Shown: positions 1 through 64,000 of the stretch, one piece after another
How the letters are laid out: the number at the start of each line of letters is the position of its first letter
Numbering within the stretch: position 1 is the stretch's first letter
Origin: Macrostomum hystrix
Lineage: Eukaryota; Animalia; Platyhelminthes
Direction: 5' to 3'
Assembly (NCBI GenBank): GCA_950097015.1
Contig: CATNEN010000039.1
Coordinates: 2,728,001 to 2,792,000 of the forward strand
DNA: 64,000 bases
The notes under the pieces: generated by a model
The model's input: the letters and a program-made list of their open reading frames with translations, nothing else
Told to the model about the DNA's origin: nothing
Databases searched by the model: none
Program-made: the position numbers and the translations under genes

Positions 1-656
1 CTTAGATAAGCTAATCCTGTTTAGCTATCTTGCAATTTTGCAAATTAAATTGTTTTTTTTGCTTTAAATTGCATCTTAATGTTTGATATGGTTTAAAGTT
101 TATGACAAATGACAGAGTTTTTAACAATAGCATGGCACATCATATGGTCAAAGCCACATCAATGAGTTCCTGTGGCATTGGATCTACTGTTCAAAGGCCT
201 TCAGGCTTCAGCAATCTCCTGTTCTGAGTTACCCAGTCTAGGTAGTCCAACATACTGGGTATGTCTGGGTATAACTGATGGTCATACTGATAAAAATCGT
301 TAATAAATTTGTTGAACCTTGTCACTTATGGAAGTCATTGGTAGTTAAAACTTTGTTAAAGTCAAACATTAAAACATCAAATGTTGTTAAACTCTGCTAA
401 AATAGAATTTAAGGAGAAAAATATATATGTAAAAAACTGCAAGATAGCCCTGTTGTTCTTATTCTGAATATTTTACTAAAATGATTAAAATACACCTGTA
501 CAACACCAAAATATTTTAAGCCCTAATAGTTGGTTACCATATGAGTTAGAAAGCAGACAAAATTAGTCAAGATTCTACAATCTAGAAATTAAACTGTTTA
601 ATTACTAAAAAAATACAGTTTGAGCTAGGCCTAAACCTAAAAAGGCAAAGTTTATT

Positions 657-1335
657 GGCAGAGCTTATTCCCACGGTCCCGTGCCGATAATTTCAATTTT
701 ATCCACATGGATCCGTGCCGATAATTTTCTGCTTATCCACACGGCAGCTTGTATAAATAGGTCTACAACTCTTTATATATGCCGTGCCGTTAATTTCAAT
801 TTTATCCACACGGTTCTGTTCTTTGAAACGAGGCCCTTTCAGATTTGAACGTTTTGTTGAACCCTCGAGCCAATAGATCGACAAAGTTGCCAGTGTGTTA
901 CGACAGTGTTCTACATTTCGACCTACACATTAATTAACTGACATTAATGTCATCCTTTTTAATTATTTTAATAACAACTTACTAAATCTTTTGTCATCGT
1001 TACGTGTTTTCATTCAAATTGTATTGACTTAAAGAGTAAAAAGTCTATCAAAGAAAATCATACGAGTCAACCAGCAGAATTCTAGTCAGCATCAAACTTG
1101 TCACACATTATACATCATTGTTATTATTTTACACTATTCATTGATAGTGTACACTATACACTATACTCTGAAGCAAAAGCCTTATGCTCAGAGAAGAATT
1201 AGAATAGGTACGTAGGGACTTGAAAGTAGACCTATTCATACAAGCTGCCGTGTGGATAAGCAGAAAATTATCGGCACGGATCCGTGTGGATAAAATTGAA
1301 ATTATCGGCACGGGACCGTGGGAATAAGCACTTCC
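657..1335. mobile_element. Non-autonomous TIR DNA transposon (MITE), Mutator-like
   Basis: About 110-bp terminal inverted repeats (ggcagagcttattcccacggtcccgtgccgataattt...ataggtctac / gtagacctat...ccgtgggaataagcacttcc). Flanked by a perfect 9-bp direct repeat aagtttatt (648-656 and 1336-1344). No transposase ORF inside. Confidence 0.88.
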
Positions 1336-2117
1336 AAGTTTATTTTAAATTTGACAATAAAGCCAAGTCAGAAATGATCTTGAACGAATAAAGAGATATT
1401 ATAGCTACATAAAGAATTAAACAAAATTAGCTTATGCCTACTACGATCACTTAAATATACTTGTTAGGCTGATAGAGGAATTTTACAATTCATACATACA
1501 CACACATTGCGGCACACATACAGTTTACAAAAACGATTCCTAATAAAAGTAAAGTCGCGCCGAAATGCTATAGAAAGTGTAATATTCTTGGGTACTCATT
1601 TTAAATGTACGACTCTTTATATTTATGCCATTTTTTATATTGCAACGTGTTACCTTTTGTATTTATAATCGATTGCTTTTTAATTGTAACAAATTTGTTT
1701 TAACGATGATATCAAATTTATAATAAAATAAATATAGTCAATCAATAAGAGTTCGCGCTGATTCAGCAGTTTGCACCAAGGTTCGAATATCAGAAGATTT
1801 GAACGCGGCCTTCGACATACTCTTTTATTACAAAAGTGAAATTTAAAGATGGTTTTCGCCGGTTTTAAAAAAAGTCAAACAAACACTACGTTTGGTATTA
1901 AAAATAAAACTCTTCAACAAACCACTTTCCTAGATCAGATGCCTATAAAACTCTATGCGCTTACTAAGAGCTTGTACTTTTACTTGTACAGCCTGGTTGT
2001 AAAATGGGCCTTCAAAATATAGGCAGTGGCTAGAGATCCGGCACCGGACCCAAATGCTAAACGACTAGAGTTCTAATAGTTCTTCCTTAAAAAACGTTTT
2101 GTAGCTTTAGTTGATAA

Positions 2118-2192
2118 GCACAGCTAGCCCAATCGGTAGAGCATAGGACTCTTAATTCCAGGGCTGTGGGTGGAGTTGCCCATGCCCGTGCG
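2118..2192 (+). pseudogene. Degenerate tRNA-Lys(CTT)-like sequence (tRNA pseudogene or SINE head)
   Basis: gctagcccaatcggtagagcataggactcttaattccaggg closely follows the eukaryotic tRNA-Lys(CTT) D-arm and anticodon arm. The T-loop (gtggagttg instead of gttcga) and acceptor stem are degraded. Confidence 0.6.
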
Positions 2193-2984
2193 ATGACGAG
2201 TGATGTGATACAAATGGCCGTTGAGTGGAAACCCATCGTTGAGTTGTTGCTGCTGCTGCTATATTGTTGTTTTTTGGATTCACTGCATTCGAGCAGAAGG
2301 TTCCAGATCGAATGATTAACAATCGTCGCACTCTCTGCTTAGAGGGCGAGAGTACTTCGAATTTTTAAAGCAAGACTAGGTATAAAAATAGAGAACTGGA
2401 GGTATAGATAAAAATAAAAATGAATATCATAGCACATTGGATAATGCTTTTGTTTTTTGGCGTTTGGCTATGCTGCATCAGTGGGGTATGTTTATTATTT
2501 TTTGAACTTTTGACTTCTGCCAATTACGAGAACAGAAATGCATCTCGTAGAACAGAATTGTATCTCTCTCGTATTGGCGAAAGCAGCCCGATAAGAAAAC
2601 CGGTTCAGCCGCCTGTGCAGCCTTCTTTGGCAAGGCGATCAGGCAGCTCAGGCAGACGCAGTGTCCCGAGACCTACGACACGATATGGTACATGGATGTT
2701 ACAAAGACCACGTGGACAACGTAGCTGCTGAGCAATACCTCTGGCTCTCCGTCAAACACGTCCGATTCGATGAAGAATGGTACAATATTAGAGATAGACA
2801 ACAATCAGGTTCTTCAGCGTGTTCATTGTATACGCTCGCAGTAGTTTTAACATTTTTTGTATTTGCTCCAGTCAAGACAGAACAGTAACGCTCAAGTCTG
2901 TTTATTAATTCCAGGAAAACGAACAAAATGTAAACACCGTTTCTGGCGTCTCGATAGGCTGGTGCTTGCTGTCAGCCCACGGCT

Positions 2985-4072
2985 CTAGAGCTGCAGCATC
3001 AGTCGGATGCTCTTCAGAGAATTCGCCTCGTCAACTGCATTCCAGAACATTGCAGAAGCATTTGGCATCCGAGACCCGAAGTAGAATCCGTTCGGGTTGC
3101 AATGCCTGCAATCCTTAAACCACCAGCCTCCGAAACCACCGATAGCCTGAGAGCAGGAGTCACTCCTGACATCATTGTCCCTGTCCATTGTGGAGAACTG
3201 CATTCCCTTGTGATAGGTGAGCGCATCAGCGGTTGTATTCGAGCTGCCATTCAGGTAGGAGTCGAAGGTCATGGCGTAGTTGGTGCTTGCCTTGCCCACC
3301 GAGAAACCCGAGTACTCGCACACGAACAGATCATTGGACCAGGTGACAGCCTCCACTCTCAGCAGTCTCGGTGAGCTGCCTGTCAGCTCGTGGATCGAGC
3401 GCAGACCTGGTTGAAGGTGAGAAAAGTAGTTCTGTCTCTGAGGAAAAAGTATCCCATTCCTGACAGCCTGAGCTCACCGATCCAGAACTCGGCGCCGTCT
3501 CCGAAGCCGCTCTCGTACTCAGTCCAGCCGCGCGCGAAGCTCACACTGCCAGTCGACCGCTGCTGAATGATGCGGAACCGTCGGCCGTCAGTCATGAGCA
3601 GAGCCGTGGCTGAAGTTCAGATAAGTGAGGCCTTCCCAATAAGAATATGTGCATCAAAGTCTGTAGCCTCAAAAGAGCCAAAAAAGGTCTCACGAAACTT
3701 GGTCCACGACCTTCGATAGACGGAGGCGCTGGGAGCTGCGGCAGAGAAGTCGGCATTCCAGGCGACCGACAGCAGGCAGAGCAGAGTCCCTGGCACGAAG
3801 GCCGTGGCGGAGCAGCCGGAGCCGAGGGCCTGGCACCTCAGGGCGCAGTCAGTCTCGCTTCGTCCAGGCGCTGACGTCAGCCCCGATGCGAATTCCGGAA
3901 TAGCCGACTTCCTTGAGAACTCTACATTTTGAGTCGATGCAGCATGCTTTTGTGAAAGAGGTGAGCGACATGCAGGTGAAGTTGTGTGTTGAGCTTGCTT
4001 ACCTTCTGCTGAGCCTGTAGCGAGAAGAGCAGCAACACAGGCTGTGGCAGCTAGTGCAGTGACGACTGACAT
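2985..4072 (-). CDS. Secreted fibrinogen-related protein with an N-terminal PAN/apple-like domain
   Basis: Exons 4072-4003, 3921-3694, 3609-3478, 3406-2985, all GT-AG and phase-compatible. Signal peptide MSVVTALAATACVAALLATGSAE; PAN-like SETDCALRC..GCSATAF..CLL; FBG motifs IIQQR, SFARGWTEYESGFG, EFWIGL, GMQFSTMDRDND, GGWWFKDC..NPNG. Confidence 0.88.
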
Positions 4073-4249
4073 TTTCGGTTCACGAATTTTCCAGTGACGA
4101 TTCGAGCTTTGCCAGTTCTATGAGCTGCACCTATTATGACAGCTTGACACCTGTTGCAGCAACCGCCATCGGTTTGTAGAAGCTGGCAGATCTATTCCTA
4201 TTGGATCATGAAATTTGAGTAGTTCTAGCCCTGTGTTTACTTTGTCAAT

Positions 4250-6150
4250 CAGCAAGCTCAACTAGTTGTAAATTGGGTTCCAGAATCATCAGAAAAAACG
4301 AGCGCCATTATCCATTCCTAGGTTTTCTCGTATCACTTGCCTCTTCCAATCCTTCCGTCCATTAGTTTTAAGTGAAGCCTTAATGATGGCATGCCCGGAA
4401 GACACGAAGAAGGCGTAATTGCTGTCTGTTCGGTCATTTTCAACTAATTCAATCGTCTTCTGCCGCATTCGTGTTGCAATTAGTGCAGTTCTAGGTAGAT
4501 TTTCCTTCAATTATAGCGATTCCATCAGTCCAATATTAGTGAGCCATCGTTGAAATAGTGAGTAATGCAAACACTTTTAAGCCCTCGATACTGCTGGGCT
4601 AAGTAACCGGCCTGCCTGATTGGGTCCTTGTGGGAACGGGAGTTCCGACAATCTCGACGCCTAGTTTCGTCCAGCTCATAGAAAGCAATATCAGGAACAT
4701 CTGTAGATTTGCAATATGCAGATTGAGTTATGCTAAATTTCTTCGTATAAGATTATTGGCAGTTGTAACTTCTAGCGCATATTTTACGAGTGGAATCCAA
4801 AATTAATTAGGAATCTAGTTACTGTGGTTATAAAAGTAAATTATCGTTGCTAAGGACGCAACATGCTGCAAGCAAAGTATGTCACACCGCAGCTGTTTCT
4901 GGAGCCTCTGTCATCCATCTTGGACTTTAGTTTACACTTTCGACAGGGTACCCTTTTCAAATATTTTTCCGGAGAATGCAAAGCCTTAAGAGTTTAATAG
5001 AAATGGCTTTGCTTGGATGCTTTTTCAATCCATTGTCTCCGATGGACTGCGAATTGGGCCTCAAAGCTTGATTTGTGGGTTTTAGTCGACCTTGTCAAAT
5101 TGCTGCTTGGGCAGTTAAACATCTGCCGAATTTTCGCAGCTATTCCAACACCACTGAAAGCTGGGTCGCCCAACAATGAGTCTATATTGCATGGGGTCCT
5201 CTGTTCCATTTGAGTTTATGTGAAAGCCCAGATGCTTCCAGCTCTCCAGTTCTGCAGATTTATTTTGGAGCCTGAAGGAATGACACAATTCGGAGAGACC
5301 TTTTTGAATTTCGGCGGGATCCTCGCCAAATACCACGAGATCGCCACAGTACAGCAGATTGTTGATTGCGTCACCTTTTACTTGAGTATGGCCATCAAAC
5401 ACCGAATTTTGAGTACTGAGCTCAACAGATCTATGTATAATGAGAATATCAGAGGACAGAGTCTCAGGCCGTTAGAAATGATTCTCCGTGGCTAAGCCTT
5501 CTGATCCTTAAATTAGATTTTGCTCCCGAATAGCCTTGATCATTTCGAGGTTTCCGCCTAGCCCAAATAGTATGGTAGAATGCACCATGTCAAAAGCACC
5601 TTTTTTCAAAGACGGCAATTAAAAATAATAAAAAATAATTGAACGAGGGCCGTGGACAATGGCGCATCATTTGGTTAGACTAGACCCGCAGCCAGCGAGA
5701 GTGCAATTCTGCTCATTTCGCTGACTCCTGAGCACACACGCACACAGATACTGTACGCGGGCACACGTTCACACAGGTGTGTGCTCATCTGCCCCGATTT
5801 TCTCATCTCACACTCCACTGTGCCTTGGAGGTTAGCCGTTAATGGCGTAAATTGCACGACAAGCCCCCAAGTATTCTCCCCGAGGCTGCGCCCCAAATGA
5901 ATGTGGCCTCGCCGCGGAATCGAGCTCAGGGGCCTTGGTGCGAGAGGCAAACGCGATAACCCCTGAAGAAGACCATACAGCAAGGTTTCTTTTTGCACTT
6001 TTTTTACTGTGGATGAGGGTTAGAAAGGTGACTATGTGATCAGCTGTCCTGTACCCCTTTCTACTGCCTATTTGGTTTTCTGATAGCAGACCTGAGCTCT
6101 TGATGTAGGACTCCAGTTTCTGGGTCACTATCGATGAAAACAGTCTGGCT
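4250..6150 (-). mobile_element. Degraded non-LTR retrotransposon (LINE) reverse transcriptase remnant, interrupted by a SINE
   Basis: Frameshifted RT motifs in the expected order: LLSENQIGSRKGYRTADHI (6128-6000), AFDMVH (~5600), CPLIFSLYI (~5450), LLYCGDLVVF (YADD-like, ~5350), KHLGFHI (~5230). The left boundary is approximate. Confidence 0.75.
5640..5985 (-). mobile_element. tRNA-derived SINE, near full-length copy
   Basis: Minus-strand head with a B-box-like gagctcgattcc. Body aacctccaaggcacagtg...cacacctgtgtg...acagtatctgtgtgcgtgtgtgctcagg...gctggctgcgggtc...ccaaatgat is shared with 5 other loci. T/TTA-rich tail. Splits the LINE RT. Confidence 0.75.
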
Positions 6151-6212
6151 TTTGCGGCGAAAACGTTAATCGGTCAGTAGTTCGATGGGTCATGGCGCGG
6201 GCCAGCGCGGGC

Positions 6213-7260
6213 CATCATTCCATCCTTCCATCCTTCCATCCTTCCATCCTTCCATCCTTCCATCCTTCCATTCTACCATCCTACCATCCTTCCATCCTTC
6301 CATCCTTCCATCCTTCCATCCTTCCATTCTACCATCCTACCATCCTTTCATCATTCCATCCTTCCATCCTACCATCATTCCATCCTTCCATCCTACCATC
6401 ATTCCATCCTTCCATCCTTCCATCCTACCATCATTCCATCCTTCCATCCTTCCATCCTACCATCATTCCATCCTTCCATCCTACCATCCTTCCATCCTTC
6501 CATCATTCTATTCTTCCATCCTACCATTCTTCCATCCTACCATCATTCCATCCTTCCATCCTACCATCCTTCCATCCTTCCATCATTCTATTCTTCCATT
6601 CTTCCATCCTTCCATCCTTCCATCCTTTTATCATTCCATCCTTCCATCCTTCCATCATTCCATCCTTCCATCATTCCATCATTCCATCCTTCCATCATTC
6701 AATCATTCAATCATTCAATCATTCCATCATTCCATCATTCCATCATTCCATCCTTCCATCATTCCATCCTTCCAACCTTCCATCCTACCAATATTCCATC
6801 CTTCCATCCTTCCATCCTTCCATCCTTCCATCATTCTATTCTTCCATCCTACCATCCTTCCATCCTTCCATCATTCTATTCTTCCATCCTACCATTCTTC
6901 CATCCTACCATCATTCCATCCTTCCATCCTACCATCCTTCCATCCTTCCATCATTCTATTCTTCCATCCTTCCATCCTTCCATCCTTCCATCCTTCCATC
7001 ATTCTATTCTTCCATCCTACCATTCTTCCATCCTACCATCATTCCATCCTTCCATCCTACCATCCTTCCATCCTTCCATCATTCTATTCTTCCATCCTTC
7101 CATCCTTCCATCCTTCCATCCTTTTATCATTCCATCCTACCATCCTTCCATCATTCCATCCTTCCATCATTCCATCATTCCATCCTTCCATCATTTCATC
7201 ATTCCATCATTCCATCATTCAATCATTTTATCCTTCCATCATTTCATCCTTCTATTCTTC
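6213..7260. repeat. Degenerate CCAT/CCTT microsatellite array
   Basis: About 1 kb of ttccatcc/ttccatca/taccatcc units. Confidence 0.95.
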
Positions 7261-7479
7261 TACTAGAATTTTAAATTGCATATTATTTACATTTTTATCG
7301 TTTTTTTCGAATCTTATTTCATCCTTCAAAAATATATATTGAAGACGATTTTCTTAACCCGCTACTGACAGTAGAAAGAGTAGCGTACATTTCTTGTCCT
7401 TCTTCTAAACGGAATATCTGTCTGCGCTTGTACGATTTGCTTCAGTTGACGGGGATAGATTGCTGAAGGGCCTGAAGGT

Positions 7480-7790
7480 ACCTATCATTTGGTGACAGCA
7501 GGACCCGAAGCCAGCGATAGGGAATTTAGCCGATTCCTCTGACTGCTGAAGGCACTGGCACACAGATACTGTTCGCAGGCAGACACTCACACAGGTGTGT
7601 ACATCTGCCCTGACTTTCTCATTGTCAATTACGCTGGAGGTTGGCCCTTAAGGGCCCTGCGGCGCAAATCCCACAACAAGCCCTCTCTTCTCTCTGCGGC
7701 TGCGCCCCAACTAAATTTTCGCCGCAGATTCGAGCTCAAGACCTTGGTGCTAGAGGTAGAGTCGTCAGTGCGCTGAATATGATTTCCCAG
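7480..7790 (-). mobile_element. tRNA-derived SINE, second near full-length copy
   Basis: Same head (gcaccaaggtcttgagctcgaatctgcggcg) and body as 5640-5985. Confidence 0.72.
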
Positions 7791-8559
7791 TCAAGCCTAA
7801 GCTCTCAGAATCATGCAATTCAGGCTGGCAAATTTGCAGGCGCAACAGCTGGTTCTGAGACACCTGACCAGAGCTGACTCACGGCTTCCACGTGGCAAAT
7901 TGCTCATTTTTAACTCAAGCCTTGAACCAGGCACCAACCAGCACATCTTGAAACAGAGGGGCCCGCATGCTGCGGATTCACAAACTGAGCTCAATTTCTT
8001 ATGAGCATGAGCGGAGCAGTCTTGAGTATGAGTTGAATTGGTGCGGGCTCATTGATAGGGGCGCGGGTGTTGCACGGCTAGCCCCAGGTCTTTGTTAGCG
8101 TGACTCAGTCTTGGTTGGCGCGTGGATGGCAAGCGAAGCGTGTTTGACTTGTTTGACTCTCTTACCAAGGAGAAGGCAGGCAATGTGCGGGCTGGGGGAA
8201 ATCTTGGAAATCTGAGGTGATAAACCAGACCCATGAGCCCGCACATTCTGCTCATTATGCATGCTCAAAATTTCCCCGTGGGGGCGTCCCATTGTTATCC
8301 CCATAGCCCACATTTTCACGCAGACTCCACTTGGGGCGCTTCTTGTCACTGAGTTTCCCTTTGGCTGGCTTGCAATGGGGATCTGAGTGATAAGCGGAGG
8401 AGACAAGGGTTTGGGGGCTTGTTTTCTGCTGGTTGATGAGGGCTTTGAGGCGCCTTAGCAACTGGCCCTGGAATCGATCATGCGAGCGGCTTCTTCCCCC
8501 CTCCTACTCAGGAATTTCGCTGTGCAGTCAAGTAAAGGGCGCCCTGCTCGTGCATGCGT

Positions 8560-8681
8560 AGTTAGATTGATAAATTGGTAGATAGATTGATAGATAGATT
8601 GATAGATAGATAGGTAGGTAGGTAGATAGGTAGATAGATAGAGAGAGATAGATAGATAGATAGATAGAGAGATAGAGAAAG

Positions 8682-8716
<35 letters not shown>

Positions 8717-8797
8717 GAGAGATAGATAGATAGATAGAGAGAGATAGATAGATAGATAGATAGATAGACAGATAGATAGATAGATAAATAGAGAAAG

Positions 8798-8828
<31 letters not shown>

Positions 8829-8993
8829 GAGAGATAGATAGATAGATAGATAGAGAGATAGAGAGAGATAGATAGATAGATAGAGAGAGATAGATAGATA
8901 GATAGAGAGATAGATAGGTAGATAGAGAGATAGATAGATAGGTAGATAGAGAAAGAGACAGATAGATAGATAGATAGATAGATAGAGAGATAG

Positions 8994-9064
<71 letters not shown>

Positions 9065-9135
9065 GATAGATAGATAGAGAGAGAAAGAGATAGATAGATA
9101 GATAGAGAGAGAGAGATAGATAGATAGATAGAGAG

Positions 9136-9166
<31 letters not shown>

Positions 9167-9198
9167 GAGATAGAGATAGATAGATAGATAGGTAGATA
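8560..9198. repeat. (GATA)n/(GA)n microsatellite
   Basis: Direct inspection. Confidence 0.97.
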
Positions 9199-9871
9199 AA
9201 GTAGCTTTCACAGAGATCTCATTGTATCGAATTGCACAGGCAATCTAGACTGCAATTACTTTCACTATAGAAGCAGAATTCTGTGACAGAATGTGGGAAT
9301 GGTATTTCAAGTTGTGACGGCAAATTATAGGTAAATTATCTTAAAATGGTTACATCCGAGAAATTGGTTCGCAATCACACATCCTAAAACACAAGCAAGA
9401 TATAATTCCTTATGAATTTGTCAACCCTTGAGAATAGCACAGACAGATGGCGGCACAATCATTGCTTTGCTGAAGTGTTATTTCCACATTTATTAAAAAT
9501 GAAACACTAAAAAAACTAAAGCTTTGCCCGCCGTGCTCAAATAACAAGTTTGGGAGGCGGAGCTGGGCCCGAGTGTTTGTCTGCTCGTGATGGACAAGAA
9601 CAAGGACTCACAGGGACTTTCCGTCAACAGATGGCAGCGGGCGGTGAAAGCACTGCTTGCTGGGATTTCTTTCAGTATGCGGCTTTTTTCGCAACCTTCT
9701 GCCCCTTTAATTCGCCTCCGGCCTGTCGGAATTCCATTGATGTTCCACAATGCCCTGACTTCCCCTGCGGAACGGCATTTTCAAGCTTGTTGAGTTTTAC
9801 GTATTATTACTCATTTCTTTCGGAGGCCACGTACGAACTTGTCCCAGAACTCGGTCAGCTAAGGCTTGTCA

Positions 9872-10897
<1,026 letters not shown>

Positions 10898-11229
10898 AGG
10901 CTCCGATTCAAAGCCCAGTCTAAAAACAAAAGGATCCGCGGGCAATAAAACGTGGAAACGCTTTACAAATCATTGTAAAGCGTTGCGGGCATCAGTTTTC
11001 GGATAGATTATAAAATGTTTACTCTAATCACTTTTTAAGTAAGACAGGAAATCGCAATATTTATAGTTTGTCACTTTTTATATCGCTTGCCATAGAAATC
11101 CGGGACCCACCGCGGCAAAAACTTCGTGATCCGTGATCGCATTGGAAGACTTTTTATTGCGCATGACAACGTTTCCGATTTCGTGACGACCAATTGGTTT
11201 ATAATCAGTCAGGAAATGCACCGGCGAAC

Positions 11230-12222
11230 ATTGAAGGAAAGAAAAAAGAAGGAAGACATGAAGGAACGAATGAAGGAATTAACGAATGAAGGAATTAAAG
11301 AATGAAGGAATTAACGAATGAAGGAATTAACGAATAAAGGAACAAAAGAACGAATGGAAGAAGGAACGATGGGAGGAGGGAATGAAGTGAGGAAGGAATG
11401 AAGGGGGAAGGTATGAAGTGAGGAAGGAATGAAGTGAGGAAGGAATGAAGTGAGGAAGGAATGAAGGGAGGAAGGAATGAAGTGAGGAAGGAATGAAAGG
11501 AGGAAGGAATGAAGTGAGGAAGGTATGAAGTGAGGAAGGAATGAAGTGAGGAAGGAATGAAGTGAGGAAGGAATGAAGTGAGGAAGGAATGAAGTGAGGA
11601 AGGAATGAAGTGAGGAAGGAATGAAGTGAGGAAGGAATGAAGGGAGGAAGGAATGAAGTGAGGAAGGAATGAAAGGAGGAAGGAATGAAGTGAGGAAGGA
11701 ATGAAGGGAGGAAGGAATGAAGTGAGGAAGGAATGAAGGGAGGAAGGAATGAAGTGAGGAAGGAATGAAGGGAGGAAGGAATGAAGTGAGGAAGGAATGA
11801 AGTGAGGAAGGAATGAAGTGAGGAAGGAATGTAGGGAGAAAGGAATGAAGTGAGGAAGGAATGAAGTGAGGAAGGAATGAAGGGAGGAAGGAATGAAGTG
11901 AGGAAGGGATGAAGGGAGAAAGGAATGAATGGAGGAAGGGATGAAGGGAGGAAGGAATGAAGGGAGGAAGGACTGAAGGGAGGAAGGGATGAAGGGAGAA
12001 AGGACTGAAGGGAGGAAGGGATGAAGGGAGAAAGGAATGAAGGGAGGAAGGCATGAAGAGAGGAAGGAATGAAGTGAGGAAGGAATGAAGGGAGGAAGGG
12101 ATGAAGGGAGGAAGGCATGAAGGGAGGAAGGAATGAAGGGAGGAACGAATAAAGGGAGGAAGGCATGAAGAGAGGAAGGAATGAAGTTAGGAAGGAATGA
12201 AGGGAGGAAGGTATAATGAAGG
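11230..12222. repeat. 16-bp purine-rich minisatellite
   Basis: Unit gaaggaatgaagtgag / gaaggaatgaagggag. Confidence 0.95.
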
Positions 12223-12655
12223 GACTAAGTGTGTATCTCAAATAAGTCCAAAAAGCATTGCTAATTCTGCAACTTAGATAATTATCTTTATATTCGTGTA
12301 TTCACTTTGGCTAGAACACTAGTAGTTTATGGGGAAATCCCTACTGGATTGGAATCGAATGGCAATTCGGCACGGCATGTGGGCGCGGGAAGAGGGCAAG
12401 GGCAGGGGATGAGGGCTGGCGCCCGCATGCCTGGAAACTGGGAGTTAAAAGAAAATTGAAGACCGTGAAGAAGAATGCGGGACAATGAGAAGAAGTTTTG
12501 TGAAATATCCGGGTGGCTCCTGTATGGAATTCTAGACCGACCATAGAATCTTAAGTTTATGCAGAGTTCCCTGACTAATCATTACGAATTCGACTGCTAA
12601 TATCGACTGCTTTTATCGACGGAATTTTTTGGAAATAGGAAATCTGAGCATTAAC

Positions 12656-13133
12656 AATGTTCACAATCCTCATTCACAGTGTTCACAATCCTCATTCACA
12701 GTGTTCACAATCCTCATTCACAGTGTTCACAATCCTCATTCACAGTGTTCACAATCCTCATTCACAGTGTTCACAATCCTCATTCACAGTGTTCACAATC
12801 CTCATTCACAGTGTTCACAATCCTCATTCACAGTGTTCACAATCCTCATTCACAGTGTTCACAATCCTCATTCACAGTGTTCACAATCCTCATTCACAGT
12901 GTTCACAATCCTCATTCACAGTGTTCACAATCCTCATTCACAGTGTTCACAATCCTCATTCACAGTGTTCACAATCCTCATTCACAGTGTTCACAATCCT
13001 TATTCACAGTGTTCACAATCCTCATTCACAGTGTTCACAATCCTCATTCGCAGTGTTCACAATCCTCATTCACAGTGTTCACAATCCTCATTCACAGTGT
13101 TCACAATCCTCATTCACAGTGTTCACAATCCTC
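12656..13133. repeat. 22-bp minisatellite
   Basis: Unit tgttcacaatcctcattcacag, nearly perfect. Confidence 0.96.
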
Positions 13134-14185
13134 AATCACAAATCCCGCATTCAATCAATGAACGGAGATTCTTATCAGAGGAGTCCCCAGTGTCGATCGC
13201 AAATCCAGAAAGAAAGGTTCGGTGATTAAATTCGAAATGCAGTTTTTATTAGCAGGCGGCCCTCAGGAGCCTTTTTGTGACACGGGCGCTAGGAAAAATG
13301 GAACTGGATTGGCTACCTGGTGAAAACAGGCAGCGCCAAGCGGAGTACCTTGACCTTTTCGGCTTCATGCTTGAGAGATTTGAAAGCCGGGTTTTATCAG
13401 GCCCGCCCAGGGTGCATCTGTTGCCGCCTTTTTTTAGTTAAAATCCCCGTTATCAGCTGCCCGGTGCTTCGTGGGTTCGAGTCCCAACCGTCTCTCCTTA
13501 GCCCCATAGCAACTGTGCTTGGACACAAAAACTCGGCCCATGCAGTTTTTATAGAGGCCAATTGATAAAGTTTTACAGCTCCCACAATCGAAGCAAGTCT
13601 AAACAAAATTCGTAAGAAGCTCATCTGTGATGTTTACATTCAGTCCGCAATTCTCGGTCTGATGCTGTTTTGTGTATGCAACACTTTTAGGATCAGTTTC
13701 ATGATTGCCGCGTTAAAAAGCTGGCCCCGATCTTTCCAGAAATCTGGAGCCCGCTGTTTACACTTTGATTAGCTTCAGCAAGTAGTTTATGGCCCGCACT
13801 GGACAGTTCTGAAGCACAGTGAAGTTGGGGACAGTGGAGTTATAAACTGATTCAGTAGTGAATTAGTTGCTAACCAACCAGAATTCGTGCTACGAGCGTA
13901 GAAAGCATTTCGAATTAATCTATCGTATATATTATACAGAACACACCAATTCAAAGTGTTTACATTCGAGTGTTGCTGAAGCTGCAGTCTCCCAGTCCGA
14001 CAGGCGAGCCATTTGTTTAGCTGCATCAAATTCCCGAGATTTCTGCTTTTGGGGACGCAATAAAGCTTGCCTAGGCTGGGATTTGACATCTTAACTTGTT
14101 GACTGGCTATTCCTCTCATGATTTTGTAAAGGTAAAGCGGATGGGTAATGTTGAGTGGAAGCGGGAGAAGGTAAGATAAAGTTGT

Positions 14186-14470
14186 GGAAAGGTGAGAGGA
14201 GGTTAGGGAAAGGTGAGAGGAGGTTAGGGAAAGGTGAGAGGAGGTTAGGGAAAGGTGAGAGGAGGTTAGGGAAAGGTGAGAGGAGGTTAGGGAAAGGTGA
14301 GAGGAGGTTAGGGAAAGGTGAGAGGAGGCTAGGGAAAGGTGAGAGGAGGCTAGGGAAAGGTGAGAGGAGGCTAGGGAAAGGTGAGAGGAGGCTAGGGAAA
14401 GGTGAGAGGAGGCTAGGGAAAGGTGAGAGGAGGTTAGGGAACGGTGAGAGGAGGTTGGGGAAAGTTGAGA
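14186..14470. repeat. 21-bp minisatellite
   Basis: Unit gaaaggtgagaggaggttagg. Confidence 0.95.
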
Positions 14471-14937
14471 GACATTTGGGGAAATGAGAAATATGATGTG
14501 ACAGCAGAGTATTTAACGATGTTCTGGGCCATTAAAATAGATCTGGTGGCACTAATTAGCACAGCCTGTAATGAGCAGTGATATGACATCGCTAACAAGT
14601 GACCAGCCCAAGAAGCAGAGGTAATGGTAGAAGATGATTCATGATGGATGATGGATTGTGTGTTGCAAAACCAGCTGTGAAATTCATTTCAATATGCCAA
14701 AATTCTGTCGCAAACTAATTGTCGACAATGAACTAATTTTCTCTGCGCGCATAATATTTATTCGCTAACAATTTCGCGATAACGAATGACATGTTGGACA
14801 GTTTAAGGCTTCGCGTGTTACTCGTACATGGCAATAAACACTTGCAATAAATTTGCTTTATGAATATTGCTTTGCAAGTTTTCCTTTTCACAGCTTGACA
14901 CAATGCGCAATCCAATATTGCTGGGTCATTGACATAG

Positions 14938-16182
<1,245 letters not shown>

Positions 16183-16714
16183 TAATGCGCAGTAAATGCA
16201 CATCCTCAATTAAAAGTCATCAATTGTCAAGCAGCTGCCATAAGATCGACAAAAATAAACTTTTATTTCGAGAGCGCCCTGGGGGCACTTTTGTTGTCAT
16301 CTTCCCAATCCACACAACCCAATTAAGAGTGACGTCACCCATCTCCAGAACACGTGGATCTCCGGAGGACAAACAACAGCGCGAGGCCATGCGCGGCCCG
16401 CATGCTTGCGGGGGTTCTTGGGCCCCACCCGCACATGCGGGCCGTCTGAAGTATGCGATGCGAGCGCATCTTCAAGGCGTGCCTGCTTGATTGATGAATT
16501 CTGCGGGCACCGGTCGTGGGAAGACTTCCTCTCGTTGCTCTCAGCCAACCAGAGTTCGGCAACCAATCCCCTGGACCCTCGGATTGGGAGCAGTGGCCCT
16601 CCCCTCCCGCTCATCCTATAAATCGAGGAGAACAAGCGGAGCCACGTGGAACAGAATCGCCACAAGCAACAGCCAGCCATAGTGCTCCGAATCAAACAGA
16701 GAGGCAATCTGGCA

Positions 16715-17328
16715 ATGTCCGCAGACTTTTGTGTCCGCTCTCTCCTGGCCCCGAGCACCTCCTCGGCGGTGAAGGCAACGAGCCTCTCCATTCACCGACA
16801 GCTTCATCGGCATCAGCAGTCGCTTCACCTTCGCAGGGACAGCGGCGACAGTCGCTGCAGCAGCTGCACCGCCAACATCGACGAAGCTGAAGCCACGGAG
16901 ACTTCGCCTCCAAGGTTCGAGCCCTCGACCGCATCAGCGTTGCTCCTCTCAACCGGCACACCGTCGGTGCTGGCCGCTGCGGCAGCGCCCGCAGTCTCCG
17001 CGGCCATAGCAACCTCAGAATCAGCTGACGAAGATGAAGATTTCCGCGGCTCCGTTGATGATGAGGTCAGCGGTGAGGCCTGGCCAGAGCAGGCAGGGGA
17101 CGCCGCTCCTCAAGACCAGAGTCCGGAACAACCGCCATCGCCGCGGAATTCGTGGCCAGCGAAATCAGAGCTCGGCAGCAGCAGCAGCAGCCGCTACGGT
17201 GACGGCAGCAGCGGAAGCGTCGCGGGCCTGTGCGAGCTGTTGAAGCAGCGAGTGAGCCAAGATCTGGGGCGCATTGTTGACGCAATGATGACCCAGCTGG
17301 TGCAGAATCTCTACTCGGCTACCGCCAC

Positions 17329-17372
<44 letters not shown>

Positions 17373-20067
17373 TCAGCTTCCCAGCTCCGCCAGCCGGAGT
17401 GCACCCCGCTCACCTGCCTCCAGTGTTCTATCCTCCGCTATTTATGCCGCCATTTCCGCCGCAGCACCTGCTTCAGCAGCAGCCGCCGCTGCCGCCACCG
17501 CCTCCGCCGCCGTTCGGAGCTCCTTCGGGCAGCGACGCGTGGTCCCGATTTGCTTGGCCATCAGTCGCAGCAGCCGCCACCGCAGTCACTCGCCCGTCAG
17601 CGGAAGCCAATGACGAGGAGACGCCGAAGAAGAAGCGCGCAAAGGTGAGAATCCCAGATCGCAAACTGCTCTGCTAATATCAGCGAAGTGACTCAGTCTG
17701 TACAACTGCTCAATAACTTTGCTCATTCTCAAACAGATCACAGACATTCGCCGACCAGCTGCCGTGTACGCCGCCCCCGCCGCCCACTCCGTCGCCAACC
17801 TCCAGCAGCCGTCAGACGGCTGCAGCCGGGCCTCAACGCCGAATTTCTTCGTCGACAGGACGGCGGCAACCATGGCAACAGCGAACTTCGGCCAGGAGGA
17901 GCCGAGACCGCGGCTGCAGCAGCGGCAAGACGCGGATGAGTCAAAGGTAAGCGGTTCTCCGCCAGATCCCCAACCCCAGCTTTCTACTTTGTTATCCCAA
18001 GACGCGAGTAAATGGCCTCAGTAAATGGCACAGGAGAATCCTGGGGCGGGGGGGACTCTAACTCAATCCCGAATCTGAATTCGTGCTCAAATATTTGATC
18101 CCCTCACACACACACACACACACACTCGGGCCCGGAATTGTTTTGCCAATCTTTTTTCCATTTTGTTTGGTTTTGTTTGCCCTGCAATCAGTTTCCATTT
18201 CGGATCCCCCGCTTGATCCTTTGAGAAATCCCATTAAATTAATTTTTTCTATAAGGTGAGTGGGCGAGTTCATTTCAAGAGGCAGTTAAATGCTTTGAAC
18301 TACTTACTTAGTAGTATATAAGTAGCGTATGCTTGTTTTCAACACACCTTTTTTATAATAAACAGGTGTCCACCCTGTCGCCGACTCATCTACGCAAGGC
18401 GAAGCTGATGTTCTTCTACTCGAGGTATCCGAGCACGGCCACGCTGCGAATGTACTTTCCCGATGTGCACTTCAGCAAGAGCAACACGGCGCAGGTGGTG
18501 AAATGGTTCTCCAACTTTCGGTGAGTTTCTGTGACTTTGCAATTTGGGGCTGATTTGGAAGCTGGTAAATAAGATCTAGGATCTTGTGGGATTTGGGATC
18601 TTTGAGAATTGGGATCTGGGTTCTAAGATCTTTGAGAATTGGGATCTGGGATCTTTGAGAATTAGGATTTGGGATCTTTGAGAATTGGGATTTGTGATCT
18701 TTGAGAATTGGGATTTGTGATCTTTGAGAATTGGGATCTGGGTTCTAAGATCTTTGAGAATTGGGATCTGGGATCTTTGAGAATTAGGATTTGTGATCTT
18801 TGAGAATTGGGATTTGGGATCTTTGAGAATTGGGATCTAGGATCTTTGAGAATTGGGATCTGGTTCTAAGATCTTTGAGAATTAGGATTTGGGATCTTTG
18901 AGAATTGGGATCTAGGATCTTTGAGAACTGGGATCTGGGTTCTAAGATCTTTGAGAATTTGGATTTGGGATCTTTGAGAATTGGGATCTGGGATCTTTGT
19001 GAATTGAGATCTGGGATCTTTTAGTATTTGAATCTGGGATCTTTTAAAAAATGGGATCTGGGATCCTTTAAAATTTGTGATTTGGGGAATTTTCGGGGAA
19101 TTTTGGGGGAATTAGGGGCTTTTAATGGTTTGGAAATATTCGAGGATCTCTTTGAGGGATATGATATTTTTAAGGATTTGAGGATTTTGTGCAAATTCAG
19201 CTGTAAGTTCTCGGATCAGGACCAATATCTTGGGGAAATCAAGTCTTCAGTCTGAATCAAGCTGTGGCTTGAGCATGAGTAGAGATCATTTTATGAGTCA
19301 TTCAATAACATGCCCGTCTTGTTAAGTGGGCCCTCTGAGATTTAATATCCAACAGCCAGTCTAATTTATCCCCAAAAACGAATTCTTCCTATCCTGCAGG
19401 GAGTTTTTCTACATCCAGGTGGAGAAATTCGCCCGCCAGGCCTTGCAGCAGGTGAGCAGCGCGCGCCCTGGCGACTCGACTCAGCCGGGCCTGGACTCAC
19501 TGCTCAGAGTGGACCAGGACTCGGAGATCTACCGGGTGCTCAACGTGCACTACAACAGGAGCAACAGCTTTCAGGTGAGAGATTGAGCAGCTACTCTTCC
19601 GGGGGGTCTCAAGGACGGCAAAGGAACGGATATTGTGAAAATTGGGGGATTTCAGGTTTCGATTTTGATTTTGAGGAATTTTTTAACTGAGCAATTTTTC
19701 CGATCTAGAAATCAAGAGATTTAGAAGTCAGTGGATTTTGAAAAAAAAAAATTTTTCATTAATAATTTTTTTACTTTAGGATTATAAAACTAAAGGGATT
19801 TTTTAATTTAGGGATGGGAATTTAAGCGTCATGATCCGAATCGAGGCTCGCAACCGCCTAACTGATCGCGCAACCCTCCAACCCTCGCAGGTGCCGCGCC
19901 AGTTCGCCTCCGTCATCGAGACCGCCCTGCGCGAGTTCGCCGCCGCCCTAGCCGATCGGCGGGACCAGGAGCACTCGTGGAAGAAGCCCATCTACAAGGT
20001 GATCGCCCGGCTGGACTGCAGCCCTCCTGACTGTTTCCGCCAGCCAGACTGGACCTGCGAGCAGTGA
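16715..20067 (+). CDS. pros: Prospero/Prox homeo-prospero transcription factor
   Basis: Exons 16715-17644, 17737-17946, 18366-18520, 19400-19574, 19891-20067. Motifs TPKKKRAK|[36 protein letters not shown]|[45 protein letters not shown]. The start at 16715 is the first in-frame ATG; extra upstream exons cannot be excluded. Confidence 0.93.
18570..19080. repeat. About 23-bp degenerate minisatellite in prospero intron 3
   Basis: Unit gatctttgagaattgggatctgg. Confidence 0.9.
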
Positions 20068-20589
20068 CCGCCGCAACCTACTGCCAGTAGCCAGCGGAGC
20101 TGAATCGCCTTGGCAAAAGCTGACAGAAATCAAGCAAAACTGTTTCTCAGGTTATCTCTAAGCGGCTGCTTGCACACGCACTCGAAGTATTTCTCTTGCT
20201 GAGCATTTTAGCCTTTTTGTTTCTGTTTCATTTCGCTTTCCTCTCGTTTTTTTAATTTCGTGTTCACTGTAACTCACGGGCGCACCCGGACCGCACTTGC
20301 AGGTACAATTAGAATATAGGCAGATAGGCAGATAGATTTCCGTGCAATCGCTTCAATTCTATTAGTATTCGTTTCTTTTTTGCAATCGATAAAATCGGAA
20401 TAAATCTAGAAAACTAGTGCACAGTAGCGCGAAAACTCGAATGCCAACAAAATTGCCGCTTCAGCTTGGCTCTTGGCGACTTCGTTTAAATTTCATAGAA
20501 TCTGACCTAATTGGCCGCCTCAGATTCTTAACAGACTACTGTGAGTAGTCAATCAAAAACAGCAGGAAAAATAATGAATAATAACTGTA

Positions 20590-20719
20590 GGAGGGCTGTT
20601 GACAATGGCACATTATTTAGTGACTCCTGGTTTGATTATTTTGCCCATTTCGCTGACTCCTGACTGTACGCAGGCACACGCTCACACAGGTGTGTACATC
20701 TGCCCTGACTTTCTCATCG
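20590..20719 (-). mobile_element. SINE fragment (same family as 5640-5985)
   Basis: gagggctgttgacaatggcacattattt...ttcgctgactcctg...cacacaggtgtgtacatctgccctgactttctcat matches the other copies. Confidence 0.65.
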
Positions 20720-20739
20720 CGGAATGGGACTGCCCTGAC

Positions 20740-20880
20740 AGTCCCAGATGCAGTCCCAGATGGAGTCCCACATGGAGTCCCAGATGCAGTCCCAGATGCA
20801 GTCCCAGATGCAGTCCCAGATGGAGTCCCACATGGAGTCCCAGATGCAGTCCCAGATGGAGTCCCAGATGGAGTCCCAGT
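20740..20880. repeat. 12-bp tandem repeat directly after the PAFAH1B stop codon
   Basis: Unit cagtcccagatg / gagtcccacatg. Confidence 0.9.
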
Positions 20881-20884
20881 CCTT

Positions 20885-21993
20885 CTATTCGTGGTCAGAG
20901 TCGCCAGCCGCAGCGGAAGGGAAAGTGTGCAGCTCCTCCTGCAGCAGCTCAAGCAGTGGCTCAAACAGTTTTGAGTACCCCAGCTCAGTGAGGTTGCAGT
21001 AGTCGTACATGTCCCGGTGGGACAGGCTCTGGTCCGGCTGCAGGAAGGTGTCCCAGTCGGGGATGAGCACGGTGGTGCGAGCCAGCTGGCCCAGCTGCTC
21101 AGCCAGGAGGCGGTTCACCTCGGCGTGCTTGGCACGGCGGGGATTCTTGCGCTCGCCAACAGGCAGCAGGCCGAGCACAATGACGCTGGCGCCTGGCAGG
21201 TGCCGGTGCACCGCCTCAGTCAGGTTGCGAATGCCTGCGGAGGGAGAGCGGGCGGCGGGTGAGGCAGATGCAGGAGCAGGCGGGGCAGATGCAGGAGCAG
21301 GCGGGGCAGATAGAGGAATAGGCGGGGCAGATAGAGGAGCAGACGGGGCAGATGGAGGAGTAGGCGGGGCAGATGGAGGAGTAGGCGGGGCAGATGAAGG
21401 AGTAGGCGGGGCAGATGGAGGAGTAGGGGGCAGATAGAGAAATAGGCGGGGCAGATGGAGGAGTAGGCGGGGCAGATAGAGGAGTAGACAGGGCAGATAG
21501 AGGAGTAGGCGGAGCAGATGGAGGAATAGGCGGGGCAGAAGGAGGAGTAGGCGGGTCAGATAGAGGAGTAGACGGGGCAGATAGAGGAGTAGGCGGGGCA
21601 GATGTATGGGCAGGTAGGGGCAGATGGGTAAGGTGGCAGTGCCTCACCGCCATAGATGTCGGAGGCCAGCTCAGGGTTGTTGTTTCCAGCGTGCAGCACG
21701 ACAACCTTAGGCGAGCAGTCCTCCAGCTCTCCATCCTCGATGCGCCACAGAATGTTCTCGATGCGGTCCTCGTAGATGCCGAAGTTCAAGCAGTGCAGCG
21801 GCTCGATGTGGTCCTGCCAGGTGGAGGTGAACTGCATGCGCTGCACGATGTTGTCCCCGATAAAGATGACATCGGGCTCGCGGTCCACGGCCTTCTCGCG
21901 GAATCGTTTGTGCTGACTGAGCCAGCGACCGTCGCCAAGAACATCGACTGGAACAGTCGGATTCAACACGCTGCTGCTCACGCCTGAGTAAGC
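20885..21993 (-). CDS. PAFAH1B2/3: Platelet-activating factor acetylhydrolase Ib alpha-subunit homolog (SGNH fold), catalytic Ser and His replaced; no genomic ATG found
   Basis: Exons 21993-21648 and 21234-20885. Motifs DVLGDGRWLSQH, EPDVIFIGDNIV, PLHCLNFGI, ILWRIEDGELE, PKVVVLHAGNNN, LGLLPVGE.KNP.R, SHRDMYDYCNLTELGY align with the PAFAH1B2/B3 family. Confidence 0.9.
21260..21612. repeat. 21-bp G-rich minisatellite in the PAFAH1B intron
   Basis: Unit gcagatggaggagtaggcggg. Confidence 0.92.
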
Positions 21994-22127
21994 CTGAAGT
22001 GAACACGTAATATTCGAACGTTTTTACTACGCTACTGTCAGTAGAAATGCCAGCATTTTTGTCCTTGGTGGTCTAAAATCTTAATAAATTTGGGAACTAT
22101 GAAAACATATATTTATTAATATTAATA

Positions 22128-23130
22128 CTCTAGCCAATAATTGGGTAATATTCTAGCTTACAACTGGGTAAAATTCGAAACTACAATTGGGTAATATTCT
22201 AGCCTACAACTGGGTAATATTCTAGCCTAAAATTAGGTAATATTCTAGCCTACAACTGGGTAATATTCTAGCTCACAACTTGGTAATATTCTAGCCTACA
22301 ACTGGGTAATATTCTAGCTCACAACTGGGTAATATTCTAGCCTACAACTGGGTAATATTCTAGCCTACAACTGGGTAATATTCTAGCCTACAACTGGGTA
22401 ATATTCTAGCCTACAACTGGGTAATATTCTAGCCTACAACTGGGTAATATTCTAGCCTACAACTGGGTAATATTCTAGCCTACAACTGGGTAATATTCTA
22501 GCCTACAACTGGGTAATATTCTAGCCTACAACTGGGTAATATTCTAGCCTACAACTGGGTAATATTCTAGCCTACAACTGGGTAATATTCTAGCCTACAA
22601 CTGGGTAATATTCTAGCCTACAACTGGGTAATATTCTAGCCTACAACTGGGTAATATTCTAGCCTACAACTGGGTAATATTCTAGCCTACAACTGGGTAA
22701 TATTCTAGCCTACAACTGGGTAATATTCTAGCCTACAACTGGGTAATATTCTAGCCTACAACTGGGTAATATTCTAGCCTACAACTGGGTAATATTCTAG
22801 CCTACAACTGGGTAATATTCTAGCCTACAACTGGGTAATATTCTAGCCTACAACTGGGTAATATTCTAGCCTACAACTGGGTAATATTCTAGCCTACAAC
22901 TGGGTAATATTCTAGCCTACAACTGGGTAATATTCTAGCCTACAACTGGGTAATATTCTAGCCTACAACTGGGTAATATTCTAGCCTACAACTGGGTAAT
23001 ATTCTAGCCTACAACTGGGTAATATTCTAGCCTACAACTGGGTAATATTCTAGCCTACAACTGGGTAATATTCTAGCCTACAACTGGGTAATATTCTAGC
23101 CTACAACTGGGTAATATTCTAGCTCACAAT
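22128..23130. repeat. 23-bp minisatellite, highly homogeneous
   Basis: Unit gggtaatattctagcctacaact, about 43 copies. Confidence 0.97.
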
Positions 23131-23505
23131 TTACTAATATGCGATCCTGCATTTGCATAATGCTCTATATTAAAACGTGGCAACATTATGTTTAAGCTTG
23201 TCTTACAGTGGCATAAAAATGATCAGTAAACAAAAATGCTGCAAAAAAACAAACTGTAGAAATAAAAAAATGGAAAGTATATAATGCTTTTGGCTCAACT
23301 TTATACAAAGATAAATAGACTATTGAAATTATACTATCACAGACAGCTTTTGCATTTATTTGATTAAATATAAAATCTATGGAAAAAGTAGAAAACGTTC
23401 TCTTAGTTCTCTTTAATAGACGATTTGAGAAGCCAGTTGAAATTAAAGCTTACTTAAATTCCTAATGATATCAGTTTTCCCAAAAAAGGCTGCGACAAAA
23501 GAGGG

Positions 23506-24486
23506 CTGTGACCTGTACAGTAGCCCCAGTCTTTCTACTGAATTTACCTGTGACCTGTACGGTAGCCCCAGTCTTTCTACTGTTTACCTGTGACCTGTAC
23601 AGTAGCCTCAGTCTTTCTACTGTTTACCTGTGACCTGTACAGTAGCCTCAGTCTTTCTACTGTTTACCTGTGACCTGTACAGTAGCCTCAGTCTTTCTAC
23701 TGAATTTACCTGTGACCTGTACGGTAGCCCCAGTCTTTCTACTGTTTACCTGTGACCTGTACAGTAGCCTCAGTCTTTCTACTGTTTACCTGTGACCTGT
23801 ACGGTAGCCCCAGTCTTTCTACTGTTTACCTGTGACCTGTACGGTAGCCCCAGTCTTTCTACTGAATTTACCTGTGACCTGTACGGTAGCCTCAGTCTTT
23901 CTACTGTTTACCTGTGACCTGTACAGTAGCCTCAGTCTTTCTACTGAATTTACCTGTGACCTGTACGGTAGCCCCAGTCTTTCTACTGAATTTACCTGTG
24001 ACCTGTACGGTAGCCTCAGTCTTTCTACTGTTTACCTGTGACCTGTACAGTAGCCTCAGTCTTTCTACTGAATTTACCTGTGACCTGTACAGTAGCCTCA
24101 GTCTTTCTACTGTTTACCTGTGACCTGTACAGTAGCCTCAGTCTTTCTACTGAATTTACCTGTGACCTGTACAGTAGCCTCAGTCTTTCTACTGTTTACC
24201 TGTGACCTGTACAGTAGCCTCAGTCTTTCTACTGTTTACCTGTGACCTGTACAGTAGCCTCAGTCTTTCTACTGTTTACCTGTGACCTGTACAGTAGCCT
24301 CAGTCTTTCTACTGTTTACCTGTGACCTGTACAGTAGCCTCAGTCTTTCTACTGTTTACCTGTGACCTGTACAGTAGCCTCAGTCTTTTTACTGTTTACC
24401 TGTGACCTGTACGGTAGCCTCAGTCTTTCTACTGTTTACCTGTGACCTGTACAGTAGCCCTAGTCTTTCTATTGTTTACCTGTGAC
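23506..24486. repeat. 40/43-bp minisatellite
   Basis: Unit tgtgacctgtacagtagcctcagtctttctactg(aat)tttacc. Confidence 0.96.
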
Positions 24487-24500
24487 CGTGAAACGTAACG

Positions 24501-25328
24501 CTGTGACCGTTTATGTTTATGAAACTGGGATCACCATGTAACCGTTAACTGTGACCGTTTATGTTTAAGAAACTGGGATCACCATGTAACCGTTAACTGT
24601 GACCGTTTATGTTTATGAAACTGGGATCACCATATTACTGTTAACTGTGACCGTTTATGTTTATGAAACTGGGATCACCATGTAACCGTTAACTGTGACC
24701 GTTTATGTTTATGAAACTGGGATCACCATATAACTGTTAACTGTGACCGTTTATGTTTATGAAACTGGGATCACCATGTAACCGTTAACTGTGACCGTTT
24801 ATGTTTATGAAACTGGGATCACCATGTAACCGTTAACTGTGACCGTTTATGTTTATGAAACTGGGATCACCATGTAAACGTTAACTGTGACCGTTTATGT
24901 TTCTGAAACTTGGATCACCATATAACTGTTAACTGTGACCGTTTATGTTTAAGAAACTGGGATCACCATGTAACCGTTAACTGTGACCGTTTATGTTTAT
25001 GAAACTGGGATCACCATATTACTGTTAACTGTGACCGTTTATGTTTATGAAACTGGGATCACCATGTAACCGTTAACTGTGACCGTTTATGTTTATGAAA
25101 CTGGGATCACCATATAACTGTTAACTGTGACCGTTTATGTTTATGAAACTGGGATCACCATGTAACCGTTAACTGTGACCGTTTATGTTTATGAAACTGG
25201 GATCACCATGTAACCGTTAACTGTGACCGTTTATGTTTATGAAACTGGGATCACCATGTAACCGTTAACTGTGACCGTTTATGTTTAAGAAACTGGGATC
25301 ACCATGTAACCGTTAACTGTGACCGTTT
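24501..25328. repeat. 48-bp minisatellite
   Basis: Unit ctgtgaccgtttatgtttatgaaactgggatcaccatgtaaccgttaa. Confidence 0.96.
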
Positions 25329-25816
25329 GCGTGACCTTTATGATTCTTACGGCCGATGGCTGAAGTGTAACATTTACTACTAAAATGTGAAGTTTATGAT
25401 TTCTGCTCAATGCATCTATCCATGTATCCGTATCGCTATTTCTGAAACTGCCTATTTGTGTCTAATGTGTTGTGTTGTAATGTTTAATGTGTGTGCATGT
25501 TTATTTAAGTGTATTCTATATACTGACAACCAATTTTATGTACCAGAAAGAGACACATGACTTCGAAAAAAACGGTCACAAAAATGGCCACATCAATCAG
25601 TCTCCCAATGACCTTGACTAATGGTCATAAAAATGGCCACATCAATCAGTCACCCAATGACCTTGACTAATGGTCACAAAAATGGCCACCAACAGTAACA
25701 TGGGACCATAACAGTCGTATCAACGCTCACAAGCGCTTTTTGCGACCGTTTAATACGGTAAATTATCAAAACTATGCGATCCTCATAACAACAGACTGTT
25801 GTCATTAGCAACGGCG

Positions 25817-28800
25817 CTAATCTCCGCCAGCCTGATTGCCGGCCTCTCTACGAAGGAATTCGCGAGACTGAAAATCGGCTAGCCTGGTGGGTTCCGGGAT
25901 CCGGTAGCGGCAGCAGAGCCCCACTAGCCAGACGGCGGTTGGCAGCGAGATCAGGTGGCCGCAGCTCACGTACACCGGGTTCTTCACCGACTTGCTGGGC
26001 AGGTGGGCGCAGCCAATCACAGCGCCGCTATCGCCGCGGATGTAGTAGTCTCTGGGGGGATATACGGTAAGATGAAAATGAATTAGGGACAGCTGAGAAG
26101 CCAGGAGTTCTAAGTGAAGTGTAAATCAAAGCATGACTTTAAAGTCGTGCTAATTGAATAAGCATTATAATACTAGTAATAACAATACGGTTGTGTGCGG
26201 CTGTTCAGTCCATGGACTGGGAAAATGCCACACCCACCCTTAACTCTTGCTAAAAAATATACAATTTTTTTCAGTGGTGTGCGAATCGAATCCCCGACCT
26301 TTAAGCTGTGAGTCCAACGCTTTAATCACTAGGCAACAATGCATCATAAGCATGTATTGTGATTAAACATACAACTCAATGATGCTCAATGTACTGCGCT
26401 CATTTATTGGCTAGGGCCCAGGAATTAGATAAAAAACACAAGAGAAGTTTTGCAAAGAATTTCTGGGTTAGTCAAATAGGAGACAGAGAGACTTTACACA
26501 TAGAAAATTTGAATAACTCTCTGCGTACGCACAATTAAGACTACTCATAGCAGTAAGAATAGAATGAGCAGCATAGAACAGGAGGACCTTTTTCTGGCGT
26601 CTTAAACGTTAAAAATTTAATCTACGCCATTGAGGGCCAACCTCCAAGGCACAGTGAGAGTGTACACCGCCTGACGATGAAAAATTCAGGGCAGATATAC
26701 ACACCTGTGTGAGTGTGTGCCTGCGTACAGTATATGTGTGCGTGTATGCTCAGGTGTCAGCGAAACGGGCAGAATTGCCTCCTCGCTGGCTGCAGGTCCA
26801 GTGTCACCAAATGATGTGCCATTGCCCGCAGCCCAACACAGACCCAATAAAACACTGCAAGGTAGGCACTCACCGGGCGCCAGACTCCATAACCAGCTGC
26901 CTGACCCGCCTCTGATCCAGACCGTCCACGTGAAAGAAGCTCTTGGCCGCGCCGATTGTGGGCAGGTCGGCCAGGACGCCAACGTGGCAGGCCAGGCCGA
27001 AGCCGCGGGGGTGAAGCGTCCCGTTGCCGTCTAGCAGCAGCGCCTGCGGCGTCAGCTCCGGCCTGTTGGCCCGCAGCTCGTCCAGCATCTCCAGAACTGG
27101 CGGAGCCTCGCGGAAGCTTAGGAAGCCCGGCACATAGGGATGCGACACACGGACCCGGCGGCAGGCCTGCGTAGCGCCGCATGTTTTAAATATAGCTGCG
27201 TAACTACTGAAGACACACCCGCTCCTTCAGTGTCTCAGCCATTGTCACACCCGCACCTGTCTCAGCCATTGTCACACCCGCACCTTCCGTGTCTCAGACA
27301 TTGCCACACCTTCCGTGTCTCAGACATTGTCACACCCGCACCTTTAGTGTCTCAGACATTGTCACACCCGCACCTTTAGTGTCTCAGACATTGTCACACC
27401 CGCACCTTTAGTGTCTCAGACATTGTCACACCCGCACCTTTAGTGTCTCAGACATTGTCACACCCGCACCTTTAGTGTCTCAGACATTGTCACACCCGCA
27501 CCTTTAGTGTCTCAGACATTGTCACACCCGCACCTTTAGTGTCTCAGACATTGTCAAACCCGCACCTTTAGTGTCTCAGACATTGTCACACCCGCACCTT
27601 CAGTGTCTCAAACATTGTCACACCCGCACCTTCCGTGTCTCAGACATTGTCACACCCGCACCTTCAGTGTCTCAAACATTGTCACACCCGCACCTTCCGT
27701 GTCTCAGACATTGTCACACCCGCACCTTCAGTGTCTCAGACATTGCCACACCTTCCGTGTCTCAGACATTGTCACACCCGCACCTTCAGTGTCTCAGACA
27801 TTGCCACACCTTCCGTGTCTCAGACATTGTCACACCCGCACCTTCCATGTCTCAGACATTGCCACACCTTCCGTGTCTCAGACATTGTCACACCCGCACC
27901 TTTAGTGTCTCAGCCATTGTCACACCCGCACCTGTCTCAGCCATTGTCACACCCGCACCTTCCGTGTCTCAGACATTGCCACACCTTCCGTGTCTCAGAC
28001 ATTGTCACACCCGCACCTTTAGTGTCTCAGACATTGTCACACCCGCACCTTTAGTGTCTCAGACATTGTCACACCCGCACCTTTAGTGTCTCAGACATTG
28101 TCACACCCGCACCTTTAGTGTCTCAGACATTGTCACACCCGCACCTTTAGTGTCTCAGACATTGTCACACCCGCACCTTTAGTGTCTCAGACATTGTCAC
28201 ACCCGCACCTTTAGTGTCTCAGACATTGTCAAACCCGCACCTTTAGTGTCTCAGACATTGTCACACCCGCACCTTCAGTGTCTCAAACATTGTCACACCC
28301 GCACCTTCCGTGTCTCAGACATTGTCACACCCGCACCTTCAGTGTCTCAAACATTGTCACACCCGCACCTTCCGTGTCTCAGACATTGTCACACCCGCAC
28401 CTTCCGTGTCTCAGACATTGCCACACCTTCCGTGTCTCAGACATTGTCACACCCGCACCTTCAGTGTCTCAGACATTGCCACACCTTCCGTGTCTCAGAC
28501 ATTGTCACACCCGCACCTTCCATGTCTCAGACATTGCCACACCTTCCGTGTCTCAGACATTGTCACACCCGCACCTTTAGTGTCTCAGACATTGTCACAC
28601 CCGCACCTTCAGTGTCTCAAACATTGTCACACCCGCACCTTCCGTGTCTCAGACATTGCCACACCTTCCGTGTCTCAGACATTGTCACACCCGCACCTTT
28701 AGTGTCTCAGACATTGTCACACCTTCCGTGTCTCAGACATTGTCACACCCGCACCTTCAGTGTCTCAGACATTGTCACACCCGCACCTTCAGTGTCTCAG

Positions 28801-29536
28801 ACATTGTCACACCCGCACCTTCAGTGTCTCAGACATTGTCACACCCGCACCTTCAGTGTCTCAGACATTGTCACACCCGCACCTTCAGTGTCTCAGACAT
28901 TGTCACACCCGCACCTTTAGTGTCTCAGACATTGTCACACCCGCACCTTCAGTGTCTCAGACATTGTCACACCCGCACCTTCAGTGTCTCAGACATTGTC
29001 ACACCCGCACCTTCAGTGTCTCAGACATTGTCACACCCGCACCTTCAGTGTCTCAACCAGCCTTCGGAATACATGATAAAAAGAGCAGGCGGGTGCGCAG
29101 TGGCTGGCAGGCCTGACCTGGTACACGGGATTGAGGTCGGGCAGCTGCAGCACAACCAGGCTTGCACAGGCCGTCTCTGAGTCGCCCTTGACGAATGACA
29201 GATCGGCGCCAGCCACCAATCGCAGGCAGTGCTGGGGGCCGTAGGGACAAGGCGAGCCGGGACTGGAGTTTGAGCTGCTGGCCTGGCAGTCGGTCACTAG
29301 GCGTCTAGCCTGTTGCCAAGGCAACTGGTCTGTCAACTGTAGCCGCTTCTTCAATGTCAGCTGCACCCTTTTGAAGTGTAAAGGAGAACAGACACAGCAA
29401 TAAAGTAAACAATACATATTCTTTCTAAATCCTTATTGATGTTGCTGCTAAAAGACAGCTACACTTACTCAATCCATTCTTTGTTCTGCTCTGGTTCTAG
29501 CTCTTCACTTTCCTTGTCCTTTGACTTACAGCTGGC
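25817..29536 (-). CDS. ENDOV: Endonuclease V (inosine-specific ribonuclease); no genomic ATG found
   Basis: Exons 29536-29469, 29367-29118, 27166-26874, 26051-25817 (GT-AG, phases 2/0/2). Motifs VAGADLSF, PYVPGFLSFRE, LLDGNGTLHPRGFGLACHVGV, PTIGAAK, NPVYVSCGH, YRIPEPTRLAD. All four acidic catalytic residues are present. Confidence 0.92.
26274..26342 (-). other. tRNA-like/SINE head in the last ENDOV intron
   Basis: Minus strand gcattgttgcctagtgattaaagcgttggactcacagcttaaaggtcggggattcgattcgc: A-box and B-box-like motifs, no good cloverleaf. Confidence 0.5.
26620..26845 (+). mobile_element. SINE copy lacking its head (same family as 5640-5985)
   Basis: aacctccaaggcacagtg...cacacctgtgtgagtgtgtgcctgcgtacagtat...gctggctgcaggtccagtgtcaccaaatgatgtgccattgcccgcagccc. 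Confidence 0.72.
27215..29055. repeat. 32-bp minisatellite filling ENDOV intron 2
   Basis: Unit gtgtctcagacattgtcacacccgcaccttta with shorter variants; contains a 675-bp higher-order duplication. Confidence 0.96.
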
Positions 29537-30354
29537 CTGAAATTATTGATTGGTTCTTTAGTTCTGTGATTCAAATTCACATGACAATAATGTATAAACA
29601 GCAACAAAAATAAGTGAAAGAAAAGACAATTATCCTTTCTTATAATGAAATAGCTGGTATAGAGTATAAAAATTATTTGGGAGAAAAGTATAATATAGTA
29701 AAAATAAAACTTTAGTAATTTATTTTTCTTATGTTACACATAAATTTAGCTTTAATTTGCAACTTTTTAATTACAAACATGCATATATAAAGACTTGACA
29801 GGGAAATTAAAACTAATTCATGCATATCAAAATTTAAGTTATATAGGCCTAATGACATTACATAAGTGTCAACTTCTTTAACATCAGAACTTCAAACTAA
29901 GGCCTAAAAAAACAGGTGACAAATTGGCCTAATATAGATTATAAGGACAATAATAAAAGGGTACAGATCAAATCGTCCTATTCTAAAGTGTCATATGATG
30001 ATGACGATTTGCACAAAAGTGTCACAATATTCAATTTAATATGACAATCTTGACTATTTTTTCATTGCTCATTTTAATTATGAATGTGATTTGAATATTT
30101 GATGATGCATAATTCAAACAATTAATTGATTTAAAGGCAGTTAAACATAAAGGGCTTATTTCTAAAAAGCTACATTTAATCTATGGCTTTTTATAATTAA
30201 TTAGGACCAAGCTAGAATTGTAGGCCTATATAAATATTATTTATGCCTTACTTCAGTAATACATAATGGGAGAGCTTAAGTTAGGTAAATAAAAAGGCAA
30301 AGAACAAATTTCATCTTTGTTACATTACATTGAATTATACCAAAGGCAAAGTAC

Positions 30355-30525
30355 TGACTCCTGAGCACACAGACATATAAGCATACAGATAGGCCATACC
30401 AATGTGAGAATGACTCAAAATAGTGAGTCTCAAAATAGGTAAGTACATCTGCTTTGAATTTCTCATCAGCACCATCAGCACCAGGATGTGTACATTCTCA
30501 GTGCCTTGGACAGGAGGTTGGTGCG
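30355..30525 (-). mobile_element. Diverged SINE fragment (same family)
   Basis: ctgactcctgagcacac...tacatctgctttgaatttctcatc...gtgccttgga...ggaggttgg. Confidence 0.55.
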
Positions 30526-31019
30526 AGTGCGAGCGAAGAAAGTTTGTTTCTTTCTTTCAAGGCTGTGTTAAAAAAACAATAATTTAGACCCAGAGACTTA
30601 ATACAGTTATATTGCAAGCAGAGTAAAAGTAATTGAAATTCCATTTTTCAAACCATGCACTACGGCCATACCAGTGTAAGTCAGTAAGTGCGTAATCGAT
30701 CGTCAATGGCGAGCGACAGCGTGAAATTTCATATTCCCAACAAATGAAACAAATCATATTCCCAATTATAAAATAAATCATCGCATTTCCAGGAAATTAG
30801 TGTGAGAAGAAAAACAAAGTTTATTCCAGACTTTATTTTCATAAAAATATATCAATCTGCGAAGTTCTAATATTTTATGTCTTTCTAATACTGTAACAAG
30901 ATAGTCAAAAAAATAAAGTAATATTAAGAGATGAAATTAAAAACATCTCAGTAAATCTAAACAAATGTGACATAACTCTATCAAGAAGACATATGAACTG
31001 TTTATATCCAACATCAGGA

Positions 31020-31750
31020 CAGAAGGCGGTCAGGAAATCTAGCTGCTCGCGATTGGCCTCGCCTGTGCGGTACCTGCATCTTGAGCTGCAGCACGTCGTG
31101 TTGAGGCTCATGGGGCCGGATGCAGCGGGCCTCCGACCGGATGACGTGCATGGCCAGCCAGTCGTATAGTTATCGCTCTCGCAGCAGGTCATAAGGCCGC
31201 GTGAGGCGCGCCCTTAAGTAGACCACGGCATTGGTCTCGCTGCTTGGGCCTGCATGCGCAGCGTCCAGCTGCCTCTCCAAAGCTGGACCGTCAAGGTCCA
31301 GGTCTCGGCGTTAAATAACAGCAAGACAGTCTCAACGACTACTTGAAACAGCCGAGCCCTGAGCCCGTCGTCTATGGCCTCAGATTGGAGTATGGTGCGC
31401 ACAGATTAGTGAAACGCGGCTCAGGCCATGGTCCTCTTCGCCTCAACAGGTCGTAAAGCGACGTCCGGCACGATGGCACCTCCAGGGAGGCGTACATCGT
31501 CCATCACGCGGGCCACCTCAGTGAGGGACCCTCGTGACTCGCAGTGCCTCCATAGCCACCTCCTCCCCGAGGGCGCGACCTCCCGGCGCCGTCCTGTGTC
31601 ACAATTGACGCCTCCTGCAGCATCACAATTAATTGCACTGGACGCGCCGCGGTGCATGGAGACTTCGTTTGCCTCACCGGTTGCTTTTTCCGCCGCTGTT
31701 AGCAGCCGCAGCATCCGCTTTAACAGAGCGCGGCTCACAGCTCTTAGCTA
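31020..31750 (-). mobile_element. Degraded RTE-like LINE 3' fragment
   Basis: GC-rich island encoding LRARLFQVVVETVLLLFNAETWTLT, similar to the post-RT motif (LF...VESVLLYG.ETWTL) of RTE-clade LINEs, with stops and frameshifts. Confidence 0.65.
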
Positions 31751-32745
31751 GGCAAGTGCCAGCATGATGGTCAGTCTCACCCGGAGGTCGCCGCATATTT
31801 GTACCGGAGTGCAAATTTAACAGAACGAACACGTACAATTGCACAAAAACATATTTTGTGAGCATAATAATTAAGCATCAATTCGCCCAAATTTTTCTTT
31901 ATCCTCCATTGCAGTTTAGCTTTTTTAGCACGCACAGTTTACACTCAGTTGTTGAAAATTATCCATGCATGACAATGACAATCCATGACGCTTAACGATT
32001 CTAAGCTTTTTCATTTACTCTTGGTGAGGAAAAAGAACTATCAAAAGAATTTTCAATATCATTTTCAACAGAATTTTATCTTGAAACTGGTGTGCAATGG
32101 ACGCTTTGATTAATGACTTTTTGACAAACATTTTTAAACATAATTAATCTTTTGCTTTAAATTTTTGCTTTTTCCGGTTATAAATAGTTAAAACAAAGGA
32201 CTTAAATTAGAGGAATAACTAAATTTAAAAAATTGCACGCTTATAAAAAGAATAATTTTTATATGTGCTTTTTCTACCAAAAAGCTAGTAAATTATCAAG
32301 CGCAACGAAAACGTTCGTGGAATATGCGGATTTCTAATTTACTAATTCCTGTGTTTATATGCATAATAACCCGTGTTAAACCCCCGCCCCCTACTCTAGA
32401 GGCATATCGTGTCATTGTCATTATGTCATGTTCTGTAGCTTGTCTGGAATATTTTTTATATATAATCTTGACGCTTTCGCATTTTGCGCTTAATAATTTT
32501 GTTAGATTATCTATTATTAGCTCATATATTTTCTTGTCAATAAAAGTTGAACTCATTCACAGCTTATTATTGAACTCGTTATATAATAGCATTGTAACAT
32601 TGTAACATGTTTAACATTGTTTCCTTCATAAAAAATCAGTTTACCTCGAATATTATTCATAGGTTTTATTTATTCTTAGTACTAAATATATCACTTATAA
32701 AATATTGATACAGTTATTGAATGGTTATGCACATTAATGGAACTA

Positions 32746-32816
32746 GGGAGTTATAGCCTAGTGGTTAGGGTGTCAAACTCAGGTTTGGAAGGTCCCGGGT
32801 TCAAACCTGTACTGGG
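32746..32816 (+). other. tRNA-like/SINE head
   Basis: A box tagcctagtgg and B box ggttcaaacc at tRNA-like spacing; stems poor. Confidence 0.5.
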
Positions 32817-33015
32817 TTTAATTTCAGTACCGACACATAATGATTATCATCAGTCTAGCAGGCATACACACATTATGCACTATCACTGCATATTACTAGA
32901 GTAATTTAGCTTAGAAGATATGTGTATGCAAGCAAGGACAAATTTTTGTAAGAAATAATAAAAACATAAAAAGATGTGTACAGTACTCACTTACAGAATG
33001 GCTAACTGTTGGTGT

Positions 33016-34536
33016 GAATTCCAGGCATTTCGGCGACAGTTAATTTCGGCGACATGAAAAATGGTGACTTCGGCGACAAGCAATGTTAAATTCGGTGAAA
33101 TTATTATTATATTCTTACTAACAAAACCAATGCGTCTACATCCTACCGTAACCGCCTACAGCCTACAAAATACTTTCCCTTTTTGTTAAATGTAACGAAC
33201 ACGTGTGCTCTGACAAGCCATCCTGTGACGTGCTGATTGTTTGTCGGGATAAGAAGCTTGATAAATATCCGCACTCTGACGTACCCACCAACCTGAAGAG
33301 ACCGACCAAGTGTGTGAGCGAGCCCCATCACCAAGGCAGCTTCGTCACAGTACGATCTGCAACTCCGATCCTATGAGAACATTTACATGTACTGTGGTTT
33401 TCGCGTTTATTGAATCAAAATTTCAATTTTATCATATAGCCACATTTTAAATACCATGCATGCAAATACAAATGTTTCACGTAATTTGTTGTAAAGTGTA
33501 GTGCGTGGCTGTACCACGAAGCTACAATTCACAAAGTTAAAATACTCGAAGTTAAAAGTTAGCATAAGATTCACACCAAAAGAACGAACAGCATTGCATT
33601 ATGTTAAAAGCATCAAAGGGCGTTTAGCCGTGGAACATTTAGCCGACTGCAGGCTTCCAGCAGTGCCTCCTCAGATCGCAGTCCTTCAGAAAATTCTGGG
33701 GCGGTCGGCAGCTCTATGGCGGTCGGCAGCTCTGCGGCAGTCGGCAGCTCTGCGGCAGTCTGTAGCTCTGGGGCGGTCGGCAGCTCTATGGCGGTCGGCT
33801 GCTCTGCGGTGGTCGGCAGCTCTGCGGCAGCCGGCAGCTCGGTGCCGTCTGTACCGCCTGCTGTAATGTCGACTGTGCTGGTGTCGGCTGCTGTTCTGCC
33901 TTCGTCTGCTGCGCCAGCTGGGGCACTGGTTTCACTCATAGAAATGTCATCGAGATCGGTTGTATCACAGCTGGGACATTTCCATTGAAACGACTTCTGC
34001 ATTTTCATACGCTTATACTGCGCCAGAGAAATGGCTGCATTTCCAGTCAAGCAAGTTCGGTGATGCCAAAAGTTGCATCCATCACACAGGACTCCCTGTT
34101 GACGCTCTCGGACTCTAAACCTGCACAATGTGCATACTTCCATGACAACTACAGTTGACTAAAAGTGTCAGCGCTTTTTGAAATATATAACTTATACTCA
34201 GCGGGTGTGTGGGGTGGACGATGGGCTATGGCGCCATAGTACACCATAATTTTCATGCTACTGTCAGGTAGCTTCAGTCTCCTTCACTTCTCTGGTTTCG
34301 CGGTCGGGGGTGGGTGAGTCATTCATTCGCGCGGCTTTTGGGTCTACGGTTTTTAATGAAAATTGCATTGACTTTGACTTGGATTGAGTTAGAACGCTCT
34401 TGGAAACACACAGTTGTACTCAGACAATAAGCATCGTTGACAAAACGTACTTGTCGCCGAATTTAACATTGCTTGTCGCCGAAGTCACCATTTTTCATGT
34501 CGCCGAAATCAACTGTCGCCGAAAAGCCTGGCACCC
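33016..34536. mobile_element. Non-autonomous TIR element with sub-repeated TIRs, nested in the hAT transposase
   Basis: About 85-bp inverted repeats built from ttcggcgaca motifs (33016-33098 / 34453-34536). 8-bp TSD gttggtgt (33008-33015, 34537-34544). Confidence 0.88.
33613..34143 (-). CDS. PHD-finger ORF with 18-bp (ELPTAA) repeats inside the TIR element
   Basis: C4HC3 pattern CTLC...CDGC..WHHRTC...WKCPSC with an ATG start. Expression unknown. Confidence 0.6.
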   Translation of the reverse strand: MEVCTLCRFRVRERQQGVLCDGCNFWHHRTCLTGNAAISLAQYKRMKMQKSFQWKCPSCDTTDLDDISMSETSAPAGAADEGRTAADTSTVDITAGGTDGTELPAAAELPTTAEQPTAIELPTAPELQTAAELPTAAELPTAIELPTAPEFSEGLRSEEALLEACSRLNVPRLNAL

Positions 34537-37500
34537 GTTGGTGTAGTCATGAGGCATCAAGTGACAAGATCACTGGCAAAGTGATAGAGAATGGCAGTTA
34601 GACCGGAGTCTTCAGAGACAACTGGACCTCCTCCTGCAGCTCTCAGAAGCACAGACTCAATCTGACAAGCCAGTTGCATCCCAGGCTTGTCAAATCGTTG
34701 GTCAATAGCTGAGACAGCAATGTCCAGTAACTCGAAATACTGCTTCTTGTAGTACTCCATTGCTGTGAGCTGAGCTGGCTGTCTACCATCCCTATTGGAA
34801 TAAATCTCAAAAACCAGTGGACACACGACATGGGTGTCAAAAATGTGGCTCCAAAGTGTGATGCAACACAAAATGCTATAATAACCTAACCAACTAACTA
34901 CACTTTATAAAAAAGAAAAGTTTGTGCACTGTGGTGCGACGCCCTAGCAATGTCCTACAATGCAATGCAACATCAAAAAAGTCTGAAAATGCGACAAACA
35001 GTTGGACGCAATTTTTCAACTTATTCCAATAGGGGCTGTCATCATCAAAATGCTGTGGACATCATCGGGCTCTTGGAACCTTTGGATCATCAAGTCCGCA
35101 TGACTTAGCTTCATTGATTGTGGACACATATAGTCATAATTGTTAAGGATACTAGAAATTGTTGCGGCTTGAGGCTAGATGTGTCTGGAAATGAAAAACA
35201 GATTATCATTCAGCAAGGCAACTTTTTGAAAAAGTACACAAGGTCTTAAGCAATGGCTAGCGCATTTCACACAATTGTAACTGATGATATAGCTTCCTGA
35301 ACTACCAAATTCATGGAATAGGCCGTGCAGTGCACAAATATGGCCCTTGGCTCAATCTACTGAATGCGCTTGGCAACTCCACTGATAGAGCCAGCCATAG
35401 GCGAGCAACCATCATATCCTTGACCTCAAATGCAATGGTTATCCAAAGAAAGCCTTGAGAGGGCATCTAGCAGTAGTCTGGAAATTCCTGTAGCAGAGGT
35501 ATCTGAAACTTCATAAAAGCCCACAAAGTCTTCTTACACATTAAACTGACCGTCATCCTATCTCAATGCACATCTGCTGCTTACCTTTGCAATCTGTAGT
35601 CTCATCCGCAAGTACAGCATAGAACTTGGCAACTTTGATGAGTTGGATCAGTGTTCGCAGCACTTGGTTGCTCATCAGCTTGAGTATCTCATTTTGAATG
35701 TCATGACTCAAATATTTACATCGATGAGATCCCTGCAGGAAGGCTAGAAGCTTGCTATCATCAGTAGTCCATAGTCTAAGAAGCTGCACAAGGTTGCCTC
35801 ACCCAATCCATGGCCTCTCACACTCAGACCCTGTTTGCCTAAAAACTGAAGTGATGTCACAACTGGATGAAGACCCTTTTGGTTTGTCACCTGGTCTTGG
35901 TTCTTCTGCTGGACAAGTTGAGAGTCAATGGTTTGTTCCTTTGTATAGTGGACCCACTTCTCCATTGCCTCTCAGTGCTGAGTCAAGTTTTGATGAGTAG
36001 TGAAGTCCCTGCTCATGTCTTTCCAATTCTGGAACCCATTGACACAGAAAGCCTGCTCGGGCCTTGAGCAAAATCTTAGCAATCCAAGAGTGTGAGCATC
36101 GTGGCAGTGTTGGCAAAAAACTGACTGCTTTTCTTCATCCCAATGAAGCCAGGGAAATTTCTTGAAGTTAGAATGTTGAAAACTATGGTTCTTCTTCCCA
36201 AAAGTCTTCATTGGAAATCTCTTTTTTGGTTGGCTTGGAGCAAAAACTAGCACTGGATTAGACTTATGTTTGACAACAGGCTCATTGCCAGCTGTAATTA
36301 AAGAAACATCAGGAGTAGACTCTGATGAAGCCATGTCTTTGCTCAGACTCCTGTCCATTATGTGTGTCCAAAGAGATGTCTTATTTATGCATATGCCTGT
36401 GCAGACGAGGCAAAAGTTGAAATGTTCCCTGTTTGCTTTTCACTTTGGATGAAAATAGGGAATTTGTGCCATAATATGTATGCTACATATTGCCTGGGGT
36501 TGTAGAATGTGGGAGGCAAATTTTAGAATTAAAGCCCAGTAAGAGCACAAGCACATTGTGCATGTACATGAATGACCACACTATACTATACTGTGTACAA
36601 ATGTACATACAACAATCCAACCCTCATTCCCCCATGACCCCCTGTGCTAGCACTGGGGGAGAGAGATTCTTCTAATGGAAAGGGCCAAGGGGTGGGTTAG
36701 AGTTGCGTAAGGCAGACCTATGCTTTGAGGAGTAAAGCTAAGCAGACTATGAACACTATGAATGGATAATAAGTTGGGGTGGGACAAGAAGCACTAAATG
36801 TGACAAATGACTACAACTATTTGCTTATTTCTATTGTTTCAAGGCCAAATAAAAAATACCATTAAAACATAAAATGTAACAGTTTTTGTGCATGCTAAAG
36901 TTGGAGGGCACTTTGTATTGAGTGCCACACCTACTAAATTTCAGGGGGCATGTGCCCCTTGTGCTGCAGGCTTCCGCCGCCCTTGGCTACACCATGTCCA
37001 TCTATCTATCCATCTATTTTATATATCTATAAGGTTTTATTATAGATATATAGCAACATGGGCTCTTTTCCATATTTATAAACTACTTTTCTATCTACTG
37101 CAATATGCTTATTATTGCTAATTAGCATCCATTATTATTTGAAATATACTGTACTATATGGGAAACAAAACACTCTTTATAATTATATATGCATTCAATA
37201 ACTTGATATCTAATTCTAAGTGCCTAAGTGGCTATACTTATGAATTACTGCTTATTTATACTTATTCTTTATATCCAGTCTACAAGGCTTCTAGTGAATC
37301 AGACTCCAAAATCCTAAGGGTAATTGATAAAACACAACATATATTTGAAATACTATAATTGTATATATAGTACACTAGTATATGGTATATAGTATATAGT
37401 ATACAGTATATAGTAGTATGTAGTTGTATACACAGTTGTATATTATTGTTTAATAACAAAATCAAGTAATGGTCCTAGGGCTAGGCCTACTAGTAAATTT

Positions 37501-38726
37501 TTTACTATATAGCTATAGTAAAATAAAATAATGTGACATTCATTAATTAACCTTTGTTTAATTTTTTTGTTATTTCTAACTTCAATATCAATCCTCTAAA
37601 AAGTTTGCAAATCCATTAAAAATGTATTGAAAATCCTGTAGAGCTATTAAAAGCAAAATTATAAAAATAATTCGATAATTGTATGATTGTATAATCAAGT
37701 GCATGACAAAAATGAAAAATCATAAATTTGAGTTTTGTTTTGATAACAGGTTTAATTTGCTTGTTTTAATTTTAGAATACTCATTATGTTGGTATATAGT
37801 GTAAAAGTCTATACAAACAGGGCAACATATCAAAAGGGACCTAATAGACTGTGATAGAACACCTAATGAATGAATCTAGATTATATGTTCACTATTGTAA
37901 GGCTTTTTAAACAGGGCTAATCAGTTTATTTTCTTGTTTATAGTAGTGATTCTATTTGCATAAGTGATATCTGTTCTTCCTAACATTTTCCCTACTTAAA
38001 TCATATTTACTATTGACACAAACTAAAGTTTAGTTTGCGTCCTTAGTGTGTACCCGGCATTGGAGGGTCAGAGCCTCAACCAAGCCATCCTCTCTTCTTC
38101 CTATGTCTTCACTGCTTTCTAAACTGACTCAGTTAAAATAAGTTATCTTTCTAGAAAATATTTTGAGTTGTATTTTGTCAGTTCTTACCTTATTTGGCTC
38201 ACTGACAGGTAGATTTTTTGTAAAATATAAAAGGTATTGTAAATACCAGAAAGAAATTATGGTTTAAATTTTAATGCTTATATAAAATAAGAGGGCCTGT
38301 ATATTTAAATACTTGAATAAATGCCATTAATATTGGCAATGCGATAAAACAAAAAATGGCACAACCCTTTTTCACCATTGTTTCCAAAATTTCCATCATT
38401 GTATACTACTTAAGAATATAAAGGACTTTTACAGGTTTTTACAGCCCAATGTATATTTATATGGAAGAATAAACAAAAACATTTATTGTCCATTAATCTA
38501 TAGACAAGGTTTCTGTTATAAAGTTAGTATTGATTTTAACCAAGGTTAATAAGTGGGCTCTACATTTTTTGCCAGGCATTTCGGTGCCCAGTCTTGCTTT
38601 TCGGTACCTTTTTGATCCAGTCAGTTGTCAGTGAATATTTGCTTACCATTGTAAATGATATTTGAGGAATTTTTACATGGCACACTGTTGTATCTGCTAA
38701 GCTCGCCTGTCTTCGCAGCTGGTACC

Positions 38727-41700
38727 ATGGGCCGCAAAGACTATCGGCTGCAGCCGCAGCGGGGCCCTGGCCGCAAAGCCAGACGCCAGAAAGACCCGAA
38801 GCTGCCAGCTGGGCTGGAGGACGAGGCCTCCGACAACTCCAAAGGCGGCTCTGGTCCGCGCCAGCTCAGCAGTCGGCAGAAGCAGCGACTGAAGCGCCGG
38901 TCAGAGAAGCAAGCCGCCGCCGCCATTAAGAAGATGGAAAAGCAGAAAAAGCAAGTGGAAGCAAAGGGCACCGACCATGCTGGGTGAGTTTCTGTGCTCA
39001 AATGTTTTAGGTATTAACGCTGCCGCTCAAGCTAAATTAAATCATGAAGTACTGAAGTTTAATCCTGACGCTATGAATGAGATCCTGAAGTTTTTTGTTA
39101 TTCAGATCCTGAAGTTAATCATGAATGAGATCCTGAAGTTAATCATGAATGAGATCCTGAAGCTAATTATGATTGAGATCCTGAAGTTTTTTGTTATTCA
39201 GATCCTGAAGTTAATTATGATTGAGATCCTGAAGTTAATCATGAATGAGATCCCGAAGTTACTTATGAATGAGATCCTGAGGTTAATTATGAATGAGATC
39301 CTGAAATTAATCATGAATGAGATCCTGAAGCTAATTATGATTGAGATCCTGAAGTTTTTTGTTATTCAGATCCTGAAGTTAATTATGATTGAGATCCTGA
39401 AATTAATCATGAATGAGATCCTGAAGCTAATTATGATTGAGATCCTGAAGTTTTTTGTTATTCAGATCCTGAGGTTAATTATGAATGAGATCCTGAAGCT
39501 AATTATGATTGAGATCCTGAAGTTTTTTGTTATTCAGATCCTGAAGTTAATTATGATTGAGATCCTGAAGTTAATCATGAATGAGATCCTGAAGCTAATT
39601 ATGATTGAGATCCTGAAGTTTTTTGTTATTCAGATCCTGAAGTTAATTATGATTGAGATCCTGAAGTTAATCATGAATGAGATCCTGAAGCTAATTATGA
39701 TTGAGATCCTGAAGTTTTTTGTTATTCAGATCCTGAGGTTAATTATGAATGAGATCCTGAAGCTAATTATGATTGAGATCCTGAAGTTTTTTGTTATTCA
39801 GATCCTGAAGTTAATTATGATTGAGATCCTGAAGTTAATCATGAATGAGATCCTGAAGCTAATTATGATTGAGATCCTGAAGTTTTTTGTTATTCAGATC
39901 CTGAAGTTAATTATGATTGAGATCCTGAAGTTAATCATGAATGAGATCCTGAAGCTAATTATGATTGAGATCCTGATGTTAATTATGAATGAGATCCTGA
40001 AGTTAATTATGAATGAGATCCTGAGGTTAATTATGAATGAGATCCTGAAGTTAATAATTAGTTAAGCTAAGTAGCCCAGCGGTTAGAGCTTCGGAGTTTT
40101 GACCTATAGGTCGAGAGTTCGAATCTTGGCCCAGGCAGACGTTTCGTTTTCTCGAGCAACAGTTATTCCCCACTTTGCCTGCTCGCAGTCGACCTGTTCG
40201 TCAGCTGAAGTCGGGCGGCAAAGATAAAGAAGAGGAGGAACTGGAGGATCAGGAGGAGGACGTCGATAGTCTAGACGATCTAGCCGCCGAAGACGATGAT
40301 GACGGAGTCAACAGGAAGCGGCTGCGGCTAGATCTTGATGACGATGATGATGAAGACGCCGAAGGGGGTGACGGTGATGGGCGTGGCGGTCAGACCCTAC
40401 TGGAAGAAGAGGACGAAGACTATCTGAATGACGACTTTTCTGTTGAGTCAGACGAGGATGAGGACTCGGCTGAAAGCGAGGAAGACAAGGCGAAAGCGGA
40501 CGGCGAGGATGACGACGAAATGGGCGAGGGCGAGGAAGAGGCAAAAGCTGAGGTGGAGCAGGCAAGTTTTGGGGCTGGCTCGGCGCTTAACTTAGGGTAA
40601 AATCGGCGATCCACTGAGGGTTAAATTGAGGATCCACTGAGGGTTAAATTGAGGATCCACTGAGGGTTAAATTGAGGATCCACTGAGGGTTAAATTGAGG
40701 ATCCACTGAGGGTTAAATTGAGGATCCACTGTGGGTTAAATTGAGGATCCACTGAGGGTTAAATTGAGGATCCACTGAGGGTTAAATTGAGGATCCACTG
40801 AGGGTTAAATTGAGGATCCACTGAGGGTTAAATTGAGGATCCACTGAGGGTTAAATTGAGGATCCACTGAGGGTTAAATTGAGGATCCACTGAGGGTTAA
40901 ATTGAGGATCCACTGAAGGTTAAATTGAGGATCCACTGAGGGTTAAATTGAGGATCCACTGAGGGTTAAATTGAGGATCCACTGAGGGTTAAATTGAGGA
41001 TCCACTGAGGGCTAAATTGAGGATCCACTGAGGGTTAAATTGAGGATCCACTGAGGGCTAAATTGAGGATCCACTGAGGGTTAAATTGAGGATCCACTGA
41101 GGGTTGGATTGAGGATCCACTGAGGGTTAAATTGAGGATCCACTGAGGGCTAAATTGTGGATCCACTGAGGGCTAAATTGAGGATCCACTGAGGGTTAAA
41201 TTGAGGATCCACTGAGGGTTAAATTGAGGATCCACTGAGGGTTAAATTGAGGATCCACTGAGGGTTAAATTGAGGATCCACTGAAGGTTAAATTGAGGAT
41301 CCTTTGAGACTTAAATTTGCCATCTATGTTCGCCCATTTTGGCCCGAGTCCTATTTATTTTATGATTCTATAATTTTCACCTACAAACACCTGAAAATCG
41401 CAACAGGTCGAAGAGGACCGAGCGGCTCCCTCTGATCTCTCGGAGCTTGACGGCCGCATCGACGGCCTGCTTCAGTTGCTGGGCAGCGGCGGGGGCGACA
41501 AGAAATCCTCCGGTGGCGGAAAATTCTCCCGCGCCGACTGCCTGGACAGGCTTTGCCGCCTGCTGTGCATGCGCTTCTCCTACAATGCCTTTCTCATGCA
41601 ACGCCTGCTGGACCTGTACCCCAAGGACATCCTGGACTTCCTGCAATCTAACGAGGTCGACCGGCCGATGACTCTGCGCGTCAATGCGTTGAAAACTCGG

Positions 41701-44700
41701 CGCAAAGATCTGGCCCAGGCTTTGATTTCTCGCGGCGTCAATCTGGACCCCTTCGACAAGTGGTCCAAGGTCGGCCTGGTTGTGTACGACTCTCAGGTGC
41801 CTCTGGGAGCTACACCTGAGTACCTTGCTGGACACTACATGCTACAGGGCGCTGCCAGTATGCTGCCTGTGCTGGCGCTGGACCCGAAGTGAGTACCAAC
41901 GGCTGATGGACTGGGGGTGACAGCTGATGTGCTGAATGACTCTCAGGGGTGACAGCTGATGTGCTGAATGACTCTCAGGGGTGACAGCTGGTGTGCTGAA
42001 TGACTGTCAGTGGTGACAGCTGGTGTGCTGAATGACTCTCAGGGGTGACAGCTGGTGTGCTGAATGACTCTCAGGGGTGACAGCTGGTGTGCTGAATGAC
42101 TGTCAGGGGTGACAGCTGATGTGCTGAATGACTCTCAGTGGTGACAGCTGATGTGCTGAATGACTCTCAGGGGTGACAGCTGGTGTGCTGAATGACTGTC
42201 AGGGGTGACAGCTGATGTGCTGAATGACTCTCAGTGGTGACAGCTGATGTGCTGAATGACTCTCAGGGGTGACAGCTGGTGTGCTGAATGACTCTCCGGG
42301 GTGACAGCTGATGTGCTGAATGACACTCAGGGGTGACAGCTGATGTGCTGAATGACTCTCATGGGTGACAGCTGATGTGCTGAATGACTCTCAGGGGTGA
42401 CAGCTGATGTGCTGAATGACTCTCATGGGTGACAGCTGATGTGCTGAATGACTCTCAGGGGTGACAGCCGATGTGTTGAATGACTCTCAGTGGTGACAGC
42501 TGATGTGCTGAATGACTCTCAGGGGTGACAGCTGGTGTGCTGAATGACTCTCAGGGGTGACAGCCGATGTGCTGAATGACTCTCAGGGGTGACAGCTGAT
42601 GTGCTGAATGACTCTCAGGGGTGACAGCCGATGTGCTGAATGACTGTCAGGGGTGACAACTGATGTGCTGAATGTGAAATGTGAAACTGTATGAGCAATG
42701 CACTAAGTGCTCAACAGGGTGACATTGTATTGTGGTTGCTAAGTCGTTCGGCCTCGCCCAGGTTCGTGTGCTGGTGTGCTCAGGCTTCACCTGATATCGG
42801 CTTAAGTTCCTGGAAAGCTTTCTCACTCTCCTCTTGTCTTGCCTTCTGAATTTTTAGAGTTTCATATTTCTCACTTTGCTTCCTCTTTATCTTTCATCAG
42901 CTTTTAGTGTATGCTGATGAAAGAAAAAAAGCTGGTAGTGTCACGGGCAAAATAGCACGCTTTGTCTTTAATTTTAGACTCCATTTCATATTTTCTCTTA
43001 CCTTCGTCTGTTGTTTTGTTTAAGGTGTGCCGTCTGCTTTCAAAAATGCACAAAAGGCAGTGAGGGCACGACTTTGACCTGCTCACCTTAGACCCAATCC
43101 TGAACGGCTCACCTTAGACCCAATCCTGAACGGCTCACCTTAGACCCAATCCTGACTTACACACACTCCCTACAGACCCAGCCTTGACCTACTCACTCCC
43201 TACAGACCCAGCCTTGACCTACTCACTCCCTACAGACCCAGCCTTGACCTACACACTCCCTTCAGACCCAGCCTTGACCTACTCACTCCCTACAGACCCA
43301 GCCTTGACCTACTCACTCCCTACAGCCCTGCTCTACTCACTCCCTACAGACCCAGCCTTGACCTACTCACTCCCTACAGCCCTGCTCTACTCACTCCCTA
43401 CAGACCCAGCCTTGACCTACTCACTCCCTACAGACCCAGCCTTGACCTACTCACTCCCTTCAGACCCAGCCTTGACCTACTCACTCCCTACAGACCCAGC
43501 CTTGACCTACTCACTCCCTACAGCCCTGCTCTACTCACTCCCTACAGACCCAGCCTTGACCTACTCACTCCCTACAGCCCTGCTCTACTCACTCCCTACA
43601 GACCCAGCCTTGACCTACTCACTCCCTACAGACCCAGCCTTGACCTACTCACTCCCTTCAGACCCAGCCTTGACCTACTCACTCCCTACAGACCCAGCCT
43701 TGACCTACTCACTCCCTACAGCCCTGCTCTACTCACTCCCTACAGACCCAGCCTTGACCTACTCACTCCCTACAGCCCTGCTCTACTCACTCCCTACAGA
43801 CCCAGCCTTGACCTACTCACTCCCTTCAGACCCAGCCTTGACCTACTCACTCCCTTCAGACCCAGTCTTGACCTAATCACTCCCTACAAACCCAGTCTTG
43901 ACCTTCTCACTCGCTACAGACCCAGTCTTGACCTTCTCACTCCCTACAGACCCAGTCTTGACCTACTCACTCCCTACAGACCCAGCCTTGACCTACTCAC
44001 TCCCTTCAGACCCAGCCTTGACCTACTCACTCCCTACAGACCCAGCCTTGACCTACTCACTTGCCCGCAGGCCGCAGGAGAAGGTGTTGGACCTGTGCGC
44101 AGCTCCTGGCGGCAAGACCACCTACATAGCTGAGCTGATGCGCAACACTGGCCTAGTCATGGCCAACGAGGCCAATCGCGAGCGGGCCAAAGCCGTCGTT
44201 GGCAACGCGCACAGGCACGGCCTGAACAATATTGTTGTCTGCGTTGGAGACGGCAGGGAATTCCCGCGCACAATGCACAACTTCGACCGGGTGCTGGTTG
44301 ATGCGCCCTGCACTGGCACCGGCGTCATCGCCAAGGACCCCTCGGTGAAGGCCAGCAAGGAGGAGAAGGATGTGCTGAAGTGCAGCCACCTGCAGAAGCA
44401 GCTGTTATTGGCTGGTATCGATGCGGCCAAGGTGGGCGGCACGGTGGTCTATTGCACCTGCAGCGTGCTGGTAGACGAGAACGAAGCGGTTGTGGACTAC
44501 GCACTGCGCAAGCGCCGGGTTAAACTGTTGGAAACCAGCCTGCCTATCGGTGAGCCCGCATTCAGGGCCTTCCGCGACAAGAAATTCCACCCGAGCCTGG
44601 GCCTGGCCAAGCGCATCACGCCGCATCAGCACAATATGGACGGCTTCTTTGTGGCTAAGCTGGTCAAATCCGCAGCCAAGCCCGCTGCTGCTACTGTCAC

Positions 44701-44740
44701 CGCTACTCATAGTAGTGCAGTTGGCAACGGTGCCGAATAA
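38727..44740 (+). CDS. NOP2: NOP2/NSUN1 28S rRNA m5C methyltransferase
   Basis: Exons 38727-38983, 40189-40561, 41407-41888, 44071-44740. MGRK...GPGRKARRQ N-terminus, acidic region, RPMTLRVNALKTRRKDLAQALISRGVNLDP, GATPEYLAGHYMLQ, LDLCAAPGGKT, DRVLVDAPCTGTG, YCTCS, ENE.VV, PHQHNMDGFFVAKL. AATAAA at 44902. Confidence 0.95.
39073..40056. repeat. 24/27-bp minisatellite in NOP2 intron 1
   Basis: Unit atgaatgagatcctgaagttaatc with a ttttttgttattcag variant. Confidence 0.95.
40066..40136 (+). other. tRNA-like/SINE head in NOP2 intron 1
   Basis: tagcccagcggttagagc (A box) ... gagttcgaatct (B box). Confidence 0.5.
40607..41301. repeat. 23-bp minisatellite in NOP2 intron 2
   Basis: Unit gatccactgagggttaaattgag. 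Confidence 0.96.
41914..42675. repeat. 32-bp minisatellite in NOP2 intron 3
   Basis: Unit ggggtgacagctgatgtgctgaatgactctca. Confidence 0.96.
43080..44060. repeat. 26-bp x3 then 30/24-bp minisatellite abutting the NOP2 exon 4 acceptor
   Basis: Units gctcaccttagacccaatcctgaacg and cagccttgacctactcactccctacagacc. Confidence 0.95.
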
Positions 44741-45089
44741 TGGATTCTTCTGCGCATTTTCTACTTCCTAATGACCTGTGCAGAGCAGGTCACTTTGAAT
44801 CGGATCAGTTATGAATGGAAAATCATTTCTCGCAATCGTGCTATCCTTAAGTTGCCTCTCCTAATGGCGCTTTGAAATTATTTTCTGCGCTACCGTTGTC
44901 GAATAAAATTGGCATTTTCTTGAGAACTCGTCTGCCCTTTTGTTATTGGCTTCTTTCTGTTTGCTATGCTTTTAAGTTTAGATAAAATCGTAATAGGCAC
45001 TTTCAAACTGAACAACATTAGTCTCAGACTCTAATTCAGTCTAACAAGCATGAAAATCAACTTAATCCACTTTGTAAACCCATAATGAT

Positions 45090-45365
45090 ATTCCCTTAAA
45101 CCCACATCTAAACTGAGATTCCCTTAAACCCACATCTAAACTGAGATTCCCTTAAACCCACATCTAAACTGAGATTCCCTTAAACCCACATCTAAACTGA
45201 GATTCCCTTAAACCCACATCTAAACTGAGATTCTCTTAAACCCACATCTAAACTGAGATTCCCTTAAACCCACATCTAAACTGAGATTCCCTTAAACCCA
45301 CATCTAAACTGAGATTCCCTTAAACCCACATCTAAACTGAGATTCCCTTAAAGCCACATTTAAAC
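45090..45365. repeat. 28-bp minisatellite between NOP2 and ZMYND11
   Basis: Unit ttcccttaaacccacatctaaactgaga. Confidence 0.95.
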
Positions 45366-45575
45366 CCAATCTTAAATTTATTTGAACTGAACTAGCCCCA
45401 GTTTGAGCAGTCTTGAGCAGGTGTGTCAGGTGTGTGCAATTCGGCCCAAATGTTTTCAGCCGAGTCGCAACCCGCCTTCCAAGCCAGACGAGGCCAACTC
45501 CACCTGACAGACTAGGATCTTTAGTTTAGCAAGTAAATTCTGAGTCAGTCCGCGCCAGCTCAGAGCTCCGCCATC

Positions 45576-48500
45576 ATGGTGAGAACAGTCGTACGCAGGG
45601 CCTGCGACCCAGTTGTGGTGCAGAAGATTTGGAACATGGTTGAGTACAACCGGGTCAACAAGCAGGCTACCACCACAGACCGCGTCACTCGCGCCGTGAT
45701 GAAGGATCTGTCAACCTCCGAGACCGAGGCCGTCAAGCACATCGATGACGCCCTCTCCGACGGCCTGTTGGAGCGCTATTCTTGGACCGTTGCCAAGGGT
45801 AACCGGGCCGGCGAGTCCATGGAAGGCCTTCGCATTCCTGAATTCAAAGAGCCCATCGATAAGCGCTTCGAGCACGATTGGTACTGCTTCAGGTGTCACA
45901 AGCCGGGCGAGGTGCTGGAGTGTTCCGAGTGCTTCCGTGTCTGGCACCTGGCCTGCCTGCCAGGCAAGGTCGCCCCGCCCGAAGGTATCTTCCTCTGCCC
46001 CACCTGCGTGATGAACTCCAAGGCCGAGTACAAGCGGAAGCAGATTCGCAAACTGCTAGAGTTCGCCACTCACCGACTCAAGGGCAAGCCGCTATGGAAA
46101 GATCTGGGACGCATTGGCTACCTGGACGACCAGGGCCGCAACGACTACCTGCTCTTCAAGTACCTTGATCTCAATGTTATTTCTAGGAAGATTAAGGACG
46201 GCAGATACAGGTGACACTGCTCGAGACCTTTACCTGTCTGTCTTTTCCTGCCAGACCTGTCCGGTTCTACCTGTCTGTCCCTGCTAGACCTGTCCAGTTC
46301 TGCCTGTCTGTCCCTTTTAGATGTGTCTGATTCTACCTGTCTGCTCCCATAGACCTGTCTGCTATCATAGACCTGTCTGCTCCCATAGACCTGTCTGCTC
46401 CCATAGACCTGTCTGCTATCATAGACCTGTCTGCTCCCATAGACCTGTCTGCTCCCATAGACCTGTCTGCTCCCATAGACCTGTCTGCTCCCATAGACCT
46501 GTCTGCTCCCATAGACCTGTCTGCTCCCATAGACCTGTCTGCTCCCATAGACCTGTCTGCTCCCATAGACCTGTCTGCTCCCATAGACCTGTCTGCTATC
46601 ATAGACCTGTCTGCTATCATAGACCTGTCTGCTCCCATAGACCTGTCTGGCCCTGTTAGACATGTTCAATCCCAACAGTCTCTCATTTTAGTCAACTCTC
46701 TTGCGAGTAGGCTTGTCCGTAAAGTGCAGTCTCAAAAAAACCCTTGGCAGGTCGCTGGAATCCTTCCTGGTGGACGTGAACACCCTACTCCACGATGTGT
46801 GCGTGATGTACGGCGACCTGAGCAACATGGCCGACCTGGCCCGGGTGCTGCTGCGCGAAATCGAAGTTGAAATATACGAAATTCGCCTGTGCACCAATTG
46901 CTACATTAACGCTAAGGCCAGGCCTTCCGAATGGATTAGCAAGCCTTGCCGGCCTGCACATGAGCTGGTCTGGGCCAAGCTCAAGGGTTTCCCGTTCTGG
47001 CCAGCCAAGGTGCTGGAAGAGAAGGACACCACTTATGAGGTTCGTCTGGCGCCATCAAATTCGTTAAAACTCACATTTAGACAAGCAACCGTTCGGAATA
47101 CCAATTTAACAGTAGAAAAACCAGGGCTAAAATGTTCCGCTCTATCCGATGAGACAACTTCCTGAATCATCGAAAGCATCGGCATCGTTAAGATATTCAA
47201 GGATTCTATTCGGCTATCAGTGTTGACTTTTTGGGGTTGATTAAATTGTTAATGTTTTCATTTTGAACCAATATGGATTCGCCGAAGAGGTTTTTACGGA
47301 GCAATGAATATCTCAACAGTGCGGACTCGGACGGCTTTGAAAGTTTGTTCATTGTATACCCGCTAAAAAATAGGGATGTTTCTTTGGGTGATTCCAGTTG
47401 GAATCTGCGGTGTTTCCAGAAAAAGAAACAGCCGAAAGCTGGAAACATACCAATCGAATGATTCCATGCTTAGTATCTATCCAACTGGGCGGTTTCTCGG
47501 TGCTTCTTGGTGGCGAAATGGAATCACCCAACGATCCTCCAGTTCGGAAGATTCCATGCTCAGAAACCGCCGAGGAATCGCCCGTAAATAAGTCTCTGGT
47601 TGTCCCATGGGCCACTGTTTCGGGTGATTCTTCGGCGGTTTCCGCACAATTTACGGTTACATCGGCTGCTTCCTGGGTGGTTTCTTTAACTTTTGCGAGA
47701 TAGCGGGGATTTTGGTAGATTCCACTCCTATTTTGCACAAAAAACCCGCCGAAGAAGCAGCCGAATTTTTTACAGGGTAGGGCGTTAAATTTTGAGCCAA
47801 ATGGTGGACTTTCACGAAAATCGGTCATTCGGTTTGGGAGCTGTCGTGAAGTAGGCTGCGTGGTCTTTCTACTGCACTCAAGCCTGCTAATGGACCCTTA
47901 CCTAAAGCTCTCTGCTTTCATCTCCCCTCCAGGTCCGCTTCTTTGGCAGCTATCACGAGCGCGCCGCGGTCACCAAGGAGAGCACCCGGCCCTACGACAT
48001 CCCGCCAGAGGAGCTGGGCGTCCGGCGCACCCCGGCTTTCCAACGAGCGCTCAACGAAGTGCAGAAACTGCAGAAGCTAGTCGGCGAAGGCTACTACACT
48101 AGCAGCAGCGGCGACTCCGACATGCCGCCCAGCGATGATGATTGGTCCGACGAATTGTACATGATGCGAACCGGCGGCGGTGCTGCCGGAAACTCGTCAG
48201 CTGCCAGAAAGCGTCGGCCTTCGTCGGCAGCTGGCGTCGAAGGGGCCGCTGGCTCGGCCAAGAAGCCGGCCCTGGCAGCGGCGGCCGCTGGCGTCTCACC
48301 GTCTCGCCGGCCACCGTCTGGAGCGTCGGCCAAGTCGGCTAAGAAGAAAAAGAAGCCGGTTTCAAAGCGTCGTAGGGCGGCTTCGGGCACATCGGAGTCT
48401 GACGTCGTCGACTCCGAGGAGGACGAAGACGACATGGACGACGAAGACGATGCTTCGATGGGCAACAGAGCTCCGGTCGCCTCGGCGGCTGCAGCTGCGG

Positions 48501-50585
48501 CCAAGGACGAGGCGGTGTCGGACGCCGATTCTGAATCGTCGGAGTCTCGCGACGAATGGCGCATCCGGGTGGGCCTGAGCCCGGCCGGCAGCGGCAAGAG
48601 CGGCAGCGGCAAGTCCGCTCGGAAGAAGCCCGCCGCGGCGTCGGCTTCGACATCTAAGAAGCCAGCCGCGGCGTTAAAGTCGTCCAGCTCGACTGTGTCT
48701 AATCGACGCTCCGCTCCGGCATCAGCGGCAGCTTCTTCGAAGCTTCGTCGCAGCGGCGGCGGCGGAGTCGTGGCCACTGGCGGTGTCGGCGCCGCCATCA
48801 TGGCGTCGCCTCCGGCTGCTGTGGCATCGGCGACTGCTTCAGCCGTGGCAGCCGGCAGCTCGCGTTCTCGTCAGCAATCCGCCCAGGCTGCTCTCGCATC
48901 TGTCAAGCAGAGTGGCAAGCAGCAGAAGAAGCCGACTGCTCAGCCGGCGCAGCAAAAGAAGCAGCAGCAGCAGCAGCAGAGGCTGCGCAAGCGATCGGAT
49001 CTGAGCAGCACCGACTCCAGCGCCAGCTCCTCGCCTGGCTCAACCTGCGCCGTCACCTCCAGCATTGTAGAGCCGCGGCAGCACCAGCAGCACCACCCAG
49101 CATCCGGCCAGCCTCAGGCGCAGCACAGCCAGCAACAGGCAGCCCAGCACCATCACCAGCAGCATCACGCTGTAGCTGCCGCAGCGGCTTCATCAGGTGC
49201 AGCAGCTGGTCTGGCTTCGCACACCCCCAGTCCGGTCAAGATGGTGCACAGGTTAGTTTTTTGCTAATGCGTTTCATCTGCTTGAGAATTGACTGGTTCA
49301 GAAGGGAATCCATTACGCCATAAGCGATTGATTTCTGCTAAAACATATTCTTAAAGTGACTATCTTTAGTGACTTAGATATGGTCAACGGTGATTCAGAA
49401 TCATGATCATTTCAGTGAGTCATAGATATAGAACCATGATCATTTCAGTGAGTCATAGATATAGAACCATGATCATTTCAGTGAGTCATAGATATAGAAC
49501 CATGATCATTTCAGTGAGTCATATATATAGAACCATGATCATTTCAGTGATTCATATATATAGAACCATGATCATTTCAGTGAGTCATAGATTTAGAACC
49601 ATGATCATTTCAGTGAGTCATAGATATCGAACCATGATCATTTCAGTGAGTCATAGATTTAGGACCATGATCATTTCAGTGAGTCATAGATATAGAACCA
49701 TGATCATTTTAGTGAGTCATAGATTTAGAACCATGATCATTTTAGTGAGTCATATATATATAGAACCATGATCATTTCAGTGAGTCATAGATATAGAACC
49801 ATGATCATTTCAGTGAGTCATATTTATAGAACCATGATCATTTCAGTGAGTCATAGATATAGAACCATGATCATTTCAGTGAGTCATAGATATAGAACCA
49901 TGATCATTTCAGTGAGTCATAGATTTAGAACCATGATCATTTCAGTGAGTCATAGATATAGAACCATGATCATTTTAGTGAGTCATAGATTTAGAACCAT
50001 GATCATTTTAGTGAGTCATATATATATAGAACCATGATCATTTCAGTGAGTCATAGATATAGAACCATGATCATTTCAGTGAGTCATATATATAGAACCA
50101 TGATCATTTTAGTGAGTCATAGATATAGAACCATGATCATTTCAGTGAGTCATAGATATGGCCATCAGTAATCTAGTCACTCATGAACTTTTTTAAACAC
50201 GTGGCATTTCCCCTCACCTGGGTGGGTGCTCAGGTCGGTGCAGGTGTGCACCTTGGATCCCAGCGTGTTCGAGGAGTCGCTGGCCGCCGAGCGCAAGAAG
50301 CTTGAAGAGGCCGTGTCAGCCGCCCGCCTGCAGGCCGAGGCGCAGACTAAAGCGGAGCTGGACAAGTCCGAGGCCGACCTGCGGGGCGAGTTCCAGCGCG
50401 AGCTGGAGAACATCATGCACCAGCATCGCGAGGCCATCGCCAACACGAAGCGCAGGCAGTGGTGCTACAACTGCCTGGAGGAGGCCATGTACCACTGCTG
50501 CTGGAACACTTCCTACTGCAGCATCAAATGCCAGCAGGATCATTGGCACAAGGAGCACAAGCGGGTTTGTCGGAGAAAGCGTTAA
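45576..50585 (+). CDS. ZMYND11: ZMYND11/BS69 chromatin reader (winged helix-PHD-bromo-PWWP-MYND)
   Basis: Exons 45576-46210, 46751-47039, 47933-49251, 50234-50585. [28 protein letters not shown] (PHD), [18 protein letters not shown]...VRFFG (PWWP), C-terminal [41 protein letters not shown] (ZMYND11-type MYND). Confidence 0.95.
46336..46648. repeat. 18-bp minisatellite in ZMYND11 intron 1
   Basis: Unit cctgtctgctcccataga. Confidence 0.95.
49398..50158. repeat. 33-bp minisatellite in ZMYND11 intron 3
   Basis: Unit agaaccatgatcatttcagtgagtcatagatat. Confidence 0.96.
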
Positions 50586-51579
50586 TTCGCAGCCCTGGGG
50601 GTTCGCCAGGAATGCCTGTGTCGCTAGTTTTCACTTCATTTTTTTGTTGTTTTCAAATTTCAGTTTTTGCTCCTGTTAGTTGTTTAATATCCGCTTGGAA
50701 ACCATGGATGCGACACCAACACTGAATCAGTTTTGCTTTTTTATTCATTATCGATTTTTTTATTCGGCACTTTTATTTATTCCTATCTCAATCGCACGCC
50801 GGCCTTTTTAGCACCTGTACAAAACATGCTCTTGCATATGCGATTCATTTATACACATATTATTGTCAGAAATATAGAATGCTATAAATGCCTCTAGAAT
50901 CTTTGCTGTTTTGTTTTTTATTGTGGTCATTTTTTAGTTAGTACTATTTAAGTTTATTTGGATGATTGAGCTGTCAAAGTGACAGGCTGGTTGATTCTGC
51001 ATAGGCATGTATCAAGTTGTCATAGAATTAGTTTTTTGTTCAATCAGCTTATAAATTCGTTTTTTGTTAAATTAAAATCCCAGACTATTGTGTCTGCCGC
51101 CCCTCTATTCATTGTTTTGCTTTGCTTTGCTGAACTGTTTTGAACTGCGCTTCGAATCGAGCCGCTTTTTCGGAATTAAATTTTTTATTTAGATTTTCTT
51201 TGTTAGATTTCCGTCTGTCCGCCTGTTGTGCTCTCTTGACTGTCGTTAATGCTAATAATTTAGTAGCTGTTATTATTTTATTGTTACTGTCGCGTACAAT
51301 ATATAATTTTCCTCTGGCAGCTTTTTCTGCTTGTTTTCCTCTTCTTTTAATTCCGATAGCAACCCCAGCTTTACCTGCGTCTGCACGGCTATGTGTGCTC
51401 CACCGACTGACTCCATTTTGTCATGTTTATTGCTTGTGCACCGCTTTTTTAACTGCCAGCCGCTATTCACTTTATGGCGTGAAATCACAATTTTGCCTGA
51501 TTTTAATCTGTTCTGTCTTTTCTTCTTTTCCAAAGCCTGGCCCCTTTGCCTGTCAAACTGTCTGCTCACCTGTCCACTA

Positions 51580-51846
51580 GCCTGTCCCCTGATCAGCTTA
51601 CCTGTCTCCTGATCAGCTTACCTGTCTCCTGATCAGCTTACCTGTCTCCTGATCAGCTTACCTGTCTCCTGATCAGCTTACCTGTCTCCTGATCAGCTTA
51701 CCTGTCTCCTGATCAGCTTACCTGTCTCCTGATCAGCTTACCTGTCCCCTGATCAGCTTACCTGTCCCCTGATCAGCTTACCTGTCACCTGATCAGCTTA
51801 CCTGTCTCCTGATCAGCTTACCTGTCACCTGATCAACTTACCTGTC
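51580..51846. repeat. 20-bp minisatellite
   Basis: Unit cctgtctcctgatcagctta. Confidence 0.95.
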
Positions 51847-53221
51847 CGTCAGGAAAGCACTGATAGGCCAGCAAGCCAGTAGAATTGTTAGTCACACGGC
51901 CGGTGGGTTGTTTCTGGGCAGCTAAACCAGTTCTCATGTTTTTATAATCGTGATTTGCTATACTTAAGATTTTTTTAATGTTTAGTGCAGTGTCGCGTCC
52001 GCAGCAATGTAATGTACTTTTAGCGCGACAGACCTGCTATTTCCTAGTGTCCCAATATATCGATAAGCTGTCTGACCTCTCTGGTTGACAGCCCGACCTA
52101 CCAAATGATGCTGTCTATGAATCTGTTACTGAAACTGTTTGCTTATTTCCTAGAATCCAAATTTCTCAAATGGAAATCCACTCGATGATCACGTGATGCT
52201 GCTTGGTTTGAACCCCGTTTGATATATACGACTGGCGGCAACAACTGCCATTGTTTTACACTAAATACTATTTCATTGCATTGTTGCACTTTTATTGCCC
52301 GATTTTTTTATATTAGCAGCGTTTCTGTACATTTGGTTTATCTGCTTTAGTTCGATTTGCTCTGAATCATATTATTATTGTTATTATTACTGATTGTAAT
52401 ATCTTTTATGTGTATGTGTATATGTGTAGTCCGCAGTGTTTTCTCAGTAGTTTGTGTAATTTAATAATTTTATTTATTAATCAAGCGCATAGACACATAC
52501 TATACAACTGTCTGTCTCTCTGTCTGGTTTACTGTTTTGCGCAAATTTTATGCAAAAAAAATCGATAAACTAAAACACTCAATTTATCAGTTTAGCCTCT
52601 TAATAAGCCATTGTGACTCGCCAGTGTGAGTCACTGCACAATGTTCGCTCTTTTTTGACTAATTAATTTTGTACTTAAACAGGTTCTAGGTTATATATCA
52701 GATTGTGGAATTACAAATTTTCACATTCTCCTTGAAATCATAGTTTAATCATGGAATTAGGGAAACCCTTATTAGTTTTTTATATCCTATTTTGAGTGTT
52801 CATATTCTATTCTTAGTACTAAAATACCTTTTTGAGTGCTGGAATCCATCTTCGAGTTTTGAAATACGGGATTCATTCTTAAAATATCATTTTAATTAAT
52901 TAAATCCCATTTTGAGCATTGAAATCCCATTTTGAGCATTGAAGTCCCCTTTTGAGTAGTGAAATCCCATTTCGAGTAGTGATATCCCATGTTGGTCGTA
53001 AAGTCACATTTTAGATCCTGAAATTACCTTTAACGTAATCCCAGCTACCTATTTTAAATATAATTTTTCATACCTGTAATTTTTTGTTCCCAGCTGGCTC
53101 CACCGCCGCATCGCAGCGCAGCCTCTGGTCCGGTCTGCCCGCCCTCTCCAGCGGCGATCAATATTCTAGGCTTGACTGCGGCATTTAGTTTATCCAAGCA
53201 CACTTTTGAGAGTCCGGCCTA

Positions 53222-56200
53222 ATGGAGTCTCGCCTCAAGAAACTGGTTGTTGCCCGCTCTAGGCGGCACACGGTTGTCAAGCCCTCCAGCGGCAGCCGGG
53301 TCGACGATGGTGCCGGCGACCCCGACGGCGGTGGAGGCGGCGGCGGCAGCTCAGCGATGGACAGCGGCTGCTCAGGGTGAGACACTGCTCTTATGTTGGT
53401 CACTCAATTAATTCAGCCACTGACCCATCAGGTGACCCACCTGTGACCCAGCCACAGACCCACCACTAAACCACATTTGACCCAGCCACTGACCCACCAG
53501 GTGACCTACCTGTGACCCAACACCTACCCACCTGTGGCCCACCACTGACCCACCTGTGACCCACCACTAACCGACCTGTGACCCAGCCACTGACTCACCT
53601 GTGACCCACCACTAACCCACCTGTGACCCAGCCACTGACTCACCTGTGACCCACCACTGACCCACCTGTGACCCACCACTAACCGACCTGTGACCCAGCC
53701 ACTGACTCACCTGTGACCCACCACTAACCCACCTGTGACCCAGCCACTAACCCACCTGTGACACACCCAGTGACCCAGTCACTGACCCACCCAGTGTCTT
53801 ATTGTCGATTCGATCAGCCGTGAGCAAGCCAAATTACTCGATTCCGATCGCTGATTGCTTCAACTCTTCAGCGTTCCGAATAACCGCATGAGCAAATCCA
53901 GCTGCGATCTGAGTGACCTTTCTAAATCCAAGTACAAGGGCACGGCCTCCAGTGGCGGCGGCGACGGCGGCGGCAGCAGCGGCGGTGGCAGGACTGGCGG
54001 CGCTAAAGTTCGCAGCTCATCGCGCGGAAGACTTTTTGTTAGTGCTGAAATTCGATTAGTGAATGCATAATTCACTTGACTCACCAATCACTTGGCTCAC
54101 CACTCACTTGACTCACCAGTCACTTGACTCACCAGTCACTTGACTCACCAGTCACTTGACTCACCAGTCACTTGACTCACCAGTCACTTGACTCACCAGT
54201 CACTTGACTCACCAGTCACTTGACTCACCAGTCACTTGACTCACTAGTCACTTGACTCACCTCTTCTCTTTACTCACCAGTCACTTGACTCACCAGTCAC
54301 TTGACTCACCAGTCACTTGACTCACCTCTTCTCTTTACTCACCAGTCACTTGACTCACCAGTCACTTGACTCACCAGTCACTTGACTCACCAGTCACTTG
54401 ACTCACCAGTCACTTGACTCACCATTCTATAGGCCCAAAGGCATCCGAGTGCCTGACTATCAAGACCGTTCTTGTCGCTAGTGTTCGGTTTCTGCAATTT
54501 TCTGCAACTTTTTGCAATCTACAATTCCCCTCGCAGAGTTTCGGCAAGTCTTTTCTGTCTGGCTCGCACTCTTCGGCAGCTCTCACTGCGTCCAACTCGC
54601 AGAGTGGCAGCAACAATGCCACTAACCATAGTAGTTGCACCGATAATGGTGGCTCGCATTCGCGCAAACGAAGCGGAGTTTCACCTGTGGACTCGCGCCA
54701 GCCGTCATCGGCTGCCCCTTCAGCCACCGTCGGTGCAGTAGGCGACACCGCGGCCGGCGGCGCAGCGGTTTCAACTGGCAGCGGAGGTCGCCGAAGCTCT
54801 AGCGGCGGTGGCGGCAACCCGTCGCCTCCATTCGAAGTGCCGCAGGACGCGAGCAGGCGGCTGGCGAAGGCCATGCGGGTGAAGCTGTACCTGCTACAGC
54901 AGCCCGGCCCCAACTCATTCCTAGTTGGCGATGACAACCTGGCTAGCAAGTACCGCGTCATCATCGGCCCGCAGACCTGCTCCTGCGGCAGGGGGCCTCC
55001 CAACTGCGTGCACATCCTGTTTGTCATGCTGCGCGTCTTCAAGCTGAAGCAGAACGACCCCCTGGTCTGGTCGCGAGATCTCAAGAACTACGAAGTCGAG
55101 GGCCTGTTTCAGAACTATCACGACCGGGAGAAGGCCAAATGCAAGAAGCGGCCGAGCTTTCGAGACAGCCGGTCCACCACCGCCTCAGTGGATGAGGTTG
55201 TGCATAAGGACGAGTGGTAAGTGAGGCTTTCAGTGCCTTGCCGATCTGAGCACAGCAGCCTGTACCCAATCATCTGCTTTGGATTGCAGCTTCATCGAAG
55301 ACGAGGATCAGAACACGTGCTCCATCTGCCTGCTGGAGATGACCGTGTCCGACAGTCTGGTGCAGTGCCAGTTCGGCTGCCAGAACTACTTCCACCACCA
55401 CTGCCTCATGATCTGTGAGCCTGCGGATCTGCGCCTAATCTAAATCCAATCTGCAGCCAATCTGCAACAAATCTGCACCCAATCTGAAATCACCTAATCT
55501 TCCCCATCTGCAACCAATCTAATATCCCCAAGACGCACTCAATCTAATATCCCCAAGACGCACTCAATCTAATCTCCCCAAGACGCACTCAATATAATCT
55601 CCCCAAGATGCACTCAATCTAATCTCCCCAAGATGCACTCAATCTAATCTTGCCAAGACGCACTCAATCTAATCTCGCCAAGATGCACTCAATCTAATCT
55701 CGCCAATCTGCAACCGCTCTTCTCTAACCAATCTGTACTCAATTGACTACCCAAAATTCGCCCATGCCGCCAGGGTTCGAGGAGCGGAACGCGCACGGCG
55801 ACCCACTGATCTGCCCGCTATGCCGCACACAATGGCCGGCCAATCGCAAGAATTTGTGCGCCGTGTCTGGCGAAATCAACGTAGACTTTGTTGTGGACTC
55901 CTTCTCCGACACCGAGTCCATCCCTGAGTCCCACAAGGAGACTTCCAAGTGCTGGATCTCGGTAGGCTGCTGCATTGTCAATCACTTGTCAATGGATTTT
56001 GAGGCTAGACTAGAAGCCGAGTCAGAACCAACCAGAATCCCACACCCTGAAGTCCACCAGAATCCCACACCCTAAAGTCTACCAGAATCCCACACCCTGA
56101 AGTCAACCAGAATCCCACACCCTGAAGTCTACCAGAATCCCACACCTGAAGTCTACCAGAATCCCACACCCTGAAGTCTACCAGAATCCCACACCTGAAG

Positions 56201-59200
56201 TCTACCAGAATCCCACACCTGAAGTCTACCAGAATCCCACACCCTAAAGTCTACCAGAATCCCACACCTGAAGTCTACCAGATTCCCACGCCCTAAAGTC
56301 TACCAGAATCCCACACCTGAAGTCTACCAGAATCCCACATATGAAGTCTACCAGATTCCCACACCCTAAAGTCTACCAGAATCCCACACCTGAAGTCTAC
56401 CAGAATCCCACACCTGAAGTCTACCAGATTCCCACACCCTAAAGTCTACCAGAATCCCACACCCTGAAGTCTACCAGAATCCCACACCTGAAGTCTACCA
56501 GAATCCCACACCCTGAAGTCTAGCAGAATCCCACACCCTAAAGTCTACCAGAATCCCACACCCTGAATTCTAGCAGAATCCCACATCCTGATGTCTGACA
56601 TCTAGCAGAATCCCACACCCCGATGTCTGACATCTAGCAGAATCCCACACCCTAATATCCAAGGCACCTGACTTTGCCACCCGCAGGTGTTCGGTGACAG
56701 CACGGTGAAGTTTCTGTTCTCTAGCCGGTCCAGCCAGCGCGAGCTGGGCCTGAAGTTCGTCAACGATCTTGTCGTGTCGCGCCTGACGGAGCTCCGAGCA
56801 TCGGACCGACCGCCGGACCCGGACCAGCTGCAGGTGTTCGCTCCCACCATCAGCGTGCTGCTTCACGCCTGCAAGGACGAAGAGTACAAGGTGTTCTACG
56901 CTGCCATGACTCTCATGCGCAACCTGTTCGCTCACCTGCCCTGCAGTCGGCGCTACTACAGCCGCCTGCAGACCAGCGTCCGGCCCCTGGTGGACACTCT
57001 GCTAAACCGCTGCTCCGACAGGCACCAGCGGGTCACCCAGCTGGCCCTGTTCAACCTGGTGGAGCTGGCCAAGAATCACGCCGGCTGTTTGGCTATTGGC
57101 AGCGCATTCAGAGCCAACCCGACAGCTTCCGCGCCCGTGCCCGGCGTTGGCGACGTCGGCGTCGGCGGCGGTGGCGGAGGCGTCTGCGGCGGTATCGGCG
57201 GCTGTCGCGGCGGAAGCGGCCATCCGGGGGTGGGTGTTATCTTACTGCAAACTGCCTAGTTTTTATTGGTGCAAAAATCTGCGCCTTTGGGTTTCGAAAC
57301 AATGGGCTAATCTATTCTCCTCAAAAAACTTCAGGAGCCCGGTCCCTGGGGCGTACTGTTCCTGCTGGAGTGCATCGTGTCAGAGTACTGCCTGTCACGA
57401 GTGTCCTGGCAGTGGCTCCTTGGCCGCCTGCTCCTGCTGGACCGCCTGCTGGACTCGTTCCCCGGCCACTTCACGGTGCACGAGACCTCCTGCCAGGCCC
57501 GCATTCGCCTGTTCGGCATCCTGCGGTTCGCTGTCACCGCCCTGAACTCCCAGCAGCCGCGCATCAGCAAGATGGCCGGCCGCGTGTTTGTGCTGGGCGC
57601 CCGGCAGGTGGCGCATCTCAACGACTGCGCGCTGGAGGCAGAGCGGCTCGTGCGCAGCATCGAGGACGCCAGCGTCCGCCAGAAGATGCTGCGCCGACTG
57701 GAGCTCATTCGCAGCGAGTTCAGCGCCGTCTACAGGTGAGCTGGCCGCCTGTCTGCCTGTCATTGCATCTGTATATCTGCCTGTCTGTCTGTCTGTCAGC
57801 CTGTCTGTCTGTCCAATCAATGCTTGGCCGTTTCTCTCATGGACTCCACAGAGGCAAAGCCAAGCAATATTCTCTTCACTTTCCCCTTTTCAATAGGCAT
57901 ATGAACCATCGCCTGGCCCTGGGCCAGCCGGAGCCAGCCTACGACCTTCCTAGGCCACCCGCCCAGCAACAGCAGCAGCAGCAGCAGCAGCGCCATCATC
58001 GCCACGCCTCATCATCAGATGCTGCGCCGCCGCTGCCTCCACCGCGCACTGTCAGCCGTCAGAATTCATCGAGCGTGCGACCGCAGCCGCCACCACCGCC
58101 GTTTCCGCCGCCGCCACCGCCGCCATCGCAGCCAACTGCGTTAGCTCAGCAGCAGCAGCAGCAGCAGCAGCTTCCGGCACTTCCGCCGCAGAGACCTTCA
58201 ACGGCGCCGGTTGGTTCAGGCGGCAGTGCGATGATAGACGATACCTCGTCGGAAGCCGACCAGCAGCAGCGGGGCGCCGATGTCGACGCGGAAGGCGCCG
58301 AGGTAGAGGAAGATTTGATCTCCTTCAGCGTGCAAGTCTGCCGGCACTTCACCAATCAGGACTACACTCCGGAGATTTTCTGCGCCAAGTCCGGCGGCCG
58401 GCGGCAAACTGAACGACGCCAGCAGCTCATGCAGCAGCAGCAGCAGCAGACACCGCCGCCCCAACCGCTCCCAGATCCCGAGCCGTCACCAACGCCGTCC
58501 TCGTCGACCTGCGGCGGCGGCGGGGGTGGCGGCAGCGTCGATCACGTGGTCAGTTCGCACCATCATCACCACCAGTCAGACACCAACAGCTGGCTGTACG
58601 GCTGGAGCGAGGAGCTGCCAGTCATCCCGGGCCTGACCCCATCGCCGCATCTGGTCACGAAGACGGCCTACTCGGAGGGCGAGCACTGGGTTCGCGGCGC
58701 CCAGATTGGCATCGGCGCATTTTCAACCTGCTATCAGGCGCGCGACAAGCGCACAGGCGTCCTCATGGCCGTCAAGGAGGTCTCCCTGGTGCGCAGCTGC
58801 GACCAGGAGCAGCGAGACGTCATCGAAGCTGTTCAGGAGGAGGTGGAACTCATGACCCGACTGCGCCACCCGAACCTGGTGCGCATTCTGGGCGCCTCCC
58901 GGACCAGGGATCGATTCTGCCTGTTCGTGGAGTGGATGCCCGGCGGCTCGGTATCCGCCCTGCTCAACCGGTTCGGCCCTTTTAGCGAGCCGGTGATTTC
59001 TTCCTACATTCAGCAGGCGAGTTGCTGTTGCTAGGGTACTTTTTTACCCTAGCAACGGGAATTATTTTTCTTACTGCTATTTTACCGTAACTCGTCAGTT
59101 ATTTTTATTGTTCTTCCTTTGCTAAAGAGCCAACACACTGTTGCTTAGGTACTTTTTACCCTAGCAATGGGACTACTGTTATAGAAGCTTTTATCGTTGC

Positions 59201-59896
59201 TAGGGAAGGTTTTTTGTAGCTACGGATTAAAGTTACCTAGCAACCGTATATTTAACTGGTCCCGTTTTTATCGCTCCGTGCTATGTGTGCGGTTGCTAGA
59301 GCACTTTTTTCTAGATGCATCGATTATTTTACGCCGTTGCTAGGCAAATTTTATCTGTTGCTATGCGCCAAATTTCTCAGGTGTTGCGCGGCCTAGCTTA
59401 CCTGCACAACCAGCAGATCCTGCATCGCGACCTGAAGGGCGCCAACCTGCTCGTAAGCAGCAGCGGCCGGCAGGTTCGCATCGCGGACTTCGGCGCCGCC
59501 GGTCGCCTGGCCAGCCACATGACCGGCGCCGGCGAGTTCAAAGGCCAGCTGCTCGGCACCATCGCCTTCATGGCCCCGGAGGTGCTGCGCGGCGAGAACT
59601 ATGGCCGCAGCTGCGACATCTGGTCCGTTGGCTGCGTCATCATCGAGATGGTGACCACTAAGCCCCCCTGGGACATGCCGGATCTCAGCAATCACCTGGC
59701 TCTGATTTACCTGATCGCCAGCGCCAGCGGACCGCCACCCCTGCCAGACAATCTGCACCCCGGCCTGCGCGATGTGCTGCTCCGCTGCGTTGATCCCAAA
59801 CCGTTTAATCGACCATCGGCCAAGGAGCTGCTGCAGCATCCGCTGTTTACTCACTACCCGGCCATCACCGCCAGGCCCGAGGGACGAAGGGTTTGA
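53222..59896 (+). CDS. MAP3K1: MAP3K1/MEKK1 (SWIM-RING-TOG/ARM-kinase)
   Basis: Exons 53222-53376, 53872-54037 (donor could instead be 54007), 54537-55216, 55290-55414, 55774-55961, 56687-57229, 57335-57735, 57897-59016, 59381-59896. [42 protein letters not shown]; [29 protein letters not shown]; kinase [54 protein letters not shown]. The first two exons are the least certain. Confidence 0.93.
53415..53795. repeat. Degenerate about 20-bp tandem repeat in MAP3K1 intron 1
   Basis: ccactgacccacctgtgacc variants. Confidence 0.88.
54070..54423. repeat. 16-bp minisatellite in MAP3K1 intron 2
   Basis: Unit cagtcacttgactcac. Confidence 0.94.
55505..55715. repeat. 25-bp minisatellite in MAP3K1 intron 4
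   Basis: Unit caagacgcactcaatctaatctccc. Confidence 0.9.
56030..56655. repeat. 24/25-bp minisatellite in MAP3K1 intron 5
   Basis: Unit accagaatcccacaccctgaagtct. Confidence 0.95.
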
Positions 59897-61811
59897 GTCA
59901 TGCACTTTATGGCTTGTGGATAGCCGAGTGTTTGATACTTATTGCGTACACTGGATGTATGCTGTGCAGTTTTTACGGATAGGTGCTCAACATTTTACCG
60001 CTTGTAGCGACTTATTCTACCTGTACTTTGAAGGTCTAGTCGATATTTGTGGATTCAAACTTGGGACCACCTCGTATCTCAAGACGTAATAAACAGCTAA
60101 AATTTCTTTGCCGAGACTAAATTAAGTGACAATTTTGCTAAATACACTACTCACCGCGCGTTCTAGTCAGTAGGCAGCAATGAGCATGCAGCTAGCATTC
60201 ATGCATGGGTTGTAATACTTTTACCAGATGCTGTATCCATCACCAGTCAGTTTCTTGTCTAATCTCAGCTGACCCAAATCCATGCTCAGCTGCTGCCTCT
60301 CAATGGGTGTGCTAGCACTTCACTCCGACCGCGTTTTTGGAGTTCGGTCGTTTCGACAGCTTTTTGTGTGTTTTTATCAGTTTTTTGTTTATTTGTTCTT
60401 CTAAAGAAAAGTACAGTTTTTTCTAACGCAATCCAATTTTTCATTTTTTTATCTGTTGTTAGTTTTTAAGCTCTGTCGCATTTTTGCGATTTAAATTCAC
60501 TTTTTATTACTCATAATCACATTGACCTAATATTTGTGCTTCTTTATATCATGTTTACTTTGTGTTTTGTATTAGTTATTTATACTTCAGCCATACGCAG
60601 CTTCTTCTAATGATTTTGATTTGTTAATATATTCGCCATATCTATGTTCACTTTATACAGTACTCACAAAAACTGCTATCACTTTGTACTACTATTAGTA
60701 GCAAGCTGCGATGCTTGCCGTTATCCACCTCTTTGATGAATTTCTTGAGTCTTTTTTAGCAACTGGACTATTTCCAGATATTTGTACCAGTATATCTGCG
60801 AATAGGTGTACTTTTATCTGTTTTACGAAGCTCTTAACTAAAACGCATTGTGAATGAGATTCATTGATTATTAAGAGAGATGTCGTTAATTGATAACTAA
60901 TACAGAACTTTGATCGCTAAAATTGCTCTCTTTCACGTGAATTGTACACATCGCATCGGTTGATTGATTGTGCCCCCTAGCGTGTACTTTTATTCGCGAG
61001 TTGTACTTTCAAACAATTTTGGATTTTTTGTTTCCCAGTGAGACTGCGGTGCAATCCATTGTCCAGGCCTCACTAATTTGCTAGCCGTCTTCATTTCTAG
61101 TCCTGTTTTTTTAGTTTCCTGGCTGCCTTTTTTGACACTAGACTGATAATAACACAAATGTACTTTAATACTACTGGCTGTACATTAGTAGTGTGCTGAG
61201 CGACTGGAATCTTCAGTTTGACTGTTTTCTATTTCATCAATTTGTTGTCGCCTTTCGGTGCCGCTTGGAAAATCTTGTCCCATTGACTTGCTTTTGGCTT
61301 CATTGAGCAACCGTTTTCCCAATTTACCAATAAAGGCCAACTTCCGCTCTGTTTTTGTACATTTTTGTTTACAATTTTCTTTTTTTAACAAGTTAAACAA
61401 TGTCGACTGCCTGCTCTCCGATTTACTCCAGTGACTCTGGGTGCGCCAGCCATTTCGATAATTAATTTGTAAAGCACCTTTTTATTCGTGGCTACTACTT
61501 ATAGTAGCTTCATTTGTACATGTTTGAACTCATTCTCAACTTGCATCCGTGCGCTTATATTTATACTCCAGTCTTTTGCCAGTTTTGGCACCTAATCATT
61601 TATAACAAATCAGTTATTGACTCAAATATCATGCTCAAAGATGCTAGGCGCAAGCCGGGCCTAGGTGAGACCAGCTGCTGCTGCTGCTGCTGGCTCCACT
61701 CTTACCCGCCTGCCCTGCTCAACTCAACTCAAAAGATAATTCTCTAAAGCTGTTGTTATGCTGACTTGAATTATTCACTTTTTCAGTGGCTTTTTTCCGT
61801 GCTTTTTATCA

Positions 61812-61812
<1 letters not shown>

Positions 61813-61848
<36 letters not shown>

Positions 61849-61861
61849 GTCTGTCTGTCTC

Positions 61862-61956
<95 letters not shown>

Positions 61957-61977
61957 GTCTGTCTGTCTGTCTGTCTC

Positions 61978-62016
<39 letters not shown>

Positions 62017-62177
62017 GTCTGTCTGTCTGTATGTCTGTCTGTCTCTCTGTCTGTCTGTCTGTCTGTCTCTCTGTCTGTCTGTCTGTCTGTCTGTCTGTAT
62101 GTCTGTCTGTCTCTCTGCCTGTCTCTCTGCCTGTCTGTCTGTATGTCTGTCTGTCTGTCTGTATGTCTGTCTGTCTC

Positions 62178-62222
<45 letters not shown>

Positions 62223-62310
62223 ATGTCTGTCTGTCTGTGCTGGGTGTCTGTCTGTCTCTCTGCCTGTCTGTCTGTGCTGGGTGTCTGGGTGTCTGTCTGT
62301 ATGGCTGTCT
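61813..62310. repeat. (TGTC)n microsatellite
   Basis: Direct inspection. Confidence 0.96.
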
Positions 62311-63169
62311 CTCTTTCCTATACAGTCTAGTGGCAGGCTCATCTTACCTCGCAGGTGTAAGAAGTCCTTGATTAATGTCTGCCTTTTTGCCAGTGTGAAA
62401 TCCGTGACCTGCAAAGTCCCTTAACTGGGGATCTATAAACTGGGAGAAATCTGGAAGCTGTTGATCGCCAACAGGTTAGAAGTAGAGCGGTCTCGTTTTC
62501 GTCAGGTTATTAATAAGATTCGCAGGTGTGAAGTTTCGGTTCGTTGGTGGTGCATTTGCCTCGCGCTGAAGGCTGCTGATGCTGATGGTCGAAATTTCAT
62601 GTAGGTGCCAGTTTATGCAGCTACTGTTAGTAGTGCGTAGCGGCACTAGTAGAAATGCTATCTGAGGCCAGATCCAGTCAGAAGCTTGATTTACGCAAGT
62701 CCTGCCCGCTTCGTTATTGACTTACCCATCAATTGTTGGCATTTTTGGGCTGCAGAATGCGAACGGCCTAATAAGGGATTGAGGGGAACGCGGGGGATGG
62801 GTTTAGTTTTCAGTTGCGCGCACTCTTAGACTCTCCAACCAACGGTGAAAACCGTTTTTACTATATAAACTGTTTGCACTGCTACCCTGTTTGGAGATTA
62901 AGATGTTATATGGCTGACCCTACCTGTTAGATAGGTACCTACCTGTTAGACAAACACATACCTATTAGACGTGTATATATGCCTACCTACAGACAGATAA
63001 TAATTCGATAGATCAAGTGTCTTGCTCCAGCTCACAAATTGCTTTTAATTTTATGGGCCCGAATTCGAACTTCTGACCTGTCAGTCAGACGTCACTGGAA
63101 GGACTGGAGGGAGGAATCTCATGGACAAAAACAATTATACTCGTATTTATTATGGGTGGTGGGGCCGCT

Positions 63170-63290
63170 GTGCCTTTGCGCAGTATCTGTGTGCGTGTGT
63201 GCTTATAGGAGTCTCGCTGGCTGCGGGTCTATAGTGTCACCAAATGATGTGCCATTGCCCGCAGCCCTCCTGCAATTTTTATTTTTTAAT
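63170..63290 (+). mobile_element. SINE 3' fragment (same family)
   Basis: cagtatctgtgtgcgtgtgtgct...ctcgctggctgcgggtctatagtgtcaccaaatgatgtgccattgcccgcagccc followed by a T-rich tail. Confidence 0.7.
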
Positions 63291-63355
63291 TGTCATGACG
63301 CCAACAACATTCTTTATTTGAAATGAAGCACACTTTTTGCGGGCACTAAATTACC

Positions 63356-63480
63356 TGTGCCCTAAATAGTGCCCTAAATGCCCTAAATAGTGCCCTAAAT
63401 GCCCTAAATAGTGCCCTAAATGCCCTAAATAGTGCCCTAAATGCCCTAAATAGTGCCCTAAATGCCCTAAATAGTGCCCA
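63356..63480. repeat. 21-bp tandem repeat
   Basis: Unit tgccctaaatagtgccctaaa. Confidence 0.92.
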
Positions 63481-63668
63481 AAAAGCGTGCCTTATCTTCG
63501 CATACATGTAGCTGTCTACGGGCATTCAAGCCCATCTCGTCACTGCGATTTTTTGTTCTGAGCTAGCTAGTTAGTACCATAGACATGCCTTTCAAGAGCA
63601 TGCTTTCTCAGCTTGGGACGGGCAATCTCGCCCCAAGTGCTCGTCCCGAGTTTACTTGGCGATCGTTC

Positions 63669-63940
63669 ATGTCGCGTTTGGCTGTCCAGGAGGCCGTCGC
63701 AGCGGCTAGAGGCGACTGCATCAGCGGTCAGAAGCAGCAGCAGGATGTCTTCGAGTACGACTCGCCAGCCGACACCTGCGACTCCTTCGATGACAACTCG
63801 CTGAGCCAGGCAGCCGCGGCCGACACCGCAGGCCAGAAAGTTAGGAAGCGGATTCGCCAGATGTACAAGTCGTTTCGGCGACGGGGCAACGAACAACCCG
63901 AGGAGAAGCGCAACGCTACTCAGGTGGAAACTCTTGCCAG
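63669..63940 (+). CDS. Probable first coding exon of an unidentified gene that continues beyond the window
   Basis: Acceptor ttctcag at 63611. ATG 63669 opens MSRLAVQEAVAAARGDC...KVRKRIRQMYKSFRRRGNEQPEEKRNATQVETLA with exon-like composition; candidate donor ag|gt at 63940/63941 is followed by a tandem repeat. Confidence 0.55.
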
Positions 63941-64000
63941 GTGTTTCAGCAATTATCTGATCCCATTCCTATCTGATCCCATTCCTATCTGGTCCCATTC

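What the first reader, a model, noticed from the sequence alone, without database searches (positions are those of the whole stretch)
20885..29540. Two adjacent ATG-less genes (ENDOV then PAFAH1B): candidate operon whose start codons come from a trans-spliced leader
Seen: the ENDOV coding frame starts at aatttcag|GCC AGC TGT AAG (29536), with an in-frame TAA three codons upstream. The PAFAH1B frame starts at acttcag|GCT TAC TCA GGC GTG (21993), again with an in-frame TAA upstream and no ATG. Both acceptors are phase 0 and are followed by G (Ala codon). Both proteins are already about full length relative to their families. The genes are co-oriented and separated mostly by minisatellites. Established: flatworm spliced leaders end in AUG, and that AUG can act as the initiator Met. 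Inference: SL trans-splicing resolves a polycistronic transcript and creates MASCKSK... and MAYSGVSS..., each with a +4 G. Translation would then depend on trans-splicing.
Basis: partly seen in the sequence, partly recalled or inferred. Interest (0 to 1): 0.85.

Follow-up and report, generated by a model that had tools for sequence, protein, structure and literature searches.

The report
Start codons donated by spliced leader
Two neighbouring genes of the flatworm Macrostomum hystrix (ENDOV and a PAFAH1B-alpha-like gene) have no start codon of their own; RNA shows for ENDOV, and sequence suggests for the other, that the AUG ending the trans-spliced leader supplies it, a mechanism known in flatworms since 2006, and the proposed operon is unproven.

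Summary
On the minus strand, ENDOV (4 exons, 29536-25817) and a PAFAH1B-alpha-like gene (2 exons, 21993-20885) each begin in phase 0 right after a TTTCAG/CTTCAG acceptor. Each has an in-frame TAA upstream, no usable ATG, and a complete N-terminus compared with homologues.

The genome is Macrostomum hystrix. Its spliced-leader (SL) RNA genes end ...TTGCATG|GTAAG.

For ENDOV the claim is shown. Spliced RNA contigs from two studies carry 13-22 nt of the SL, ending in ATG, joined exactly in front of GCC at 29536. No upstream exon was seen.

For PAFAH1B the claim is only inferred. Support comes from the acceptor motif, the absence of any ATG exon with a consensus donor in the spacer, and three M. 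lignano orthologue models that all lack a Met.

The operon is not shown. The distance from the ENDOV poly(A) site to the PAFAH1B acceptor is about 3.5 kb, of which 81% is three locus-private minisatellites. The remaining ~660 nt passes a lax published criterion (<1 kb after removing repeats) and fails a strict one (<=300 bp).

The mechanism has been published since 2006. This scan already found it on other DNA of this genome (RINT1, NDUFA5). This is a new member of a known kind, of low interest.

The parts
29537..29542 (-). ENDOV SL acceptor TTTCAG; the AG is at 29538-29537
   Evidence: RNA contigs of X1, X4 and X5 fit the genome up to 29537 and then continue with SL letters.
29543..29545 (-). 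In-frame TAA three codons upstream of the first ENDOV codon
   Evidence: read directly.
29469..29536 (-). ENDOV exon 1 (68 nt, starts GCC AGC, no ATG)
   Evidence: The intron-1 joint 29366/29468 is present in four runs.
29118..29367 (-). ENDOV exon 2 (holds the catalytic Asp motif GADLSF)
   Evidence: The loose end at 29117 equals the start of exon 3.
27214..29055 (.). 32-bp minisatellite (about 60 copies) inside ENDOV intron 2, private to this locus
26874..27166 (-). ENDOV exon 3
   Evidence: (Endonuclease_5, E 6e-31), (junction letters).
25817..26051 (-). ENDOV exon 4 with stop TAG at 25819-25817
25468..25816 (-). ENDOV 3' UTR, inferred. ATTAAA lies at 25488-25483, and the X5 contig length puts the 3' end near 25468.
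   Evidence: This is length arithmetic on the contigs, not an alignment.
24501..25328 (.). 48-bp minisatellite in the spacer, private to this locus
23506..24487 (.). 40-bp minisatellite in the spacer, private to this locus
23124..23505 (-). 382-nt AT-rich unique island in the spacer. It could hold a promoter for PAFAH1B (untested).
22123..23123 (.). 23-bp minisatellite in the spacer, private to this locus
21994..22122 (-). 129-nt unique sequence just upstream of the PAFAH1B acceptor (proximal outron). It holds the in-frame TAA at 22026-22024 and the acceptor CTTCAG.
21648..21993 (-). PAFAH1B-alpha-like exon 1 (starts GCT TAC, no ATG; FIGDN in place of FIGDS)
21263..21627 (.). 21-bp minisatellite inside the PAFAH1B intron
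20885..21234 (-). PAFAH1B-alpha-like exon 2 with stop TAG at 20887-20885 (DYCN in place of DYLH)

Best explanation
Both genes are ordinary SL-trans-spliced flatworm genes whose coding sequence begins directly at the trans-splice acceptor.

The pre-mRNA 5' part (the outron) is removed. The ~43-nt Macrostomum spliced leader, whose last three bases are AUG, is joined in phase 0 to GCC (ENDOV, 29536) or GCT (PAFAH1B-like, 21993). The SL AUG then becomes the initiator, giving M-A-S-C-K... and M-A-Y-S-G... . Without trans-splicing neither mRNA has a productive start codon.

Shown: the SL gene and its AUG|GU end; the SL-to-ENDOV junction in RNA; the ENDOV exon structure.

Inferred: the SL junction at PAFAH1B; actual initiation at the SL AUG for both genes.

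Whether the two genes share one promoter is open. I lean (about 65:35) towards two transcription units, or at least no demonstrated operon.
For: SL RNA genes:
- At least 20 exact copies of ...GCGAAGACTCAATTTATTGCATG|GT lie in 11.6-kb-spaced arrays.
- The gene reads SL-ATG|GTAAG. It folds into three hairpins with a single-stranded AUAUUUUUAG Sm-like site, z = -4.4.
- It is identical to the published M. hystrix SL (Wiberg 2023 Table S3). The assembly size and contig count match that paper.

ENDOV:
- Contigs in X1 (study P1) and in X4 and X5 (study P2) end at 29537. They continue with letters that, reverse-complemented, read GCGAAGACTCAATTTATTGCAT. With the G at 29537 this gives ...TTGCATG|GCCAGC.
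- The same contigs carry the intron-1 joint and the exon 2 to exon 3 junction.
- No contig lies upstream, and no cis joint enters 29536.

PAFAH1B:
- The acceptor CTTCAG fits the SL-acceptor motif.
- There is a stop 10 codons upstream.
- No ATG-started phase-0 exon with a GTRAG donor exists anywhere in the spacer.
- All three M. lignano orthologue models lack a Met. Two start with Ala, and NCBI marks one as partial.
- Both genes matched only one place in the assembly.

Literature: all flatworm SLs end in AUG, and it can act as initiator (Cheng et al. 2006, cited).
Against: The M. lignano N-terminus is 7 residues longer and poorly conserved. The orthologue models show 'no Met', not 'same acceptor'.

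Contigs drop rare isoforms, so a minor cis-spliced ENDOV form cannot be excluded.

No protein-level evidence exists that translation starts at the SL AUG. Its -3 position is U, a weak context that is only partly offset by the +4 G.
Confidence: 0.8

Rival explanations
1. True operon. One promoter upstream of ENDOV drives a bicistronic precursor that runs through ~3.5 kb of minisatellite-filled spacer. 3' end formation of ENDOV and SL trans-splicing at 21993 then resolve it.
For: The genes are co-oriented, with no obvious gene between them in the six-frame scan and tandem-repeat map.

The upstream gene is shown to be SL-spliced and the downstream one probably is.

After removing tandem arrays the spacer is ~660 nt. 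That is under the 1-kb repeat-adjusted threshold by which Ustyantsev & Berezikov 2021 assign M. lignano operons, and they argue that repeats inflate operon spacers.

The arrays are private to this locus, so they expanded in place.

RNA runs X4-X7 hold about twice as many words of the region as mature exons can explain.
Against: The raw distance of ~3.47 kb is far from the ~100-nt mode and fails the <=300-bp criterion of Calvelo et al. 2025. At 660 nt the pair sits near the trough between the two modes.

About 60% of SL-spliced M. lignano genes are not in operons.

By their lengths, the ENDOV contigs stop near a poly(A) signal.

The excess of RNA words can be explained by the ENDOV intron-2 array alone.

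An AT-rich 382-nt island could hold an internal promoter.
Confidence: 0.35
2. PAFAH1B gets its ATG from an unrecognised cis-spliced 5' exon in the spacer, with its own promoter, and is not trans-spliced.
For: The junction at 21993 was not checked in RNA. In parasitic flatworms many acceptors are shared between cis- and trans-splicing. There are 43 ATG-started phase-0 candidates with any GT donor in the spacer.
Against: None of the 43 candidates has a GTRAG donor. Three M. lignano transcript- or genome-based models found no such exon and are Met-less. The acceptor fits the SL motif.
Confidence: 0.1
3. Translation starts at a non-AUG codon or at an internal AUG on transcripts that are not trans-spliced.
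For: Near-cognate ATT and ACG codons lie in frame between the TAA and 21993.
Against: ENDOV mature RNA carries the SL. Internal Mets would remove the ENDOV catalytic Asp and the conserved PAFAH1B N-terminal blocks. The first downstream AUG in ENDOV exon 1 is out of frame.
Confidence: 0.03

Closest known systems
SL 3'-terminal AUG used as initiator Met in flatworms (Schistosoma mansoni; Cheng, Cohen, Ndegwa & Davis, J Biol Chem 2006; cited in PMC12582326)
   Same: The SL ends in AUG and is joined in frame directly to the coding sequence. The gene has no ATG of its own.
   Different: Different species and genes. Only the RNA junction is shown here (ENDOV); translation is not.
Macrostomum lignano / M. 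hystrix SL trans-splicing (Wudarski 2017 PMC5730564; Ustyantsev & Berezikov 2021 PMC8629364; Wiberg 2023 PMC10468722)
   Same: The same SL sequence and the same acceptor motif [T/C]TNCAG. Wiberg et al. already note that the SL's final ATG is a likely start codon.
   Different: Those papers give genome-wide counts. ENDOV and PAFAH1B are not singled out in the text I could search.
M. lignano operons defined by repeat-adjusted spacing <1 kb (PMC8629364)
   Same: A co-oriented pair in which the downstream gene is probably SL-spliced. The spacer is mostly repeats and is ~660 nt after subtraction.
   Different: That definition is a heuristic. No precursor RNA is shown here, and the spacing is far from the 100-nt mode.
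Earlier cases of this scan in the same genome (RINT1 s1-351212, NDUFA5 s1-408140)
   Same: ATG-less first coding exon, with the SL AUG joined in front of the first codon in RNA.
   Different: Other loci. Here two such genes are neighbours.
C. elegans SL2 operons
   Same: Polycistron resolution by SL trans-splicing is the proposed logic.
   Different: Nematode SLs do not end in AUG. Spacers are ~100 nt and a dedicated SL2 exists. Macrostomum has one SL.

Membership tests
Flatworm genes with SL-donated initiator AUG | The organism has an SL RNA whose exon ends in AUG, followed by a GU donor and an Sm-type site | tested here: met
   It matches the published M. hystrix SL.
Flatworm genes with SL-donated initiator AUG | SL joined to the gene's first coding exon in mature RNA: ENDOV | tested here: met
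   There are 13-22 SL letters plus the shared G in front of GCC at 29536, in X1, X4 and X5 (two studies).
Flatworm genes with SL-donated initiator AUG | SL joined to the gene's first coding exon in mature RNA: PAFAH1B-like | not tested
The only indirect support is the Met-less M. lignano models.
Flatworm genes with SL-donated initiator AUG | SL AUG in frame with the ORF, no stop between, and no genomic in-frame ATG upstream of the conserved domains | tested here: met
   for both genes.
Flatworm genes with SL-donated initiator AUG | The protein actually starts at the SL-encoded Met | not testable with these tools
   Needs N-terminal proteomics or ribosome profiling.
SL-resolved operon | Adjacent co-oriented genes with nothing on the other strand between them | tested here: met
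   The spacer is arrays plus 663 nt of unique, non-coding-looking sequence.
SL-resolved operon | Short intercistronic distance | tested here: inconclusive
   Raw distance is ~3,474 nt, which fails <=300 bp. Repeat-adjusted distance is ~663 nt, which passes <1 kb.
SL-resolved operon | A precursor RNA spanning both cistrons, with no internal promoter | not tested
No 5'-end data are on hand.
Endonuclease V (Pfam PF04493) | Domain match and catalytic motifs | tested here: met
   (E 6e-31, 1e-12, 5e-05 on three exons). GADLSF, FRE, LDGNG and CGH were read.
PAF acetylhydrolase Ib alpha subunit (SGNH hydrolase) | Sequence homology over the full length | tested here: met
   60% and 39% identity to an oyster PAFAH1B protein on the two exons.
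PAF acetylhydrolase Ib alpha subunit (SGNH hydrolase) | Catalytic Ser-Asp-His triad | tested here: not met
   GDS is GDN and DxxH is DYCN. The M. lignano models show the same. It is a homologue, probably not an active esterase.

The most novel reading that the evidence does not exclude
ENDOV and PAFAH1B-like form a genuine two-gene operon. Its precursor is transcribed through a 3.5-kb intercistronic spacer that is 81% locus-private, recently expanded minisatellites, and both cistrons depend on the SL for their start codon. This would show that flatworm operons tolerate kilobase repeat expansion between the poly(A) site and the trans-splice acceptor.
Probability: 0.3. Interest if true: 0.4.

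Novelty: new member of a known kind. Interest (0 to 1): 0.22.

Why it matters
The main value is for annotation. Pipelines that trim the SL or insist on a genomic ATG will call such genes partial, as happened to all three M. lignano PAFAH1B-like models. They may also pick a wrong internal Met.

Biologically it adds two housekeeping genes whose translation is strictly tied to trans-splicing. It also offers a convenient locus to test how far apart operon cistrons can drift when minisatellites expand between them.

Tried and rejected
Synteny could not be checked.
- Search for an M. lignano ENDOV. The search for homologous proteins with the exon-2 open segment gave nothing. That says little, because a full-length protein lies outside the length window. 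The search of protein representatives with exon 3 gave no hit above 62% identity, so no close Macrostomum representative was found.
- Supplements of three Macrostomum papers searched for Mlig016102, ENDOV and PAFAH1B: nothing.
- The 'g3' in the M. lignano name Mlig016102g3 is not evidence of an operon. The prefix groups near-identical transcripts.
- Genomic SL look-alikes followed by ATG-GC... were checked as possible retrocopies of these two genes. They belong to SL-bearing repeat families instead.
- Pfam on open frames around the pair found only a PHD finger at 33616-34158. No third cistron was identified.
- I did not send the spacer or any stretch with kilobase arrays to read laying, because the tool says it turns long repeats away.
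- Joined spliced protein models were not sent to any search tool. They were built only inside a local script to check frame, stops and length. All searches were made exon by exon by reference.
Full report
What is there.

Both genes lie on the minus strand. ENDOV has four exons: 29536-29469, 29367-29118, 27166-26874 and 26051-25817. All have GT..AG borders, and together they encode 281 codons before the stop. Pfam Endonuclease_5 matches exons 2, 3 and 4.

The second gene has two exons, 21993-21648 and 21234-20885, with 231 codons. Its nearest relatives are proteins that their sources name platelet-activating factor acetylhydrolase IB alpha/beta subunits.

ENDOV reads tttcag|GCC AGC TGT AAG at 29536, with TAA at 29545-29543. 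The second gene reads cttcag|GCT TAC TCA GGC GTG at 21993, with TAA at 22026-22024.

Neither frame has an ATG before conserved, functionally needed sequence. The first in-frame Met of ENDOV lies after the catalytic Asp. That of the PAFAH1B-like gene lies after the GDGRW and FIGDN blocks. Alignment offsets to full-length homologues differ by only 2 and 5 residues, so only the Met is missing. Each gene matched only one place in the assembly.

The joined protein models were used only in a local script for frame and length. All searches were made exon by exon by reference.

Whose genome.

The assembly has 220,453,370 bases in 42 contigs. This matches the published Macrostomum hystrix assembly (Wiberg et al. 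2023) and the earlier notes of this scan.

The last 23 bases of the M. lignano leader plus GT (sequence taken from PMC8629364) occur at least 20 times exactly, in arrays spaced 11.6 kb apart. One copy reads ...CCGTAAAGACGGTCTCTTACTGCGAAGACTCAATTTATTGCATG|GTAAG. It folds into three hairpins with a single-stranded U-rich Sm-like site (z = -4.4). It equals the M. hystrix SL in Wiberg's Table S3. So the organism trans-splices, and its leader ends in AUG.

RNA evidence.

The two acceptors are 7.5 kb apart and separated by kilobase arrays. I chose the repeat-free stretch 29060-32000 around ENDOV, because ENDOV had no other line of evidence.

Contigs of four runs from two studies lie on exons 1 and 2. 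All carry the intron-1 joint, and those that reach the exon 2 end (X2, X4, X5) carry the exon 2 to exon 3 junction, so these runs contain spliced RNA.

In X1, X4 and X5 the contig fits the genome up to 29537 and then continues with 13-22 letters. Reverse-complemented, they read GCGAAGACTCAATTTATTGCAT. With the shared G at 29537 the RNA reads ...TTGCATG|GCCAGC. This is the leader's AUG placed directly and in frame before the first ENDOV codon.

No contig covers 29555-32000, apart from two short repeat scraps at 30001-30141 in X5. No cis joint enters 29536. ENDOV is therefore shown to be an SL-AUG gene at the RNA level.

From the contig lengths (1,219 nt in X5 and 1,271 nt in X4), the mRNA continues about 349-401 nt past the stop. 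For X5 this ends near 25468, about 15 nt after an ATTAAA at 25488-25483. This is arithmetic, not an alignment.

PAFAH1B-like gene.

Its junction was not tested in RNA. Four things support the same mechanism:
- The acceptor CTTCAG fits the [T/C]TNCAG motif enriched at M. lignano SL acceptors.
- There is an upstream in-frame stop.
- A scan of the whole spacer found 43 ATG-started phase-0 exon candidates with any GT donor, and none with a GTRAG donor.
- All three M. lignano orthologue models (90% identical in exon 1) lack a Met. Two start with Ala, and one is flagged 'partial' by NCBI.

The M. lignano N-terminus is 7 residues longer and diverged. These models therefore show that the orthologue is also ATG-less, not that the acceptor is the same one. 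I put the SL-AUG reading for this gene at about 0.85-0.9.

Operon.

The distance from the inferred ENDOV 3' end (~25468) to the acceptor at 21993 is ~3,474 nt. Three arrays fill 2,811 nt of it: a 48-mer, a 40-mer and a 23-mer. That leaves ~663 nt of unique sequence.

Ustyantsev & Berezikov (2021) subtract repeats and call M. lignano pairs operons below 1 kb when the second gene is SL-spliced. They find a mode near 100 nt. By that rule this pair would qualify, but near the trough between the two modes. By the <=300-bp raw rule of Calvelo et al. 2025 it fails.

About 60% of SL-spliced M. lignano genes are outside operons. M. hystrix is gene-dense, so a few hundred unique bases between neighbours is not unusual.

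All four large arrays of the locus are private to it: whole-genome pattern searches hit nowhere else. They therefore expanded in place. That fits the idea that repeats inflate an older, shorter spacer, but it does not show co-transcription.

One lead remains open. RNA runs X4-X7 hold 39-43% of the sampled words of 20885-29540, while mature exons plus the 3' UTR can give only about 20%. Some non-exonic, locus-private sequence is therefore in the RNA contigs. The ENDOV intron-2 array alone (21% of the stretch) would explain it, and high-copy arrays amplify traces of pre-mRNA or DNA. It cannot be counted as evidence for read-through.

I put the operon at about 0.35.

Comparison and novelty.

The mechanism is the one described by Cheng et al. 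2006 for Schistosoma (cited). Wiberg et al. explicitly mention it for Macrostomum. This scan had already confirmed it on other DNA of the same genome, for RINT1 and NDUFA5.

The present case adds two genes, one of them confirmed, and a borderline operon candidate. It is a new member of a known kind, ordinary for this genome.

Limits.

No M. lignano ENDOV was found. There are no protein-level data.

Noticed in passing
window 22123-23123, 23506-24487, 24501-25328, 27214-29055: All four kilobase minisatellites of this locus (23-, 40-, 48- and 32-bp units, 89-96% matches between copies) occur nowhere else in the 220-Mb assembly. They arose by local amplification, not by spread of a repeat family.
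   Followed up: yes
whole window 1-64000: At least 26 distinct tandem arrays with TRF score >=300 cover about 17.9 kb, or 28% of the window. Many sit in introns and between genes, so a minisatellite-filled spacer is normal here.
   Followed up: partly
window 21648-21993 and 20885-21234 (minus strand): The only PAFAH1B-alpha-like gene found in the genome has Asn in place of the catalytic Ser (FIGDN) and Asn in place of the catalytic His (DYCN). All three M. lignano models show the same. It is probably a non-catalytic pseudoenzyme conserved in the genus.
   Followed up: partly
window 20885-29540, runs X4-X7: Four RNA runs hold 39-43% of the sampled 31-mers of the region, about twice the exonic share. 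Non-exonic, locus-private sequence (an intron or spacer array) is therefore present in the RNA contigs. Which part it is could not be resolved.
   Followed up: no
G000 C7:8556416, C7:8561404, C24:365104, C38:27887531, C8:629353 (loci L007-L009, L011, L015): A dispersed repeat family begins with a near-complete SL ending in ATG, followed by GCTTCAACTCGCTTCGCTTCGTAAATCG. It looks like the SL-bearing retroelement copies noted earlier in this scan.
   Followed up: partly
window 27167-27195 (minus strand): The ENDOV intron-2 acceptor (ggcgctacgcag|GCC) has almost no polypyrimidine tract, yet RNA contigs show that it is the one used.
   Followed up: partly
window 33616-34158 and 35975-36439 (minus strand): Open frames with a PHD finger and a Cys/His-rich block of unknown type lie 4-7 kb upstream of ENDOV on the same strand. 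They were not characterised further.
   Followed up: no
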